A stretch of 64,000 nt of DNA from an uncultured Acidobacteriota bacterium (GTDB taxonomy: Bacteria; Acidobacteriota; Thermoanaerobaculia; Multivoradales; UBA5704): positions 2,880,001-2,944,000 of the forward strand of contig OY969474.1 in the NCBI GenBank assembly GCA_963700145.1. Reading direction: 5' to 3'. Under the pieces are notes generated by a model. That model had not been told where the DNA came from and did not search any database. It saw only the letters and a list, made by a program, of their open reading frames with translations. Each line of letters begins with the position of its first letter. Position 1 is the first letter of the stretch. Below are positions 1 to 64,000 of the stretch, piece after piece. A program made the translations under genes and the position numbers.

Positions 1-336
1 GCACCTCCACCTCGACCCCCCGTCCCACCTCGAACCCGGCCGCCCGTAGCCACCTCCCGGAGAGCCGCAGGGAAGGCGCTGCCCCCGCCGGATGCCACCG
101 CGCCGACACCGTCCCTGCCCGCCGCCCCTCCGCCCGCGCCCACCGCGCTCCCTCAACTCCTCCCCCCGCGTCTCCTCGCGGAGCGCAGCGGTCTCTGCCG
201 CCTGCTCGTGGAGCTCGAGCAGCCGGCGATCCTCGGCGGAAAACGGATCGGGGTTGGGGAGGTAGGGACTGGAGAAGGGGCCGGGCTGGGCCGGCCGGCA
301 AACGCGGTTGCTACACTTCGTCCCACGGCTGGACAT
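1..336 (-). pseudogene. SymE-family (type I toxin-like) gene, apparently frameshifted, running off the window start
   Basis: Manual minus-strand translation of 148->1 gives ARWARAEGRRAGTVSARWHPAGAAPSLRLSGRWLRAAGFEVGRGVEVEV, matching the SymE motif P-x-LRLSGxWL-x-x-AGF-x-x-G-x-x-V-x-V. The GGAGGT-preceded ATG (336, or 345) lies in a different frame that joins at about 150-165. Not in the ORF track. Confidence 0.6.
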
Positions 337-595
337 AGAGCTCATACCTCCGGTCTGGTCGAGGGCGCGGCAGAGCGGTAAACTCTGTCGCGCCCGCTTT
401 CACTTCTCGGCCGGCGCGCTGACGCGGCCGGCTTCACGCGCTTCGTCGCCCTTCTACGCCGAACTTACGGCATCAGAAAACACCATACCAGTCAACGGCA
501 TCAGCGAGAGTACTCTACCAGCAATACTCATACGCGACAAGCCGAGTTCGCTAGTCGTCCAATCTCTGGAGGGGAGTGTTCATCACCTCAACACA

Positions 596-2272
596 ATGAT
601 CGACTTTGCCGCAATTCAGGGGCCTCGTGGCTCGAGGGAAGCTAACTTCGCACAATTGGTCGGCGAGGTTCTGGCACGCGAACGTAAGGCCTTCACACTC
701 GACGGCGCGGGAGGTGATGAAGGTATCGACTCCTATGCGACAGATGAAACCGGCGTCCTTACGATCTTTCAGGCGAAATACTTTAGGGGCCGTATAAGCT
801 CTTCTCGTCGCTCCCAGATACGGCGCTCGTTCGATATCGCGCAGCGACACCCAAAACCATTTCGCTGGATCCTCTGCACTCCGGTTGACCCGACACCTGC
901 TGAAGGCCGTTGGCTACAATCGCTGGCGATCGGCAAAGACACGACTGTTGAGTGGTGGGGCGAAACCTACCTGCGGAGCCTGATTTCTCGCCATGTCGAT
1001 CTTGTGGCAGCTTTTTTCCCAGAGCAAAGAATTCTTTCTGAACTGAAGACTATCCGTCAAGAGCTGGGCTCCTATCATGCAATTGTAAGCGCCAAAGCAT
1101 CCTTCCTACGATACGGGGAAAGTGTTGAGGGCGTATATCTCAGAGAAGCGGCCGAGCTTTCGCGGCTCCTTCATGAAGACAGACCACTTGCGGAAAAGCC
1201 TGGGGGCGGCAGCCTCGTTGTAATAGATTTTAGTGAGTTATATCGGTACATGGCAACTGTGCCCACGTTAGTCCTTGCTCGGCCGATTGTGGATTACTGC
1301 ATTGAAACCTCTCCCGCTCCTCTTACGCTTGCACCCGGGGGTACCCTACATCTGCACCGCCTAACGAAAGCGATCGCCTATGATACGCCTCCATGGCGAG
1401 CAATCCGTAATTTTGAACAGGAGCTTCTGGCCATGCGAGATGCTTTCGTAAGCTCCTATGAGAGTGATCCGAAAGGTAAAGCAACTGCGCGCGCTTACAA
1501 CCAACTGATGCACGCTGTCGCTCCATCCGAACATTTAACATATAGTGGTCTTCAACGTCTGACGAAATTGTTCCGTAGTGGACGACTACGGCCTTGGAGC
1601 CGCGCCACTCCCCCCGGAGATGAGCTCCTATTCAAGATCCACCATCGCCTCGAAATGATTCGCCAAGGACGGAGCTTTGCGAACCTAGCCAGCTCTATAG
1701 ACCTGCGAGCTATTATAGAAGCTCGAGAATCAGGAGAGAGCAGCGTAACAGTAGTGACTTCGGCTCCTTACTTTCGGCTCATCGCCGCTGATATATTCGC
1801 CAACGACTCGCCTATCAGGTCGACGCGTCAATACGGTCAGTTGCTGTACCTTGCCGAACTAAGCCGAACTGGCGTCGATTGGACAGGGATTTTAGACACC
1901 CTCGGAGATGTCATCGATGGGATGCAGAGAATTCTGCCTGGGCTAGATGCATTCCTCGATGGTAGCAGTCTTCTTAGTCATAAAGAAGTAGAAGTGTTAG
2001 AGCGGTTTGCCAAGTGCTATAGAATTCTGCTAAGGCCGGTGGACCAGATGGTCGAGAGTGGATTTCAAGCGGTAAACAGGAGCGCACTCGCTTCGATGAC
2101 GGAGCTTTATCGGGCGCTGAGTTCGGAAGCGGAGCTCACGGCCGCCTTTCGTGTATGGTGGGAGCGGCTATGTATGGCTGCTGCTGAATTGCAGGAATAT
2201 CTCACTGATAACTACGATACCGACGAACTAACCACTCTGTTTGCGTCAGTCAGAGGAAAGGAGGTCAAGTGA
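596..2272 (+). CDS. N-terminal Mrr-like PD-(D/E)xK restriction endonuclease domain fused to a C-terminal region with PIN-like motifs; putative defence protein
   Basis: DGAGGDEGIDSY...IFQAKYF...WILCTP...EWWGETYL nuclease signature. Later VVIDFSELY...IDLRAI...VVTSA resembles PIN. Markedly lower GC than flanks. ATG 596 is in frame with ORF 308..2272. Confidence 0.6.
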   Translation: MIDFAAIQGPRGSREANFAQLVGEVLARERKAFTLDGAGGDEGIDSYATDETGVLTIFQAKYFRGRISSSRRSQIRRSFDIAQRHPKPFRWILCTPVDPTPAEGRWLQSLAIGKDTTVEWWGETYLRSLISRHVDLVAAFFPEQRILSELKTIRQELGSYHAIVSAKASFLRYGESVEGVYLREAAELSRLLHEDRPLAEKPGGGSLVVIDFSELYRYMATVPTLVLARPIVDYCIETSPAPLTLAPGGTLHLHRLTKAIAYDTPPWRAIRNFEQELLAMRDAFVSSYESDPKGKATARAYNQLMHAVAPSEHLTYSGLQRLTKLFRSGRLRPWSRATPPGDELLFKIHHRLEMIRQGRSFANLASSIDLRAIIEARESGESSVTVVTSAPYFRLIAADIFANDSPIRSTRQYGQLLYLAELSRTGVDWTGILDTLGDVIDGMQRILPGLDAFLDGSSLLSHKEVEVLERFAKCYRILLRPVDQMVESGFQAVNRSALASMTELYRALSSEAELTAAFRVWWERLCMAAAELQEYLTDNYDTDELTTLFASVRGKEVK

Positions 2273-2486
2273 GGCCGCAGAGCATGGTGCCGAACCCGGC
2301 CCCTTGAACGACGTTCGGCTTCGTCGTCGGTCTCGTGTATGCCAACGATACCGACGCAACGCATCGACGGGCTCTCGATACTCGTGCGCGGGCTCTCGAG
2401 CCGGCCGACATGCCCTATGGGAACCGCCGTTGTATGGTGGAAGATCTCTGAGGTAACACCTGGCAAATCGCCACTCGTAGGAGGTC

Positions 2487-2975
2487 ATGATGCCGCCTAG
2501 TCCGTCGATGCCGCCGGTCGCCAAGGCGCAGATGCTCATCCGCAAGCCGGTCACGGAGGTGTTCGAGGCGATGGTCGATCCCGCCGTCACTTCGCGCTTC
2601 TGGTTCTCCAAGGGCAGCGGCCGGCTGGAGGCCGGCAAGCACGTTCGGTGGGACTGGGAGATGTACGGCGTCTCCGCCGAGGTCGACGTGAAGGAGGTCG
2701 AGGAGAACCGGCGGATCCTCGTCGAATGGGGCGGGCCGGACAACCCGACCTCGATCGAGTGGACGTTCGAGCCCCGAGGCGAGGACCGGACCTTCGTCAC
2801 GGTCAAGAACTGGGGCTTCGGCGGCGACGCGGAGAAGGTTGTCGCGGAGGCACTCGATTCGACCGGCGGCTTCACCTTCTTGCTCGCCGGCCTCAAGGCG
2901 TTCCTGGAGCACGGGATCGAGTTGAACCTCATCGCCGACCACGAGCCGACCGCGCTCGTCGAAGGCTGGGCTTAG
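2487..2975 (+). CDS. SRPBCC/AHSA1 (START-like) domain protein
   Basis: AQMLIRKPVTEVFEAMVDPAVTSRFWFSKGSGRLEAGK; AGGAGG RBS upstream. Confidence 0.85.
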   Translation: MMPPSPSMPPVAKAQMLIRKPVTEVFEAMVDPAVTSRFWFSKGSGRLEAGKHVRWDWEMYGVSAEVDVKEVEENRRILVEWGGPDNPTSIEWTFEPRGEDRTFVTVKNWGFGGDAEKVVAEALDSTGGFTFLLAGLKAFLEHGIELNLIADHEPTALVEGWA

Positions 2976-2987
2976 CCTCCCGCCGCG

Positions 2988-4052
2988 ATGCAGCTCGGCA
3001 TCCTTGGTCTTCCCAAGGTCGGCAAGACGACCCTTTTCAACACGCTCACGGCGTCGCGCCAGGAGACGGGGAAGTTCGCTGCCTCGGCGGCGACGAACAT
3101 GGGGGTGGCTTCCGTACCGGACCGGCGACTGGAGCAGCTTCGGGACCTGTTCAAGCCGCGGCGGTATCAGCCGGCGACGGTGCAGTATGTGGACATCCCG
3201 GGGATCTCGCGCGGCGAGGGGAAGGAGAGCCTGGACCTCGTCAAGCTCAAGGGGATGGACGCGCTGGTGCACGTGGTGCGGGCCTTCGTCGATCCGGAGA
3301 TCGTGCACGCCGAGGGGAGCGTGGATCCGGCGCGGGACATCGCGACGCTCGACCTGGAGCTGATCCTGGCCGACCACGATCTGGTGGAGCGGCGGCTGGA
3401 GCGGCTGGAGAAGGCCGTGAAGCGCGGGCTCTCGGAGGAGGAGAAGCGGGAGCGGACGCTGCTCCAGGAGGTGGTGCTGCCGCGGCTGGAGGCGGAGCGG
3501 CCGCTGCGCGAGGCGGAACTCGAGCCGGACGACGAGCGGCGGCTGCGCGGGTTCCAGCTGCTGTCGGCGAAGCCGCTCCTGGTAGTGCTGAACGTGGACG
3601 AGGGACGGGTGGCGGAGCACGCGGAGCGGGAGCTGACGCTCGGGACGGCGGTCAGGGCGGTGGCGGTGTCGGCGCCGATCGAGGAGGAGATCGGGCGGCT
3701 GGCGCCGGAGGAGCAGGCGGAGTTTCTGGGGGCGCTGGGGTTGGAGGAGCCGAGTCTGGATCGGGTGGCGCGGGCTAGTCAGGAGCTTCTTGGGTTGATC
3801 TCTTTTTTCACTGTCGGGGAGGACGAGGTGCGGGCTTGGACGGTGCGGCGGGGGACGCGGGCGCGGGCGGCTGCCGGGACGATTCACTCGGATATCGAGC
3901 GGGGGTTTATTCGGGCGGAGGTGGTGCGGTGGGATGAGCTGCTGCGGTTGCGGACGTTGGCGGCTTGCCGGGAGCAAGGGGTGCTGCGGTTGGAGGGGAA
4001 GGAGTATGCCGTGCAGGACGGGGACGTGGTGCATTTTAGGTTCAACGTCTAG
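2988..4052 (+). CDS. ychF: Redox-regulated ATPase YchF (Obg family)
   Basis: GLPKVGKTT P-loop, VDIPG, LISFFTVGEDEVRAWT, AAGTIHSDIERGFIRAEV, C-terminal DGDVVHFRFNV. Confidence 0.95.
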   Translation: MQLGILGLPKVGKTTLFNTLTASRQETGKFAASAATNMGVASVPDRRLEQLRDLFKPRRYQPATVQYVDIPGISRGEGKESLDLVKLKGMDALVHVVRAFVDPEIVHAEGSVDPARDIATLDLELILADHDLVERRLERLEKAVKRGLSEEEKRERTLLQEVVLPRLEAERPLREAELEPDDERRLRGFQLLSAKPLLVVLNVDEGRVAEHAERELTLGTAVRAVAVSAPIEEEIGRLAPEEQAEFLGALGLEEPSLDRVARASQELLGLISFFTVGEDEVRAWTVRRGTRARAAAGTIHSDIERGFIRAEVVRWDELLRLRTLAACREQGVLRLEGKEYAVQDGDVVHFRFNV

Positions 4053-4071
4053 GAGTTAGGGGTCGTGGTGG

Positions 4072-4237
4072 AGGGCGTGCGGGGGGCTTGCGCCGGGCAC
4101 CGCCGCGCGCTGTGAGTGGACTGCTTGATCTGAGGCGCGCGGCTGCGCTTCGCTGCGCGCCTGGATCGCTCTCGGACTGCGGAGGACCTGCCCGGCGCTT
4201 GCTCAGAGCTGCCCGGCGCAAGCCCCCCGCACGCCCT
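4072..4237. repeat. MITE/REP-like element with perfect 28-bp terminal inverted repeats
   Basis: AGGGCGTGCGGGGGGCTTGCGCCGGGCA (4072-4099) is the exact reverse complement of 4210-4237. Internal hairpin AGGCGCGCGGC...GCTGCGCGCCT. Lies between convergent genes. Confidence 0.8.
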
Positions 4238-4274
4238 GGGACCGTCCTACCGAAAAAACAGCAAGATCCTTCCC

Positions 4275-5258
4275 TTACCCAGCCGCTCCTAGGCCAGTCC
4301 TTGAGGTCCGCTGTCTCCTCGGGCTGATCTGGAGGTCCAGGCGGCCGGTGCTTTGGATGCCGGGGCGGACGATGACTGTGGTGGAAGGCGGGGGGATGGG
4401 CTCTTCCATCGTGTCGCCGCGGCCTTCGGGGTCTTGGGAGGTCCAGTCGGGCTGGGCGGGCGGGACGTAGGCTGGCGGGGGGGCCATGTTGCGGCCGCGG
4501 GGGACGCCGCCGCCGCCGCCGACCTGGTTGACTCCGCCTCCCTGGAGGCTGCCGGGCTGGAGGACTCGCGTTCCCTCGGGAGTAGCGCCGGGGGGCTGGG
4601 TCTGGATGCCGGGGATGGTCGGGGTGCCGGCGGTCTCGTCGCGCTCGGTGAGGGTCTCGTCGGGGGCGGCGACCGGGGGCACGAGGAGCTCGGCGATGCG
4701 GTTGGGCTGCTCGTAGACCGGCGGCGGGAAGGTGTCGGGCTCTTCGCCTTCGCTGTAGGCCTGGAGCATCGCCTCGGTCACCAGGTCGCTCTGGATCACC
4801 TGCGGGTTGATCTCCGGGAAGGCGAGCTGCGGGTCGAGGCGGAAGGCGCGGGCGTAGGACTCGATGGCCCGCGCGTCGTTGCCGTCGGCCTCGAGGAGAG
4901 CGCCGACCTGGAAGTGGGCCCAGGCGTGGCGCGGCTGCTGGTCCAAGACGGCGCGGTACTGGCGCAGCGCCTTGCGCCGCTCGCCGCGCTGCTGGAGGAG
5001 GAGCCCCAAGTTGAAGCGCGCCGAGACGCGTTCGGGGTCGAGCTCGAGGGCGCGCTGGTAGGCCTCCTCGGCCTCCTCCGGCCGGCCGGCCATCTGCAGC
5101 AGGTTGCCGAGGTCGTTGAATGCGCCGGGGTCGTCGGGCCGCTGCTGGACGAGCTGCCGCTGGACTTCAAGCGCCTTGGACAGGTTGGGGGGGGCCGCGG
5201 CCCAGGCGGTCAGGGCGATCAGCGGCAGGGCGAGCGCCCAGGGAATCCATCGTCGCAC
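4275..5258 (-). CDS. Secreted tetratricopeptide-repeat protein with Pro/Gly-rich C-terminus
   Basis: Signal peptide; TPR motifs AFNDLGNLL, ARFNLGLLL, AHFQVGALL. Confidence 0.85.
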   Translation of the reverse strand: MRRWIPWALALPLIALTAWAAAPPNLSKALEVQRQLVQQRPDDPGAFNDLGNLLQMAGRPEEAEEAYQRALELDPERVSARFNLGLLLQQRGERRKALRQYRAVLDQQPRHAWAHFQVGALLEADGNDARAIESYARAFRLDPQLAFPEINPQVIQSDLVTEAMLQAYSEGEEPDTFPPPVYEQPNRIAELLVPPVAAPDETLTERDETAGTPTIPGIQTQPPGATPEGTRVLQPGSLQGGGVNQVGGGGGVPRGRNMAPPPAYVPPAQPDWTSQDPEGRGDTMEEPIPPPSTTVIVRPGIQSTGRLDLQISPRRQRTSRTGLGAAG

Positions 5259-5269
5259 GTCGTCTCTCC

Positions 5270-5893
5270 TTAGTCGGTGATGGGCCGCGCCTTGAGCCGG
5301 GGCTTGCCGTCCTCGACCGCGATCCGGAACTGCACCGCGGCGCAGCCGGTCTTGGCGCGGATCGCCGCCGCCTGCCGGGCGAGGTAGGCCCCGAAGCCGG
5401 CGAGGTCGAAGACCGCCTTGCCGCCGCCGCCGAGGCCGGCGTAGAGGGCGGCGACGGCCGCGGGCTCGGGCCGGTCGTCCATCACGATGCCGCGCTCGGC
5501 GTCGTAGCGGGGAGGCGCGGCCGGGGCCGGCGCGTGGCGCGGCCCGCGGCGCCCCTCCTCGCGGTCGCGGAGGCGGCGGTTGAACTGCTCGTTGTAGGTG
5601 TTGAAGCGAGACTCCAGCTCGGCCAGGCGGAAGTTGTCGGCGGCGGCGCGGAAGGTGGTGTTCCTGAGGCTGCGGAGCTGGGCCTGGATGCGCTCGCGCA
5701 GCGCCTCGGGGGGGAGCGGCACGCCGCCGTTGAAGAAACGCTCGAACTCGACCCGCAGCTGGCGGATCTCCTCGCCCAGGAGGTCGAGGATCCGCGTCGG
5801 CGGCGGCGCGGGGGCCGGCGCCTGCCGGGCGGCGGCGGCGCGGCGCGCGGCGGCCGTCGCCGGGGCCTGCGGGCTAGAATCCGGTCTGGAGAT
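5270..5893 (-). CDS. MXAN_5187 C-terminal-domain-like protein (start uncertain)
   Basis: LRVEFERFFNGGVPLPP...SRFNTYNEQFNRRLRDREEG and C-terminal KTGCAAVQFRIAVEDGKPRLKARP. No canonical start before it runs into selA. Confidence 0.6.
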   Translation of the reverse strand: MSRPDSSPQAPATAAARRAAAARQAPAPAPPPTRILDLLGEEIRQLRVEFERFFNGGVPLPPEALRERIQAQLRSLRNTTFRAAADNFRLAELESRFNTYNEQFNRRLRDREEGRRGPRHAPAPAAPPRYDAERGIVMDDRPEPAAVAALYAGLGGGGKAVFDLAGFGAYLARQAAAIRAKTGCAAVQFRIAVEDGKPRLKARPITD

Positions 5894-7250
5894 GGGTGCC
5901 CTCGATTCGCGTCGCCTGATTCCGTCGGTCGATCGGCTCCTGGGCGACCCGAGGATCGCGAGCCTCTTCCCATTATACGGACGGGCCCAGGTGAGCGCCC
6001 AAGCGCGGCGGGAGGTCGAGGCGGCGCGGGCGCGGCTGGCCGCCGAGCCGCCGCCGTCGCGCGAGGAGGCGCTGGCCGCCGTCGCCGCGCTCCCCGAGCG
6101 GCTCGCCGCCAATCTGGAGGAGCGGTTGGGCGGCGGCCTGCGACGGGCGCTCAACGCGACCGGCATCTTCCTCCACACCAACCTCGGGCGCGCGCCGCTG
6201 CCGCAGAGCGTGGCGCGGGCGCTGCCGCCGCTCCTCGACGCCTACTGCGACCTCGAATTCGAGCTCGACGACGGGCGGCGCGGCGACCGCAACCGCCGCC
6301 TCGAGCGCCTGCTGACCGCCGCGACCGGCGCCGAGGCGGCGCTCGTGGTCAACAACAACGCCGCCGCGCTGGTCTTGGCGCTGGCGGTGCTGGCGCGGGA
6401 GCGGGAGGTCGTCGTCTCGCGCGGCGAGCTGGTCGAGATCGGCGGCTCCTTCCGCATCCCGGAGATCCTCGCCGCCGCCGGCGCCCGCCTGGTCGAGGTG
6501 GGGTCGACCAACCGTACCCGCCTCGCCGACTACGAGCGGGCGATCGGGCCCGAGACGGCGCTGCTGCTCAAGGTCTTCCCCAGCAACTTCCGGGTGGTCG
6601 GCTTCACCGCGTCGGTCGCGCCGGCCGAGCTGGTCGAGCTGGGGCGGCGGCGCGGCCTGCCGCTTTTGGTCGACGAGGGGAGCGGGCTCCTCCGCCCGCA
6701 CCCGGCGCCGGCGCTCGCGGGGCATCCGAGCCTCTCGGAGCTCGTGGCCGCCGGCTGCGACCTCGCCTGCGGCAGCGGCGACAAGCTGCTCGGCGGGCCG
6801 CAAGCCGGGCTCCTGGTCGGGCGAGCGGAGGTCGTCGTGCGCTGCCGCAAGCACCCGCTCTACCGCGCCCTGCGCCCCGACCGCGCCGGCGTGGCGGCGC
6901 TCGAAGGGGTGCTCAAGCTCCACCTCGCCGGCGCGCCGCTGCCGCTCGACCGCCTCTGGCCGGACCCTGCCGCGCACCGGCGGCGGCTGGAGAGCGCGGC
7001 GGCGGCGGTGGGAGCGGAGATCGTGCCGGCCGAGGCGTTCCTGGGCGGCGGCTCGGCGCCCGAGGCGCCGCTGCAGGGGGAGGCGCTGGCCCTGCCGGGG
7101 GACGACGCCCTCCTCCGCCGGCTGCGCACGGGCGACCCCCCGGTCGTCGGCTACCTGCGCGGCGGGCGGCTCCTCCTCGACCTCCGCACCGTCGATCCCG
7201 AGGACGACCCGCTCCTCGTCGCGGCGGTGCGCGCCGCGCTCGCCGGGTGA
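5892..7250 (+). CDS. selA: L-seryl-tRNA(Sec) selenium transferase
   Basis: LNATGIFLHTNLGRAPL, VVNNNAAA, SRGELVEIGGSFRIP, PLP-lysine motif SGDKLLGGPQAG. Confidence 0.93.
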   Translation: MGALDSRRLIPSVDRLLGDPRIASLFPLYGRAQVSAQARREVEAARARLAAEPPPSREEALAAVAALPERLAANLEERLGGGLRRALNATGIFLHTNLGRAPLPQSVARALPPLLDAYCDLEFELDDGRRGDRNRRLERLLTAATGAEAALVVNNNAAALVLALAVLAREREVVVSRGELVEIGGSFRIPEILAAAGARLVEVGSTNRTRLADYERAIGPETALLLKVFPSNFRVVGFTASVAPAELVELGRRRGLPLLVDEGSGLLRPHPAPALAGHPSLSELVAAGCDLACGSGDKLLGGPQAGLLVGRAEVVVRCRKHPLYRALRPDRAGVAALEGVLKLHLAGAPLPLDRLWPDPAAHRRRLESAAAAVGAEIVPAEAFLGGGSAPEAPLQGEALALPGDDALLRRLRTGDPPVVGYLRGGRLLLDLRTVDPEDDPLLVAAVRAALAG

Positions 7251-7275
7251 GGCGGGGGGCCCGCGAGGCCACGGC

Positions 7276-8577
<1,302 letters not shown>

Positions 8578-8586
8578 GCTCTCGGC

Positions 8587-9330
8587 CTAGGGCGCGGCGG
8601 GGGGCGCCGGCGCGGCGGGCTCGGGGGCCGTCTCGAGGCGCATGGCGCTGGTCTCGAACTTGACCGCGGCGAAGGCGAAGACGCCGGGGAAGTCGGCGCG
8701 GAAGCCGGTCGTCTCGCCGGCGGGGAGCACCGTCGTCGCCAGCTCGGCGGCGACGCTGGCGATCAGCCCGCCCCCGTCGTCGAAGAGGCTGACGACGAGG
8801 CCGGAGTCGGCCGCGGTCGCGGCGGCCGTGTTGCGCACGGCGCCGGTGATCATGACGTGGCGGTCGACGCTGTCGTCCTCCCGCTCCCACGACGTCACCT
8901 GCAGCACCGGCCCGGCCGCCGGCGCCGGCGCGCTCGCGGCGGCCTCCGGGGCCGCGCCGGTGCCGCCCGCGACGCCCTCCGGCGGGGCCGGCGGCGCGGC
9001 GCGCGGGAAGTCCTTGTCGGTGAGCACCCGCACGGGACGGCGCTTGGCCGGCGGCTTCTTGGCCGTCTCCGCGCTCGCCGCCGCCGCGGCGCCCGCCTCG
9101 GCGGTGACGGCGCGGCTGGTCTCGAGGTCCACGTCGGCCAAGCGGAGCGAGGCGAGGTCGCCGGCCGCGGTCTTGAAGACCACGAGCTTGCCCTTGACCT
9201 GCCAGGCGCCGGCGGTCTCGACGCGCGCGCCGTCGCGCGTCACCAGCCAGTCGGCGCGCGCCGCGGGGGCGACGGCGGCGGTCGCGGCGAGCAGGGTGGC
9301 GGCGATGCGGGAGGCGCGCGCTCGGCTCAT
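8587..9330 (-). CDS. Secreted hypothetical protein with FxLYD-like C-terminal Ig domain
   Basis: Signal peptide MSRARASRIAATLLAA...ARA/D; C-terminal ITGAVRNT...VSLFDDGGGLI. Directly downstream of pilY1. Confidence 0.6.
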   Translation of the reverse strand: MSRARASRIAATLLAATAAVAPAARADWLVTRDGARVETAGAWQVKGKLVVFKTAAGDLASLRLADVDLETSRAVTAEAGAAAAASAETAKKPPAKRRPVRVLTDKDFPRAAPPAPPEGVAGGTGAAPEAAASAPAPAAGPVLQVTSWEREDDSVDRHVMITGAVRNTAAATAADSGLVVSLFDDGGGLIASVAAELATTVLPAGETTGFRADFPGVFAFAAVKFETSAMRLETAPEPAAPAPPAAP

Positions 9331-9332
9331 GC

Positions 9333-12300
9333 TCAGAACTCCTTCCAGTTCTTCTCGATGATGCAGATCGGCACCGGCGCGATGTGGATGATGCCGGTGT
9401 CGGAGGCCAGCGTCTTGACGTCGTGCCGGTAGTTGGCGAACTTGCAGTTCGAGGGGAAGAGCTTCTGCAGCTCCTGCATCACCTTGTTGAGGTGCGCCGC
9501 GAGCTGGCCGGAGGTGGCTTCCTCGCCGGGCGCCGTCGCCGTCTGCCCCTGCTCGATGTAAGGCTCGGTGACGAAGTCCTGGATGACGGTGAAGCGCGTC
9601 GGCAGGAGGTTGGTGTCGTAGAGCAGGCCGTTGCCGTTGGTGGCGTTGACCGCGAAGATGCGGCTGCTGCCGGTGCGGCGGCAGGTGGGCTCCTCCTGCC
9701 CCTGCCCGGGGGTGACCAGCACGTCGGGGTCGAAGACCGTGAAGACCAGGACCCCAGAGAGGGCGAACGGGTTGGTGATCAGCTTCTCGTCGGCGTTCAG
9801 CGGCAGGAGCCACCCCTTGCCGGCAACGCCGGGATCGGTGATGAAGTCGGTGTTGGTGGACGCCGACGCCGGGTCGATCTGCGTCAGGTCGGCCTCGGTG
9901 TAGAAGGTCGTCTTGTCGTCGACGCGGATGTCGTCGCGCATGACGTAGAAGCGCCCGGTCTGTCCCTCGGCGCTCCACAGGTCGTTGCGCTGGCCGACGC
10001 CGAAGGCCAGGGCGTACTCGTTGCGCCGCGCGATGAAGATAACCGAGGGGCGGTAGAAGATCGCCCGCGGCGGCACGGCCGGGGTGGTGGCGTCCTGCTG
10101 CGCCTTGAAGACCACCCGCGGCGCGAAGCGGAGGTCGGTCGGCAGGATGCGCTGCACTGTCACCGGCCCGAGGCCCGGCGGCAGGCCCTGCGCCACGTCC
10201 AGCACCACCGGCGCCAGCTCGGGCAGCTCGCCGGCCGGCCCGCGCAGGTCGACCCGGTACATCAGCCCCTTGTTGGTGCCGAGGTAGATGCGGTCGAGGT
10301 AGCCGTCCTGGTCGGTGTCCACCGCCGCCGGCTCCGACGGCGCGGCGCCGTCGACGGTCTGCTTGTAGATCGCCTGGCCGGTCTCGATGTCCACCATGTA
10401 GAGCCAGTTGCCGGCGAGGTTGGTGGTGTCGAGCCCGCCACCGAAGACCGCCACGTACTTGTCCACCGGGACGTTAGCCTCGAGGACCCGGATGCGGCCG
10501 ATGTTGGGGATCGACCAGGTCTGGGCGAGGTCGTTCCTGCCGTTGCCGTCCTCGTCGAGCCGGCTGGGCACGCCGGCCAGGGCGTCGTAGACGCTGTCGG
10601 TGAACTCCCAGAGCTGCGCCGGGAACTTGACCGGACCGCAGCTGGAGTCCTCGGCCATGTCGAAGCAAGTTGGCACCCACGGACCCGGATCGCCCGGTAC
10701 GCCCGAAATGTGCGGCAGGTGGTCACCGTGGTCGCGGATGGTGTCGGGTTGAGTGATGTCCAGCGCGTAATAGGCGCTCCCTCCTTCGCGCATGCCGCCG
10801 ATCAGCACCGTCCGCCACTCCGGCCCGTCTTCGCTGTCCGGGTCGTCGGGATTAGGCACACCGACGAACCGCGGGTCGATGCGCACGTCGGCGGCGGCCA
10901 CGGTGCCGTCCACCGACCAAGTGCGGTTGGTGCCGGAGCCGGCGTAGAGGTCTTTGAGCGGGCGCAGCGACGCCCGCGGCACGAAGGCGAAGAGCTCCCG
11001 GCCGGTCCCGTCGTCGAAGGTCTCGTTCTTCTCCGGATCGAGCGGGTCGGTGAAGGCGATCCCGTCGTCGTCCTTGTCGCGGAAGACTCCGGCGTCGAAG
11101 ACATGGAGCTGTCCATCGTTTGCTCCGACGATGAGCATTTTGCGGCGGAAGCGGTGCTTTTGCGCGAACTCGCGGTAGCCGTTGACGTTGTTGGCGAAGA
11201 AGAGCGAGTTGCTCGGGCCGCCGGTGATCACCGGGTTGGAATGGAAGATGTCGCCAAGGACAAAGGGCACGTCATCGGCGAGGTTGGCAGGCGTCCCGGC
11301 GAGATCAGCTGTCTTAAGCGCGAGGGCCTCGCGAATCACCTCCACGGCGATGGCCTGATTTGTGGTGGCATCGCCTGACTGCGGGAGGCCCATGCCGCGA
11401 TAGAGGTCGACACGGTCTGGCAAAGTTGCGGGGGTTTCGAATGCCCTTCGGGCCAAAGGCCACTGGCCGTTCGCAGTCAGACGAGAATAGTAGACCCGTC
11501 GGTCCTCGGGGTTGGGGCCGATCACCACCGGATCGTTCGGGTCCTCCGGCGTCTGCTTGAGCAGCTCCGCACCGGCGTCCCATAGGAAACACTTCCTCTT
11601 GACGCTGTCACTGCAGGCAGGGCTGGTTTTCGGCGTGCCGTCCTGCTCTTCCGGCACCGGTTTTCTGAAGGCATTCATACGCCCCAACCACACCGGCTCC
11701 GGCTCGTCGGGGAAACCTGGACGGACGAGCGGGGCGAGGGGGTTGAAGTTGCTCAGAAAGACTTTCTGCTCCACGTCGGCCTGGACGGTGGGGACGGCCG
11801 CCGAGGCGAACGCCTTGGTGGCCTGCTGGATCTGGCCGATGATCTTGCGCAGGGCGTCGACCAGCTCGCCGTAGGTCTGCGGCGTCAGGCACTCGCCTTT
11901 CCCGGCCTGGGTGAGGCTGTGGTAGGTCGAGTTGGGCGGGCAGGTGCCGCCGAAGTCGATCGCCCAGGTCTTGACCCGCGTCTGCCGCAGGCTGGCGACC
12001 GCCGCGGTGGCGTCGTTGTTGTCGCCGTGCGCCTCGCCGTCGCCGATGACGATCAGGAACGGGCGTCGGCACCCCCACTCGGCGAAGTCCTTGACCACGG
12101 CCACGTCGTCCCAGCCGCTGCCGAAGGGCTGGAAGTCCGACTTGCACTTCTGGTCCTCGCTGCCGATGTACCAGCAGCGGAAATCGACGATCGACTTGTT
12201 GAGCGGGCTGGCGCCGAAGGGGACGAGCGGCCGCCGGTCGGCGTCCTTGAGATGGAAGAAGCCGTCGCTGCGCGGCGCGTTCTCGAAGTAGGCGGCGGCG

Positions 12301-13541
12301 CGGAACTCCATCTCGGAGAGCGGCGCTCCGTCGGACCAGTTCGGGGCCAGGCGGCGGGCGAAGTCCTCGCGGTTGGTGAGGTCCCAGTGCAGCGGGATCA
12401 TGTCGCCGCGGTCGAGGACGATCGCGGGGTCGAGCACGGTGTCCTGCTTGATCTTGTACGGGCTGCCGGCCACCCGCGGGTCCTGGTCGCCGATCTGGTC
12501 GAAGCCCGGGCCGCTGCGGGTCGGCACCGAGTCGTAGTTGCTCTCCCAGCCCTGGCCCGAGAAGGGCTTGTTGCCCGGGCCGCAGGTGCTATTGGCCTGG
12601 ACGTCCTGCCAGGCCCAGCCCATGCCGCGGCTCTGCTCCTCGTTGTTCTCGGGGTTGCCGCCCCCGCCGCCCCCGCCACCGCCACCCCCACCGCCCCCGC
12701 CGCCGCCACCGCCCCCGCCGCCGCCCCCCTGCCCGCAGTCGGCGAACTGGGCGCTGTTGGTCACCAGCTCGTCGGACATCAGGAACTCGGTCGAGTAGTC
12801 GAGGGTCGAGACGACCTCCTCGTGTTCCGTGAGGACCGGGGAAGGCAGGCACACCGTCGCCCTGTCGGTCGCGAAGCGGACCTGCAGGACGCCCGGTCCG
12901 AAGGCCCCGGCCTCGTGGCTGACGGTGAGCTTGTAGGTGTTGGCCCCCTTCTTGAGCCAGAGCGTTGTCGGCGCGTAGGTCAGGATGCCGTCGAGGTCGG
13001 GGTCGGTCGGCGAGAGCTTGGCGAAGCGGTCGACCTTGTCGAGGTCGGCGGCGCTGCTGGCGTTGAGCGGCGCGGCGCAAGTCCCCGCCACGCCCGGCGT
13101 CGCCGTCTCGAAGTGGGTGCCGAAGGTGACGAAGCTGCCGCGGCGCGGGTAGGCGAGGGCGGTGGACTGCGCCGACGCCGACTGCACCCGGTAGAGCCAG
13201 TGCTTGCCGCGCACGCGGAGCTGGTCCTGGTTGTAGGTCGCCAGCCCGAAGTGGATGGTGTCGCCGTTCTCCTGGTAGGTCTCGGTCAGCACCTGGAGCA
13301 ACGCCTGCTTGACCTGCAGGAACTTGGAGGTGACGCCGTCGCCGCTGCCGTGCACCCAGGTGTCGTCGGGCGCCAGGTTCATCGAGGTCGAGGTGTCGAT
13401 GATGAAGTAGACGTAGGGCTTGCCCGACTGGATCTTGAAGAGCAGCGTGTCGTCGCCGGCCGCGTAGCCGGCGAGCAGGGCGGCGGCGAGCACGCCGGCG
13501 ACGGCGGCGCGGAGCGGGAGCTGGGATCGGCGAGTGCGCAT
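9333..13541 (-). CDS. pilY1: PilY1/PilC-like type IV pilus tip adhesin (vWA-like N-terminus plus C-terminal beta-propeller)
   Basis: IIDTSTSM (DxSxS MIDAS-like), LGDIFHSNP, VGANDGQLHVFDA, GRELFAFVP, VDG, GGMREGG..YYALDIT, AQTWSIP, Ca-loop DTDQDGYLDRIYLG. Confidence 0.88.
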   Translation of the reverse strand: MRTRRSQLPLRAAVAGVLAAALLAGYAAGDDTLLFKIQSGKPYVYFIIDTSTSMNLAPDDTWVHGSGDGVTSKFLQVKQALLQVLTETYQENGDTIHFGLATYNQDQLRVRGKHWLYRVQSASAQSTALAYPRRGSFVTFGTHFETATPGVAGTCAAPLNASSAADLDKVDRFAKLSPTDPDLDGILTYAPTTLWLKKGANTYKLTVSHEAGAFGPGVLQVRFATDRATVCLPSPVLTEHEEVVSTLDYSTEFLMSDELVTNSAQFADCGQGGGGGGGGGGGGGGGGGGGGGGGGNPENNEEQSRGMGWAWQDVQANSTCGPGNKPFSGQGWESNYDSVPTRSGPGFDQIGDQDPRVAGSPYKIKQDTVLDPAIVLDRGDMIPLHWDLTNREDFARRLAPNWSDGAPLSEMEFRAAAYFENAPRSDGFFHLKDADRRPLVPFGASPLNKSIVDFRCWYIGSEDQKCKSDFQPFGSGWDDVAVVKDFAEWGCRRPFLIVIGDGEAHGDNNDATAAVASLRQTRVKTWAIDFGGTCPPNSTYHSLTQAGKGECLTPQTYGELVDALRKIIGQIQQATKAFASAAVPTVQADVEQKVFLSNFNPLAPLVRPGFPDEPEPVWLGRMNAFRKPVPEEQDGTPKTSPACSDSVKRKCFLWDAGAELLKQTPEDPNDPVVIGPNPEDRRVYYSRLTANGQWPLARRAFETPATLPDRVDLYRGMGLPQSGDATTNQAIAVEVIREALALKTADLAGTPANLADDVPFVLGDIFHSNPVITGGPSNSLFFANNVNGYREFAQKHRFRRKMLIVGANDGQLHVFDAGVFRDKDDDGIAFTDPLDPEKNETFDDGTGRELFAFVPRASLRPLKDLYAGSGTNRTWSVDGTVAAADVRIDPRFVGVPNPDDPDSEDGPEWRTVLIGGMREGGSAYYALDITQPDTIRDHGDHLPHISGVPGDPGPWVPTCFDMAEDSSCGPVKFPAQLWEFTDSVYDALAGVPSRLDEDGNGRNDLAQTWSIPNIGRIRVLEANVPVDKYVAVFGGGLDTTNLAGNWLYMVDIETGQAIYKQTVDGAAPSEPAAVDTDQDGYLDRIYLGTNKGLMYRVDLRGPAGELPELAPVVLDVAQGLPPGLGPVTVQRILPTDLRFAPRVVFKAQQDATTPAVPPRAIFYRPSVIFIARRNEYALAFGVGQRNDLWSAEGQTGRFYVMRDDIRVDDKTTFYTEADLTQIDPASASTNTDFITDPGVAGKGWLLPLNADEKLITNPFALSGVLVFTVFDPDVLVTPGQGQEEPTCRRTGSSRIFAVNATNGNGLLYDTNLLPTRFTVIQDFVTEPYIEQGQTATAPGEEATSGQLAAHLNKVMQELQKLFPSNCKFANYRHDVKTLASDTGIIHIAPVPICIIEKNWKEF
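12657..12728 (-). repeat. 24-codon poly-glycine tract within pilY1
   Basis: 72 nt of mixed GGC/GGG/GGT codons on the minus strand. Confidence 0.9.
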
Positions 13542-13567
13542 TTCGGGACCTCCTCGGGCGGCGGCGA

Positions 13568-14155
13568 TCAGAACCTGATGCGGTCGAGCTCGGCCTGGTT
13601 TTGCACCGCCGAGTAGGCCTCCGGCGAGGCCCGCCAGGGCTGGATCTCGATCATCGCGCTCAGCGTCTTCTGCGCCACCGGCGTCTCGTTGCTGCCGTCC
13701 TGGAGCGTGGCGAAGCGCGCCGCGTCGACGGTCACGGCGTGGATGATCTTGCGGAAGGCGCGCTCGTTGTAGGCGCCGGCGTTGTTGATCTCGCAGAGAT
13801 TGCAGGGGGCGTCGAAGATCGGGTAGAAGGGCGAGACGTCGACGCGGGTGCCGAGCTTCACCTTGCCGGTAAGCAGCCCGCCGCTGTCGGTCATGGTGTA
13901 GACGCGGGCGCGGTGGTCGGCGGTCACGAGCACCCGGGCGGTGGCGATCTCGATGCCCGAGTCGGCGACGTAGAAGACGCGGCTGATCGTCTTCTCGTTG
14001 CTCCCCACCAGCATCTCGGTCTGGGTGATCAGCGCCAGCGCCAGGCCGAAGATGGTGAGGACCACGAGGACCACGAGCACCGCCACGTAGGCGCTCCCCC
14101 GCTCTCCCGTGCGGTCCGTGTGCTGCGAGGCGGCGTGCGTGTCGTTCGGCTTCAT
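13568..14155 (-). CDS. PilX-like minor pilin
   Basis: ERGSAYVAVLVVLVVLTIFGL (no Glu5), VFYVADSGIE PilX N-terminal motif; position in pilV-W-X-Y1 order. Confidence 0.82.
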   Translation of the reverse strand: MKPNDTHAASQHTDRTGERGSAYVAVLVVLVVLTIFGLALALITQTEMLVGSNEKTISRVFYVADSGIEIATARVLVTADHRARVYTMTDSGGLLTGKVKLGTRVDVSPFYPIFDAPCNLCEINNAGAYNERAFRKIIHAVTVDAARFATLQDGSNETPVAQKTLSAMIEIQPWRASPEAYSAVQNQAELDRIRF

Positions 14156-14169
14156 AGCTGGTCTCCGGG

Positions 14170-15408
14170 TCAGGCCACGTTGCGCAGGTCGACGACCGTC
14201 TGCAGCGTGCGGCGGCGGTACATCCGCGACTCGCGGGTGTTGAAGCTGGGGTCGTAGGCGCGGTTCTCGAGCTGCACCAGCAGCGGCCCCTGGTACTGCG
14301 GGTCGCGGCGGTCGGTCTGGACCAGGGTGGCGACGCGGACGTAGTGGAGGCGCGCCGGATTGACCTCCCACTTCGCCGGGTTGTCCATGTCGTCCTCGTG
14401 ATTGAAGAGCCACTCGTCGGCGGCGGTGCCGAGGTCCTCGATCAGGCCGTTGCCGTTGAGGTCCACACCGAGCGCCACCTGCAGGTCCAGGATGTTGTCG
14501 GCGACGTCGACCGCAGCGTTGGCACGGCGCTCCTGGTCGTCGCCGCCGTAGACGATCTCGGTGCCGGGGAGGAAACGGGCGCGCGACAGCCGCGGCGCCA
14601 GGTCGCTCGCCAGGTTCGCGGGCTCCACGTGCTCCTCGCGGATGTAGAAGCGGTACTCCTCGAGGATGCCGGCGTAGGCGACCCGCAGGTTCGGTGGGAA
14701 GCGGCCGCCGCTGGAGAGCAGACCCATCGCGTCCGCCTCGGTGCTGCCGGTGACGCGGAAGTTGAGGGTGGCCTGGCCGTCCGCCACCGAGCTGCTGGGG
14801 AGCAGCTCGACGACCGCGAACTGGGCATCGTCGAGCGGGCTGACCAGCAACAGCGCCTCGGGGCGGGAGGGGTCGGCGTCGACCGCGTCCTTGAGCGGCT
14901 GCAGCGTCTGCGGCACGCCGGTCGGGCTGTGGTCCTGGATGATCAGAGTCCCGGCGGTGGGGTTCTGGGCGTCGGGGGTGAGCGTGAGGGCGCCGATGGC
15001 GGTGGTGTTGATCTGGTAGAGCGGCGCGCTGATGACCCCGCGCACGGTCAGGACGTCGGTGCCTTCGAGGATCCGGGTCGCCGGCTCCGCGGGGAGCATG
15101 AAGGTCGACGCCGGCACGTCGTCGCGGACCGAGACTGCCACGCCGGTCGGCAGGTGCCGCGGCGCCAGGCCCGCGGGCTCGCTCGCCGGCAGGCCGCCGC
15201 GCCCGGCCATGCGCACTAATCGCACCATGTCGTACTGGGCGACGCGCAGCGACTGCTGCATGTCGGCGACGTGCGTCTGGACGCGCGCGATGCGGTTGTT
15301 GAAGTCGAAGAGGGCGAGGACGCCGAGCAGGAGGATGACGGTGACGCCGAGCGTGACCAGCAGCTCGACCAGGGTGAAGCCGGCTTGGCGGCGCATAGAA
15401 CGCTCCAT
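14170..15408 (-). CDS. PilW-like minor pilin
   Basis: Prepilin cleavage motif QAG/FTLVELLV; QQSLRVAQYDMVRLVRMAG; VADNILDLQVALGVD. Confidence 0.85.
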   Translation of the reverse strand: MERSMRRQAGFTLVELLVTLGVTVILLLGVLALFDFNNRIARVQTHVADMQQSLRVAQYDMVRLVRMAGRGGLPASEPAGLAPRHLPTGVAVSVRDDVPASTFMLPAEPATRILEGTDVLTVRGVISAPLYQINTTAIGALTLTPDAQNPTAGTLIIQDHSPTGVPQTLQPLKDAVDADPSRPEALLLVSPLDDAQFAVVELLPSSSVADGQATLNFRVTGSTEADAMGLLSSGGRFPPNLRVAYAGILEEYRFYIREEHVEPANLASDLAPRLSRARFLPGTEIVYGGDDQERRANAAVDVADNILDLQVALGVDLNGNGLIEDLGTAADEWLFNHEDDMDNPAKWEVNPARLHYVRVATLVQTDRRDPQYQGPLLVQLENRAYDPSFNTRESRMYRRRTLQTVVDLRNVA

Positions 15409-15905
15409 CACTTGGCCTTGAGCATCTGGAGCACCAGCTCGTTCCTGCCGCCCAGCGGGTTGCCCGGCGAGCGGTTGCCCGCCACCTCGACGCGGATCTC
15501 CTTCAAGTGCACGTAGCTCGGATCGGTGTCGCCGTCGAGCGGCTCGTCGAGGTCGTTGATGCCGAAGAGGCGCACGCGGGTGCTGCGCCGCCAGATCGCG
15601 TAGTCGCCGCTCGGCGGCGTGGTGGTCCAGGTGTGGGCGGCGAAGTTGTAGCTGTCGCTGACGACGAGCTGGGTCTGGCCATCCGGCACGTCGAGGCGGG
15701 CGCTGTCGAAGGGGAGCTGGAAATACTCCTCGAGGCGCGACTTGCCCATGTTGCTGACGTCGGTCGCCTCGCGGCCGGAGAGGTTGTTGCGGATCGACTC
15801 GACGAAGAGGGGCAAGAGCCCCACCGCGATGATGAGGAAGATCCCCGCCGCGATCAGCACCTCGATGACCGAGAAGCCGGCGTTGCTCCGGTTGCCGTTG
15901 CCCAT
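15408..15905 (-). CDS. PilV-like minor pilin
   Basis: NAG/FSVIEVLIAAGIFLIIAVGLL; stop overlaps the pilW start (TGATG). Confidence 0.83.
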   Translation of the reverse strand: MGNGNRSNAGFSVIEVLIAAGIFLIIAVGLLPLFVESIRNNLSGREATDVSNMGKSRLEEYFQLPFDSARLDVPDGQTQLVVSDSYNFAAHTWTTTPPSGDYAIWRRSTRVRLFGINDLDEPLDGDTDPSYVHLKEIRVEVAGNRSPGNPLGGRNELVLQMLKAK

Positions 15906-15968
15906 GCTGGGTCTCCCGCGCCGGCGGCGCCGGCGCACACTGCTGGTGGACTTCCGGCAGGGGCAGGG

Positions 15969-15984
15969 AGCAAGGGGGGTGCCA
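15969..15984 (-). promoter_or_regulatory. Sigma-54 -24/-12 promoter for the pilV-W-X-Y1 operon
   Basis: Minus strand TGGCAC-CCCCC-TTGCT matches TGGCAC-N5-TTGCW, about 64 bp upstream of the pilV ATG. Confidence 0.8.
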
Positions 15985-16041
15985 CTCGCGCGGGCGCCGG
16001 CGCCGGCGCCGTAAAGCACTGCGCGAGTGGGAGTTCCGCCC

Positions 16042-17769
16042 TCAGGCGGGGCGCGCGGGAGGGGGGAGTGGCTGGGCCGCGCCGTTACCGGCGGTAACGT
16101 TTGTGTCGTGAGCGTGAGGGAAGGCGATACGCACCCGCGTGCCGCCGCCGGGGCGGTCCTCGAGCTGGATCGAGCCGCCGTGCAGGACGACGATGCGGTG
16201 CGCCAGCGCCAACCCCAGGCCCACGCCGCCGGCGCGGCCGGTAACGAAGGGGTGGAAGAGCCGCTCGCGCACCGCCGGCGGCACGCCCGGACCGCGGTCC
16301 TCGATCGTCAGCTCGACCCCCTCCGCCGTGCGCGCCAGCGCCGCCCGCACAGGGCCGCTCCGCCCCGCCTCGCGCTCCGCCTGGGCGGCGTTGCGCAGCA
16401 GGTTGCGCAGCGCCCGCTCGAGGAGCTGCGGGTCGCCGGCCAGGCGCGGCTCCTCCGCCTCGGCCCCGGCGAGCTCCACCGCCACGCCGTCGAGCGCCGG
16501 GTCCGCCGCCGCCCGCCGCAGGAGGGCCGGCAGCGACAGCTCCTCGATCCGCGCCGTGCCCGGGCGGGCGAAGGCGAGGAAGTCCTCGAGCACCCGCTCC
16601 AGGTGGTCGGTCTCGCGCCGGATCTCGCCCAGGAAGTCGGCGACCGCCTGCTCGTCGGGGCGGCGCTCGATCAGCGTCAGGTAGCCGCGCAGGGTCGCCA
16701 GGCTGTTGCGCAGCTCGTGCGCCACGCCGCCGGCCATCTCACCCAGGCGGGTGAGGCTCTCGGCCAGGCGGCTCTGGTCGGCCTGCCGCCGCGCCTCGGT
16801 CAGGTCGGCGAAGAGGACGAGGAAGCCGCGCGCCGCGCCATCGCCGCGCCGCAGCGGGTGCACCGAGAGGCCGAGGGTGAGGGCGCCGTCCGCGCGGCGC
16901 AGGGTGACCTCCTGCCGCTGCAGCTCGCGGCCGTGGGCCACCGCCTCGGTGAGGAGCGTGAGGAGCTCGGGGCGGCCGGCCAGGACCTCCTCCAGCGGCC
17001 GTCCGGGCTCGGGGGGCTCGACGCCGAGGAGGCGCGCGCCGACGGCGTTGAGCGCCAGCACCTCGCCCGCCGCGTCGAGCAGCAGGAGGCCGCTCTGCAG
17101 GCTGCCGACGAGGGTGCGCTCGAGGGTGGCGATGTCGTCCTCGGCGCTCCGCGCCTCCGCTCCCGCCATCGCCGCCAGCGCCCGCTCGAACGTCGCCACC
17201 AGGAACTCCGCCTCGTCCCCCTCGGGCGCCGCCGCCGGGTCGCCGACCGCGCGGGCGCGGGCGAGGAGCGTGTCGTAAGGCGCCAGGAGATGGCGGAGGA
17301 ACGCGAGGACGAGGAGGATCAGGGCGCCGTTGACGGCGAGGACGACGACGGTCAGCACGCGGGCGGCGCGGGCGCTGCCGGCGAGGACCGCGGCCGGGAG
17401 GTGGACGCGCACCACGCGCCCGCCGCCGAGCGGCGCGTCGCCGGCCACCGCGCCGTCGGGCGGCTCGCCGGCCGCCGCGAGCACCTGGCCGCCGGCACCG
17501 AGGACCGCCACCGCCGCGGCGCCGGGCGCCAGCCGGCGGAGCGCGCCCGGCCCCGGCGTCGCCGCCGTCCCGCCGAGCGCCGCGGCGACGCTCCGCGCCA
17601 GCTCCGCCGCTTCCTCCCGCCGCTCCTCGGCGAGGAGGGCGAGCGCGCTGCGGTAGGCGAAGATGGTGAAGGTCGACAAGGCGGCCAGGAGGACGACCGA
17701 GGCCGGCAGGAGGATCAGCACCTCCCGCCGCAGGCCGAGCCCCCGCCGCCGCTGCCGCACGCCGTTCAC
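16042..17769 (-). CDS. PAS-domain sensor histidine kinase (PilS/NtrB-like)
   Basis: Two TM segments, PAS, H-box AGGVAHELRNSL, N-box NLLRNA, DRGPG, F-box, GVGLGL. Confidence 0.9.
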   Translation of the reverse strand: MNGVRQRRRGLGLRREVLILLPASVVLLAALSTFTIFAYRSALALLAEERREEAAELARSVAAALGGTAATPGPGALRRLAPGAAAVAVLGAGGQVLAAAGEPPDGAVAGDAPLGGGRVVRVHLPAAVLAGSARAARVLTVVVLAVNGALILLVLAFLRHLLAPYDTLLARARAVGDPAAAPEGDEAEFLVATFERALAAMAGAEARSAEDDIATLERTLVGSLQSGLLLLDAAGEVLALNAVGARLLGVEPPEPGRPLEEVLAGRPELLTLLTEAVAHGRELQRQEVTLRRADGALTLGLSVHPLRRGDGAARGFLVLFADLTEARRQADQSRLAESLTRLGEMAGGVAHELRNSLATLRGYLTLIERRPDEQAVADFLGEIRRETDHLERVLEDFLAFARPGTARIEELSLPALLRRAAADPALDGVAVELAGAEAEEPRLAGDPQLLERALRNLLRNAAQAEREAGRSGPVRAALARTAEGVELTIEDRGPGVPPAVRERLFHPFVTGRAGGVGLGLALAHRIVVLHGGSIQLEDRPGGGTRVRIAFPHAHDTNVTAGNGAAQPLPPPARPA

Positions 17770-18536
17770 AGGAGACCCAGGTAGGCGCCGAGGAGCCGCT
17801 CGCCGGCGAAGAGCGCCACCAGCCCGCCGAGGGCGAGGAAGGTGCCGAACGGGAGCTTGGTCTTGGTGTGGCCGCGGCCGGCGCGGATCAGGACCAGGCC
17901 GGCGACGGCGCCGGCGAGGGAGCCGCAGAAGAGGGTCACCACGACGCCGCGCCAGCCCAGGAAGGCGCCGATCATCGCCAGCATCTTGACGTCGCCGAGC
18001 CCCAGGCCCTCCTCCCCCCGCAGCAGGTACCAGAGACCGTAGAGGGCGAGGAGGAGACCGCCGCCCAAGGCGGCGCCGAAGAGCGCGCCGCGCCAGCCCA
18101 CCCAGTCGATCCAGGGCTGGACGGCGATGCCGGCGGCGATGCCCGGCAGGGTGACGCGGTCGGGCAGGTAGAAGTGCTCGAGGTCGATCATCGCCAGCGC
18201 CACCAGCAGCGCGCAGAAGAGGGCGGCGACGGCGGCCTCCGGCCGCACCCCGAAGCGGGCGACGCAGCCGGCGAAGAGGAGAGCGGTCGTCCCCTCGACG
18301 ATCGGGTAGCGGCGGGAGATCGGGGCGCCGCAGGCGCGGCAGCGGCCGCCGAGCAGCAGCCAGCTCACCACCGGCAGGTTGTCGCGGGCGCGGATCGGCG
18401 CGTCGCAGGCGGGGCAGCGGGAGCGCGGCAGGACGGTCGAGATCCCCCGCGGCAAGCGGTGGATGACGACGTTCAGGTAGCTGCCCACGATGAGGCCGAC
18501 GGCCGCGGCGTAGGCGCCGACGAGCAGTTCGAGCAC
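17766..18536 (-). CDS. pilD: Prepilin peptidase (A24)
   Basis: GSYLNVVIHRLP, SRCPAC, GRCRAC, IDLEHFYLPD, GLGDVKM, LPFGTFLA. Confidence 0.95.
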   Translation of the reverse strand: MLELLVGAYAAAVGLIVGSYLNVVIHRLPRGISTVLPRSRCPACDAPIRARDNLPVVSWLLLGGRCRACGAPISRRYPIVEGTTALLFAGCVARFGVRPEAAVAALFCALLVALAMIDLEHFYLPDRVTLPGIAAGIAVQPWIDWVGWRGALFGAALGGGLLLALYGLWYLLRGEEGLGLGDVKMLAMIGAFLGWRGVVVTLFCGSLAGAVAGLVLIRAGRGHTKTKLPFGTFLALGGLVALFAGERLLGAYLGLL

Positions 18537-18568
18537 GTGGCCGGGATTCTAGACGGCTACGAACAACG

Positions 18569-18600
18569 AGATCCTTCGGCGCTGCGCGCCTCAGGATGAC
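18569..18600. repeat. Half copy of the REP-like GTCATCCTGAG...GAAGGATCT palindromic element
   Basis: AGATCCTTCGGCGCTGCGCGCCTCAGGATGAC is related to the arms of the element at 47564-47672. Confidence 0.65.
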
Positions 18601-18612
18601 CGGCTCCGCCGG

Positions 18613-19131
18613 TCAATTCTTCTTCCCCTCCGGCCAGCGGATCATGTAGCCGTCGGTCCAGACGATGTCCTGGTCGTAGTCGGTGGTCTCGAAGCCGCCG
18701 GGGGTGTAGGTGTCACCGGTCTTCTTCTGGTCGCGGCCGCTGCTGCGGATCGCCATCACTTCCTTGCCCAGCGGGTTGGCGGTGTCGAGGTAGAAGTCGA
18801 AGGGGTGCTTCCAGCCGTCCAGCTGGGGCAGCTCCTGCATGTAGGTCGAGACCAGCTCGGCCTTCAGGTTGGTGGCGCTGATCGACGCGTACTTCGTGAG
18901 GTCCACCTGGTTGGTGGAGGCGCCGGCGGCGGCCGCCGCCGCCTCGTCGGTCAGCCAGGCCATCATCGCCGTGCCGGTCATCTGGACGTTGGCCAAGGTC
19001 CGCTTCTGCCGCGCCCGCTGCAGGGCGTCGATCAGGTTGGGGATGAGGATGGCGGCGATGATGCCGATGATGGCGATGACGATCAGCAACTCGATCAGCG
19101 TGAAGCCACGCTGCTCCGCTTTGCGCCTCAT
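18613..19131 (-). CDS. Type IV pilin / GspG-like pilin, paralog 1
   Basis: QRG/FTLIELLIVIAIIGIIAAILIPN; PQLDGWK; DYDQDIVW. Confidence 0.9.
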   Translation of the reverse strand: MRRKAEQRGFTLIELLIVIAIIGIIAAILIPNLIDALQRARQKRTLANVQMTGTAMMAWLTDEAAAAAAGASTNQVDLTKYASISATNLKAELVSTYMQELPQLDGWKHPFDFYLDTANPLGKEVMAIRSSGRDQKKTGDTYTPGGFETTDYDQDIVWTDGYMIRWPEGKKN

Positions 19132-19157
19132 GCAGGGGACCTCCGTCGCCATGCAAA

Positions 19158-19173
19158 AGCAAGGAGGAAGCCA
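19158..19173 (-). promoter_or_regulatory. Sigma-54 promoter for pilin paralog 1
   Basis: Minus strand TGGCTT-CCTCC-TTGCT (GG-N10-GC), about 27 bp upstream of the ATG. Confidence 0.65.
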
Positions 19174-19225
19174 TAGCCGGCGGCGCATCTGCGCGGCGCC
19201 GCGACGGGCCGTGCGACAGGAATCG

Positions 19226-20635
19226 TCAGCGCGCGCCGGCCGCGGTGACAAAGGCGGTCACCACGGCGCGCGTCCGCGCCACGCCGCGGTCGAGCTCGGT
19301 CAGCGGGATGCGCTCGTCGGGGCCGTGGATGCCGGCGCTGTCGGCGGGCTCCAGCGCGAAGGGGGAGAAGCCGTAGGTGGGCACGCCGCGCTGGCGCAGG
19401 TAGCGCGAGTCGGTGAAGCCGGGAACGAAGGCGGGGACCACCGGCGCCTCGCGGCCGAGGGTGCGCTCGAGCAGGCGGTAGAGGGGGTTGGCGGTCGGCG
19501 ATGGCGGCGAGGGTGGCGCCGTGAGCAGGACGCGGCTCGCCAGGTCGCCGCCGAGCGCCCGCCGAATCCGCGCCAGGTGGCGGTCGGCCGGCGTGTCGGG
19601 GAGGAGGCGGACGTCGACCTGCGCCCGCGCCCGCTGCGGCGTGACGTTGATCCGCTCGCCGGCCGCGAGCACCGTGACCTGGACGGTGTCGAGGAGGAGG
19701 TTGGCCATGCCGGGCGGCAGACCGGACGGCGGCCCGCCGGCCGCGATCGTCCGCTCGGCGCCGAGCATCGCCGCGCGCAGGCGGTCGTTGTGCAGCGGCG
19801 CCAGCGCGTGGAGGTAGCGGCGCGCGGGCGCGGTCACCCGCCACTCGGGCGGCAGCGCGAGGAGGCGCGCCAGCCCCTGGATCAGCCGGTGGGCGGCGCT
19901 CGCCGGGTTGAGCCCCGAGGCATGGCCGCCGCGGCCGCGCGCCTCGACCTCCAGCCAGAGCGGCCGCTTCTGCGCCACCTCGATCCCCCACCAGAGGAGG
20001 CGGCCGTTGAGCTGCTGGTTGCGCCCCCCCTCGCCGAGCGCCGCCGCGACCCCGGCGAAGAGCTCGGGGTGCGCGGCGAGCAGCCAGCCGGTGCCGCGCC
20101 CGCCGCCGCTCTCCTCGTCCGCCACCGCCAGCAGCACGAGGTCGCGCGCCAGCGGCACCCGCCGGCGCTTGAGGTCCACCATCGCCGCGAGGTGGGCGAT
20201 GCCGAGGCTCTTGTCGTCCACCGCGCCGCGTCCCCAGAGGCGCCCGTCGCGCACCAGGCCGGCGAAGGGGGGCACGCTCCAGCCGGGGCCGGGGGGGACG
20301 GTGTCGAGGTGGTGCAGCAGCAGGAGGGCGCCGGGACGCGGGGCCGTCCCGGGAGCGGCGGCTGCGGCGGGGAGCCGGGCGTACAGGCTGGTGCGCCCGC
20401 CGGGGGCGGTGAGCAGGCGCGCCGCGATCCCTTCGCGGCGGAGGAGACCGGCGAGGTAGGCCGCGGCCCGCCCTTCGCGCCCGGGGGGGTTGCTGGTGTC
20501 GAGCCGCAGGTAGCCCTGGAGCCAGCGCGCCGGCTCGGAGAGCTCCGGCGCCGCGGCGGCCGGCGCCGCGCCGAGCGCCAGGAGCGCGGCGGCAAGGGCC
20601 GCCGGCAGACGGGTGCGGGTCACGCGCGCGAGCAT
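19226..20635 (-). CDS. Exported M20/M25/M40 metallopeptidase, paralog 1
   Basis: Signal peptide; HHLDTVP, GRGAVDDK, DEESGG, GEGG, GGHAS, FTDSR, IHGPDER. Confidence 0.9.
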   Translation of the reverse strand: MLARVTRTRLPAALAAALLALGAAPAAAAPELSEPARWLQGYLRLDTSNPPGREGRAAAYLAGLLRREGIAARLLTAPGGRTSLYARLPAAAAAPGTAPRPGALLLLHHLDTVPPGPGWSVPPFAGLVRDGRLWGRGAVDDKSLGIAHLAAMVDLKRRRVPLARDLVLLAVADEESGGGRGTGWLLAAHPELFAGVAAALGEGGRNQQLNGRLLWWGIEVAQKRPLWLEVEARGRGGHASGLNPASAAHRLIQGLARLLALPPEWRVTAPARRYLHALAPLHNDRLRAAMLGAERTIAAGGPPSGLPPGMANLLLDTVQVTVLAAGERINVTPQRARAQVDVRLLPDTPADRHLARIRRALGGDLASRVLLTAPPSPPSPTANPLYRLLERTLGREAPVVPAFVPGFTDSRYLRQRGVPTYGFSPFALEPADSAGIHGPDERIPLTELDRGVARTRAVVTAFVTAAGAR

Positions 20636-20650
20636 GCCGGGGGGCGGCCC

Positions 20651-20685
20651 AAAAGGGAAGGGCGCCGGAGTAAATCCGGCGCCCT
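20651..20685 (-). terminator. Probable intrinsic terminator after pilin paralog 2
   Basis: Hairpin AGGGCGCCGGA-GTAAA-TCCGGCGCCCT followed on the minus strand by TCCCTTTT. Confidence 0.6.
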
Positions 20686-20714
20686 CGTGCTGCCGTGCCG
20701 CGCGTCGGGAGGAC

Positions 20715-21239
20715 TTACGGCTTCTTGCGCCCTTCCGGCCAGCGGACCATGAAGCCGTCCGCCCAGACGATGTCCTGGTCGTAGTCCGTCGGGTTGAAGT
20801 TGGTGACGGTGTAGGTCGCGCCCTCGGCCTTGGTGTTGCGGCCGAAGCTGCGGATCGCCATCACCTTGGGGGCCAGCGGGTTCGCCGTGTTGAGGTAGAA
20901 CTCGTAGTCGAACTTCCAGCCGTCGAGCTGCGGCACTTCCTGCAGGTAGGTCGAGACGAGCTCGGTCTTGAGGTTGGCGTGCGTGATCTTCTTGTAGTCG
21001 GTGATCGTGACCTGACTCGCCGAGCCCGCCGCCGCGGCGCCGACCTGGTCGGTGAGCCAGGAGAACATCGCCGTGCCGGTGTTGCGCACGTCGGCCACCG
21101 TCCGCTTCTGCTTGGCCTTCTGCAGCGCGTCGAGGAAGTTGGGGATGAGCAGGGCCGCGATGATGCCGATGATCGCGACGACGATCAGCAGCTCGATCAG
21201 CGTGAACCCCCGCTGCCGGTTGCGAAGCCTCTTCAGCAT
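20715..21239 (-). CDS. Type IV pilin / GspG-like pilin, paralog 2 (likely major pilin)
   Basis: QRG/FTLIELLIVVAIIGIIAALLIPN; GGAGG RBS; own promoter and terminator. Confidence 0.9.
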   Translation of the reverse strand: MLKRLRNRQRGFTLIELLIVVAIIGIIAALLIPNFLDALQKAKQKRTVADVRNTGTAMFSWLTDQVGAAAAGSASQVTITDYKKITHANLKTELVSTYLQEVPQLDGWKFDYEFYLNTANPLAPKVMAIRSFGRNTKAEGATYTVTNFNPTDYDQDIVWADGFMVRWPEGRKKP

Positions 21240-21290
21240 TTTGAGTCCTCCCTCCGTCCGTGGAATTCGGTCTTTGCGAATCCCTTGGAG

Positions 21291-21306
21291 AGCAGGCTTT
21301 GTGCCA
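21291..21306 (-). promoter_or_regulatory. Sigma-54 promoter for pilin paralog 2
   Basis: Minus strand TGGCAC-AAAGC-CTGCT (GG-N10-GC). Confidence 0.72.
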
Positions 21307-21354
21307 GCGGCGCCGCGCGCGTGGAATCAGCGACTTGCCGGGCGTGCGCGGTTG

Positions 21355-21397
21355 CTGACTGACAAGAATTGACAGATAGCAGAGCGACAAAGTGTCA
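21355..21397. promoter_or_regulatory. Candidate upstream activator (enhancer) sites
   Basis: AT-richer patch with TGACA (21360, 21370), CGACA (21385) and GTGTCA (21392), 50-90 bp upstream of the -24 box. Confidence 0.4.
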
Positions 21398-21422
21398 GCC
21401 GCGGCGGCTGCGGCGCACCGGC

Positions 21423-22847
21423 TCAGCCGACCAGGCGCTCGACGAGCCGGCGGTAGAGCGCCACCCCTTCGACGTAGGCCGGCAGCGAGATCCGCTCGTT
21501 GCCGCCGCCGACGATCAGGGTGTCGGTGACCGGCGTCGGGAAGGGCGAAAAGCCGTAGCTCGGGATGCCGGCGGCGCGGAAGAAGCGGGAGTCGGTGGCA
21601 GTGCGCGGCAGGAAGAGCGGGCCGACGGCGGCGCGCGGATAGGCCGCGCGCACCGTCTCCTCGATCGCGCGCGGCACCGGGTGGTCGAGCGGGCTGCCGT
21701 GTGCCGCCGACCCGTTGTCGTAGAGCTGCACGCGCAGCCCCCAGGTCAGCCAGCGCGGCACCAGCACCTCGCGCGCCGTCGCGACGTCCGAGCCCGGCAG
21801 CAGGTGGAGCTTGAGGAGGAGCTGCCACCCCCCGCCCGGCGCCTCGCGCACCGGGAAGACCACCACTTCGTCGCGCAGCATCGCCTGCAGGAAGTTGGGA
21901 AGGCGGCGGAAGGCGGCGAGGTCGCGCGTCAGCGCCTCCGGCTCGGCGAGGAGGCGGCGCAGCTCGTCGCCGTCGCGGCTCGGGGCGTAGGCGCGGAGGA
22001 GGACCGCCACCTCCGGCGTCAAGCGCAAGTGCTCTTCCGGTTGGCCGCGCGCCCGCAGCTCGCTCGCCAGCTCCTCCAGCGGCTCGCGCGCCGCGGCGCA
22101 GACCCAGAGGTCGAGGAAACGCTTCTGCGCGAGCTCCGTCCCCCAGTACTTGACGTCGCCGGCCTGCCGCACCTCGACCGAGCCGCCTTCGGTGAGCACC
22201 GCCCAGGCGCGGCGCACCAGGTCCGGGTGGCGCGCGATGACCCAGCGGGCGCCGAGCTCGCTGCCGGTCTCCTCGCCGTTGGTGGCGAGGAAGAGCACCG
22301 AGCGGCGGAGCGGGCGGCCGCGTTTCTTGAGCTCCGCCATGGCGAGGAGCTGCGCAACGGTGGTGCTCTTCATGTCGAAGGTGCCGCGGCCGTAGACCCA
22401 GGGCCCCTCGATGTGCGCCGAGAAGGGGGGGAAGAGCCACTCCTCGGAGTAGAACTCCGGCTCGGTGTCGATATGGTTGTGGAGGATGAGCGGGCGAGGG
22501 TCCTGCCCCTCGAGGAGGGCGTAGACGTTGGCGCGGTCGCCGACGAGCTCGAGCGTGGCGGGGATGCCAGCGGTCTGGAGCTGGCGGTGGAGGAAGCGGG
22601 CGCCGGCGACCTGGTCGCCGGTGTCGCTGGTGTTGATCCGCACGTACTCGCGGAGCAGGCGGACCTCGGGGAGCGCGGCGTAGTCCACCCCGCGCCACAG
22701 TCCCGCCGTCCCCAGCGACAGCGGCCGCCGCAGGTAGGCGAACCCCGCCGCGGTGGCGGCGAGCGCCAGCGCCAGGCTGCCGTAGAGCGCGACCCGCGCC
22801 GCCAGCCGCTGGCGCCTCTCGAACGGGGAGTAGCGGCGGCGGCGCAT
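21423..22847 (-). CDS. Membrane-anchored M20/M25/M40 metallopeptidase, paralog 2
   Basis: N-terminal TM; HNHIDT, GRGTFDMK, GEETGS, TEGG, ATDSR. The C-terminal metal-ligand His of HGxDE appears replaced (VGGGNER). Confidence 0.85.
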   Translation of the reverse strand: MRRRRYSPFERRQRLAARVALYGSLALALAATAAGFAYLRRPLSLGTAGLWRGVDYAALPEVRLLREYVRINTSDTGDQVAGARFLHRQLQTAGIPATLELVGDRANVYALLEGQDPRPLILHNHIDTEPEFYSEEWLFPPFSAHIEGPWVYGRGTFDMKSTTVAQLLAMAELKKRGRPLRRSVLFLATNGEETGSELGARWVIARHPDLVRRAWAVLTEGGSVEVRQAGDVKYWGTELAQKRFLDLWVCAAAREPLEELASELRARGQPEEHLRLTPEVAVLLRAYAPSRDGDELRRLLAEPEALTRDLAAFRRLPNFLQAMLRDEVVVFPVREAPGGGWQLLLKLHLLPGSDVATAREVLVPRWLTWGLRVQLYDNGSAAHGSPLDHPVPRAIEETVRAAYPRAAVGPLFLPRTATDSRFFRAAGIPSYGFSPFPTPVTDTLIVGGGNERISLPAYVEGVALYRRLVERLVG

Positions 22848-22922
22848 GCGGCGGCAGATCGTATACCTGCGCCTCGGCGGGGGCAGGCGTCCAAAGGCCC
22901 GGGGCGACGGGGATCAGGCGCC

Positions 22923-23177
22923 GGACAAACGGACTGCGGCCGAGGGCAAACGTACTTTCGCCCAGTACGCGCGTACTTTCCCTGAGGGCAAGCGTACTTT
23001 TCGTCGGTACAAGCGTACTTTCGGTTGGTACAAGCGTACCGGCGCCTGGTACAACGTACTTTCCGTTGGTACAAGCGTACCGGCCGTCGGTACAAGCGTA
23101 CTTTTCCTTGGTACAAGCGTACTTTCGTCTAGTACAAGCGTACTGGCGCCTGGTACAGGCGTACCGCGCCCCGGTAC
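22923..23177. repeat. Tandem array of twelve 21-bp units: conserved GTACAAGCGTAC plus 9 variable nt
   Basis: Units start at 22923, 22944, 22965, 22986, 23007, 23028, 23049 (1-bp deletion), 23069, 23090, 23111, 23132, 23153. Intergenic between divergent genes. Confidence 0.9.
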
Positions 23178-23201
23178 TAGACTCGTCGCCCGGTTCCCCG
23201 C

Positions 23202-24794
23202 ATGACGGCCGAGCGCCCGCGCCTCCTCGTCCTCCTCGCCGCCGCCCTCCTGGCCGGCGCCGGCTACGCCGCGACCGAGTGGTACCTCCTCGGCGGCGAC
23301 GTCGGCTTCCCGCTCGACGACAGCTGGATCCACCTCCAGTTCGCGCGCAACCTGGCCGCCGGCGACGGGCTCTCCTACAACCCGGGCGAGCCGGTGACCG
23401 GCTCGACGGCGCCGCTCTGGACGGCGCTGCTGTCGCTCGTCTTCCTGCTGCCGGGCGGCACGGCTACGGCCATCTGGGGCGCGAAGCTCCTCGGCTGCGC
23501 GCTTTACCTGGCCGGGGTGCACGCCACCTGGCGCCTGGCCCGCGAGCTGGGGCTCTCGCCAGGCCTGGCGCAGCTCGCGGCGGCGCTGGCGCTCGCCACC
23601 AGCTGGCTCGTCTGGTCGGCGCTTTCGGGGATGGAGGTGCCGCTCTTCGTCCTGCTGTCGGTGTGGGGGATGGTGCTCCACATCCGCGAGCGGCAACGGC
23701 CGGAGCGGCCACCGCTCGCCTTCGCCCTCTTCGGCTTGGCGGCGCTGGCGCGGCCGGAAGCGTTTTTGCTTCTCGCCGCGGCGGCGCTCGATCGGCTGCT
23801 CGTCTTCGACCGCGACGCCGGCGGCGCGCTGCGCTGGCGGCGGCCCGACTGGCGCGGGCTCGCGCTCGGGTTGGGGCTCGCGGCCCTCGCCGTCCTCCCC
23901 GTCCTCGCCTTCTACGCCGCCGCCGGCGGCTCCGTCCTGCCGACGACCTTCGCCGCCAAGGGCGCCGAGGTGCGGCGCTGGCTGCCGGACGCGCGCTACG
24001 TCTACCAGGTGCTGGGCATCCTCTTTCGGCCGCAGCCCTGGGCGGTGCTCTTCGCCGGGGCCGGCGTGGCGGCGCTCGTCGAGCGGCTGGGGACGGCGCG
24101 CGACCGCGGCCTGCTGCCGGCGCTCTGGCTCTTCGGCCTGCCCCTCGCCTACTCGACGATGAGCCCCGCCGGCGCGCACTGGATCGCCGGCAACTTCGGC
24201 CGCTACTACTTCCCGCTCTTCCCGGTCGTCGCGGTGCTCGGCGTGCTGGGGCTGGAGCGCGCCGCGGCGGCGCTCGGCCCGCGCGTGGCCGCCGGGCGAT
24301 TCCGTCTGCCGCTGCGCGCGGCGCTCGCGGCGCTCCTCCTCTGGCCGACCGCCGCAGCCCTCGTCGAGGGGTCGCTCTTCTACGCCCGCAACGTCGCAAA
24401 CGTGCAAGGCAGCGACGTGCGCGTCGCCCGCTGGCTCGCCCCGCGCCTGCCGCCCGAAGCGGTGCTCGCCGTCAACGACATCGGCGCGCTCAAGTTCCTC
24501 CTCCCCAACCGGGTGATCGACCTCGCCGGCATCGCCACCCCCGAAGTGCGCCGCCGGATGAACGCCGCCGCCGCCCGCCACGAGCCCTGGGAGCGCGCCG
24601 TCGCCGACTACCTCGCCGAGCGGCGTCCCGACTACCTGGTGATCTTCCCCGACTGGTTCCCCTACCTCTCCCAAGACCCCCGCTTCAAGGCCGTGGCGGG
24701 TGTGCGCGTCGAGGACAACATCACGATGGGAGGGGACGAGGTGGTGGTCTACGCCACGCCGTGGACCCGGAATCCGCTGCGCGGCCCCTCGTGA
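23202..24794 (+). CDS. Multi-TM GT-C-fold glycosyltransferase-like membrane protein
   Basis: PLDDSWIHLQFARNL first-loop DD motif, GSTAPLW, SGME, LARPE, DIGAL, IDLAGI, RPDYLV. Confidence 0.75.
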   Translation: MTAERPRLLVLLAAALLAGAGYAATEWYLLGGDVGFPLDDSWIHLQFARNLAAGDGLSYNPGEPVTGSTAPLWTALLSLVFLLPGGTATAIWGAKLLGCALYLAGVHATWRLARELGLSPGLAQLAAALALATSWLVWSALSGMEVPLFVLLSVWGMVLHIRERQRPERPPLAFALFGLAALARPEAFLLLAAAALDRLLVFDRDAGGALRWRRPDWRGLALGLGLAALAVLPVLAFYAAAGGSVLPTTFAAKGAEVRRWLPDARYVYQVLGILFRPQPWAVLFAGAGVAALVERLGTARDRGLLPALWLFGLPLAYSTMSPAGAHWIAGNFGRYYFPLFPVVAVLGVLGLERAAAALGPRVAAGRFRLPLRAALAALLLWPTAAALVEGSLFYARNVANVQGSDVRVARWLAPRLPPEAVLAVNDIGALKFLLPNRVIDLAGIATPEVRRRMNAAAARHEPWERAVADYLAERRPDYLVIFPDWFPYLSQDPRFKAVAGVRVEDNITMGGDEVVVYATPWTRNPLRGPS

Positions 24795-24850
24795 CAGCAT
24801 GCCTGCCGCCCAGCGATAGGTCGAATCTCTAGAAGGAAAGCGAGGACTAG

Positions 24851-25834
24851 TTGAAGCCATTCCTGGTTGAGACGATCGGCCTAGTACTGCGATTTTTGAA
24901 TCGTCTCAGTCCGTTCGAGTACGTTCTGCGCCGGTTCAGTAACCTCAACAAGGAAAGCACTGGAGCGCTTACCGAAATTTGGGTGCTTTCCCACTTGCTG
25001 ATCGCTTTCCTCTTCCTCGTGTTGCTCCCGAGTTCCTCGCTGTATATACTTCGTTGGGTCGTGATGACATACGCTGGCGTTCGTATGCTTGAGGTCGTCT
25101 CGTTTCAGGCATATACGCAGCTATACGGTGGCTACCGAAACAAGACCCCACGGCTTCACTATCTGCTTCTCAGCTACCGTCGCAGCATCTTCCTTGCAGT
25201 TATTCTTTACCTGGAAATCATCATCTGGTTTGCAATGCTATATCGCCTCAACACTGCCGCCTTCGTCACGAAAGGCATCGCACTCAGCGATCCCCTGAAG
25301 GCCCTCTACTACAGTACCGTCACTATGACCACTATCGGATACGGCGATGTCTATGCTCAGTCCCGCACAGGCTTCTTACTCGTCACGAGCCAGGCGCTCA
25401 TCGCGATATTCATGACGGTGCTGATCTTCGCCCGAATAGTAACCTACATACCCCGCCCCGCGACGGCCGATCCGATCGAGTGCGAGACGCCTTGCCGGGC
25501 CCCCTGTGAGCCTCAGAGGAGAACCACAATGGCAATTCTCGCGATCTCTACCGGTATCGGCATCACCAAGCAGATGTACGAGTCGCTCCGTCCGGAAGTG
25601 AACTGGGAGGGCGAGCCGGCGCCTGGCGGGCTCCTTCACGTCTGCGCATTCGACGACGCCGGAGACCTTCACGTCGCGGACGTTTGGGAGTCCGTCGAGG
25701 CGATGAACGAGTTCGTACACACCCGCCTCGCCCCGGGAATGCAGAAGCTGGGCATCCCGGTCCCGTCGGTCAGTGTCTTCCCGGTCCACAACGTCAACGT
25801 CTATCTGGCGGCGAAGAAGTATCTGCTGACCTAG
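24851..25834 (+). CDS. Potassium-channel (two-TM pore) protein read in frame into a small dimeric alpha-beta barrel protein (internal ATG 25529)
   Basis: ALYYSTVTMTTIGYGD selectivity filter. AGGAGA RBS before the in-frame ATG 25529 (MAILAIS...GGLLHVCAFDD...VADVWES). 5' part is lower GC. Confidence 0.7.
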   Translation: MKPFLVETIGLVLRFLNRLSPFEYVLRRFSNLNKESTGALTEIWVLSHLLIAFLFLVLLPSSSLYILRWVVMTYAGVRMLEVVSFQAYTQLYGGYRNKTPRLHYLLLSYRRSIFLAVILYLEIIIWFAMLYRLNTAAFVTKGIALSDPLKALYYSTVTMTTIGYGDVYAQSRTGFLLVTSQALIAIFMTVLIFARIVTYIPRPATADPIECETPCRAPCEPQRRTTMAILAISTGIGITKQMYESLRPEVNWEGEPAPGGLLHVCAFDDAGDLHVADVWESVEAMNEFVHTRLAPGMQKLGIPVPSVSVFPVHNVNVYLAAKKYLLT

Positions 25835-25903
25835 GGCGGCTTCTTGACGGCAAGTCGCCTCCCCGTCTGTAATGCGGCGCGGTTGGGACAAGGAGGCTCG
25901 AGG

Positions 25904-26611
25904 ATGCGCGCGAGATCCATCACGCTCTTTGCTCTTCTTCTCGCCGGTTGCGTGTCGGCGCCGCCGGGGACTCCGTTGGTGACCCGGAGGGTTGGCGAAT
26001 CTCCTGAGCTCGATGTCGTCACTCAGCGGGCGGTGGGCGAGGTCATCTACGAGACGTTCAACTACGAGGAATGGCACGGTGCTCGGCTCGCGCAGTCCGT
26101 GGTCATCGACGTCTTGGCGGCCAGCGCCCTCCTGGGGCCGAGCGATCCGCTGATCGCGGTCGTCGAGGGAAGTGAGACCGTCTACTGCACCGCCGCGCCC
26201 GCGCTTAGGGTCGCCGGCCGACCGCCTTCGAGCCGGGTCTGTCTGGCGGATCGGGATGGCGACGAGGCATTTGACACCTGGAGAGCGCCCGAAGGGCCTC
26301 CGGCCCGTCTCAAGTGGGCTCCCCTCAAGAGCGCTGCGCCGTTCTCGACCGGCACCTCGATGGAACGGTCCGGGAAGGGCTTCAAGTACGAGCTGCTCTA
26401 CCAGGGGATCGCCGCGGGCGTCGTGAGCCTTCTCTATCGCGAGTACGTCGACGACCTGGTGCGCCCCGCCTTTCAGCAGGACCTCTCCTACACCCTCTCG
26501 CCGCAAGGCCCCACCGAGATCTCGTTTCGCGGCACGCGGATCGTCATCGAAGCGGCGGACAACAAGGGCATCCGCTACCGCGTCCTAACGGGGCTCTTGC
26601 CCCGGCCCTGA
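25904..26611 (+). CDS. Lipoprotein, hypothetical
   Basis: Lipobox LLAG/C; C-terminal FKYELLYQG...YREY...RPAFQQDL; AGGAGG RBS. Confidence 0.75.
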   Translation: MRARSITLFALLLAGCVSAPPGTPLVTRRVGESPELDVVTQRAVGEVIYETFNYEEWHGARLAQSVVIDVLAASALLGPSDPLIAVVEGSETVYCTAAPALRVAGRPPSSRVCLADRDGDEAFDTWRAPEGPPARLKWAPLKSAAPFSTGTSMERSGKGFKYELLYQGIAAGVVSLLYREYVDDLVRPAFQQDLSYTLSPQGPTEISFRGTRIVIEAADNKGIRYRVLTGLLPRP

Positions 26612-26654
26612 AGTCTTGGGTCGTCCGCAGAGCTGTTAGACAGAAGGAGCTTGA

Positions 26655-27419
26655 ATGGATCCAGTATCGTCAGTCTTAGTTGGCCATGCCGCCGGCAAGC
26701 TCTTGGACAGGTTTGGATCCATCTTCCGAACCCATGTCATCGACCGATGGTCACGACGCCGAGCAGAAGAGTTTTTTGCTCAGTTCTGTAAGGAGGTGTC
26801 GCACCAACGTGATGGCGCCACGCCTTACAAACTGGACGAAATTCTAACAAAGATAGTAGAAGATGAGGTTTGTTCAGAGATTCTGTTTGATGCGTATCGA
26901 CGCGTTGCTCTCTCGAGATCAAAAGCACTCGGCCCACGAATCATTGCACTTCTAACGGCGGAGCTCGTAGCTGAGGGGCGCGTTGCAGCCGATCTCGAAG
27001 ATACAATCTTTCTCGCTGCAGAAAATCTCACCGACGATGAGTTGAAAGCCTTCGCAAGGTTCGTTCGTGAGGAGCAAGCGAAGTCCGCCGCTAGCGCCGA
27101 CAAAGGAGAGCGCGGACTGCGAATCAAGTGGTGTGAAGAACAACTCGATTCCAATTGGCCCCGTAAGGACGCCGTTTCTACGGGGCCTCTCGATCTAGAT
27201 GAGTGCCTAGGGAGATGGGCCGGCAAGATGAAGTCTTATGGGATCATTAGGGATGATGTGCAGGAACGCCAGTTCGATTATCAGGAAGACTCAGAGCGAC
27301 ACATTGATGAGCCAGGGACGGTACGCGAGATCAACTGGTGGATTAGCGTTCCGGCGGAGTATTTCAGGCTCGTGGATTTGATCATCCGCGCCGGTGGTGA
27401 CGCAGAGACTACAGCATAA
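26655..27419 (+). CDS. Hypothetical low-GC protein; probable integron-cassette gene
   Basis: 254-aa ORF with AAGGAG RBS, preceded by GTTAGAC; stop codon embedded in an attC-like site. Confidence 0.7.
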   Translation: MDPVSSVLVGHAAGKLLDRFGSIFRTHVIDRWSRRRAEEFFAQFCKEVSHQRDGATPYKLDEILTKIVEDEVCSEILFDAYRRVALSRSKALGPRIIALLTAELVAEGRVAADLEDTIFLAAENLTDDELKAFARFVREEQAKSAASADKGERGLRIKWCEEQLDSNWPRKDAVSTGPLDLDECLGRWAGKMKSYGIIRDDVQERQFDYQEDSERHIDEPGTVREINWWISVPAEYFRLVDLIIRAGGDAETTA

Positions 27420-27474
27420 TCCGGTCCCTGCAGCGGACGGCTGGCGCCGCCGCTGAGGGGCAGAGCCGCTGGCC
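27414..27474 (+). mobile_element. Degenerate attC-like recombination site
   Basis: GCATAAT (R''-like, contains the stop)...CTGCAGCGG-ACGGC-TGGC-GCCG-CCGCTGAG (L''/L' palindrome)...GCTGGCC (degenerate R'); about 61 bp. Confidence 0.5.
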
Positions 27475-27695
27475 GTCGGGAGTTGAGATTCGGTTGATAC
27501 TCTAGGTAGGCAAGTAGAGGGCGACGTGATCAGGGAATGGAGATGGAACGAACAGAGGGCCGGTGCTGACGGCGTGACTCTCTTTGACAACCGCCCGGCG
27601 TGGTGGTCGGCGAATTGGGCCTCAATCCCGGCGGAGATGCCCGAAGAGCTGCGCGCGACCGTCGCGACCGTGCTCGAGCAAAGGAAAATCCTGCC

Positions 27696-27724
27696 TTGAC
27701 CCGCCGGCTCGGTGGTGTCATTCT
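27696..27724 (+). promoter_or_regulatory. Sigma-70-like promoter
   Basis: TTGACC-17 nt-CATTCT with TG just upstream of the -10. Confidence 0.5.
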
Positions 27725-27730
27725 CGACCA

Positions 27731-27890
27731 GCATCGGGCGTCGACCTGCCGCCCAACCCCGCTCGGCCTCCCCCCGCGAGGCCCTCGGCCGGGGCAAAGG
27801 GGTCTCCAAGCCTCGGGTCGTGTGTTTCGATCTTCGGTCACCGGGCGTGCAGGCGGGGGCTGGCGCCGCGTGTGACGGGAGACGAGACAC
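27731..27890 (+). ncRNA. Candidate structured 5' leader / cis-regulatory RNA
   Basis: Long-range pairing of GGCGTCG-A-CCTGC-CGCCC (27737-27754) with GGGCG-T-GCAGG...TGGCGCC (27843-27867); internal hairpin GGCCTC/GAGGCC (27765-27783). Confidence 0.45.
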
Positions 27891-28667
27891 ATGACCGATC
27901 AGAAGAAACTCAAGCGAGTCGTCCGCGCCCGGTCCGCCAAGACCGGCGAGAGCTATACCGCCGCGCGCCGCCAGGTCCTCGCGGCGCGTTCCAAGTCCAG
28001 CACCTCCACCGCCGATCCCGCACCGGCCAAGAAACCGGCCCTGGTCGCCGCGCCGGCGCCTGCTCCGGCGCCGCCGGCGTCGAAGTCGGGCGCGCTGACC
28101 GACAAGTCGGCGCGCGAGAAGACCGGCCACGGTCTCGACCACTGGTTCGCCGTCCTCGACGCCTTCGGCGCCGCCGAGAAGGGCCACACCGGCGCCGCCG
28201 ATCACCTCTACACCGTGCACGGCGTCCCCGGCTGGCACGCCCAGGGGATCACCGTCGCCTACGAGCGGGCGCGCGGCCTACGCCAGGTCAACCAGTCGTG
28301 CACCGGCAAGTTCCAGGTGTCGGTGTCGAAGACGGTGCCCGTGCCGGTGTCGGAGGTCGTCGCGGCGCTCCGCGACAAGCGGCGGCGGGCGGCCTGGACG
28401 AAGGGCACCGATCCGGCGCTCGTCGCCGCGCTCGAGGCCGCGTTCGCGGGTCCCAAGCCGCGCGAGGTCAAGACCAAGGGGAGCGACTACGCCTGGCTCC
28501 GCTACCCCTGGGACGGCGCGACGGTGGTGATCTACATCTACGGCAAGCCGAAGGGCGCGAGCGTAGTGGCGGACAGCAGCAACCTCCCCGAGCCGGAGCT
28601 GGTCGAGGTGCGCCGCGCGCAGTGGAAGGTCGCCCTCAACGGGCTGCTCCGCCACCTGAGCGGCTAA
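27891..28667 (+). CDS. DUF4287-like protein with basic N-terminal helix and SRPBCC-like C-terminus
   Basis: MTDQKKLKRVVRARSAKTGESYTAARRQ; EKTGHGLDHWFAVLD...HGVPGWHAQGITVAYERARGLR. Confidence 0.7.
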   Translation: MTDQKKLKRVVRARSAKTGESYTAARRQVLAARSKSSTSTADPAPAKKPALVAAPAPAPAPPASKSGALTDKSAREKTGHGLDHWFAVLDAFGAAEKGHTGAADHLYTVHGVPGWHAQGITVAYERARGLRQVNQSCTGKFQVSVSKTVPVPVSEVVAALRDKRRRAAWTKGTDPALVAALEAAFAGPKPREVKTKGSDYAWLRYPWDGATVVIYIYGKPKGASVVADSSNLPEPELVEVRRAQWKVALNGLLRHLSG

Positions 28668-28707
28668 GGCGCGAGTTGATCGGAGCCCGGCGCGAAAGCC
28701 TTCGCGC

Positions 28708-29976
28708 CTAGGGAACGAACGCGGCGGGCGGGAGGCGCACCACCTCGAAGAGGGTCGCCACCAGCTCGCCGTGCCGGCCGGCGCGGTGGGGGCTGCGGAA
28801 CTCCCACACCACCGTGCCGGCCGGCGTCACCTCGAACGCCCGCCCGCGCTCCGACTCGGTGATCAGCGTGTTGCCGTTGGCGAGGCGCTGGCAGGAGCCC
28901 GCCTCGGGCGAGGAGAAGCGCGCCGGCGGCTCGCCGTGGAACTCCCAGACGATCTCTCCCGTCGCCAGGTCCAGCTCCAGCACCCGCGAGTGGCCGCGGT
29001 AGCCGCGATTGTCGAAGAGGAGGAGGCGCCCGCCGGGGAGGAGGGTCGGCTGGTGCTGGGCATCCCAGGGACCGCGCCGTGCCCAGACGACCTCGCCGCG
29101 CGCCGGATCGACGAGCGCCACGGTGTCGATCTCACGCAGCGAGACGAGGACGCGCCCGGGCGCGAACGGCGGCGGCGCGCCGGCGGTGTCGCGCAGGACC
29201 TCGACGGTGTTGCTGTGGAAGATGTCGCCGGCCGGCGGCAGCGGCCTCAGGAGCGGCGCGAAGCGCGAGCGGCGGAGGGCGCGGAGGAGCGAGACGCGGC
29301 GCAACGGCCGGCCGTCGGGCTCCAGCTCGACGAGGAAGTCCTCGAGCACCGGCTGCTTCGGGTTCAGCTCCGGGACGAGGCGCGCCTCCTTTGTGAGGCC
29401 CCAGAGGCGGCCGCCGGCGTCCACGTCGAGGTCGTTGTAGAAGCCGGCGTCGTAGGCGCGCAGCAGCCGCGAGCCGCGGTCGAGCCGCACCAGGCCGGCG
29501 CCCTGGTAGAGCGCCAGGAGCGACCCGTCCGGCAGCAGCCTGGCGCGGCGGAAGTAGCCGCTCTGCTCGTCGGCGCGCTTGCCGGGGAAGGCGCGCGCGA
29601 AGGGGTGGCGCCAGCGGTGCAGCGGCCGCCCTTCCATGTCCATGAGGATGGCTTCCGGCGCGTGGCCGGAGACGTAGAGGTTGAGCCCCGGCTCGGCGCG
29701 GGCGCGGTCGTGGAAGACGACGCCGCTGCGGCCGCCGGCGCGGGCGCCTCCCGCCGAGTACGGCAGCGACATGGCGCGCGCGGCCTCTTCGGCGGCGCGG
29801 CGCCCGCCGGCCGCGGTCAGGCCGTCGAGCGCGAGGTGCCAGCGCCCCGGCGGAAAGGTGTCGCCGCGGCGGAGGACGCCGGCGTCGCGCGCGTCCCGCG
29901 CGCGCAGCAGCCAGACGGCGCCCAGCGCGAGCGCCAGGGCGAGCGCGAGGACGGCGAGCCGCCGGCGGAGGGGCAT
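28708..29976 (-). CDS. Arylsulfotransferase (ASST)-family beta-propeller protein
   Basis: DIFHSNTV, LVSLRE, QHQPTLLPGGRLLLFDN, QRLANGNTLITES..GRAFEV. Confidence 0.8.
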   Translation of the reverse strand: MPLRRRLAVLALALALALGAVWLLRARDARDAGVLRRGDTFPPGRWHLALDGLTAAGGRRAAEEAARAMSLPYSAGGARAGGRSGVVFHDRARAEPGLNLYVSGHAPEAILMDMEGRPLHRWRHPFARAFPGKRADEQSGYFRRARLLPDGSLLALYQGAGLVRLDRGSRLLRAYDAGFYNDLDVDAGGRLWGLTKEARLVPELNPKQPVLEDFLVELEPDGRPLRRVSLLRALRRSRFAPLLRPLPPAGDIFHSNTVEVLRDTAGAPPPFAPGRVLVSLREIDTVALVDPARGEVVWARRGPWDAQHQPTLLPGGRLLLFDNRGYRGHSRVLELDLATGEIVWEFHGEPPARFSSPEAGSCQRLANGNTLITESERGRAFEVTPAGTVVWEFRSPHRAGRHGELVATLFEVVRLPPAAFVP

Positions 29977-30020
29977 CGGCGCGCACGATACAATGCGCCC
30001 CTCGCCGGAGACCCGCCCCG

Positions 30021-31124
30021 TTGGACGTCCCTTATCTCGATCTCTCCCGCGCCCGCGCCCGCATCGCCGCGGAGCTGGAGACGCGCTGGCGGCGCGTCCT
30101 CGACACCAACGCCTTCATCCTCGGCCCCGAGGTGCGCGAGTTCGAGGAGCGCTTCGCCGCCTTCCTCGAAGTGCCGGCCTGCGCCGCGGTGGCGAACGGC
30201 ACCGACGCGCTGGTCCTGGCGCTGCGGGCGCTCGGCCTCGGGCCCGGCGACGAGGTGCTGGTCCCCGCCTTCAGCTTCTTCGCCACCGCCGAGGCGGTGA
30301 TCCTCCTGGGCGGCCGCCCGGTTTTCTGCGACGTCGAGCCGGCGACGCTGAACCTCGACCCGCGCGACGCCGCGGCGCGGGTGACGCCGCGCACCGTCGG
30401 CGTCATCGGCGTCCACCTCTACGGCCGTCCGTTCGACGTCGCGGCGACCACGGCGCTCTGCGAGCGGCACGGCCTCTGGCTGCTGGAGGACGCGGCGCAG
30501 GCGCAGGGGGCGCGGCTCGACGGCCGGCGCGTCGGCGGGCTCGCGCCGCTCGCCGCCTGGAGCTTCTACCCGACCAAGAACCTGGCCTGCTTCGGCGACG
30601 GCGGCGCGGTCACCGGGCGCGACCGCGAGCTGGTCGAGCGGGTGCGGCGGCTCGCCAACCACGGTCAGACCAGCCGCTACCACCACGTCGAGGTGGGGAC
30701 CAACAGCCGCCTCGACAGCCTGCAGGCCGCGGTGCTCAACTGCCGGCTGCCGCTCCTCGACGCCGACAACGCGCGCCGCCGCGAGCTGGCCTGCCGCTAC
30801 CACGGCGGCCTCGCCGGGGTGGGCGACCTGCGGCTCCTCGAGGACCCGCCGGGCTCGGTCTCGGTCTACCACCAGCTCACCGTCCGCACCGCGCGCCGCG
30901 ACGAGCTGGCGCAGCACCTCTCGGTGCGCGGCGTCGGCAGCTCGGTCCACTACCCCTCGCCGCTCCACCGCCAGCCCGCCCTCGACGGTCTGATCCCCGA
31001 CCCCGGCGAGCTGCCAGTCTCGACCGCCGCGGCGCGCGAGGTGCTCTGCCTGCCGATGTACGCCGAGCTCACCGACCGCGAGCTCGAGCAGGTGTGCGAG
31101 GCGGTGCAGAGCTTCTTCCGCTAA
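30021..31124 (+). CDS. DegT/DnrJ/EryC1/StrS aminotransferase
   Basis: ANGTDAL, VHLYG, EDAAQAQGA, SFYPTKNL (PLP Lys), NSRLDSLQAA. Confidence 0.93.
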   Translation: MDVPYLDLSRARARIAAELETRWRRVLDTNAFILGPEVREFEERFAAFLEVPACAAVANGTDALVLALRALGLGPGDEVLVPAFSFFATAEAVILLGGRPVFCDVEPATLNLDPRDAAARVTPRTVGVIGVHLYGRPFDVAATTALCERHGLWLLEDAAQAQGARLDGRRVGGLAPLAAWSFYPTKNLACFGDGGAVTGRDRELVERVRRLANHGQTSRYHHVEVGTNSRLDSLQAAVLNCRLPLLDADNARRRELACRYHGGLAGVGDLRLLEDPPGSVSVYHQLTVRTARRDELAQHLSVRGVGSSVHYPSPLHRQPALDGLIPDPGELPVSTAAAREVLCLPMYAELTDRELEQVCEAVQSFFR

Positions 31125-31130
31125 CCTAAG

Positions 31131-32084
31131 TCAGGTCGGTCTCGGCGGAAACTTCCCCACGACGTATTGCTGCACCCGCCGCGTCAGGTCCCGCCAGGGA
31201 TGATCCTGGTGAGCGAGCGCGCCGAGCGCGTCCAAAAGCTGCTTCTCCTTCTTCAAGAGCACGGCGTCGCTCGGCTTCTTGTCGAGCTCGATCTCCACCG
31301 CCAAGTACGGCTCGAGCAGCTTGAGCACACTCTCGAAGTGCGCGACGGCCTGTGCCGCCATGCCCACGTAGTCACAAGCGTCTCCCGCCATCGCGTGCAG
31401 CTTCGCCAGAGCAGACCTTTGATCGGCGGCATGGAACTGACCCTTTGGCTCGGTGGCGACCCGCCAGGTGAACTCGCACACCTGCTCCATCTGTAGCTCC
31501 AGCTCGTCGAGCCGCTTTCGTCGCCACTCGACTAGACCGGAGCGATGAAGCCCGGTGACCGCGATCGTGGCTTTACCGCGATCGCTCACTGCTCCGCCTT
31601 CGAGGAGAGCTTGAACCGATCCGTTGGCAGTGAAGCGCAAGTGAGCGGCGGGATCGACGCCCTGATTGCAGGGGTCGAGCAACAAGGGTGCCTCCCCCGT
31701 CTCCTCTCCACGTTTCTTGGCTCGCTTCGAGGGGTCTCGGAGCGGGAACTTGCAGGCTTTGCCGCCCTTTCCCGGCGTCGTGGAGCCGCCCGGCGCAACC
31801 AGCTCCTGTCGGCGCTCGCGGTTACAGTCGATGCACGACGGCAGCAGGTTCGTCCATTCCAGCTTGAGCCAGCCGTACCCTTTCCGCTTCGTGCCGTCGT
31901 CCTCCAGAACTTCTCCCTTGGGGCGATAGTGCTCCACGTCGGTCGGGCCGACCGCCGTGATTCGGCTCTCGCAGTAGGCGCACTTCGACTTGAACAACCG
32001 GTTCAGCTCGGCGACGACGTGTTTGTCCTTGTAGGTCTTGAACGGATGGGGCTGCGGCGGCGTTGGCCTGGTGACGAGGATCAT
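31131..32084 (-). CDS. PtuB-like HNH endonuclease with C-terminal helical extension
   Basis: KCAYCES...DVEHYRPKG...WTNLLPSCIDCN...LLLDPC; ATGA overlap with the upstream ATPase. Confidence 0.85.
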   Translation of the reverse strand: MILVTRPTPPQPHPFKTYKDKHVVAELNRLFKSKCAYCESRITAVGPTDVEHYRPKGEVLEDDGTKRKGYGWLKLEWTNLLPSCIDCNRERRQELVAPGGSTTPGKGGKACKFPLRDPSKRAKKRGEETGEAPLLLDPCNQGVDPAAHLRFTANGSVQALLEGGAVSDRGKATIAVTGLHRSGLVEWRRKRLDELELQMEQVCEFTWRVATEPKGQFHAADQRSALAKLHAMAGDACDYVGMAAQAVAHFESVLKLLEPYLAVEIELDKKPSDAVLLKKEKQLLDALGALAHQDHPWRDLTRRVQQYVVGKFPPRPT

Positions 32085-34279
32085 GGCGTGCGAGGCAGGG
32101 CCTGCTCATCCGCCTGCCAGAGTTCGGCGAGCTTTTCGACTGCTCGAGACGGCAGGTGGGTCTTGGCCAAGAGTGCCCTCTGCTCGCTGCGGCTCGCCAG
32201 GAAGGCCTCGATCGCCGCGTAACGCAGCTGCTCGAAGGGGGTGGAGCCCAGGACTTGCAGACGTTCGATCTCGGTCCTGAGTTCTTCCAACCGAGACCTG
32301 TCCGCGGGCGACTTGTCCTGCTTTGAGAGTAATGTCGAGTACTCTCGCGCAAAGGCGTCGAGCTGAGGATCGGCGGCGCTGTGCAGCCCAAAATGATCGG
32401 AGGTAAGGATCTGATCGACCCGGAGCCCTTCGATCGAAGGCAGGTCGGTGATCGCCACGATCTTGTCGCTTTCGTCGCGCTCCATGACCACGACCTCGCC
32501 AGCGCGCAGTCCCCGCAGGCAGAGTGGGTCGTGCGTCGTAGCCAGGAAGCGGACTTGCGGGAAAGCGGCCCGAAGCTGCTCCACGACCTTCATCTTCCAC
32601 CGCGGATGCAGGTGCGGCCCGATCTCGTCGAGGACCACGATTCCGACCGCGTCTGCGATGTTCTCCGTCCGCTGGGTGAAAAATCGCATGACGTCGACTG
32701 CAAGCGTGATCGCAGCTTTGTACCCGTCACTGAGACTTGCGAGCGGCACCGGCATTCCGGACTGTGAGACCTCGATCTGTCCCTTCGTGGGGTTCGGGAT
32801 CAACCGGTCGTCCGGGTCTCCCAGCATCCGCTCGATGGCCTCGGCGACGGAGGTCCATTGCAGCTCGGTGCGCGCCAGAAGCCACTCGGTCGGATCTCCC
32901 AAGGGCCAATAGGGATCGAACAGGTTCTCGACGCGAATGACTTCGGAGTGCGATTCTCTGGAAGCCGCGTCGCGTCGCGGCGGCAGGCGAGTGGCCCCAT
33001 AGGCGGCCAGCAACATCTTTGGTTTTTGTGGCACGACACGGAAACGCTTGGACCGCCGGGAGAGACTCAGCCGAATCGTCTCGGGCTCAGGATCACCCGA
33101 GAGCGTAATTGCGACTGTTGCCTTCGGCTGCCCGAACCGGATGAACTCTAGGGGATCGAGGTCAAGGGCGTTGGCAACGCGTTCGCCGGCCAGGGTGAGA
33201 GCGACGGCCTGAAGCACGCTGCTCTTGCCGGTGCTGTTCTCGCCCAGGAGGACGAGCCAAGGCTCGGTCTCGGTTGCTTCGCGAGGGAACTCGAGTTCCA
33301 GGTGCTCGATGCCCTTGAAGTCGTCGATGACCACCCGCTCGATCCACCGGTTGCCGCCGCCGAGCTGATAGTGCTCGGCTTGTCCCCTATCCTCGACCGA
33401 GTACGCCTTGACCTCCCGCTGCAGGCGCCGGGCGGCCCTTTTGACCTTTGCGCTAGGAGCCGGCCGGCTCAGGGCCTCGTTGGCAAGCTCAGACAGGGAC
33501 GCTCGCACCGCTTTCTTCTCCGCGCGCGTCCTCGAGGGGCGAGCCTTCGCTTCGGCCTCGATTAGAGAGTGCACGGACTGCCGACGGGCAGCCGCAAACG
33601 GGTAGGCGGGATCCGCAGTCTTGTCGGTGATCTCTTTGATCCGCGCCGCATCGCCTGTGGCGAACGCGAGAGCAAGCTCAAGCCGCAGCGCCTCGATGGC
33701 CGCTTTGCGCTGGGCTACCAGGTCCGAGCGGCTGAGCCCCAGAATCTCGATCGAAACCACCCCACGATCAGTCTTCCCCTCCACCCCACCGGCCAAGCCG
33801 AAGGACAAGTGCTCGGCGGGGTCCTCGATGCAGGGATCGATCAGATAGGCGCCTTCGGCGGCCAGATCAGCGCCAGGACTGGTAGCGCGTGCATGCCGAA
33901 CCGGGAATCGGTTCCGCTTGTACTTGCGGTTACAGAGCTGGCAGCAGTAGTAGAGGTTGGTCCACTCGTAGGCGAGCCACCAATAGCCGATGCTGGTCTT
34001 GCCGTCAAGGTCGGTGGCGGAGGCCTTCGGGCGGAACCAATCGATATCCGCGGTTTCCGTGGCCGGCAGAACCGACTCACAGTAGGCGCACTTGCCGTGG
34101 AACAGCTCCTCGAGGGCGGATCTCACGGTTGGATGAGCAACGACGCGAACATCAAAGTCGTCAGCACGCGGTACCCTCCCTTCGGCAACCAGCAGCTCGA
34201 GCTTCTTCCGGGCAGCTTCCGCTCGCCCACCCGTGCCGAAGAAGAGCTGTGGTCCGAGAGGCCGCTCGATCCGAATCAT
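32081..34279 (-). CDS. PtuA-like ABC/AAA ATPase fused to an N-terminal HNH-like domain
   Basis: N-terminal KCAYCES...DIDWFRPK...WTNLYYCCQLCN. ATPase: GENSTGKSS, YGATR, LSDGY, VLDEIGPHLHPRW, TTHDP. Lower GC than flanks. Confidence 0.85.
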   Translation of the reverse strand: MIRIERPLGPQLFFGTGGRAEAARKKLELLVAEGRVPRADDFDVRVVAHPTVRSALEELFHGKCAYCESVLPATETADIDWFRPKASATDLDGKTSIGYWWLAYEWTNLYYCCQLCNRKYKRNRFPVRHARATSPGADLAAEGAYLIDPCIEDPAEHLSFGLAGGVEGKTDRGVVSIEILGLSRSDLVAQRKAAIEALRLELALAFATGDAARIKEITDKTADPAYPFAAARRQSVHSLIEAEAKARPSRTRAEKKAVRASLSELANEALSRPAPSAKVKRAARRLQREVKAYSVEDRGQAEHYQLGGGNRWIERVVIDDFKGIEHLELEFPREATETEPWLVLLGENSTGKSSVLQAVALTLAGERVANALDLDPLEFIRFGQPKATVAITLSGDPEPETIRLSLSRRSKRFRVVPQKPKMLLAAYGATRLPPRRDAASRESHSEVIRVENLFDPYWPLGDPTEWLLARTELQWTSVAEAIERMLGDPDDRLIPNPTKGQIEVSQSGMPVPLASLSDGYKAAITLAVDVMRFFTQRTENIADAVGIVVLDEIGPHLHPRWKMKVVEQLRAAFPQVRFLATTHDPLCLRGLRAGEVVVMERDESDKIVAITDLPSIEGLRVDQILTSDHFGLHSAADPQLDAFAREYSTLLSKQDKSPADRSRLEELRTEIERLQVLGSTPFEQLRYAAIEAFLASRSEQRALLAKTHLPSRAVEKLAELWQADEQALPRTP

Positions 34280-34398
34280 CCGCCGGCGCTCCGCGCTGAG
34301 AAGAGTTGCAGCCAATTCTACACGACCTACTCGGTGGCTATAATGCGGTGATTGCCGTGCCTAGTGGTGACACTCCACGCACCCTGCGGAGAATCCGA

Positions 34399-35507
<1,109 letters not shown>

Positions 35508-35511
<4 letters not shown>

Positions 35512-36509
35512 GCGAAGAGTCCCCGCCGCCCGCGGCCGCCGCGGTCGAGCCCCCCGCGCCCGGGCTCGAGCGGTTGGGGCGGCGGCTGGGCGTGCCGCTG
35601 CTGCTGGCGCTGCTCGCCCTGGTCGGCCTGGTGCTGGTGGCCGACGCCGAGAAGCTGGCCGCCGAGCTTCACCGCTTCGATCTCTGGCTCCTCCTCCCCG
35701 TCCTCGGCCTCTCGCTGATCAACTACACGCTCCGCTGGCTGCGTTGGGAGATCTACCTCGCGCGGCTCGGCGTCCGCCTGCCGCGCCCGCGGAGCCTGGC
35801 GGTCTTCCTGGTCGGGTTCCTGCTCGGGATCACCCCCGGCAAGGCGGGTGAGCTGGGGAAGGCCTGGATCATCCGCGAGCTGGGGGGTGGGCCGGCGCGG
35901 CGCGTGGTGCCGGCGGTGCTCGCCGAGCGGGTGACCGACCTCGCGGGGGCGCTTCTCCTGCTCACGCCCGGGGCCCTGGCGCTCCCCGGCGGGCCCTGGA
36001 TCGCGGCCGCGGGTCTCGCGTCGGCGGCGGCGCTGATCCTGCTGCTCACCTGGCGGCGCGGCGCGGTGCGCGTCTTCGCGCTGCTCGGGCGCCTGCCGCT
36101 CGTCGGCCGGCGCATCCACGTCCTCGCCGAGCTCTACGACGGGGTGCGCGACCTCATCTCGCCGGGGCGCCTGGAGCTGGGGCTGGTCCTGGCGATGGTC
36201 GCCTGGGGCGCCGAGGGGATGGGGTTCTGGCTGGTGATCCGCGAGTACGACCCGAGCGCCGGGGCGCTGCTCGCGCTCTTCAACTACACCGCCAGCACCT
36301 GCCTCGGCGGACTCTCGGTACTGCCGGGAGGGCTCGTCGCGGTCGAGGGGATGCTCACCGCGCTGCTCGACTCCCAGGGCCTCTCCACCGCCGCCGCCGC
36401 TTCGGCGACCCTGATCATCCGCGCCGCCACCCTCTGGTTCGCCGTCCTCCTCGGCCTCGCCGCCCTTCCCTTCGTCGCCCACTGGCTGCGGCGGCGGCGG
36501 CGGGGATAG
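35508..36509 (+). CDS. Lysylphosphatidylglycerol-synthase TM / flippase-like membrane protein (start uncertain)
   Basis: LRWLRW, ITPGKAGELGK, AERVTDL, LPGGLVAVEG, LIIRAATLW; possible CTG start overlapping the upstream TGA. Confidence 0.8.
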
Positions 36510-36528
36510 CGCTCCGGCGCCCTGCGAG

Positions 36529-38397
36529 ATGATCCCCCGCATGGCGCGCAACGGGGGACGGCGGCGGTGGGCGCTCCTGGCGGTCCTCGCGCTCGCGTTG
36601 CTGGTGCGGGTCGCGCACTGGTGGGTGGTGCGCGAGGCGCCGTTCGTGGCCTCCCTGGCGGTCGATGCGCAGGAGTACGACGCCTGGGCTCAGCGGCTCG
36701 CCGCCGGCGCCTGGCTGGGGGAGGAGACGTTCTTCCAGGCGCCGCTCTATCCCTACTTGCTGGGGGCGCTCTACGCCGTTTCGGGGCGGAGCCTCGACGC
36801 CGTCTACCTGCTGCAGATCCTCGCCGCCGTCGCCGGCTGCTGGGCGCTCTACCGCGCCGGCCGGGCGATGGCGGGCGAGCGGGCGGGGCTCGCCGCCGCC
36901 GCTCTCGCCGCGCTCTACGGACCGTTCGTCTTCTACGACGTGCAGGTCGCCAAGGAGTCGCTGGCGGTCACCGCCGTCTGCTTCCTGCTCTGGGCTCTCG
37001 CCGCGGCGCGCGCCAGCGGGCGCGCCGCGCTCTGGCTCGCCGCCGGCGCCCTCCTCGGTGTGTTGGCGCTGCTGCGCGAGAACGCGCTCCTCGCCGCGCC
37101 GTTCCTCCTGCCGCTCGCCTGGGAGCGCGGGCGCGGCCTTCCCGCCTTCGCGCGCCGCGCCGGCGTCTTCCTCCTCGGCCTCGCCCTCGCGCTCGCGCCG
37201 GTCGCCTGGCGCAACCTGGCGGTCGGCGGCAGCCCGCTGCCCACGACCTTCCAGGGGGGCGTGAACCTCTGGATCGGCAACAACCCCGACGCCGACGGCA
37301 CCTACCGGCCGCTGGTCCCCGGCCGGCAGGTCCCGGCGCTCGAGCGGCAGGCGCCGGTCGCCCTCGCCGAGCGCGCGGCCGGCCGGCGGCTCGGCCCGGC
37401 CGAGGTCTCCGCCTTCTGGGCGCGGCGGGCCCTCGCCTGGGCGGCGGAGCGGCCGGCCGACGCCCTGCGCCTGCAGCTCCGCAAGCTGGCGATGTTCTGG
37501 AGCTGGTACGAGTGGCCGGACGCGGTCGATTACTACCACCTGCGCCGCCTCTCACTGCCGCTGCGGCTGGCGGCCGTCGAATTCGGGGGCGTGTCGCTCC
37601 TGGCGCTCCTCGGGCTCGCGCTCTGGATCGCCCGCCGCCGCGCCGGCGCGCCGGCCCCGGCCCTCGCCCCCACCCTTCTCTGGATCGCCGGCTGGACGCT
37701 CTCGACGGTCGTCTTCTTCCTCTTCTCCCGCTACCGCCTGCCGGTCGTGCCGGCGCTTCTCCTCCTTGCCGCGCTGCCGCTCGCCGCGATCCCCGAGCTC
37801 TACCGCGCCGGCGCCCGGCGCCGGGCCCTCCTCCTCGCTGGCGTCTGCCTCGCCGCGCTCGCGGCGCCGCACTTCGCCGGTTTCCGGCCGCGCATGGACC
37901 TCGTGCACTACAACCTGGCGCGGATCGCCGAAGAGCAGGGGCGCCCTGAGGCGGCGGCCGCGCACGACCGCGCGGCCCTGCGCCTCGACCCGTCGGCCTT
38001 CCTGCCCCACCTGACGCTGGGCAACCGAGCCGCGCGCGCCGGCGATCTCGACGCGGCGCTCGCGCACTTCCGTCGCGCCGCGGCGCTCGAGCCGCGCTCG
38101 CCGGAAGCCTGGAGCAACCTGGGAGGGGCCTACCTCGCGCTCGGGGACGCCGCCCGCGCCCGGCGCGCCCTCGAGCGGGCGCTGGCGCTCGACCCGGCGA
38201 GCCTGCCGGCGCTCCACAACCTGGCGCTCCTGGCCGAGCGCGAGGGCGACCTCGACCGCGCCCGCGGCCTCAATCGCCGGGCCCTGGCGCTCGATCCGGC
38301 GAACGCGGCCGCCCGGCGCCTGGCGGAGCGCCTCCGGAACGCGGTCGCGCCCCCCGGTCAGCCGCTCCCTCCGGCAGGACCTCGAAGACGACGCTGA
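36529..38397 (+). CDS. GT39/PMT-like GT-C glycosyltransferase with C-terminal TPRs
   Basis: VDAQEYDAWA, FQAPLYPY, GGVNLWIGNNP, SRYRLP; TPRs (AWSNLGGAY, ALHNLALL). Confidence 0.82.
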   Translation: MIPRMARNGGRRRWALLAVLALALLVRVAHWWVVREAPFVASLAVDAQEYDAWAQRLAAGAWLGEETFFQAPLYPYLLGALYAVSGRSLDAVYLLQILAAVAGCWALYRAGRAMAGERAGLAAAALAALYGPFVFYDVQVAKESLAVTAVCFLLWALAAARASGRAALWLAAGALLGVLALLRENALLAAPFLLPLAWERGRGLPAFARRAGVFLLGLALALAPVAWRNLAVGGSPLPTTFQGGVNLWIGNNPDADGTYRPLVPGRQVPALERQAPVALAERAAGRRLGPAEVSAFWARRALAWAAERPADALRLQLRKLAMFWSWYEWPDAVDYYHLRRLSLPLRLAAVEFGGVSLLALLGLALWIARRRAGAPAPALAPTLLWIAGWTLSTVVFFLFSRYRLPVVPALLLLAALPLAAIPELYRAGARRRALLLAGVCLAALAAPHFAGFRPRMDLVHYNLARIAEEQGRPEAAAAHDRAALRLDPSAFLPHLTLGNRAARAGDLDAALAHFRRAAALEPRSPEAWSNLGGAYLALGDAARARRALERALALDPASLPALHNLALLAEREGDLDRARGLNRRALALDPANAAARRLAERLRNAVAPPGQPLPPAGPRRRR

Positions 38398-40447
38398 GGT
38401 CCTCCAGGTGGCGCGGCGCGAAGCGCTCCGGGCGCTCGACCACCCACTTCGCCTCGATCGGCCAGTCGGTGCGCGGGTTGCCGACGATGTGCAGCCAGCG
38501 CACGCCGGCCCGGCGGAGGTTGGCGAGCCAGGCCTCGGGGTCGGGGTTCAGGCGCGGGTTGCAGCCCGGATACTCCGCCGCCGCGCGGCGGTCGGCGGCG
38601 TCGACGTTGACGTAGATCGCCCGCCGCTCCAGCCGCGGCCCCATCGCCGGGTAACGGAAGCCGTGGGTGGCCGAGCTGGCGACCGCCACCGTGCCGTCGC
38701 CGCCGTGGGCGTCGAGCCACTCCCAGGCGCCGGCGTAGAGCGGCGCGGGGGTGAGGTGGACGGTGAACTCCTCCCGCAGGGCCCGGCCGCGGTCGAGGAT
38801 GCGGAAGTGGGCGAGGAGGGGCGCGCCGAGGACGGCGAGCGCCAGCGCCGCCGCGGCGAGAAGACGCCAGCGCGCCCGCACGGCGGCGCGCGCCGCCGGC
38901 GAGAGCGCGAGGCCGGCGACCGCCAGGTCGGCGAGCCCGGCCGCCGCCCGCACCGCCTGGGGCAGCTCGGCGTGGAGCATGAGGAGCCCCTGGAGGACGA
39001 CGGCGAGGGCGAGCCCCCGCAGCAACCGTTCGTGGGCGCCGCGGATCTCGGCCAGCGCCACCGCTGCCGCGAAGGCGAGCCCAAAGGCGGGCAGCAAGTA
39101 GCGGGTGTTGGCGTAGACGTGCCCCAGCGCGGCGTAGGGGACCAGCGCCCAGAAAGCGCCCTCGAGCGCGATCTGGCTCCACACCACCCAGGCTTCGCGC
39201 CGGCGGCCGGCCGCGGCGGCGAGCGGCAGCACCAGCGCCGCCGGCAGGAGCAGCAGGACCGCGGGCCCCGCTCCCATCTCCAGCGACGCCGGCTGCGTGG
39301 TGCCGAAGAGCGAGCGCAGCGCCTCCCCTTCCAGCCACATCGGCCGCGGCAGGTCGGCGACCGAGCTGCTCCGCGGCAGGCGGTGCGTTTCCGCGCGCGG
39401 CTCGACGCGGCCGGTCGCCTCGCACTCCAGGGCCAGCGGATCGACCCCCAGTGCGACGTTGCGCAGGTAGAAGCCGCCGCCGACGGCCGCGGCGACGAGC
39501 AGCGCGGCGCCGAGCTGCGGCAGGCGCCGGCGCCAGGCGCCGCGCGCGAAGGCGACGACGGCCGCGCCGAGCGCCAGCGCGTAGAGCACGCCGAGCACCT
39601 TGGTGCCGGCGGCGATCCCCAGGCCGGCGGCGGCGAGGAGCGCCTCGCCCCAGGCCGGCTCGCGCAGCCAGCGCAGCCCGAAGTAGGCGGCGGCGAGGAG
39701 CCCCGCGGCGGTCAGGATGTCGACGTAGGGCGTCGCCGCGAAGCGCAGCACCGCCGGGATCGAGAGCGTGGCGAAGGCGGCGAGCGGCCAGTGCCGCTCG
39801 GCGCCCAGCCGCCGCGCCACGCCGCCCACCGCCAGCCCGAGCAGCGCCCACTGCGGCAGGAAAGCGAGGTTGACGTACAGCTCGCTGTGCGAGGGCGCCA
39901 TCCACCACCAGAGCCAGAGCGAGCCGTTGGCCGGCGCGTAGCCGTAGTAGTTGACCGGGAAGGCGCCGAAGACCGGGCGGAGGTCGCCGTCTTGGAGCCA
40001 GGTCGCCGCCAGCAGCAGGTGGTACTGCAGCGCGTCCCACGACAGCGGCGGCCGCAGCAGGCCGCGCAGCGCTTCGCTGGCGACGCCGTGGAAGAGCGCC
40101 AGCGACAGCGCGGGGTGGGCGCGGAGCTGGCGCCAGACGGCGGCGGCGAGCGCGGCGGCGGGGGCGCGCAGCTCGCCGGCCCCGAGGCGGCGCGGCCAGG
40201 CGAGAAGCGCCGCGGCGGCCAGCGCCTCGACCGCCAGCGCCAGCTCGATGCGCAGCGCGCCGAGGGCGCCGAGCAGGAAGGCGACGGCGAGCGCCTGGCC
40301 CGTGGCGGCGGTGAGCGTCGCCACCGCCAGCGGCAGCGGCTCGACGGCGGCGCGCGGGCCGAGCAGGCGGAGCGCCAGGATGTAGCCGACCAGCCCCAGC
40401 AGGCCGAGCGTCAGCAGGGTGAGCGCGGCGCCCAGCAGGTCGAGCAC
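38270..40447 (-). CDS. GT-C-like multi-TM membrane protein, paralog A
   Basis: PPLSWDALQYHL, YVDI, AAGTK, FYLRN, NTRYLLP. Confidence 0.7.
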   Translation of the reverse strand: MLDLLGAALTLLTLGLLGLVGYILALRLLGPRAAVEPLPLAVATLTAATGQALAVAFLLGALGALRIELALAVEALAAAALLAWPRRLGAGELRAPAAALAAAVWRQLRAHPALSLALFHGVASEALRGLLRPPLSWDALQYHLLLAATWLQDGDLRPVFGAFPVNYYGYAPANGSLWLWWWMAPSHSELYVNLAFLPQWALLGLAVGGVARRLGAERHWPLAAFATLSIPAVLRFAATPYVDILTAAGLLAAAYFGLRWLREPAWGEALLAAAGLGIAAGTKVLGVLYALALGAAVVAFARGAWRRRLPQLGAALLVAAAVGGGFYLRNVALGVDPLALECEATGRVEPRAETHRLPRSSSVADLPRPMWLEGEALRSLFGTTQPASLEMGAGPAVLLLLPAALVLPLAAAAGRRREAWVVWSQIALEGAFWALVPYAALGHVYANTRYLLPAFGLAFAAAVALAEIRGAHERLLRGLALAVVLQGLLMLHAELPQAVRAAAGLADLAVAGLALSPAARAAVRARWRLLAAAALALAVLGAPLLAHFRILDRGRALREEFTVHLTPAPLYAGAWEWLDAHGGDGTVAVASSATHGFRYPAMGPRLERRAIYVNVDAADRRAAAEYPGCNPRLNPDPEAWLANLRRAGVRWLHIVGNPRTDWPIEAKWVVERPERFAPRHLEDLSVVFEVLPEGAADRGARPRSGGAPPGAGRPRSPDRAPGPGD

Positions 40448-40459
40448 AGGCGCGGCTCC

Positions 40460-41164
40460 TCAGGCGGCGGCCAGCCGGGCGACCAGGAAGGCGCCGTGCC
40501 GGCGGTCGAGGCGGGTCGCCCAGCGGGCGAGCCGCGGCGGGAGCGGGTAGTAGGCGACGGTCTTGAGCGTCTCGACGCGCAGCCCGTGGTGGCGGCAGAG
40601 CTCGGCCAGGGCGCGGCCGCTGAAAAGCCGCAGGTGGCTGTCCTCGGGGTGGTCGATCAGCTGCCCGTGGAGCGGGTCGAAGGGGTTTCCGACCAGCACC
40701 TCCGAGGAGACGTGCGCGGGCGGCGGCTGGAAGCCGAGGGCGAGCGAGACCACGTTGTGCCAGCTCGCCAGGTTGTTGGTCGAGAGCAGCGCCACGCCGT
40801 CCGGCCGCAGCACCCGGCGCACCTCGCGCAGGAAGTGGTCGGTCGAGCGCAGGTGCTCGATCACCTGGTTGGCGTGGACGACGTGGAAGCTGGCGGCGGC
40901 GAAGGGGAAGGGGGCGTTGAGGTCGGCGACCGCGACGCGCACGCCGCGCGCGGCCGCGACGCGCGCCCGCGCCGGCACCGCCTCGATGCCGTGCGGCCGC
41001 GCCTCGGAGCGCGCCGCCAGCTCGGCGGTGAAGGCGCCGTCGCCGCAGCCGCAGTCGAGGAGCGCGCCGCCCGGGCGCCGCTCGAGCAGGCCGAGGATCT
41101 CCTCCCGGTTCAGCCGCTCGCTGGCGCGGAACACCCTGAAGAGGTAGCTCTCCGGCTCGTCCAT
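40460..41164 (-). CDS. Class I SAM-dependent methyltransferase
   Basis: LLDCGCGDG, VADLNAPFPF, NQVIEHL, RRVLRPDG. Confidence 0.88.
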   Translation of the reverse strand: MDEPESYLFRVFRASERLNREEILGLLERRPGGALLDCGCGDGAFTAELAARSEARPHGIEAVPARARVAAARGVRVAVADLNAPFPFAAASFHVVHANQVIEHLRSTDHFLREVRRVLRPDGVALLSTNNLASWHNVVSLALGFQPPPAHVSSEVLVGNPFDPLHGQLIDHPEDSHLRLFSGRALAELCRHHGLRVETLKTVAYYPLPPRLARWATRLDRRHGAFLVARLAAA

Positions 41165-41192
41165 CGGCGCGCTCCCGTGGGGTCGCGGCAGT

Positions 41193-42347
41193 CTAGCAGC
41201 CGCCTCCGCGCGCCCCGCCCAGCACCTCGGCGTAGAAGGCCTCGACGCGCGCGGCGAGGACCTCCCAGTCGTACTCCGCGGCGCGCGCCCGGGCAGCCGC
41301 GGCGAGACGCGCGCGCGCCGGCTCGTCGTCGAGCAGCCGGGAGAGCGCCGCGGCGAGGGCCTCGGCCTCCGGCTCGACGGCGCTCCCCTCCACCCCGTCG
41401 CGCACCAGCTCGGAGACCGCGCTGCCGGGGGCGCGGCAGTAGACGACCGGCAGCCCCGCCGCCATCGCCTCCAGCGGGAACATGCCGAAGCTGTCCTGCG
41501 AGGAGGGCTGGACAGCGACGCGCGCGCCGCCCATCGCGCGCCACAGCTCGCCGCTCGGCAGCTTGCCGGTGAAGCGCACGGCGCCGCCGAGGCCGAGCGC
41601 TGCGGCGCGCCGCTCAAGCTCGCCGCGCCCGGGGCCGTCGCCGGCGAGAGTCAGGAGCAGGCCGGGGCGCGCCTCCGCGAGGCGGGCGACAGCGGCGAGG
41701 AGGAGGTCCAGCCGCCGCTCGCGCGTCAGCCGGCCGGCGAAGAGGAGGGGCGGCTCCGGCCCGGTCGCGGCCGCGGCGGCGCGGCGGACCGCCGCGCCCG
41801 GGACGCCGTTCGGCAGCACCCGCACGTCGGCGCTCCCGCGGTCGGCGGCGACGCGCTCGGCGGTGAGCCGGCTGACCGCCGCCACGGCAGTCCCGCAGCG
41901 CGCCGCCCGCCGCTCGATCGCGCGATAGACCGGCCACCGCCAGCCGCCCAGGTACTCGCGCCAGTAGGGGCCCCAGTGGGCGTGCCAGTTGACGATCAGC
42001 GGCCGCCCCGCCCGCCGGCAGCGCCGGGCGAGCGGGAAGAGGTGGAGGTAGGGGATGTTGGCGGTCTCGACGAGGTCGTAGGGATCGAGGTCGAGCCGCG
42101 CCACGCGCGCCGCGTAGGAGATCGCACGGCGCGTGCTGCGCCGCCCCGCCGGCGTGTAGAGCGGCAGGTCGGGCCCGAGCGGCAGGTAGCGCACGCCGGG
42201 GGCGGCTTCGCCGCGCGCGGCGCAGAGGCCGCCCAGCGTCACCGCGTGGCCGCGCGCCGCGAGCGCCCGGCCGAGCTCGAAGTTGCGGTGCTCGACGCCG
42301 CCGACGTGCTCGGGGTAGACGACGTCGTAGAGGAGGAGGACCTTCAT
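41193..42347 (-). CDS. Glycosyltransferase family 4, paralog A
   Basis: YDVVYPEHVGGVE, PNGV, FAGRL, GDGP, DSFGMFPLEAMAAGLPVV. Confidence 0.9.
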   Translation of the reverse strand: MKVLLLYDVVYPEHVGGVEHRNFELGRALAARGHAVTLGGLCAARGEAAPGVRYLPLGPDLPLYTPAGRRSTRRAISYAARVARLDLDPYDLVETANIPYLHLFPLARRCRRAGRPLIVNWHAHWGPYWREYLGGWRWPVYRAIERRAARCGTAVAAVSRLTAERVAADRGSADVRVLPNGVPGAAVRRAAAAATGPEPPLLFAGRLTRERRLDLLLAAVARLAEARPGLLLTLAGDGPGRGELERRAAALGLGGAVRFTGKLPSGELWRAMGGARVAVQPSSQDSFGMFPLEAMAAGLPVVYCRAPGSAVSELVRDGVEGSAVEPEAEALAAALSRLLDDEPARARLAAAARARAAEYDWEVLAARVEAFYAEVLGGARGGGC

Positions 42348-43288
42348 ACCGTGCTCGCCGCGTCCGTCGCGCGCCGCCGCCGCCCCAGCAGCGCCAGGCA
42401 GAGCGCGCCGGTCGCCGCCTGGAAGGCGAGGCCGAGGCCGGCGAAGGCGAGCCCGAAGGCGAGGACCGCCGCCTCGCGCGCGGCGGCCGTGGCGCCGGGC
42501 GCGAAGGAGGAGAGCAGGACGATCTGCGCCGCCTGCACCGTCCCCAGCCCGGCGGGGGTGATCGGCAGGGCGGCGACGAAGAGCACCAGCGGGAGCAGCG
42601 CGAGCCCCTGCGCCAGCGGCATGCGGACACCCCAGATCCAGAGCGCCCCCCACTGGCCGAGCGCGAGCGCCGCGACGTGCGGCAGGCGCGCCGCGGTCGT
42701 TAGCAGGTGACCGCGCAGGCCGGCGCCGAAGAGTGGCGCGAGGCCGGGCCGCTCCGCCAGGGGGCGGGGCCGCGCGGCGACGATCCCGTAGTAGACGAGG
42801 AGCGCGCCGCCGGCGGCGAGGAGCGCGGCGTCGACCCCCCGCAAGCCCGCCGGCCCCGGCCCGCCGGCCGCCCGGCCCACCGCCGCCGCGGCGACCAGGG
42901 CCGTCAAGTTGCAGCCGAGGAGGAAGAGCACGCAGCCCGCGGCGCGCGGCGCGGCGAGCCCCCGCCGGTGGAGGTACACCCCGATCCCGCCCTGCCCCGC
43001 CGTGTAGCTCACCAAGCCGAGGAGGTAGCTCGCGCCACGCACCAGGAGCAGCTCGCCCGCCGGCAGCCGGACGCCGGCCGCCGCCAGCCCGGCGCGCGTC
43101 GCCCAGGCGTCGGCGAGGAGCGTCAGCGCGGCGAGCGGCAGGGTGTAGAGCGCCAGCGCCGGCCAGGGGCCGGCGGCGAGGGCGCGCCGCACCTCGTCGA
43201 GCGGCAGCCGCCAGACGAGCCAGGCGAGCAGCGCGGCCGCGGCGAGCCAGGGCCAGAGCCGGCGGCGGGCGCGCGGCGCGGCCTCCAC
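42344..43288 (-). CDS. Flippase-like (LPG synthase TM) membrane protein
   Basis: Multi-TM; ALPITPAGLGTVQAA; GTG start at 43288. Confidence 0.72.
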   Translation of the reverse strand: MEAAPRARRRLWPWLAAAALLAWLVWRLPLDEVRRALAAGPWPALALYTLPLAALTLLADAWATRAGLAAAGVRLPAGELLLVRGASYLLGLVSYTAGQGGIGVYLHRRGLAAPRAAGCVLFLLGCNLTALVAAAAVGRAAGGPGPAGLRGVDAALLAAGGALLVYYGIVAARPRPLAERPGLAPLFGAGLRGHLLTTAARLPHVAALALGQWGALWIWGVRMPLAQGLALLPLVLFVAALPITPAGLGTVQAAQIVLLSSFAPGATAAAREAAVLAFGLAFAGLGLAFQAATGALCLALLGRRRRATDAASTV

Positions 43289-44481
43289 TACCGGCGCGGC
43301 ACGAGCATCAGGTTGAGCAGGAAGGCGGCGAAGACGGTCTGCGCGCCGAGCACCAGCGCCGCCATCCCGATCACCACGCCGCGCACCGCCATGAGGTCGC
43401 CATAGCCCGTCGACACCCAGTCGGCGACGATCTTGATCTCCAGCCCCAGGCCGGCGAGGAAGAGCAGCGCCCCGGCCAGGAGGCCGCGCTCGAGGCTGAA
43501 GCGCGGCAGCCAGCGCCGCAGCCACTGCTCGCGGCGGGCGAAGCCGGCGGTCATCGAGAAGGTCTTGGCGAAGAGATCGAAGAGCACCAGGTTGTAGCCG
43601 AGGATCAGCGCCGCGGCGCCGAAGAGCAGCGGATGGTAGTCCCAGCGGTGGCCGAAGAGCTCGCGCGGCCCGCCGGCCAGGGCGAGCATCAGCGCCCCGC
43701 CGACCGCCATCAGCAAGAGGCCGGGGAGCTGGAAGAGGTAGGACGGCGAGAAGAGGAGCATGAAGCGCACGTGCCGCCAGGCGTCGCGCAGGCCGGAGAG
43801 CTTCGACTCCCCTTCGCGCGGGTGGTAGGTGATCGGCACCTCCTCGATGCGCAGCTCCTCGCGCAGGGCGTTGACCACCATCTCGGAGGCGAACTCCATC
43901 CCGGTCGTGCGCAGGTGCATGCGCTCGGCGGCGGCGCGGGTCAGGCCGCGCATGCCGCAGTGGGAGTCGGAGACCCGGGTCTTGAACAGCAGCCGCAGCA
44001 TGCCAGAGAGGATCGGATTGCCGATCCAACGGTGCGACCAGGACATGGCGCCGGGGAGGATCGTCCCCTTGAAGCGGCTCCCCATGACGAAGTCGCAGCG
44101 GCCGGCCAGCAGCGGCTGGAGGAAGCGGCCGATGTCGGCGAAGTCGTAGGTGTTGTCGGCGTCCCCCATGACCAGGTACTGACCGCGCGCCTCCGCGAAG
44201 CCGCGCAGGTAGGCCGCGCCGTAGCCGCGGCGCCGCTCGTGGACGACGCGCGCGCCGGCGGCGGCGGCGACCTCGGGCGAGCCGTCCGTCGAGCCGTTGT
44301 CCACCACCACCACCTCCCCCTCGACGCCGAGCGCGGCGAGGGCGGCGAGCGCCTTCTCGACGCAGGTGCCGACCCCTTCGGCCTCGTTCAGGCAGGGCAT
44401 GACGACGGAGACCAGCGGCGCGGCCGCCGGAGCGCGGAGGTCGCGCAGCTCGGACGGTCGGGTGACGGCGGGGTCAGCCAA
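43288..44481 (-). CDS. GT2 polyprenol-phosphate glycosyltransferase (DPM1-like) with C-terminal TMs
   Basis: VVMPCLNE, VDNGSTDGS, RRGYG, GDADNTYD, GSRF, DSHCGMR, MEFASEM. Confidence 0.9.
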   Translation of the reverse strand: MADPAVTRPSELRDLRAPAAAPLVSVVMPCLNEAEGVGTCVEKALAALAALGVEGEVVVVDNGSTDGSPEVAAAAGARVVHERRRGYGAAYLRGFAEARGQYLVMGDADNTYDFADIGRFLQPLLAGRCDFVMGSRFKGTILPGAMSWSHRWIGNPILSGMLRLLFKTRVSDSHCGMRGLTRAAAERMHLRTTGMEFASEMVVNALREELRIEEVPITYHPREGESKLSGLRDAWRHVRFMLLFSPSYLFQLPGLLLMAVGGALMLALAGGPRELFGHRWDYHPLLFGAAALILGYNLVLFDLFAKTFSMTAGFARREQWLRRWLPRFSLERGLLAGALLFLAGLGLEIKIVADWVSTGYGDLMAVRGVVIGMAALVLGAQTVFAAFLLNLMLVPRR

Positions 44482-44517
44482 GCGGGACGGCCTTACGGTT
44501 GGCGCTGGAGCGCGCCG

Positions 44518-46620
44518 CTATTGTACGTCGGCCTCCGGCAGGACCTCGTAGAGACGGTTGCGCGCGTCGGCGAAGACGCGGCGGAAGCGGCGCGGCCGCG
44601 CCTCGGCCCAGGTCCACTCGACCGGCCAGGGCCGGTCGGGATAGCCGTAGACGTGCAGCCAGCGCACGCCGGCGTGCCGCAGGTTGGCGAGCCAGGCGTC
44701 GGGGTCGAGGTCGACGCGCGGGTTGCACGCCGGGTACTGCGCGGCGCCCGGGTGGTCGGCGCGGTTGACGTTGACGTAGACCGCGCGCCGCTCGAAGCGC
44801 GGTCCCATCGCCGGGTAGATGAAGTACGTCGGGTGCCCGACGACTGCCACCGTCCCCTCCGCACGGTGTCGCTCCAGCCAGCGCCAGGCCGGGGCCCAGT
44901 GGCGCGCCGGCGTGGCGTGGACGCTCGACTCGCGGGTGAGCGCGCGGCCGCGGTAGGCGACGCGGTAGCTCGCCCAGGCCGGGGCGAGGACGACGACGGC
45001 GAGGAGCGCCGCCGCGGCGAGGGCGGGCAGGCGCCGCCGGGCCGCGGCGCGCAGGCGCGGCGCGAGAAGGAGCGCGAGCGCGGCGAGGTCGGCGGCGCCG
45101 ATTACCAGCCGGGCGCCACGCGGCATCGCCGCCTGGAGCATCAGCAGGTCCTGGACGAGGAGCGCCACGGCGAGCAGGCGCAGGGCGCGGTCGGGGACGC
45201 CGCGCGCTTCGGCGATCGCCACGCCGGCGGCGAAGAGGAGCGCCACCGTCGCCAGCAGGTAGCGCGGGTTGGCGAAGACGTGGCGGTTCCCGGCGTAGGC
45301 GACGGTGGTCCAGAAGAGGAGATGGAGGAGGACCTGGACGAGGACGACTGTCCCTTCGCGGCGGCGCGCCCGCGCCAGCCCCCAGGGCAGCGCCAAGAGG
45401 GCGGCCAGGAGGACGAACGCCTGCGGCCCCACGCCCAGCTCGAGCGACGACGGCAGGGTGATCCCGAGGAGCGCGTCGAGGAGCTGCCCTTCGGCGAGCA
45501 TCTCCCGCGGCATGGTGACGATCGAGCCGGCGCGCGGCAGCGAGCCGACCCGCTCCGGCGGCTCGCCGCGCGCCGTGCCCTCGCAGACCGCGGCGAGCGG
45601 ATCGGCGCCCAGCGCCAGGTTGCGGGCGTAGAAGAAGCCGCCGAGCGCCAGGGCGAGGACCAGGGCGGCGGCGGCCTGCGGCAGGCGGCGCCGCCACTCC
45701 CCGCGCGCCGCGGCGAGCAGCGTGACCGCGAGGGCGGCGCCATAGAAGACCCCGAGCACCTTGGTGCCGGCGGCGAGCCCCAGCGCGGCGCCGGCGAGGA
45801 GCGCCTCCGCCCAGCGCGGCGCGCGCAGCCAGGCGAGCCCGCAGGCGCAGGCCGCCGCGAGGCACGCGGCGGTCGGGATGTCCACGTACTGCGTCGCGGC
45901 GAAGCGCACCACCGCCGGCACGTTGAGCGTCAGAAAGACGGCGAGCGGCCAGTGGCGGGCCGCGCCGAGCTGCCGCGCCACCGCGCCGGCGGCGAGCCCG
46001 AGGAGGAGCCACGCCGGGAACGCCGCGAGGTTGACGTACAGCTCGCTGTGCGACGGCGCCATCCACCACCAGAGCCCGAGCGCGCCGTTGCCGGGCGCAT
46101 AGCCGTAGTAGTTGATCGGCACCGGCCCGAGCACCGGCCCGAGGTCGCCGCGCTGCAGCCAGCTGGCGGCCAGCAGCAGGTGGTACATCAGGCTGTCCCA
46201 GGAGAGCGGCGGGCGGAGCAGGCCGCGCAGCGCTTCGCTCCCGGCGGCGTGCAGGGTGATGAGCGCGAGCGCCGGGTAGTCGGAGAGCCGCGCGCCGGCG
46301 CGGCGGGCGAGGTGGGCGAACGGCGCGAAGTCGGCGCGCGCCACGGCACGCGGGAAGCGGGCGAGGAGGACGACGACCGCGGCCAGCAGCGGCAGCGCGA
46401 GGGCGATGCGCAGCAGGCCGATGGCGCCGAGGAGGAGGGCGAGCCCGACCGCCACGGCGGCGCCGCCGACGAGGGTCGCGAGCGCCAGGAGGAGGGGGTC
46501 GGAGGCGGCGCGCTCGCGCAGCAGGCGGAGGGCGAGGAGCGCGCCGGCCAGGCCGAGCAGCCCGAGGGCGACGAGGGTCGCCAGCGCCCCCAGGGCGTCG
46601 GTCCAGAGCATGGAGCGCAT
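44518..46620 (-). CDS. GT-C-like multi-TM membrane protein, paralog B of 38270-40447
   Basis: Shares PPLSWD..YHL, NYYGYAP, WWWMAPSHSELYVNL, AGTKVLG, YPAMGPR and CNPR with paralog A. Confidence 0.72.
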   Translation of the reverse strand: MRSMLWTDALGALATLVALGLLGLAGALLALRLLRERAASDPLLLALATLVGGAAVAVGLALLLGAIGLLRIALALPLLAAVVVLLARFPRAVARADFAPFAHLARRAGARLSDYPALALITLHAAGSEALRGLLRPPLSWDSLMYHLLLAASWLQRGDLGPVLGPVPINYYGYAPGNGALGLWWWMAPSHSELYVNLAAFPAWLLLGLAAGAVARQLGAARHWPLAVFLTLNVPAVVRFAATQYVDIPTAACLAAACACGLAWLRAPRWAEALLAGAALGLAAGTKVLGVFYGAALAVTLLAAARGEWRRRLPQAAAALVLALALGGFFYARNLALGADPLAAVCEGTARGEPPERVGSLPRAGSIVTMPREMLAEGQLLDALLGITLPSSLELGVGPQAFVLLAALLALPWGLARARRREGTVVLVQVLLHLLFWTTVAYAGNRHVFANPRYLLATVALLFAAGVAIAEARGVPDRALRLLAVALLVQDLLMLQAAMPRGARLVIGAADLAALALLLAPRLRAAARRRLPALAAAALLAVVVLAPAWASYRVAYRGRALTRESSVHATPARHWAPAWRWLERHRAEGTVAVVGHPTYFIYPAMGPRFERRAVYVNVNRADHPGAAQYPACNPRVDLDPDAWLANLRHAGVRWLHVYGYPDRPWPVEWTWAEARPRRFRRVFADARNRLYEVLPEADVQ

Positions 46621-46663
46621 TGTCTAGCACAGCCCCGCGGGCGCCGCGCGCTACCATCCGCGC

Positions 46664-47350
46664 GTGCACGGCGAGGCCGGCTACTTCGAGCGGGAGTACT
46701 TCGAGCTGCACCCGGGGAAGGTGCGGTATCTGGAGTGGCTGATCCGGCTGCTGCGCGCGCACGGGGTGGGGGGAGGGGCGGTGCTGGATGTCGGCGCGGG
46801 CTACGGGTTCTTCCTCGCGGCGCTCGAGCGGGGGGGGTACGAGCCGGCCGGGCTCGAGGTGGCGCCGCACGCCGTCGAGGAGGCGCGGCGGCGGACGGGC
46901 GCGGAGGTGGCGGCGGGGAGCGCCGAGGACCCGTTACCCTTCGCGGACGGCCGCTTCGCGGCGGTGACGATGCTCGACGTCATCGAGCACCTTCGCGACG
47001 TCCCCGGCGCCCTCGCCGAATGCCACCGCGTCCTCGCCCCCGGCGGCAAATTCGTAGTCATCACCCTCAACGCCCAAAGCCTCGCCCGCCCCCTCCTCGG
47101 CCGCAACTGGAGCTGGCACCTCGACCCCACCCACATCCATATGTTCTCCCCCCACTCCCTCCGCACCGCCCTCGAAGAAGCCGGCTTCAAGGTGGAGAAG
47201 CTGACGACCATCTCCAACTTCTGCAACGTGGGCGAGGGTAATGCGTCGCTTAAGCCCCTGCGGCGGATAGGACGTGTCGTCACGACTCCCTGGTTCGGGG
47301 ACTCGTTACTCGCTATTGCGGTGCCGCGCGGGACGGATAGTGCCGCGTGA
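46664..47350 (+). CDS. Class I SAM-dependent methyltransferase
   Basis: VLDVGAGYG, DVIEHL, HRVLAPGG, DPTH. Confidence 0.88.
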   Translation: MHGEAGYFEREYFELHPGKVRYLEWLIRLLRAHGVGGGAVLDVGAGYGFFLAALERGGYEPAGLEVAPHAVEEARRRTGAEVAAGSAEDPLPFADGRFAAVTMLDVIEHLRDVPGALAECHRVLAPGGKFVVITLNAQSLARPLLGRNWSWHLDPTHIHMFSPHSLRTALEEAGFKVEKLTTISNFCNVGEGNASLKPLRRIGRVVTTPWFGDSLLAIAVPRGTDSAA

Positions 47351-47563
47351 GATGCCGTGCCACCCGGCCCGCGAAGAGGCGCGCCCGCTTCGCGGGTTCC
47401 TGGTTGGAAGACGAAGTGGCGGACGAGTCGGGTCGGCTTCGTTCGCGTGCGGCAGTGGCCCCCTCACCGGAACGCGCCGCTTCGCAGGCCTCTGGCCCGG
47501 CACATCACGCGGCGCCATGACTCGAATCTCTGAAGTGACGTCAGTGGAGAAAGACGCCCCCTC

Positions 47564-47672
47564 CTTGTCATCCTGAGCGAGAGAGAAGGATCTGGGTGGG
47601 GGGCGGTGCGATGATGGGGCGTCTTCGCGCCACCCCGCCCCCAGATCCCTCGCTCACGCTCGGGATGACAAG
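47564..47672. repeat. REP-like palindromic element
   Basis: CTTGTCATCCTGAGCGAGAGAGAAGGATCTGGG...CCCAGATCCCTCGCTCACGCTCGGGATGACAAG imperfect inverted repeat between convergent genes. Confidence 0.8.
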
Positions 47673-47913
47673 AGAGGACGCTCGGGGTGACATGGGCACC
47701 CTCTCGGCAGGGGCTCCACCGCCGGTTCTAGGGCCCGCAGGATCTCTGGAGCGCCGGGCGCTCCGTCCGCCCCCCGTGGCAGGCCACCGTGCGAGGCGAC
47801 GAAGCAAGAACGTGTTTGCCGGCAAGAGCGGTCTGAACAGGCACGCGAAGCGCGGACATCAAGGAGCGCCCGGCGCGGAGGAGACCTGCGGGACCCCACA
47901 CCGGAACGGCCGA

Positions 47914-49065
47914 TCAAGCGCGCCTAACCAGCGACCCGAAGATCTCTTCGAAGCGCCCCGCGATCTCGCCCCAGTCGTAAGACTCGGCACGGGCCATAGC
48001 CGCGGCTGCTAGCCGGCGACGTTCGGCGTCATCTCCAAGAAGTCGCGCCAGCACGCTGGAGAGGGCCTCTGCGGTGGGCGCGCAACAGATGCCCTCGACC
48101 CCGTCCCGCACCAGCTCAGGCACCGCGCTCTCCGCCGATTCGCAGTACACCACCGGCAACCCCGCCGCCATCGCCTCCAGCGGAAACAAACCGAAACCTT
48201 CCCGAGCGGACGGCTGCACCGCGATCCGCGCCCCTCCCATCGCCCTCCACACCTCCTCACTCCGCTCCACGTGCCCCCTGAACCGCACCCTCCCCTCCAC
48301 CCCCAGCTCCCGCGCCAACCCCTCCAACCGCCCCCGCTCCGGCCCCTCGCCGAAGATCGTCAGCAGCGGCTCCGGGGCCGGCATCGTCTCCGCCAGCCGC
48401 CGCACCGCCTCGAGCAGCAGCGGCAGCCGTTTGTGCGCGATCAGCCGTCCGGCGAAGACCAGCGGCGGCGCCCCCGGCTCGGCGTCCGCCGCCGCCGCCC
48501 GCACCCGCGTCACCTCGATGCCGCAGGGCACCAGCTCCACCCCGCCCCGCCGCCGTGCCGCCGCCAGCCGGTCCGCGGTGAGGCGGCTCGTCGCCGTCGC
48601 CACCGTCCCGAGCTGCGCCGTCGCCCACTCGACCGCGCGGTAGGCCGGCGCCTTCGCCGCGCCGACGTACTCGCGGAAGTAGGCGCCCCAGTATTCGAAC
48701 CAGGTGACGACCAGGGGCTTGCCCGCCCGCCGGCAACGCGCGGCGAGCGGCAGGAGGTGGACGTACGGCATGTTCGGCGTCTCGACCACGTCGTAGGGCC
48801 CGAGGTCGAAGCGCGCCGCGGCGGCGGCGAAGCGAAGCGCCTGGCGCGTGCTCCGCTTCCCCTCGCGGTTGTAGAGGCGGCCGCCGAGGTCGCCGAGCGA
48901 GCGCACGTGCAGGCGCGGCGGCTCGCCCGGGAGGTCACCGCAGAAGCCGGCGAGCGTCACCTCGTGGCCGCGCCGCACCAGCGCCCGCGCCAGCTCGTGG
49001 TTGTGCGTCTCCACCCCGCCGATGAAGTCGGGATAGACAGTCTCGTAGAGGATGAGGACGTGCAG
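47914..49065 (-). CDS. Glycosyltransferase family 4, paralog B (probable CTG start)
   Basis: LHVLILYETVYPDFIGGVE aligns with the paralog A N-terminus; EGFGLFPLEAMAAGLPVV. Confidence 0.85.
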   Translation of the reverse strand: MHVLILYETVYPDFIGGVETHNHELARALVRRGHEVTLAGFCGDLPGEPPRLHVRSLGDLGGRLYNREGKRSTRQALRFAAAAARFDLGPYDVVETPNMPYVHLLPLAARCRRAGKPLVVTWFEYWGAYFREYVGAAKAPAYRAVEWATAQLGTVATATSRLTADRLAAARRRGGVELVPCGIEVTRVRAAAADAEPGAPPLVFAGRLIAHKRLPLLLEAVRRLAETMPAPEPLLTIFGEGPERGRLEGLARELGVEGRVRFRGHVERSEEVWRAMGGARIAVQPSAREGFGLFPLEAMAAGLPVVYCESAESAVPELVRDGVEGICCAPTAEALSSVLARLLGDDAERRRLAAAAMARAESYDWGEIAGRFEEIFGSLVRRA

Positions 49066-49080
49066 GGCCGCGCCCTCGCG

Positions 49081-49992
49081 CTATCGCCAGGGCAGCAGCG
49101 AGGCGAGCTCGGCCGAGCGGCGGTTGATCGACGACAGCAGCACGCCGCAGGTGAACGACAGGGCCGAGAGGATGAAGAGCGCCGCCGAGAGCACCGCCAG
49201 CGGCAGCCGCGGCACCAGCCCGCTGCGCAGGAACTCGGCGATGACGACCGCGCCGCCGGCGAGCGACAGCGCCAGGAAGACCAGCGCCAGGCCGCCGAAG
49301 AAGGCGAGCGGCTTGTAGTCGCGGAAGAAGGTGAGGATGGCGAAGAGGATGCGGGTGCCGTCGCGGTAGGTCTGGAGCTTCGACGGGCTCGTCTTCGGCC
49401 GCGCGCGGTAGCGCACCGGCACTTCGGCCACCGGGAAGCGCTGCACCGCGGCCTGGAGCGACAGCTCGGCCTCGACCTCGAAGCCCTGGGCGATCAGCGG
49501 GCAGGCCTCGAGGAAGCGGCGGCTGAGGACGCGGTAGCCGGAGAAGAGGTCGCGCGTGCGCACGCCGAAGAGGAGCCGCACCAGCCAGATGAAGAGCCGG
49601 TTGCCGAGCGAGTGGCCGGCGCGGAAGGCCCCCTCCTCGGCGCCGGCGAGGCGCGTCCCCACGACCATCTCGGCGCCGTTGCGCGCCGCGGCGAGGAGGC
49701 GCTCGGCGTCCTCGGCCGGGTAGGTGTCGTCGCCGTCGACCATCAGGTAGTAGTCGGCGGGCCGCGCCCGGCGCAGCCCCGAGAGCAGCGCGAACCCCTT
49801 CCCCGAGCGCGGCTCCTGGACGACCGTGGCGCCGGCGGCGCGCGCCGCCGCGGCGGTGCCGTCGCTGGAGGCGTTGTCCACCACCAGCAGCTCCGCCTCC
49901 GGCAGCGCGGCGTGGAAGTCGCGCACCACCTTGGCGACCGTCGCCTCCTCGTCGCGGCAGGGGATGACGACCGCGACGCGCTCAGGTGCCAT
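49081..49992 (-). CDS. GT2 polyprenol-phosphate glycosyltransferase
   Basis: VVIPCRDE, VDNASSDGT, GKG, VDGDDTY, DLFSGYR, GFEVEAE; two C-terminal TMs. Confidence 0.9.
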   Translation of the reverse strand: MAPERVAVVIPCRDEEATVAKVVRDFHAALPEAELLVVDNASSDGTAAAARAAGATVVQEPRSGKGFALLSGLRRARPADYYLMVDGDDTYPAEDAERLLAAARNGAEMVVGTRLAGAEEGAFRAGHSLGNRLFIWLVRLLFGVRTRDLFSGYRVLSRRFLEACPLIAQGFEVEAELSLQAAVQRFPVAEVPVRYRARPKTSPSKLQTYRDGTRILFAILTFFRDYKPLAFFGGLALVFLALSLAGGAVVIAEFLRSGLVPRLPLAVLSAALFILSALSFTCGVLLSSINRRSAELASLLPWR

Positions 49993-50854
49993 AGACGATC
50001 CAGACCACCGCGCCGCCCCAGAGCGCCAGGTTGATGAGGAAGGGGAGATCGCCGAGGATCGCCTCGGTCGGGTTGCGCTGCTGCGGGCTCTGGTAGATCA
50101 GGTAGAGGTAGCGGAAGATCCCGAACAAGACCAGCGGGATGGTGTAGACCAGGTACTTGGTGTGGTACTTCTCGACCGTCTCGGGGGCCACCGCGTAGAG
50201 GGCGTAGGCGACGACCGACGAGGCGGTCACGACGTTGATCATCTGGTCGAGGAAGGCGGGGCTGTAATGGTGGAGCACCCGCCGCTGCTCGGTGGCGCCG
50301 CCGGCGAGGAGGATCAGCTCGTGCCGGCGCTTCGAGAAGGCGAGGAAGAGGGAGAGGAAGATGGTGCAGAGGACCAGCCACGACGACACCTCGACCGCCG
50401 CCGCCGCCGCGCCGCCGAGGACGCGGAGGACGAAGCCCAGGCTGATCGCCATGACGTCGAGGATGACCTGGTGCTTCAGCCAGATCGTGTAGGCGAGGTT
50501 GAGCAACAGGTAGCCGGCGAGGACTGGCACCAGCGGCCCGCCGACGGCGAGCGCCGCGGCGACGGCGCCGAGCCCGAGAATCACCAGTGCCGCCACCGCG
50601 ACAGCAGCAGGCAGAGCGCCGGAGGCGATCGGGCGGAGCTTCTTGAGCGGGTGCCGCCGGTCCTCCTCGCGGTCGCGCAGGTCGTTGAAGAGGTAGACCG
50701 CGCTCGAGGCGCAGCAGAAGGCGAGGAGAGCGAGGAGCGCGCGCGTCACCGCCGCCGCGTCGTCGAGCTTCTGGCCGAAGACGAGCGGCGCCAGGACGAA
50801 CAGGTTCTTGGCCCACTGGGTGGGCCGCAGCGAGCGCACGAGCGGCCGGAGCAT
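49982..50854 (-). CDS. Decaprenyl-phosphate phosphoribosyltransferase-like (UbiA family)
   Basis: LRPTQWAKNLFV, YLFNDLRDREEDRRHPLKKLRPIASG, GFVLRV, FSKRRHE, FGIFRYL. Confidence 0.9.
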   Translation of the reverse strand: MLRPLVRSLRPTQWAKNLFVLAPLVFGQKLDDAAAVTRALLALLAFCCASSAVYLFNDLRDREEDRRHPLKKLRPIASGALPAAVAVAALVILGLGAVAAALAVGGPLVPVLAGYLLLNLAYTIWLKHQVILDVMAISLGFVLRVLGGAAAAAVEVSSWLVLCTIFLSLFLAFSKRRHELILLAGGATEQRRVLHHYSPAFLDQMINVVTASSVVAYALYAVAPETVEKYHTKYLVYTIPLVLFGIFRYLYLIYQSPQQRNPTEAILGDLPFLINLALWGGAVVWIVYGT

Positions 50855-50875
50855 CGGCAGGTATTGTAAGAGGGC

Positions 50876-53119
50876 GTGGAGGGATCGCGAGCGAATGGCG
50901 CGGCGGGGGCGGGCCGCGAGCGGATGGCGCTCGCGGCGGCCGCGGCGCTGGCGCTCGGATTGTGGCTCTGGATCGCCCTGCCCCTGGCGCTCGGCCGGCG
51001 CACCCTCTGCTACCGCGACGTCTTCGCCACCCACCTGCCGCTCAAGGCCTTCGGCGCCGCCGAGCTGCGGCAGGGACGGGTGCCGGCCTTCAACCCGACC
51101 TGGGGGCTCGGGCAGCCGTTCCGCGGCAACCCGAACGCCCTCGCCTTCTACCCCGGCAACGTCCTCTACCTGGCGCTCCCCTTCTGGAGCGCCTTCAACC
51201 TGCACTACGCCCTGCACTGGCTGCTCGCCGGGCTCGGCATGCGGGCGCTGGCGCGCGCCCTCGGCCAGGGGCGCGGCGCCGCGCTCCTGGCGGCGATCAC
51301 CTACGCCGGCTCGGGCTGGGTAATGAGCGGGCTCTCCTTCTACAACCTGCTCGCCGTCTCGGCCTGGTGGCCGTTCGTCCTCTGGGGCGCGGTGCGCGGC
51401 GGCCGGCGCGGCGCGGCGCTCGGCGGCGCCGCCTGCGGCATGGCGCTCTTGGGCGGCGAGCCGGTGGCCGCGGCGCTCGGGACGGTGCCGCTCCTCCTCG
51501 CCGCCGCGATGGGCCGCCAAGGCCCTCTGCAAGCGGGGCGCGGCCTGCGCCGGGGGGTGCCGCTCGCGGCGGCGATCGGCGGGCTGGGGCTCCTCGTCGC
51601 GCTGCCGCAGGTGGTGGCCACGGCGCGCGTCCTCCCCTTCACCCTGCGCGGCGCCTACGGCACACTCCCCGGGAGCGGCGGCTACGCGCTCGCGCCCTGG
51701 CGCCTGGCCGAGCTGCTGGTGCCCTTCCCGCGCGGCGTGCCCTGGGACTTGGGGCCGCTGGGCTTCGGCGGCGAGCCGCCGTACGTCCTGACGCTCTCCT
51801 GCGGCGCGGTGGGGCTCTGGCTGGCGGTCCTCGGCGCGCGGCGCGGGCGGGCCTGGGCGGCGCTCGCCGCGGCCGGCCTCGTCGGCGCCTGGGCGGCAGG
51901 GCTCGGCGGCGACGCCCTCCTGACCCTGTCGCGCGGCCTCGCCCGCTACCCCGAGAAGCTCCTCTTCTGGACGGCGCTGGCGGCGCCGCTCCTCGCCGGC
52001 TGGGGCTGCGAGCGCGCGCTCGCCGAGCGGCGCTGGCGCGGCGCGGCGGCCCTCGCCTGCGTGGCGCTGGCGCTGGCGGGCGGGGCGCTCGCGGTGGGGT
52101 CCGCCTTGGCCGGCCTCTGGGCGGGCCTGCTGGCGCTCGCCGCCGCGGCGCTCGGGCTCGCCGCCTGGGGCGCCGCCCGCGGCGGCGCCGGCAGCCTGGC
52201 GACGGCGCAGCTCCTGGCGCTCCTGCCGCTGGGCGGCCTGGCGGTGACGGCGCCGGTGGCCGACTTCGACCGCCCGGCGCCCTGGGCCGAGCGGCTGGGA
52301 GCGGGCGCCGCGGTCGTCAGCTCGACGACCGCCAGCCCCTTCGGTAACCCCCGCCCGGCCTACCGCCTCGCCGACACCTCCTACGCCGCGCAGCTCCGCC
52401 TCTCGGCGCTCGACCTCGACCCCGCGCCCGGCGTGCTGCACGGCCTGGCCTACCCCATCGCCCCCGACCTCGAAGGGATGCAGTCGCCGCTCGCCGGCCT
52501 CCTGCAGCGGAACCTCCCGGGGATCGACTGGCCGGAGCGCGCCAACTGGCTGCGGGCGCTCGGCGTCGACGCGGCGGTGCTGCACCAGCCGCCGGCGACG
52601 CCGCGCCTGCGTCTGGTCGAGGCGGCCGAGCGCGCCGGCACGGTGAGCTTCCTGGCGCGCGTCGTCGCCCCCGCGCCGGGCGCCTGGTGGCCGCGCGAGG
52701 TGGCGGTCGCCGACATCCCAGCCGAGGCGTTTCGCGCGGTGAGCGTCGCCGCCGATCCGCTGGCCCGCGTCGTCGCCTCGCGGCCGGTCGCGCACCGGCC
52801 CGGCGGCCTTGTGCGCGCTCTGCGCGCCGGCCCCGACCGGTTGGAGGTGGAGGTCGATTCCCCAGGCGGCCTCCTCGTGCTCCGCCGCGCCTTCCAGCCG
52901 CTCTACCGCGCGACGAGCGCCGGCCGGCCGCTCGCCACTCTACCGGTGGACTTGGCGCTTCTCGGCGTCGAGCTGCCGCCGGGACGGCACCGCGTGGTGC
53001 TGGCGGTGCCGGCGGGCCCGGAGGTCGCCGCCGCGGCCGCCGGCACCGCGGCGCTCGCCGTCGCGCTGGCGCTCGGGCTCTGGCCGGCGCGGCCGCGGGC
53101 GCGCGGGAGCGCCGCGTGA
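50876..53119 (+). CDS. YfhO-like membrane glycosyltransferase, paralog A
   Basis: YRDVFATHLP, PAFNPTWGLGQPFRGNP, FYPGN, ARYPEK; C-terminal ELPPGRHRV. Confidence 0.75.
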   Translation: MEGSRANGAAGAGRERMALAAAAALALGLWLWIALPLALGRRTLCYRDVFATHLPLKAFGAAELRQGRVPAFNPTWGLGQPFRGNPNALAFYPGNVLYLALPFWSAFNLHYALHWLLAGLGMRALARALGQGRGAALLAAITYAGSGWVMSGLSFYNLLAVSAWWPFVLWGAVRGGRRGAALGGAACGMALLGGEPVAAALGTVPLLLAAAMGRQGPLQAGRGLRRGVPLAAAIGGLGLLVALPQVVATARVLPFTLRGAYGTLPGSGGYALAPWRLAELLVPFPRGVPWDLGPLGFGGEPPYVLTLSCGAVGLWLAVLGARRGRAWAALAAAGLVGAWAAGLGGDALLTLSRGLARYPEKLLFWTALAAPLLAGWGCERALAERRWRGAAALACVALALAGGALAVGSALAGLWAGLLALAAAALGLAAWGAARGGAGSLATAQLLALLPLGGLAVTAPVADFDRPAPWAERLGAGAAVVSSTTASPFGNPRPAYRLADTSYAAQLRLSALDLDPAPGVLHGLAYPIAPDLEGMQSPLAGLLQRNLPGIDWPERANWLRALGVDAAVLHQPPATPRLRLVEAAERAGTVSFLARVVAPAPGAWWPREVAVADIPAEAFRAVSVAADPLARVVASRPVAHRPGGLVRALRAGPDRLEVEVDSPGGLLVLRRAFQPLYRATSAGRPLATLPVDLALLGVELPPGRHRVVLAVPAGPEVAAAAAGTAALAVALALGLWPARPRARGSAA

Positions 53120-55581
53120 GCCTCCCGGCCCGCCTCGCCCGCGGCGGCGTCCCCTGGGGGCAGGCCGCGGCGCTCTTGCTCCTCCTCGTCTGGGTCTTCC
53201 TGCCGCTGGTGCGCGGCACGGAGACCCTCTTCATGCGCGACGTCTTCAACGCCCACCTGGAGATGAAGTGGGCGCAGGCCGAGGCGATGCGCGAGGGCTA
53301 TCTGCCGCTGCTCGACATCTACCGCGCCGGCGGCCAGCCGCTCCTCGGCAACCTCAACGCCGTGCCGCTCTACCCCGACAACCTGCTCTATCTCGCGGCG
53401 CCCTTCTTCTGGGCCTTCAACGCGCACTTCTGGCTGCACGTGCTGCTGGCGCCCTTCGCCATGGCCTGGCTGGGGCGGGCCTGGGGCCTCTCGCCGCCGG
53501 CCGCCTGGGCCGCCGGGGTTTGCTACGGGCTCTCCGGCTTCTATCTCTCGAACCTCACCTTCTACAACCTGATCGCCGGGGCGACCCTGGCGCCGGCGCT
53601 GGTCGCCGCGGCGCTGCGGCTGGCCGAGGCGGAGGGGCGGCGTGGCTGGCGGGTCGCGGCGGTCGCCGCGCTCTGGGCGCTCCTGCTCCTCGCCGGCGAC
53701 CCGGTCACCGCGCTCCTCGCCGCCGTCCTCGCCTGGGGCGCGGTCGCCGTGCGCTCGGGCCGCCGCCTCGCGCCCTTCGCGCCCCTCGCCTTCGCCTTCG
53801 TCTGCGGCACGCTCCTCGCCGCGCCGCAGCTCGTCGAGTTCCTGCGCATCCTGCCGCTGTCGCAGCGCGGCCAGGGGTACGGGCGGGAGGCGACGACGGT
53901 CGCCAGCTGGGACCCCTGGCAGCTCCCCGAGCAGCTCATCCCCTTCTTCTTCGGCCGCCCCGACCGCATGGGCATCGGCGGTTTCTGGGGGCGGCGCTTC
54001 TACACCAACTGGCAGCCCTACTACTACGCGCTCTACCCGGGGCTCCTGGCGCTGGTCCTCGCCGCGGCTTCGGGGCTGCCGCGGCGGCGGCGCGCTTCCT
54101 GGTGGGCGTGGGGCGCGGCGGGGCTCGGGATCTTCCTCGCCCTCGGGCGCTTCAACCCGCTCGCCGCCTGGCTCTTCAGCCTGCCGCGCGCCGAGGCCTT
54201 CCGCTACCCGGTCAAGTTCTGGCTGCTGGTGGCGGTCGGGGCGGCGGTCCTCTGCGGCCTCGGCTTCGAGCAGGTCTTCGAGCGCGGCCGGCGTGCCGTC
54301 TTCCGCGCCGCCTTCGCGGTGCTCTTCCTGCTGCTCGGCGGCTTCTGGGTCGTCCTCTCCTTCCAGCCGGAGCCGGCGCGGCGGATCAGCGGCTTCCTCA
54401 TCCCGTCGCGCTTCACGAATGCGTTCGAGGTCAACGAGCGAACGCGCTGGGCGGGCTTGTGCCTGATCTCGCTCCTCGTCCTGGCCGCGATCCTCCTCGC
54501 CTGCGGCCTGCTGCGAAAGCGGCCGCTCGCCGCCGGCGCCGCCGCCCTCCTCCTCCACGCCGGCGCGCAGCTCTTCTTCCTGGCGCCGCTCGCGGCGCGT
54601 GACGCCGTCCTCCCCTACACCCTGCGGCCGGCGCTGGCCGCGGAGGTCCCGCCCGGCTCCTACGCCGAGCACGCTTCCTTCCTCGATCTCTTCGGCAACT
54701 GGAAGGACCGCGCCCGCTTCCCCGAGCCGCAGAACCGCTGGGTCGAGCGGCGCGCCTTCCACGACCTCTACCCGCTGGCCGGGCCGCTCTGGGGGGTGCG
54801 CTACCAGCTCAACACCTCGCCCGAGGGGCTGGACGCCTTCATGACCCGCATGGCGCGCGGCACGGTCAAGCAGAGCAAGGACCCGGAGCGGGTGCGGCTG
54901 CTCGCCGCCTGGGGGGTGGACTTCCTGCTCATCACCCGCGAGCTGGCGAAGGAGGCCGAGCCCTACGCCTGGCTGGTGCGGCGCGAGCCGAGCTTCGGGC
55001 AGGAGGTCTTCGTCTACGCGCTGCGCGGGCGGGCGCCGCGGGTGCTCTTCGCCGGCGAGGTGCGGCCGGCGCCGACGATGACCCACGCCTTCAAGATGCT
55101 GGCGGCGCCGGACTTCAACCCCTGGCGCCAGGTCGTGGTGCGCGACGACGTGCCGGCGCGCCGCGGCGCCGGCGGCACGGCGCGGCTGCTGTGGGAGAAG
55201 CGAGAGGCGCTGGAGGTCGAGGTCGAGGCGCGCTCGCCCGGCGTCCTCCTGGTGCAGCGCGCGCACCTGCCGATCTACAAGGCCACCCTCGACGGCCGCC
55301 CCGTGGAGCTGACCGTGGCGAACCTCTACCGCCTCGGCGTCGAAGTCCCCCCGGGCCGCCACCGCGTCCACATCTGGGTCGACCGCCGCCCCCCCCTCTG
55401 GGGCCTCGCCGGCACCGCGCTGGCGCTGCTCAGCCTGACGGCGTTCGGTGCTTGGGACCGCCGGCTACGTAGCCCTGGCCGTACCGCTCTTGGCTCGGCC
55501 GCGGTTGACGCTGCGCTTCGGCCGGAGCTCCAGCGAGAGCTGGCAGCCGAGCACCCGGGCGTAGCGGGCGAGAGTCGATAG
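53116..55581 (+). CDS. YfhO-like membrane glycosyltransferase, paralog B
   Basis: MRDVFNAHL, GGQPLLGNL, LYPDN, FRYPVK, ATLDGRP...VEVPPGRHRV; GTGA overlap with paralog A. Confidence 0.75.
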   Translation: MSLPARLARGGVPWGQAAALLLLLVWVFLPLVRGTETLFMRDVFNAHLEMKWAQAEAMREGYLPLLDIYRAGGQPLLGNLNAVPLYPDNLLYLAAPFFWAFNAHFWLHVLLAPFAMAWLGRAWGLSPPAAWAAGVCYGLSGFYLSNLTFYNLIAGATLAPALVAAALRLAEAEGRRGWRVAAVAALWALLLLAGDPVTALLAAVLAWGAVAVRSGRRLAPFAPLAFAFVCGTLLAAPQLVEFLRILPLSQRGQGYGREATTVASWDPWQLPEQLIPFFFGRPDRMGIGGFWGRRFYTNWQPYYYALYPGLLALVLAAASGLPRRRRASWWAWGAAGLGIFLALGRFNPLAAWLFSLPRAEAFRYPVKFWLLVAVGAAVLCGLGFEQVFERGRRAVFRAAFAVLFLLLGGFWVVLSFQPEPARRISGFLIPSRFTNAFEVNERTRWAGLCLISLLVLAAILLACGLLRKRPLAAGAAALLLHAGAQLFFLAPLAARDAVLPYTLRPALAAEVPPGSYAEHASFLDLFGNWKDRARFPEPQNRWVERRAFHDLYPLAGPLWGVRYQLNTSPEGLDAFMTRMARGTVKQSKDPERVRLLAAWGVDFLLITRELAKEAEPYAWLVRREPSFGQEVFVYALRGRAPRVLFAGEVRPAPTMTHAFKMLAAPDFNPWRQVVVRDDVPARRGAGGTARLLWEKREALEVEVEARSPGVLLVQRAHLPIYKATLDGRPVELTVANLYRLGVEVPPGRHRVHIWVDRRPPLWGLAGTALALLSLTAFGAWDRRLRSPGRTALGSAAVDAALRPELQRELAAEHPGVAGESR

Positions 55582-55794
55582 GCGGATGTCGCCGGCGCGG
55601 GTCTCGATGCGGCTGACGGCGGACTTTTTCGTGGCCAAACGCTCCGCCATTTCGTCCTGGGTCAAGCCGGCACGCTGGCGGGCTTGCCGGAGGAGCACGC
55701 CGATCCGGAGATCCGCATAGCCGGACTCTAGTCCCTCGGCGAACTCCGGGTCTCTCGCGGCGCGCGCTCGCGCGTACTTTTTGACGTCACTCAT
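55465..55794 (-). CDS. XRE-family HTH antitoxin (HigA-like)
   Basis: RDPEFAEG...LRQARQRAGLTQDEMAERLATKKSAVSRIE; ATGA-coupled to the upstream toxin. Confidence 0.85.
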   Translation of the reverse strand: MSDVKKYARARAARDPEFAEGLESGYADLRIGVLLRQARQRAGLTQDEMAERLATKKSAVSRIETRAGDIRLSTLARYARVLGCQLSLELRPKRSVNRGRAKSGTARAT

Positions 55795-56147
55795 CCCTTG
55801 TTCCTCCTGCGATGCAGATGATCCTGCCGGCGTTGTTGCGCGAGCGCGATCTCGCGGCGCGGCGTCGTCTCGCTCTTCTTGGCAAAGCCGCCGGTCAACA
55901 CGAGCAGGCGCGGCCCGTCGAAGAACCCGAGGAGGCGGAAGGCGTCTCCGCCATGCTGCGCTCGCACTTCCCAGATGCCGTCCGTCCCTTCCAGTTTCTT
56001 GAAGAATTGCACGGGCACGACCCCCAGCTCCTCGACCAGCCGCAGCACCCAGACCAACTTCTGCGCCTGCTTGCCCGTCAGCGAATCGAGGAACTCCTCC
56101 ACCGGGCAGCGGCCCGAAGCGGCCCGGTAGAAGCGGACCTCTCGCAC
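55791..56147 (-). CDS. RelE/ParE-family toxin (HigB / phage Gp49-like)
   Basis: FYRAASGRCPVEEFLDSL, KKLEGTDGIWEVR, GFAKKSETTPRREI. Confidence 0.88.
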   Translation of the reverse strand: MREVRFYRAASGRCPVEEFLDSLTGKQAQKLVWVLRLVEELGVVPVQFFKKLEGTDGIWEVRAQHGGDAFRLLGFFDGPRLLVLTGGFAKKSETTPRREIALAQQRRQDHLHRRRNKG

Positions 56148-56184
56148 CTGGAGAGGTTAACACCAATGTGAACCGCGAGGCGCG

Positions 56185-56832
56185 CTACGGGATCAGGAAG
56201 TAGCTCGGCAGCCAGGCGGCCTGGTGGAGGGCTTCGATGAGCTCGATGACGCCGATCAGGGGCACGACGGCGCCGGCGGCGATGAGCTCGTGGCGGAAGG
56301 CGCGGGGGTTGAGCTGCAAGGCGCTCTCGTCGACGAAGGCGGACCAGCGCGGGAAGAAGAGGGGAACCCGCCGCTTGTAGGCGGCGTAGCCGGGGAAGTT
56401 GTCGTCGAGGAACCGCTCCTCGCGGCGGATGACGGAGGGGTAGTAGACGGCGAAGGCGGCGGCGATGAGCAGCGGCGCGGTGAGCGTCTCGGTGCAGAGG
56501 CCGAGGCCGACCGCGCCGACGAGTGAGCAGAAGTAGAGCGGGTGGCGGCAGAGCGAGTACGGGCCGGTCGTGACCAGCGCCCGCTTCTTGCGGCCGGTGA
56601 TGTAGGCGAGGCACCAGAGGCGGCCGAGGAAGCCGAGGGCCACGAGCAGGATCCCGAGGATGAAGAGCGTCTCCTCGACCAGGACGTGGTTCGCGTGGTC
56701 CCAGTAGTTCGAGCCCAGGGTGAGGAGGACCAGCACCGCGACGCCGAAGCCGCGGCTGGCGATCAGCCGCACCCGCGTGCCGCGGCACTGCAGGCCGTTC
56801 AGCGTCTGGGGCGGGCGCACGCGAAGCTCCAT
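56185..56832 (-). CDS. Isoprenylcysteine carboxyl methyltransferase (ICMT/PEMT) family membrane protein
   Basis: LVTTGPYSLCRHPLY, REERFL...YAAYKRRVPLFFP. Confidence 0.85.
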   Translation of the reverse strand: MELRVRPPQTLNGLQCRGTRVRLIASRGFGVAVLVLLTLGSNYWDHANHVLVEETLFILGILLVALGFLGRLWCLAYITGRKKRALVTTGPYSLCRHPLYFCSLVGAVGLGLCTETLTAPLLIAAAFAVYYPSVIRREERFLDDNFPGYAAYKRRVPLFFPRWSAFVDESALQLNPRAFRHELIAAGAVVPLIGVIELIEALHQAAWLPSYFLIP

Positions 56833-57016
56833 CCGTCCCTCCTCGCTCGAATGATTAAATCGTTCGAGATCAATACTTTGCCGCGGCAGTGGCTGCGTAG
56901 CCTTGTAGGGGAATCGGCGCCCGCTGTCAATGGGCCCGGCCCCGAGACGGTCCTCGGCATCGACACGTTGGACGCGCGGCGGTGTGGAATCCTTCGCTAG
57001 GATAGCCGCCTCCCGC

Positions 57017-58548
<1,532 letters not shown>

Positions 58549-58549
<1 letters not shown>

Positions 58550-59052
58550 TGGAGCTCGTCGTGCGCGCCGGCGAGCGGGAGGAGCGGGTGCAAATCGCGC
58601 GCGCCGAAGGGGGCTACCGCGTGACCGTCGGCGAGCAGACCTACGAGGTCGATTCGGTGGTCGTGGCCGGCGAGCTCTACAGCCTGCGCGTCGGCGGCGT
58701 GCAAGAGGAGGTCTGGGTCCACCGCGCCGAGGAGGGCCGCTACCAGGTGAGCTGGCCGGGCGGCGCCGTCGAGGCCGAGGTCGCCGACCCGCTGACGGTC
58801 CTGGCCCGCTCCGCCCACGGCCCCGGCGGCCCCAAAGGCCCGCGCCGCGTCGCCGCCTACATGCCCGGCCGGGTGGTAGCGGTCCTGGCGGCCGAAGGCG
58901 ACGAGGTCGCCGCCGGCCAGGGCATCGTGGTGCTCGAAGCGATGAAGATGGAAAACGAGATCCAAGCCGACCGCGCCGGCACCATCCGAGCCGTCTTCGT
59001 CACCCCGGGGCAGGCGGTGGAGGGCGGGGACCCGCTGTTCGAGATCGGGTAG
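58549..59052 (+). CDS. Biotin carboxyl carrier protein
   Basis: MPGRVV, EAMKMEN biotinylation motif; TGATG coupling. Confidence 0.9.
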
Positions 59053-59064
59053 GTCGCGGCCAAA

Positions 59065-59406
59065 TCAAGCCGCTTTGAGAACGAAGCTCACGCGCACGGC
59101 GTCGAACGGGAAGAGGATCCGCCCTTCCTCCGTCCGCCTGAGGATCCCGGCGTCGAGCAGCGCGTGCACGTCGCCGTGCACCGCCTTGACGTCCCGCTGA
59201 ACGCGGCGTGCCGCCTCGCGCAGCGTCACGGGGCCCGCGCCGGTTAGCGCCGCGAGCAGCTCCCACCGCTTCTGCGTCAGCACCTTGAACAGCAGCGCCG
59301 GCGTCTCGAAGCTGATCACGGCCCCCTGCGGCCGCCCCTCGAACGCCTGCCGCACCCGGAGATCGGTTTCGCTGCGAGGCGAGACTTTCAAGACGACAGT
59401 GCGCAT
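59065..59406 (-). CDS. HVO_A0114-like winged-HTH protein (orphan antitoxin-like)
   Basis: ISFETPALLFKVLTQKRWELL...TLREAARRVQRDVKAVHGDV; GGAGG RBS. Confidence 0.75.
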   Translation of the reverse strand: MRTVVLKVSPRSETDLRVRQAFEGRPQGAVISFETPALLFKVLTQKRWELLAALTGAGPVTLREAARRVQRDVKAVHGDVHALLDAGILRRTEEGRILFPFDAVRVSFVLKAA

Positions 59407-59496
59407 GTCAGGACCTCCGTTGCTCTTGCTGACACGGCGCAATGCTAGTGCGACTGCTAGCATGGAAAGCAAGTGTCATAGCTGACGAGCTGACCG

Positions 59497-62400
59497 ATGC
59501 CCGACGTCGTCATCGAGAATCCGATCCTCAACTCGCCGTTCGCGGAGCCGACGCGGCATTTCCGCTTCACCGACGATGGGATCACCGACGAGATCGTGGA
59601 GGAGCGCCGCCTCGCCGGATATTTCATCCCGATCCCACAACCGAAGAAGCGCGGCAAGCAGCTCGCCATCGACACCCAGTGGACGCAGGACCGCTTCAAG
59701 GAGGCGGAGTTCATCAATCGGGTGCGGGCGCGGGTCAAGGTCTGGCGGCAGCAGCGGTGGCCCGGGGTCACGAACACAACGGCGCGCCTGCTCGAGCACT
59801 GGTCGAGCACCGGCCGCGAGCGCCGCCTCTTCTTCTGCCAGATCGAAGCGCTGGAGACGGCGATCTATCTCGCCGAAGTCGCCGACAAGCAGGGCGACGC
59901 CTGGATCGCGAACTCCTTGCGCGAAGCAAACGAGCTCGCGAACCCGGGCCTCTACCGGATCGCCATCAAGATGGCGACCGGCAGCGGCAAGACGGTGGTC
60001 ATGGGCATGCTCATCGCCTGGCAGGCTCTCAACAAGCTCCAGAGCCCGCAGGACGCCCGCTTCTCCGACGCCTTCCTGATCGTCACCCCGGGGATCACCA
60101 TCCGCGACCGTCTCCGCGTCCTGCTGCCGAGCGATCCCGAGAACTACTACAAGCAGCTCGACCTCGTCCCACCCGATCTCGCCGAGCGCCTCGGCCAGGC
60201 GAAGATCCTGATCACGAACTTCCACGCCTTCCTTCTCCGCGAGACCGTCGAAGCGTCGAAGACGACCAAGGCGATCCTTGGCCGTGGCAAGCCGGGGAGC
60301 TTCACCGAGACCCCGGCCGAGATGGTGCGCCGCGTCTGCCGCGACCTGGGAAACAAGAAGCACCTCGTCGTGCTCAACGACGAGGCTCACCACTGTTACC
60401 GACGCCGCCCGGAGACCGAGGAGGAGAAGCTGTCCGGCGAAGAGAAGAAGGAGGCCAAGAAGCGCGAGGAGGAGGCCCGTGTCTGGATCTCGGGGCTGGA
60501 GGCGATCCAGCGCAAGCTCGGCCTTCGCGCCATCTACGATCTGTCGGCGACCCCGTTCTTCCTCAAAGGCTCGGGCTACCAGGAGGGAACGATCTTTCCC
60601 TGGGTCGTCTCGGACTTCTCACTCATCGACGCCATCGAAGCCGGCATCGTCAAGGTGCCGCGGGTGCCCGTGGCGGACGACGCGATGATCGGCGATGCGC
60701 CTACCTACCGCGACCTCTGGGCGCGCATCCGGGCGGACCTCCCAAAGAAGGGACGCGGAACTGAAGCGGTCTCCGGACGGCCGGTGATTCCGGCCGAGCT
60801 GGAAGGCGCACTCCAGAGCCTCTACGGCAACTACAGGAAGGACTACCAGCGCTGGGAGGCCGACGCCGACGCGCAGGCGCGTGGCCGCACGCCGCCGGTC
60901 TTCATCGTGGTGTGCAACAACACCAACGTCTCGAAAGTGGTGTTCGACTACATCGCCGGATTCGAGACCATCGGGCCGGACGGGGCGCCGCTCCTCGTGC
61001 CCGGCCAGCTCGACATCTTCAGCAACGTCGACGGCGGGCGCTGGTCGTCGCGGCCGAACACCATCCTCGTCGACAGTGAACAGCTCGAATCGGGCGAGGC
61101 CATGAGCCCGGACTTCAAACAGATCGCCGTGCACGAGATCGCCGAGTGGAAGGCCGCGTACCGCCTCCGCTTCCCAGGCCGCGACCCGGATCAGCTCGGC
61201 GACGAGGACCTCCTGCGCGAGGTGATGAACACGGTCGGCAAGTCCGGCAAGCTCGGCGAGCGGGTGAAGTGCGTCGTCTCGGTCTCGATGCTCACCGAAG
61301 GCTGGGACGCGAACACGGTGACCCACATCCTCGGCGTCCGCGCCTTCGGCACCCAGCTCCTCTGCGAGCAGGTCGTCGGGCGCGGTCTCCGGCGCATGAG
61401 CTACGCCGTCGACGCGGAGGACAAGTTCGCTCCCGAGTACGCCGAGGTCTACGGCGTCCCCTTCTCCTTCATCCCTGCTTCGGGCTCGACGCGGGAGCCG
61501 AAGCTCGGCGCCACTCCGACGCGCGTCCGCGCCCTCGAGGATCGCCGCGACCTCGAGATCACCTTCCCCCGCGTCGAGGGCTACCGCTACGAGGTCGGCG
61601 ACCAGCCCCTCCAGGCCCGATTCAGCGAGGAGTCGCGGATGGCGGTCTCGACGGCCGACCTCCCGTCGAAGACCGAGAACGCGCCGATCGTCGGCGAGAC
61701 CTCCCTCCACACGCTGGACGACATCAAGGCGCGCCGCCCCCAGGAGGCCGAGTTCCTGCTTGCCAAGCTCGTCTGCGAGACACACTTCGGGGGCAAGCCC
61801 TGGCGATTCCCCGAGATCCTGCGGATCACCCGCCGCTGGCTGGGGGAGTGCCTGACGCTCAAGGACAACGTTTTCGTGCAGTACCTCCTCTTCGCGGAGC
61901 TGGCGCATCGCGCGGCCGAGAAGATCTACCGTGCGATCCCTCCGGCGACTGGCGGCGGCGACTCGGTGCTCAAGCCGATTCTGGCTCCCTACGACACCGT
62001 GGGCTCGACCCGTTACGTAGAGTTCGATACCACGAAGGGCGTTTGGCGGACGCGGCCGGACAAGTGCCACGTCTCCCACGTCGTGCTTGACAGCAACTGG
62101 GAGGCGAAGCTAGCGCAGTCGCTCGAGGAGATGGACGAGGTCGTCGCCTACGTGAAGAACGCCCAGCTCGGCTTCACCATCCCCTACACCGTCGACGGCC
62201 AGACGCGGCGCTACATCCCCGACTACATCGTCCGCATCGACGACGGCCGCGGGCCGGACGACCTCCTCAACCTCGTCCTGGAGGTCACGGGCGAGAAGGA
62301 GACCGACAAGGAAGCCAAGGTCGCGACCGCCCGCGACCTCTGGGTCCCCGCGGTGAACAACGAGGGCGCCTTCGGCCGCTGGGCCTTCCTCGAGGTCCGG

Positions 62401-62499
62401 GACCCCTGGAATGCAAAGAAAGAGGTCCGAAATTCCGTCTTCCTCGCTGAGGAGGACGGACCGCGTGAACCGAATGCGTCTTCTGGAGCGGCTGCGTAG
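59497..62499 (+). CDS. Type III restriction endonuclease Res subunit (BPTD_3080-like)
   Basis: VIENPILNSPF, FFCQIEA, MATGSGKT, NDEAHHCY, SAT, MLTEGWD, EQVVGRGLRR; nuclease YIPDYIV...LEVTG. Confidence 0.92.
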   Translation: MPDVVIENPILNSPFAEPTRHFRFTDDGITDEIVEERRLAGYFIPIPQPKKRGKQLAIDTQWTQDRFKEAEFINRVRARVKVWRQQRWPGVTNTTARLLEHWSSTGRERRLFFCQIEALETAIYLAEVADKQGDAWIANSLREANELANPGLYRIAIKMATGSGKTVVMGMLIAWQALNKLQSPQDARFSDAFLIVTPGITIRDRLRVLLPSDPENYYKQLDLVPPDLAERLGQAKILITNFHAFLLRETVEASKTTKAILGRGKPGSFTETPAEMVRRVCRDLGNKKHLVVLNDEAHHCYRRRPETEEEKLSGEEKKEAKKREEEARVWISGLEAIQRKLGLRAIYDLSATPFFLKGSGYQEGTIFPWVVSDFSLIDAIEAGIVKVPRVPVADDAMIGDAPTYRDLWARIRADLPKKGRGTEAVSGRPVIPAELEGALQSLYGNYRKDYQRWEADADAQARGRTPPVFIVVCNNTNVSKVVFDYIAGFETIGPDGAPLLVPGQLDIFSNVDGGRWSSRPNTILVDSEQLESGEAMSPDFKQIAVHEIAEWKAAYRLRFPGRDPDQLGDEDLLREVMNTVGKSGKLGERVKCVVSVSMLTEGWDANTVTHILGVRAFGTQLLCEQVVGRGLRRMSYAVDAEDKFAPEYAEVYGVPFSFIPASGSTREPKLGATPTRVRALEDRRDLEITFPRVEGYRYEVGDQPLQARFSEESRMAVSTADLPSKTENAPIVGETSLHTLDDIKARRPQEAEFLLAKLVCETHFGGKPWRFPEILRITRRWLGECLTLKDNVFVQYLLFAELAHRAAEKIYRAIPPATGGGDSVLKPILAPYDTVGSTRYVEFDTTKGVWRTRPDKCHVSHVVLDSNWEAKLAQSLEEMDEVVAYVKNAQLGFTIPYTVDGQTRRYIPDYIVRIDDGRGPDDLLNLVLEVTGEKETDKEAKVATARDLWVPAVNNEGAFGRWAFLEVRDPWNAKKEVRNSVFLAEEDGPREPNASSGAAA

Positions 62500-62722
62500 A
62501 GGGCATGTTCAGAACGTCCCATTCGACGATTTCTGCGCTCTACTGGAAGCGCTGGGGTTCGAGCTCGTGCGGACGGTCGGCAGTCACCGCCAGTTCGACC
62601 ACCCGGCCTTGCCGGAGACATTCACGGTCCAACCCCATCGCGGGGACGCCAAGGCCTACCAGCTCCGCCAATGCCTGCGGCTGATAGACCGGTACAATCT
62701 CAAGCTGGAGGACACGCCGTGA
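62465..62722 (+). CDS. hicA: HicA-family toxin
   Basis: VPFDDFCALLEALGF...GSHRQFDHP...AKAYQLRQ. Confidence 0.85.
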   Translation: MNRMRLLERLRRGHVQNVPFDDFCALLEALGFELVRTVGSHRQFDHPALPETFTVQPHRGDAKAYQLRQCLRLIDRYNLKLEDTP

Positions 62723-62955
62723 AGGATCACCACATCAACGTCTTCTGGAGCGACGAGGACGATTGCTACGTCGCCGACATCCCTGACTTCGAGTACTGCT
62801 CCGCGTTCGGAGACACTCCAGAAGAGGCGCTGGCCGAGGTGCTCATCGCCAAGAAGGGTTGGATCGAAACCGCGCGGGAGCGCGGCAAGAGGATCCCGGA
62901 GCCGTCCTACCGGCCACCGCTCAAGCGACCTGTCAAGACTCGGGCCGCCGGCTGA
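62719..62955 (+). CDS. hicB: HicB-family antitoxin (short, no obvious DNA-binding domain)
   Basis: INVFWSDEDDCYVADIPD...SAFGDTPEEAL...GKRIPEP; GTGA overlap. Confidence 0.85.
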   Translation: MKDHHINVFWSDEDDCYVADIPDFEYCSAFGDTPEEALAEVLIAKKGWIETARERGKRIPEPSYRPPLKRPVKTRAAG

Positions 62956-62963
62956 CACTGCCG

Positions 62964-64000
62964 ATGCCGCCCCGCAAGCCGAAGGCCCCGACGCCCGTCG
63001 AGGCCCTCAAGCACCAGGACAAGCGCGTCAACATCCCCACCGAAGAGCTCCGGGAGTTCGTGCGCGACGAAGAGGAAGCTCCCAAGACGAAGCTCTACCC
63101 ACGTGACCCTTCACTCGACCCGCAGCTCGTCTGGAGGGGCAAGGACGAGCAGGACCGTGAAGACCTCGCGGTGCCGGTCGTGCCGATCTACATCCAGGAA
63201 AAGATCCACCCGCAGGCGCTGATCGAGAACCTGCGCGAGACCGCCAAGGCCGGCGAGCCGGAACCGGAGCTCCGCCTCTTCGACGACTTCAACGGCCTCA
63301 AGGCCTTCGAGCAGAAGATCGACTTCTACAGCCACGACATGGGCAACCAGCCCAAGTGGTCGAACCGCATGATCCTCGGCGACTCGCTGCTGGTGATGAC
63401 CAGCCTCGCCGAGAAGGAAGGGCTCAAGGGTAAGGTCCAGATGATCTACCTGGACCCGCCCTACGGAATCAGGTTCGGCAGCAACTGGCAGGTTTCGACG
63501 CGGAAGCGGGACGTCAAAGACGGCAAGGTCGAGGATGCGACTAGGCAGCCGGAGCAGGTGAAGGCCTTTAGAGATACATGGGAGATCGGAATTCACAGCT
63601 ACCTGCCGTACTTACGGGATCGGCTAGTCGCGGCGCGGGAGCTGCTTACCGACACGGGCTCGATCTTTGTCCAGATTGGGGATGAAAATGTGCATCTCGT
63701 TCGGTGCTTGCTAGACGAGGTCCTCGGTAGTGCCAACTTTGTATCGCAGATTGCTTTTCAAAAGACTGGCGGTTTCGCGCCTTCCGGTGCCCCCGCCATT
63801 CTAGATTATCTGCTCTGGTACGCGAAGGACCGAAATCAAGTGAAGCTGCGCCCTCTCTTCCAGATGAGTCCAGCCCCCCCGATCGATGAACCGTATTACG
63901 TGCTGCTGGAGTTGGAGTCCGGGGAAATACGAAGAATGAACGCTGAGGAGAGAGCTCGTAGAACATCTCTTCCCAGCCATAGCAAGATTTTTCGCTATGG
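62964..64000 (+). CDS. Type III Mod-like N6-adenine DNA methyltransferase (truncated by window end)
   Basis: Manual translation: MPPRKPK...DPQLVWRGKD...NRMILGDSLLVMTSL...KVQMIYLDPPYGIRFGSNWQ...AFRDTW...GSIFVQIGDEN. Not in the ORF track because it has no stop in the window. Confidence 0.9.
   Translation, partial: MPPRKPKAPTPVEALKHQDKRVNIPTEELREFVRDEEEAPKTKLYPRDPSLDPQLVWRGKDEQDREDLAVPVVPIYIQEKIHPQALIENLRETAKAGEPEPELRLFDDFNGLKAFEQKIDFYSHDMGNQPKWSNRMILGDSLLVMTSLAEKEGLKGKVQMIYLDPPYGIRFGSNWQVSTRKRDVKDGKVEDATRQPEQVKAFRDTWEIGIHSYLPYLRDRLVAARELLTDTGSIFVQIGDENVHLVRCLLDEVLGSANFVSQIAFQKTGGFAPSGAPAILDYLLWYAKDRNQVKLRPLFQMSPAPPIDEPYYVLLELESGEIRRMNAEERARRTSLPSHSKIFRY

Follow-up and report, generated by a model that had tools for sequence, protein, structure and literature searches.

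The locus and its array

The window is a stretch of 64,000 nucleotides (G000:C1:2880001-2944000) from the genome of a soil bacterium of the Thermoanaerobaculia, designated G000, which is assembled as a single contig of 5.46 Mb with 71.5% G+C and is 95.4% complete. A 21-bp phased array fills most of a 354-bp spacer that separates two divergent genes (Table 1). The gene on the left encodes an M20-type peptidase and is transcribed away from the array, with its start codon 76 bp from the first, degenerate unit. The peptidase gene and the pilin-like gene downstream of it form a two-gene unit (M20 peptidase and N_methyl pilin-like protein) that is duplicated in tandem on the minus strand (18613-22847). 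The gene on the right begins 25 bp past the last GTAC of the array and encodes a 530-aa protein with orthologs in the four congeners (78-94% identical) and no match in Pfam even at E ≤ 1. The 'pilin locus' and 'GT-C gene' that a preliminary description had placed on the two sides fared differently: the first label is roughly right, since pilin-like genes are nearby, but the immediate neighbor is the peptidase gene, and the second has no support from Pfam. A promoter and terminator scan of positions 22500-23500 gave no sites of either kind.

The cores of the array are of the type G-[T/G]-[A/G]-C-AAGCG-TAC and read, from unit 1 to unit 12, GGACAAACGGAC, GGGCAAACGTAC, GTACGCGCGTAC, GGGCAAGCGTAC, GTACAAGCGTAC (twice), GTACAACGTAC, GTACAAGCGTAC (four times) and GTACAGGCGTAC. 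Re-reading of the sequence reproduced exactly the 12 units, their cores and the twelve 9-nt spacers of the preliminary description, together with the 1-bp deletion in unit 7, which shortens the core at 23049 to 11 nt and is the sole break in the 21-bp phase. The exact sequence GTACAAGCGTAC is present in six of the 12 cores, and the first four cores and the last are degenerate. The earlier view of an array 'degenerate at both ends' needs qualification: the deviating end cores mostly represent a second unit subtype. The core is only a partial palindrome and not a full one, because its inner AAGC is asymmetric. The spacers fall into two degenerate classes, of TTT and CGG type. Tandem-repeat analysis with TRF gave a period of 21 with 10.4 copies, 71% matches and a score of 185 over positions 22947-23164. 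With up to two mismatches allowed, GTACAAGCGTAC has 14 matches in the window, ten of them within the array, compared with 1.23 expected, and none of 100 shuffles reached 14. A coding repeat was ruled out by the frameshift in unit 7, a G+C content below the coding level and the intergenic position.

Table 1. Features of the window array, its sister arrays and the associated genes. Positions without a prefix in the first seven rows are those of the window.
Feature	Position	Strand	Remarks
Second peptidase and pilin-like pair, further left	19226-20635 and 18613-19251	-	
Pilin-like gene	20715-21239	-	N_methyl (N-terminal methylation motif); downstream of M20 peptidase gene
M20/M28 peptidase gene	21423-22847	-	Peptidase_M20, E 9.9e-24
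21-bp phased array	22923-23177	.	12 units (12-nt core and 9-nt spacer), then terminal GTAC
Unit 7 of the array	23049-23068	.	11-nt core GTACAACGTAC, 1-bp deletion
530-aa protein gene	23202-24794	+	
Low-G+C HD-CE and HATPase_c gene	L007:3445-5403 (G000:C1:3392444-3394402)		about 54% G+C
CAAGCG array	G000:C1:1826046-1826297		orphan
CAAGCG array	G000:C1:2672028-2672143		orphan, 42-bp period
CAAGCG array	G000:C1:2902923-2903177		orphan, window array
CAAGCG array	G000:C1:2993173-2993560		orphan
CAAGCG array	G000:C1:3395408-3395650		gene-linked
CAAGCG array	G000:C1:3824945-3825040		orphan
CAAGCG-linked small-protein gene	G000:C1:3394947-3395345	-	132 aa, GGAG-type ribosome-binding site
PCD/DCoH-like gene of CAAGCG module	G000:C1:3395698-3396234 (L007:6699-7232)	-	Pterin_4a
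Four other module PCD/DCoH-like genes	L074:3084-3398, L079:2972-3598, L083:3041-3448, L084:3183-3638		Pterin_4a
Second GTAC family (L009, L010)	767700-767930 and 1579220-1579480		21-bp units
26-unit array of the GGAAGCTTCC family	1581836-1582375		540 bp

Phased arrays in the genome and in related species

Across the genome, 42 of the 49 GTAC-N4-GTAC sites fall into seven clusters with spacings that are multiples of 21, and the other seven are solo sites. A genome-wide search for the core at the 21-bp period, read from these clusters and supplemented by one 42-bp array from TRF, identified the window array as one of six CAAGCG-core arrays in G000. The units of this family are of two subtypes, GGTACAAGCGTAC followed by TTTCG or CGG, and GGGGCAAGCGGGAA, which often occupy opposite arms of one array, joined by a palindromic sequence of AAGCGTAC-TTTTNAAAA-GTACGCTT type. 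Units in both orientations are found within a single array, both at the gene-linked array and at several other sites. On sequence comparison, the constant element of the family is CAAGCG and not GTAC, because two congeners have orthologous gene-linked arrays built from GGGGCAAGCGGGAA units, which contain no GTAC. When the 22 CAAGCG-array loci were compared, the only recurrent neighbors were those of synteny groups and spurious read-through ORFs of the arrays.

A second GTAC family (GTACCGCGGTAC...) has two sites in G000, and its 21-bp units contain perfect 18-nt palindromes (CTCGTACCGCGGTACGAG type). G002, the congener without CAAGCG arrays, has this second family in abundance. In G000, the copy at 1579220-1579480 lies 2.4 kb from the 26-unit GGAAGCTTCC array. 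The low-G+C stretches beside two sister arrays, considered as possible rRNA operons, contain instead an HD-CE/HATPase gene, IS elements and an unknown ORF. The HD-CE/HATPase_c gene adjoins an IS5-type transposase gene just downstream of the CAAGCG module and looks like a conflict-system island.

The same step recurs in many other arrays. Among whole-genome TRF rows with at least four copies, period 21 accounts for 113, period 42 for 33 and period 20 for 21, with at most 11 for any other period. Merging of the rows gave 138 loci, with a best lag of 21 in 109 and of 20 in 17; 110 arrays remained after filtering, with a total length of 22.7 kb (0.42% of the genome), a median length of 207 bp and a mean G+C content of 64%. 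Together with five arrays of 42-bp period, the set of 115 comprises about 45 k-mer families, each with its own, mostly palindromic core (e.g. GGAAGCTTCC, GAGATCTATCTC, GGATGTATCC and CCGTTACCGTAACGG), the arms of which are 4-7 nt long and the centers 0-4 nt. By a rough home-made gene call, tandem genes flank 45 of the 110 arrays, convergent genes 28 and divergent genes 25, and a further 12 arrays are inside called ORFs. Since 28 arrays separate convergent genes, promoter control cannot be their general role.

Large core families consist of one or two gene-linked arrays and several orphans. The orphans lie on average 0.79 Mb from the gene-linked array of their own family, compared with 1.13 ± 0.085 Mb after shuffling (0 of 5000 shuffles), a regional clustering that fits local spread and a neighborhood function alike. 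The cumulative GC-skew curve of G000 gave no usable origin or terminus. IS256/Mutator-family transposase genes are situated 100-1740 bp from seven of the 110 arrays (e.g. L005:6613-7905 beside 1826046-1826297), and toxin-antitoxin pairs (HicAB, VapBC, Uma2 and UPF0175) flank many; mobile genes seem to land preferentially in the arrays or their spacers. A narrow literature search on Thermoanaerobaculia tandem repeats and Acidobacteria 21-bp intergenic repeats found no report of such arrays.

The CAAGCG family is present in three of the four congeners (G001-G004). Counts of CAAGCG-N15-CAAGCG against a reversed-pattern control are 19 and 6 in G000, 33 and 2 in G001, 30 and 1 in G003 and 40 and 3 in G004; G002, with 5 and 7, has no CAAGCG arrays. 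The family as such was not found in 36 further genomes of the taxonomic family and order, except that one of the two genomes examined from another genus contains a variant of it. CAAGCG arrays occupy syntenic sites in several species, and orthologous arrays of different species have inherited spacers in common. The array at 2.99 Mb, which lies between convergent genes, is preserved almost unit by unit in four species, and the differences consist of whole units. Between G000 and G004, its cores are 95.6% identical (n = 228 positions) and its spacers 82.9% identical (n = 170), compared with 82-96% at four-fold sites in five flanking genes. The spacers therefore drift at about the silent rate, with the cores being held.

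The window locus differs between species. In G004, the orthologous CAAGCG array is longer and includes an inverted arm missing from G000. At the same site, G001 contains a different 21-bp family (of the CCGTTACCGTAACGG type), G003 another different 21-bp family and an extra small ORF, and G002 a short spacer with no array. Contigs from four metagenome runs, which show only the variants of relatives (no piece spans the whole stretch, and coverage gaps are uninformative), display one extra 21-bp unit, the G that is deleted from unit 7, and larger replacements; the variation in unit number that the preliminary description had proposed to look for is thereby observed among relatives as a difference of one whole unit. 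On these comparisons, the array is conserved in its sequence logic and is dispensable and replaceable at a given site.

A small-protein family beside the arrays

ORFs within 2.5 kb of all arrays were clustered in a search for partner genes. The largest cluster consists of small proteins at 11 arrays of different core families, one of them being a spurious read-through ORF; paralogs of one gene thus recur beside arrays with different cores, in answer to the earlier question of co-occurring genes. The member linked to the CAAGCG family is a 132-aa protein. Its gene is 492 kb from the window array, and the gene-linked CAAGCG array is located 62 bp upstream of it, between this gene and a PCD/DCoH-like gene. 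With the 132-aa protein as query, 15 paralogs were found in G000, 5 in G001, 21 in G002, 12 in G003 and 20 in G004. None of the 15 matches in G000 falls in the window, where there is neither a family gene nor a remnant of one.

A TRF array of 20 or 21 bp lies within 39-161 bp of 13 of the 15 G000 paralogs, upstream every time. Autocorrelation also revealed an upstream 21-bp array at the 14th paralog, where it is clear (0.66), and at the 15th, where it is weak (0.53). For family members from five genomes, the best upstream period is 20 or 21 at an autocorrelation of at least 0.5 in 20 of 22 cases, compared with 15 of 400 random genes. Each major core family has one array directly upstream of a small-protein paralog, and the cores are private in that orthologs share a core and paralogs differ. 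The linkage of gene and array is in this way established, as are the array itself, its family and its pattern of conservation. Protein identity is correlated with array-profile similarity (rho 0.49, reached in 0 of 2000 label permutations; rho 0.27 for pairs below 65% identity). Kin paralogs share both gene and array, and shared descent of a duplicated gene-and-array module, rather than recognition, could explain this correlation.

The syntenic site in G003 and G004 encodes orthologs of the 132-aa protein (85-86% identity), each gene again preceded by the PCD-like gene and by an array made up of GGGGCAAGCGGGAA units. G002, the congener without CAAGCG arrays, encodes nothing closer than a match of 52% identity. 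In G001 (81% complete and fragmented), a contig end truncates a family gene beside a CAAGCG array; its product is only 55% identical to the 132-aa protein over the 64 residues available, which counts against reading the small protein as the binder. More widely, 22 of 24 genomes from the taxonomic family encode members, with 4-45 copies each, and none of 16 genomes from 11 other families of the order does. At E ≤ 0.001, a profile built from 22 members matched 1127 cluster representatives (50% identity level), with lengths almost always in the range of 105-160 aa.

The G000 paralogs are 122-145 residues long and consist of an acidic helical hairpin followed by a basic tail. In the 132-aa protein, residues 1-56 are acidic (pI 4-5), residues 57-112 include 17 Lys/Arg among 56 (pI about 11.6) and the last 20 residues are rich in Pro and Thr. 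The AlphaFold2 model (mean pLDDT 85) contains helices at residues 6-22, 31-88 and 93-98, a disordered tail and no strand. Three arginines on the basic part of the long helix (Arg60, Arg66 and Arg72) show little or no variation in the family. Searches of Pfam, NCBIfam and PHROG gave no family match at a meaningful level and named no DNA-binding domain, and a protein atlas returned only 'hypothetical protein' clusters, mostly from Acidobacteriota. A Foldseek search of the model against the PDB gave no match at E ≤ 0.001, and the best hits of a VIA fold search (Z of 6.8 at most) were generic helical hairpins and bundles, below the level that is meaningful for helical models with this tool. Fused or longer homologs were absent at E ≤ 1e-5, which is weak evidence; five longer family representatives contained no Pfam domain, and the two that were inspected look like start-codon overcalls. 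As modeled, the small protein fits a nucleic-acid-binding coiled-coil protein.

Sixteen modules of gene and array were examined, and the small protein is the only component present in all of them. PCD/DCoH-like genes are found in five of the 16 and Xre-type HTH genes in four (Pfam), with two more identified by BLAST clustering; the CAAGCG module has no HTH gene among the neighbors scanned. The genome encodes six Pterin_4a copies. The five non-canonical ones all flank a module on its array side, one of them in the CAAGCG module, and the sixth, high-scoring copy is located elsewhere. Canonical PCDs carry a His-His-Pro catalytic motif, which is conserved in none of the five module copies. In eukaryotes, DCoH is paired with HNF1 as a cofactor, and by analogy the five module proteins may be non-enzymatic cofactors. 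A Pfam scan of 51 neighbors of the 16 modules identified no ParA-, actin- or tubulin-like family.

Candidate function and comparison with known systems

The 'phased protein-loading array' of the preliminary description is favored by the dispersed array family, the conservation of the cores, the linkage of gene and array, the private cores of the paralogs, the co-occurrence of orthologs and CAAGCG arrays among the congeners, the arginines and basic half of the protein and the regional clustering; from these we infer protein binding, the identity of the binder and the effect of its occupancy. To the reading of the window array as an orphan docking array for the 132-aa CAAGCG-linked protein, we assign about an even chance. 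The array would act as double-stranded DNA, a multi-site docking track. The protein, probably a dimer or higher oligomer, would recognize the CAAGCG-centered core and line up on one face of the helix at a step of two turns (21 bp), starting from the best-kept central units. It would regulate its own gene at the gene-linked array and also occupy the orphan arrays. At the window locus, occupancy would cover nearly all of the 354-bp divergent promoter region between the peptidase/pilin-like operon and the 530-aa gene. That the window array is dispensable at its own locus, with none in G002 and a different family in G001 and G003, counts against this docking reading.

A broader proposal, which we regard as possible but put forward only tentatively, is an 'addressed' DNA-coating system in Thermoanaerobaculia of this taxonomic family, with 4-45 paralogous small basic coiled-coil proteins per genome, each of which would recognize a private core in arrays phased at two helical turns. 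At one of these arrays the protein would regulate its own gene, in many cases together with a non-enzymatic DCoH-like cofactor, and the others would mark the surrounding chromosomal neighborhood. The window array would then be an address label, with silencing or insulation of the divergent genes, or tethering of the locus to the sister arrays, as its possible effects.

The most serious alternative is that the window array is a selfish or neutral dispersed minisatellite, which seeds itself, grows and shrinks by 21-bp slippage and decays without a role, with the small genes merely traveling along. The replacement or loss of the array in G001, G002 and G003, the whole-unit difference and larger replacements on the metagenome contigs, the mixture of tandem, convergent and divergent contexts, the toxin-antitoxin genes and IS elements that flank many arrays (IS256-type genes within about 1.8 kb of seven) and the regional clustering that local spread would give are all consistent with this. 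We nevertheless consider it unlikely, as the cores are kept while the spacers drift, one orthologous array has been retained unit by unit across four species, strict phase is maintained over more than ten diverged units and no Y1/RAYT transposase is encoded in the genome; nor would slippage alone be sufficient to produce about 45 different cores with the same 20/21-bp step.

A docking track could also have another binder, such as the PCD/DCoH-like protein, the Xre-type HTH protein or a host nucleoid protein, with the small protein being a cofactor, a cargo or merely the product of a regulated gene. The confinement of the non-canonical Pterin_4a copies to the array side of modules, the Xre-type genes of some modules and the lack of a recognized DNA-binding domain in the small protein point in this direction, and the PCD/DCoH-like or Xre-type HTH protein could be a cofactor or the true specificity factor. 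Against this stand the finding that no component other than the small protein recurs in all 16 modules and the lack of an HTH gene among the scanned neighbors of the CAAGCG module, and we rate a different binder as rather improbable.

A role as RNA, with the array transcribed into a TIGR- or CRISPR-like guide, decoy or structured RNA array, is very improbable. The alternation of 12 conserved and 9 less conserved nucleotides superficially resembles dual-spacer TIGR units, and the plus strand folds slightly better than shuffled sequences (z of -2.0, with six of 200 shuffles as good), but the minus strand does not stand out (z of -0.5), units occur in both orientations inside one array, the spacers belong to two classes and have been inherited across species, and cores with arms of 4-7 nt and centers of 0-4 nt cannot form stable hairpins. 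No Rfam match was found over 22923-23177 at E ≤ 1 (18000-28000 was scanned, with one chance-level match elsewhere), and six other array loci gave just a tRNA at the gathering threshold. TIGR-Tas arrays have short conserved segments that alternate with less conserved ones of about 9 nt, as in the window array. The TIGR-like reading fails on the defining features of the system (bioRxiv 10.64898/2026.09.09.750476), for which a Tas protein with a Nop domain should be encoded at or near the array: PF01798 (Nop domain) has no match in the whole genome, while the same search was positive in four of 14 control genomes; the box C sequence TGATGA is absent from 22923-23177; and the spacers form two degenerate classes shared between orthologous arrays, rather than being hypervariable.

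A LexA-type SOS operator array or a GTAC methylation-sensitive switch, suggested by a resemblance of GTAC-N4-GTAC to some LexA boxes, by a moderate under-representation of GTAC in the genome (observed/expected 0.64) and by one CAAGCG array 2.1 kb downstream of a DnaE2-like polymerase gene, is hardly credible: a LexA box is expected upstream of lexA itself and of core SOS genes, and neither of the two lexA homologs (LexA_DNA_bind genes) has GTAC-N4-GTAC or a related scanned pattern within about 400 bp upstream, none of the mere seven solo sites in the genome is near either homolog, GTAC, unlike CAAGCG, is missing from the gene-linked arrays of G003 and G004, which makes the switch unlikely as a general mechanism, and the GTAC deficit is not distinctive because CTAG is rarer still (0.34). 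As a separate observation, five motifs of roughly 17 nt, of the CGTCACCGTTTCATCGG type, are spread over about 250 bp upstream of a lexA-like gene (4494423-4494605, L039); these are probably the second LexA_DNA_bind repressor's own operator set and unrelated to the GTAC arrays.

If the small proteins bind the arrays, they would constitute a large, lineage-specific family of sequence-specific DNA-binding proteins without a recognized DNA-binding domain. Each paralog would adjoin its own site, so that the genomes would hold a built-in map of protein-to-DNA specificity from which a recognition code could be tested directly. The recurrent PCD/DCoH-like partner, apparently without catalytic function, would parallel in bacteria the eukaryotic pairing of DCoH with HNF1. 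The question bears on how bacteria without classical systems might mark or organize chromosomal neighborhoods. Even if inert, the arrays would be an unusually rigid class of bacterial satellite DNA, with a constant 21-bp step that needs explanation.

Several known systems share parts of this arrangement. REP/BIME elements with their RAYT transposases and MIRU- or BOX-type repeats are dispersed, intergenic, partly palindromic and clustered, with several families per genome, and the arrays described here resemble them in each of these respects. A REP/BIME-RAYT origin was rejected, as PF01797 (Y1) has no match in the genome and the same search was positive in six of 14 control genomes; the strict two-helical-turn phase and the tie of each family to a private small-protein gene are further differences. 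The iterons and titration arrays P1 incA and F sopC and the MatP-matS system are repeated binding sites that act by number and position, and the matS sites of one small protein are regionally clustered. Repeated sites and regional clustering are features in common, but those systems have single palindromes or iterons with one specificity per replicon, unlike the 4-45 paralogs with private, strictly phased arrays found here. Phased repeats directly upstream of the candidate binder gene, a feature of iterons and centromeres, are present in the family and not at the window copy.

Units of the omega repressor occur in direct and inverted orientation, and here too the units of one family are found in both orientations, at a gene-linked array and at other sites. 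In the omega/parS system of pSM19035, as described in PMC5016525, several short-unit arrays per replicon serve one small protein and overlap promoters including its own, and affinity depends on the number of units. That system, which functions in type Ib plasmid partition and copy control, has contiguous 7-bp units, a ribbon-helix-helix binder and a ParA-type partner, whereas the present arrays have a 21-bp step and about 110 chromosomal copies, the candidate binder is modeled as a wholly helical hairpin that ends in a basic tail, and no ParA/ParM-type gene is found among the module neighbors scanned. In ParR-parC (R1 and pSK41) and TubR-tubC, the same source (PMC5016525) places tandem direct repeats upstream of the binder operon, with one dimer per iteron; the resulting nucleoprotein filament is helical and represses the promoter as well. 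Each replicon has just one such locus, with a ParM or TubZ motor and an RHH or winged-helix binder. The arrays described here are at many loci, no such motor gene was found among the scanned neighbors and neither fold was recognized in the model of the candidate binder. The omega/parS and ParR/parC arrays provide the closest known logic; the present system differs from them in the modeled fold of the candidate binder, in lacking a motor partner among the scanned neighbors, in being spread over the chromosome and in having many paralogs, each with its private core, and the gene-plus-array system is best read as lineage-specific and undescribed.
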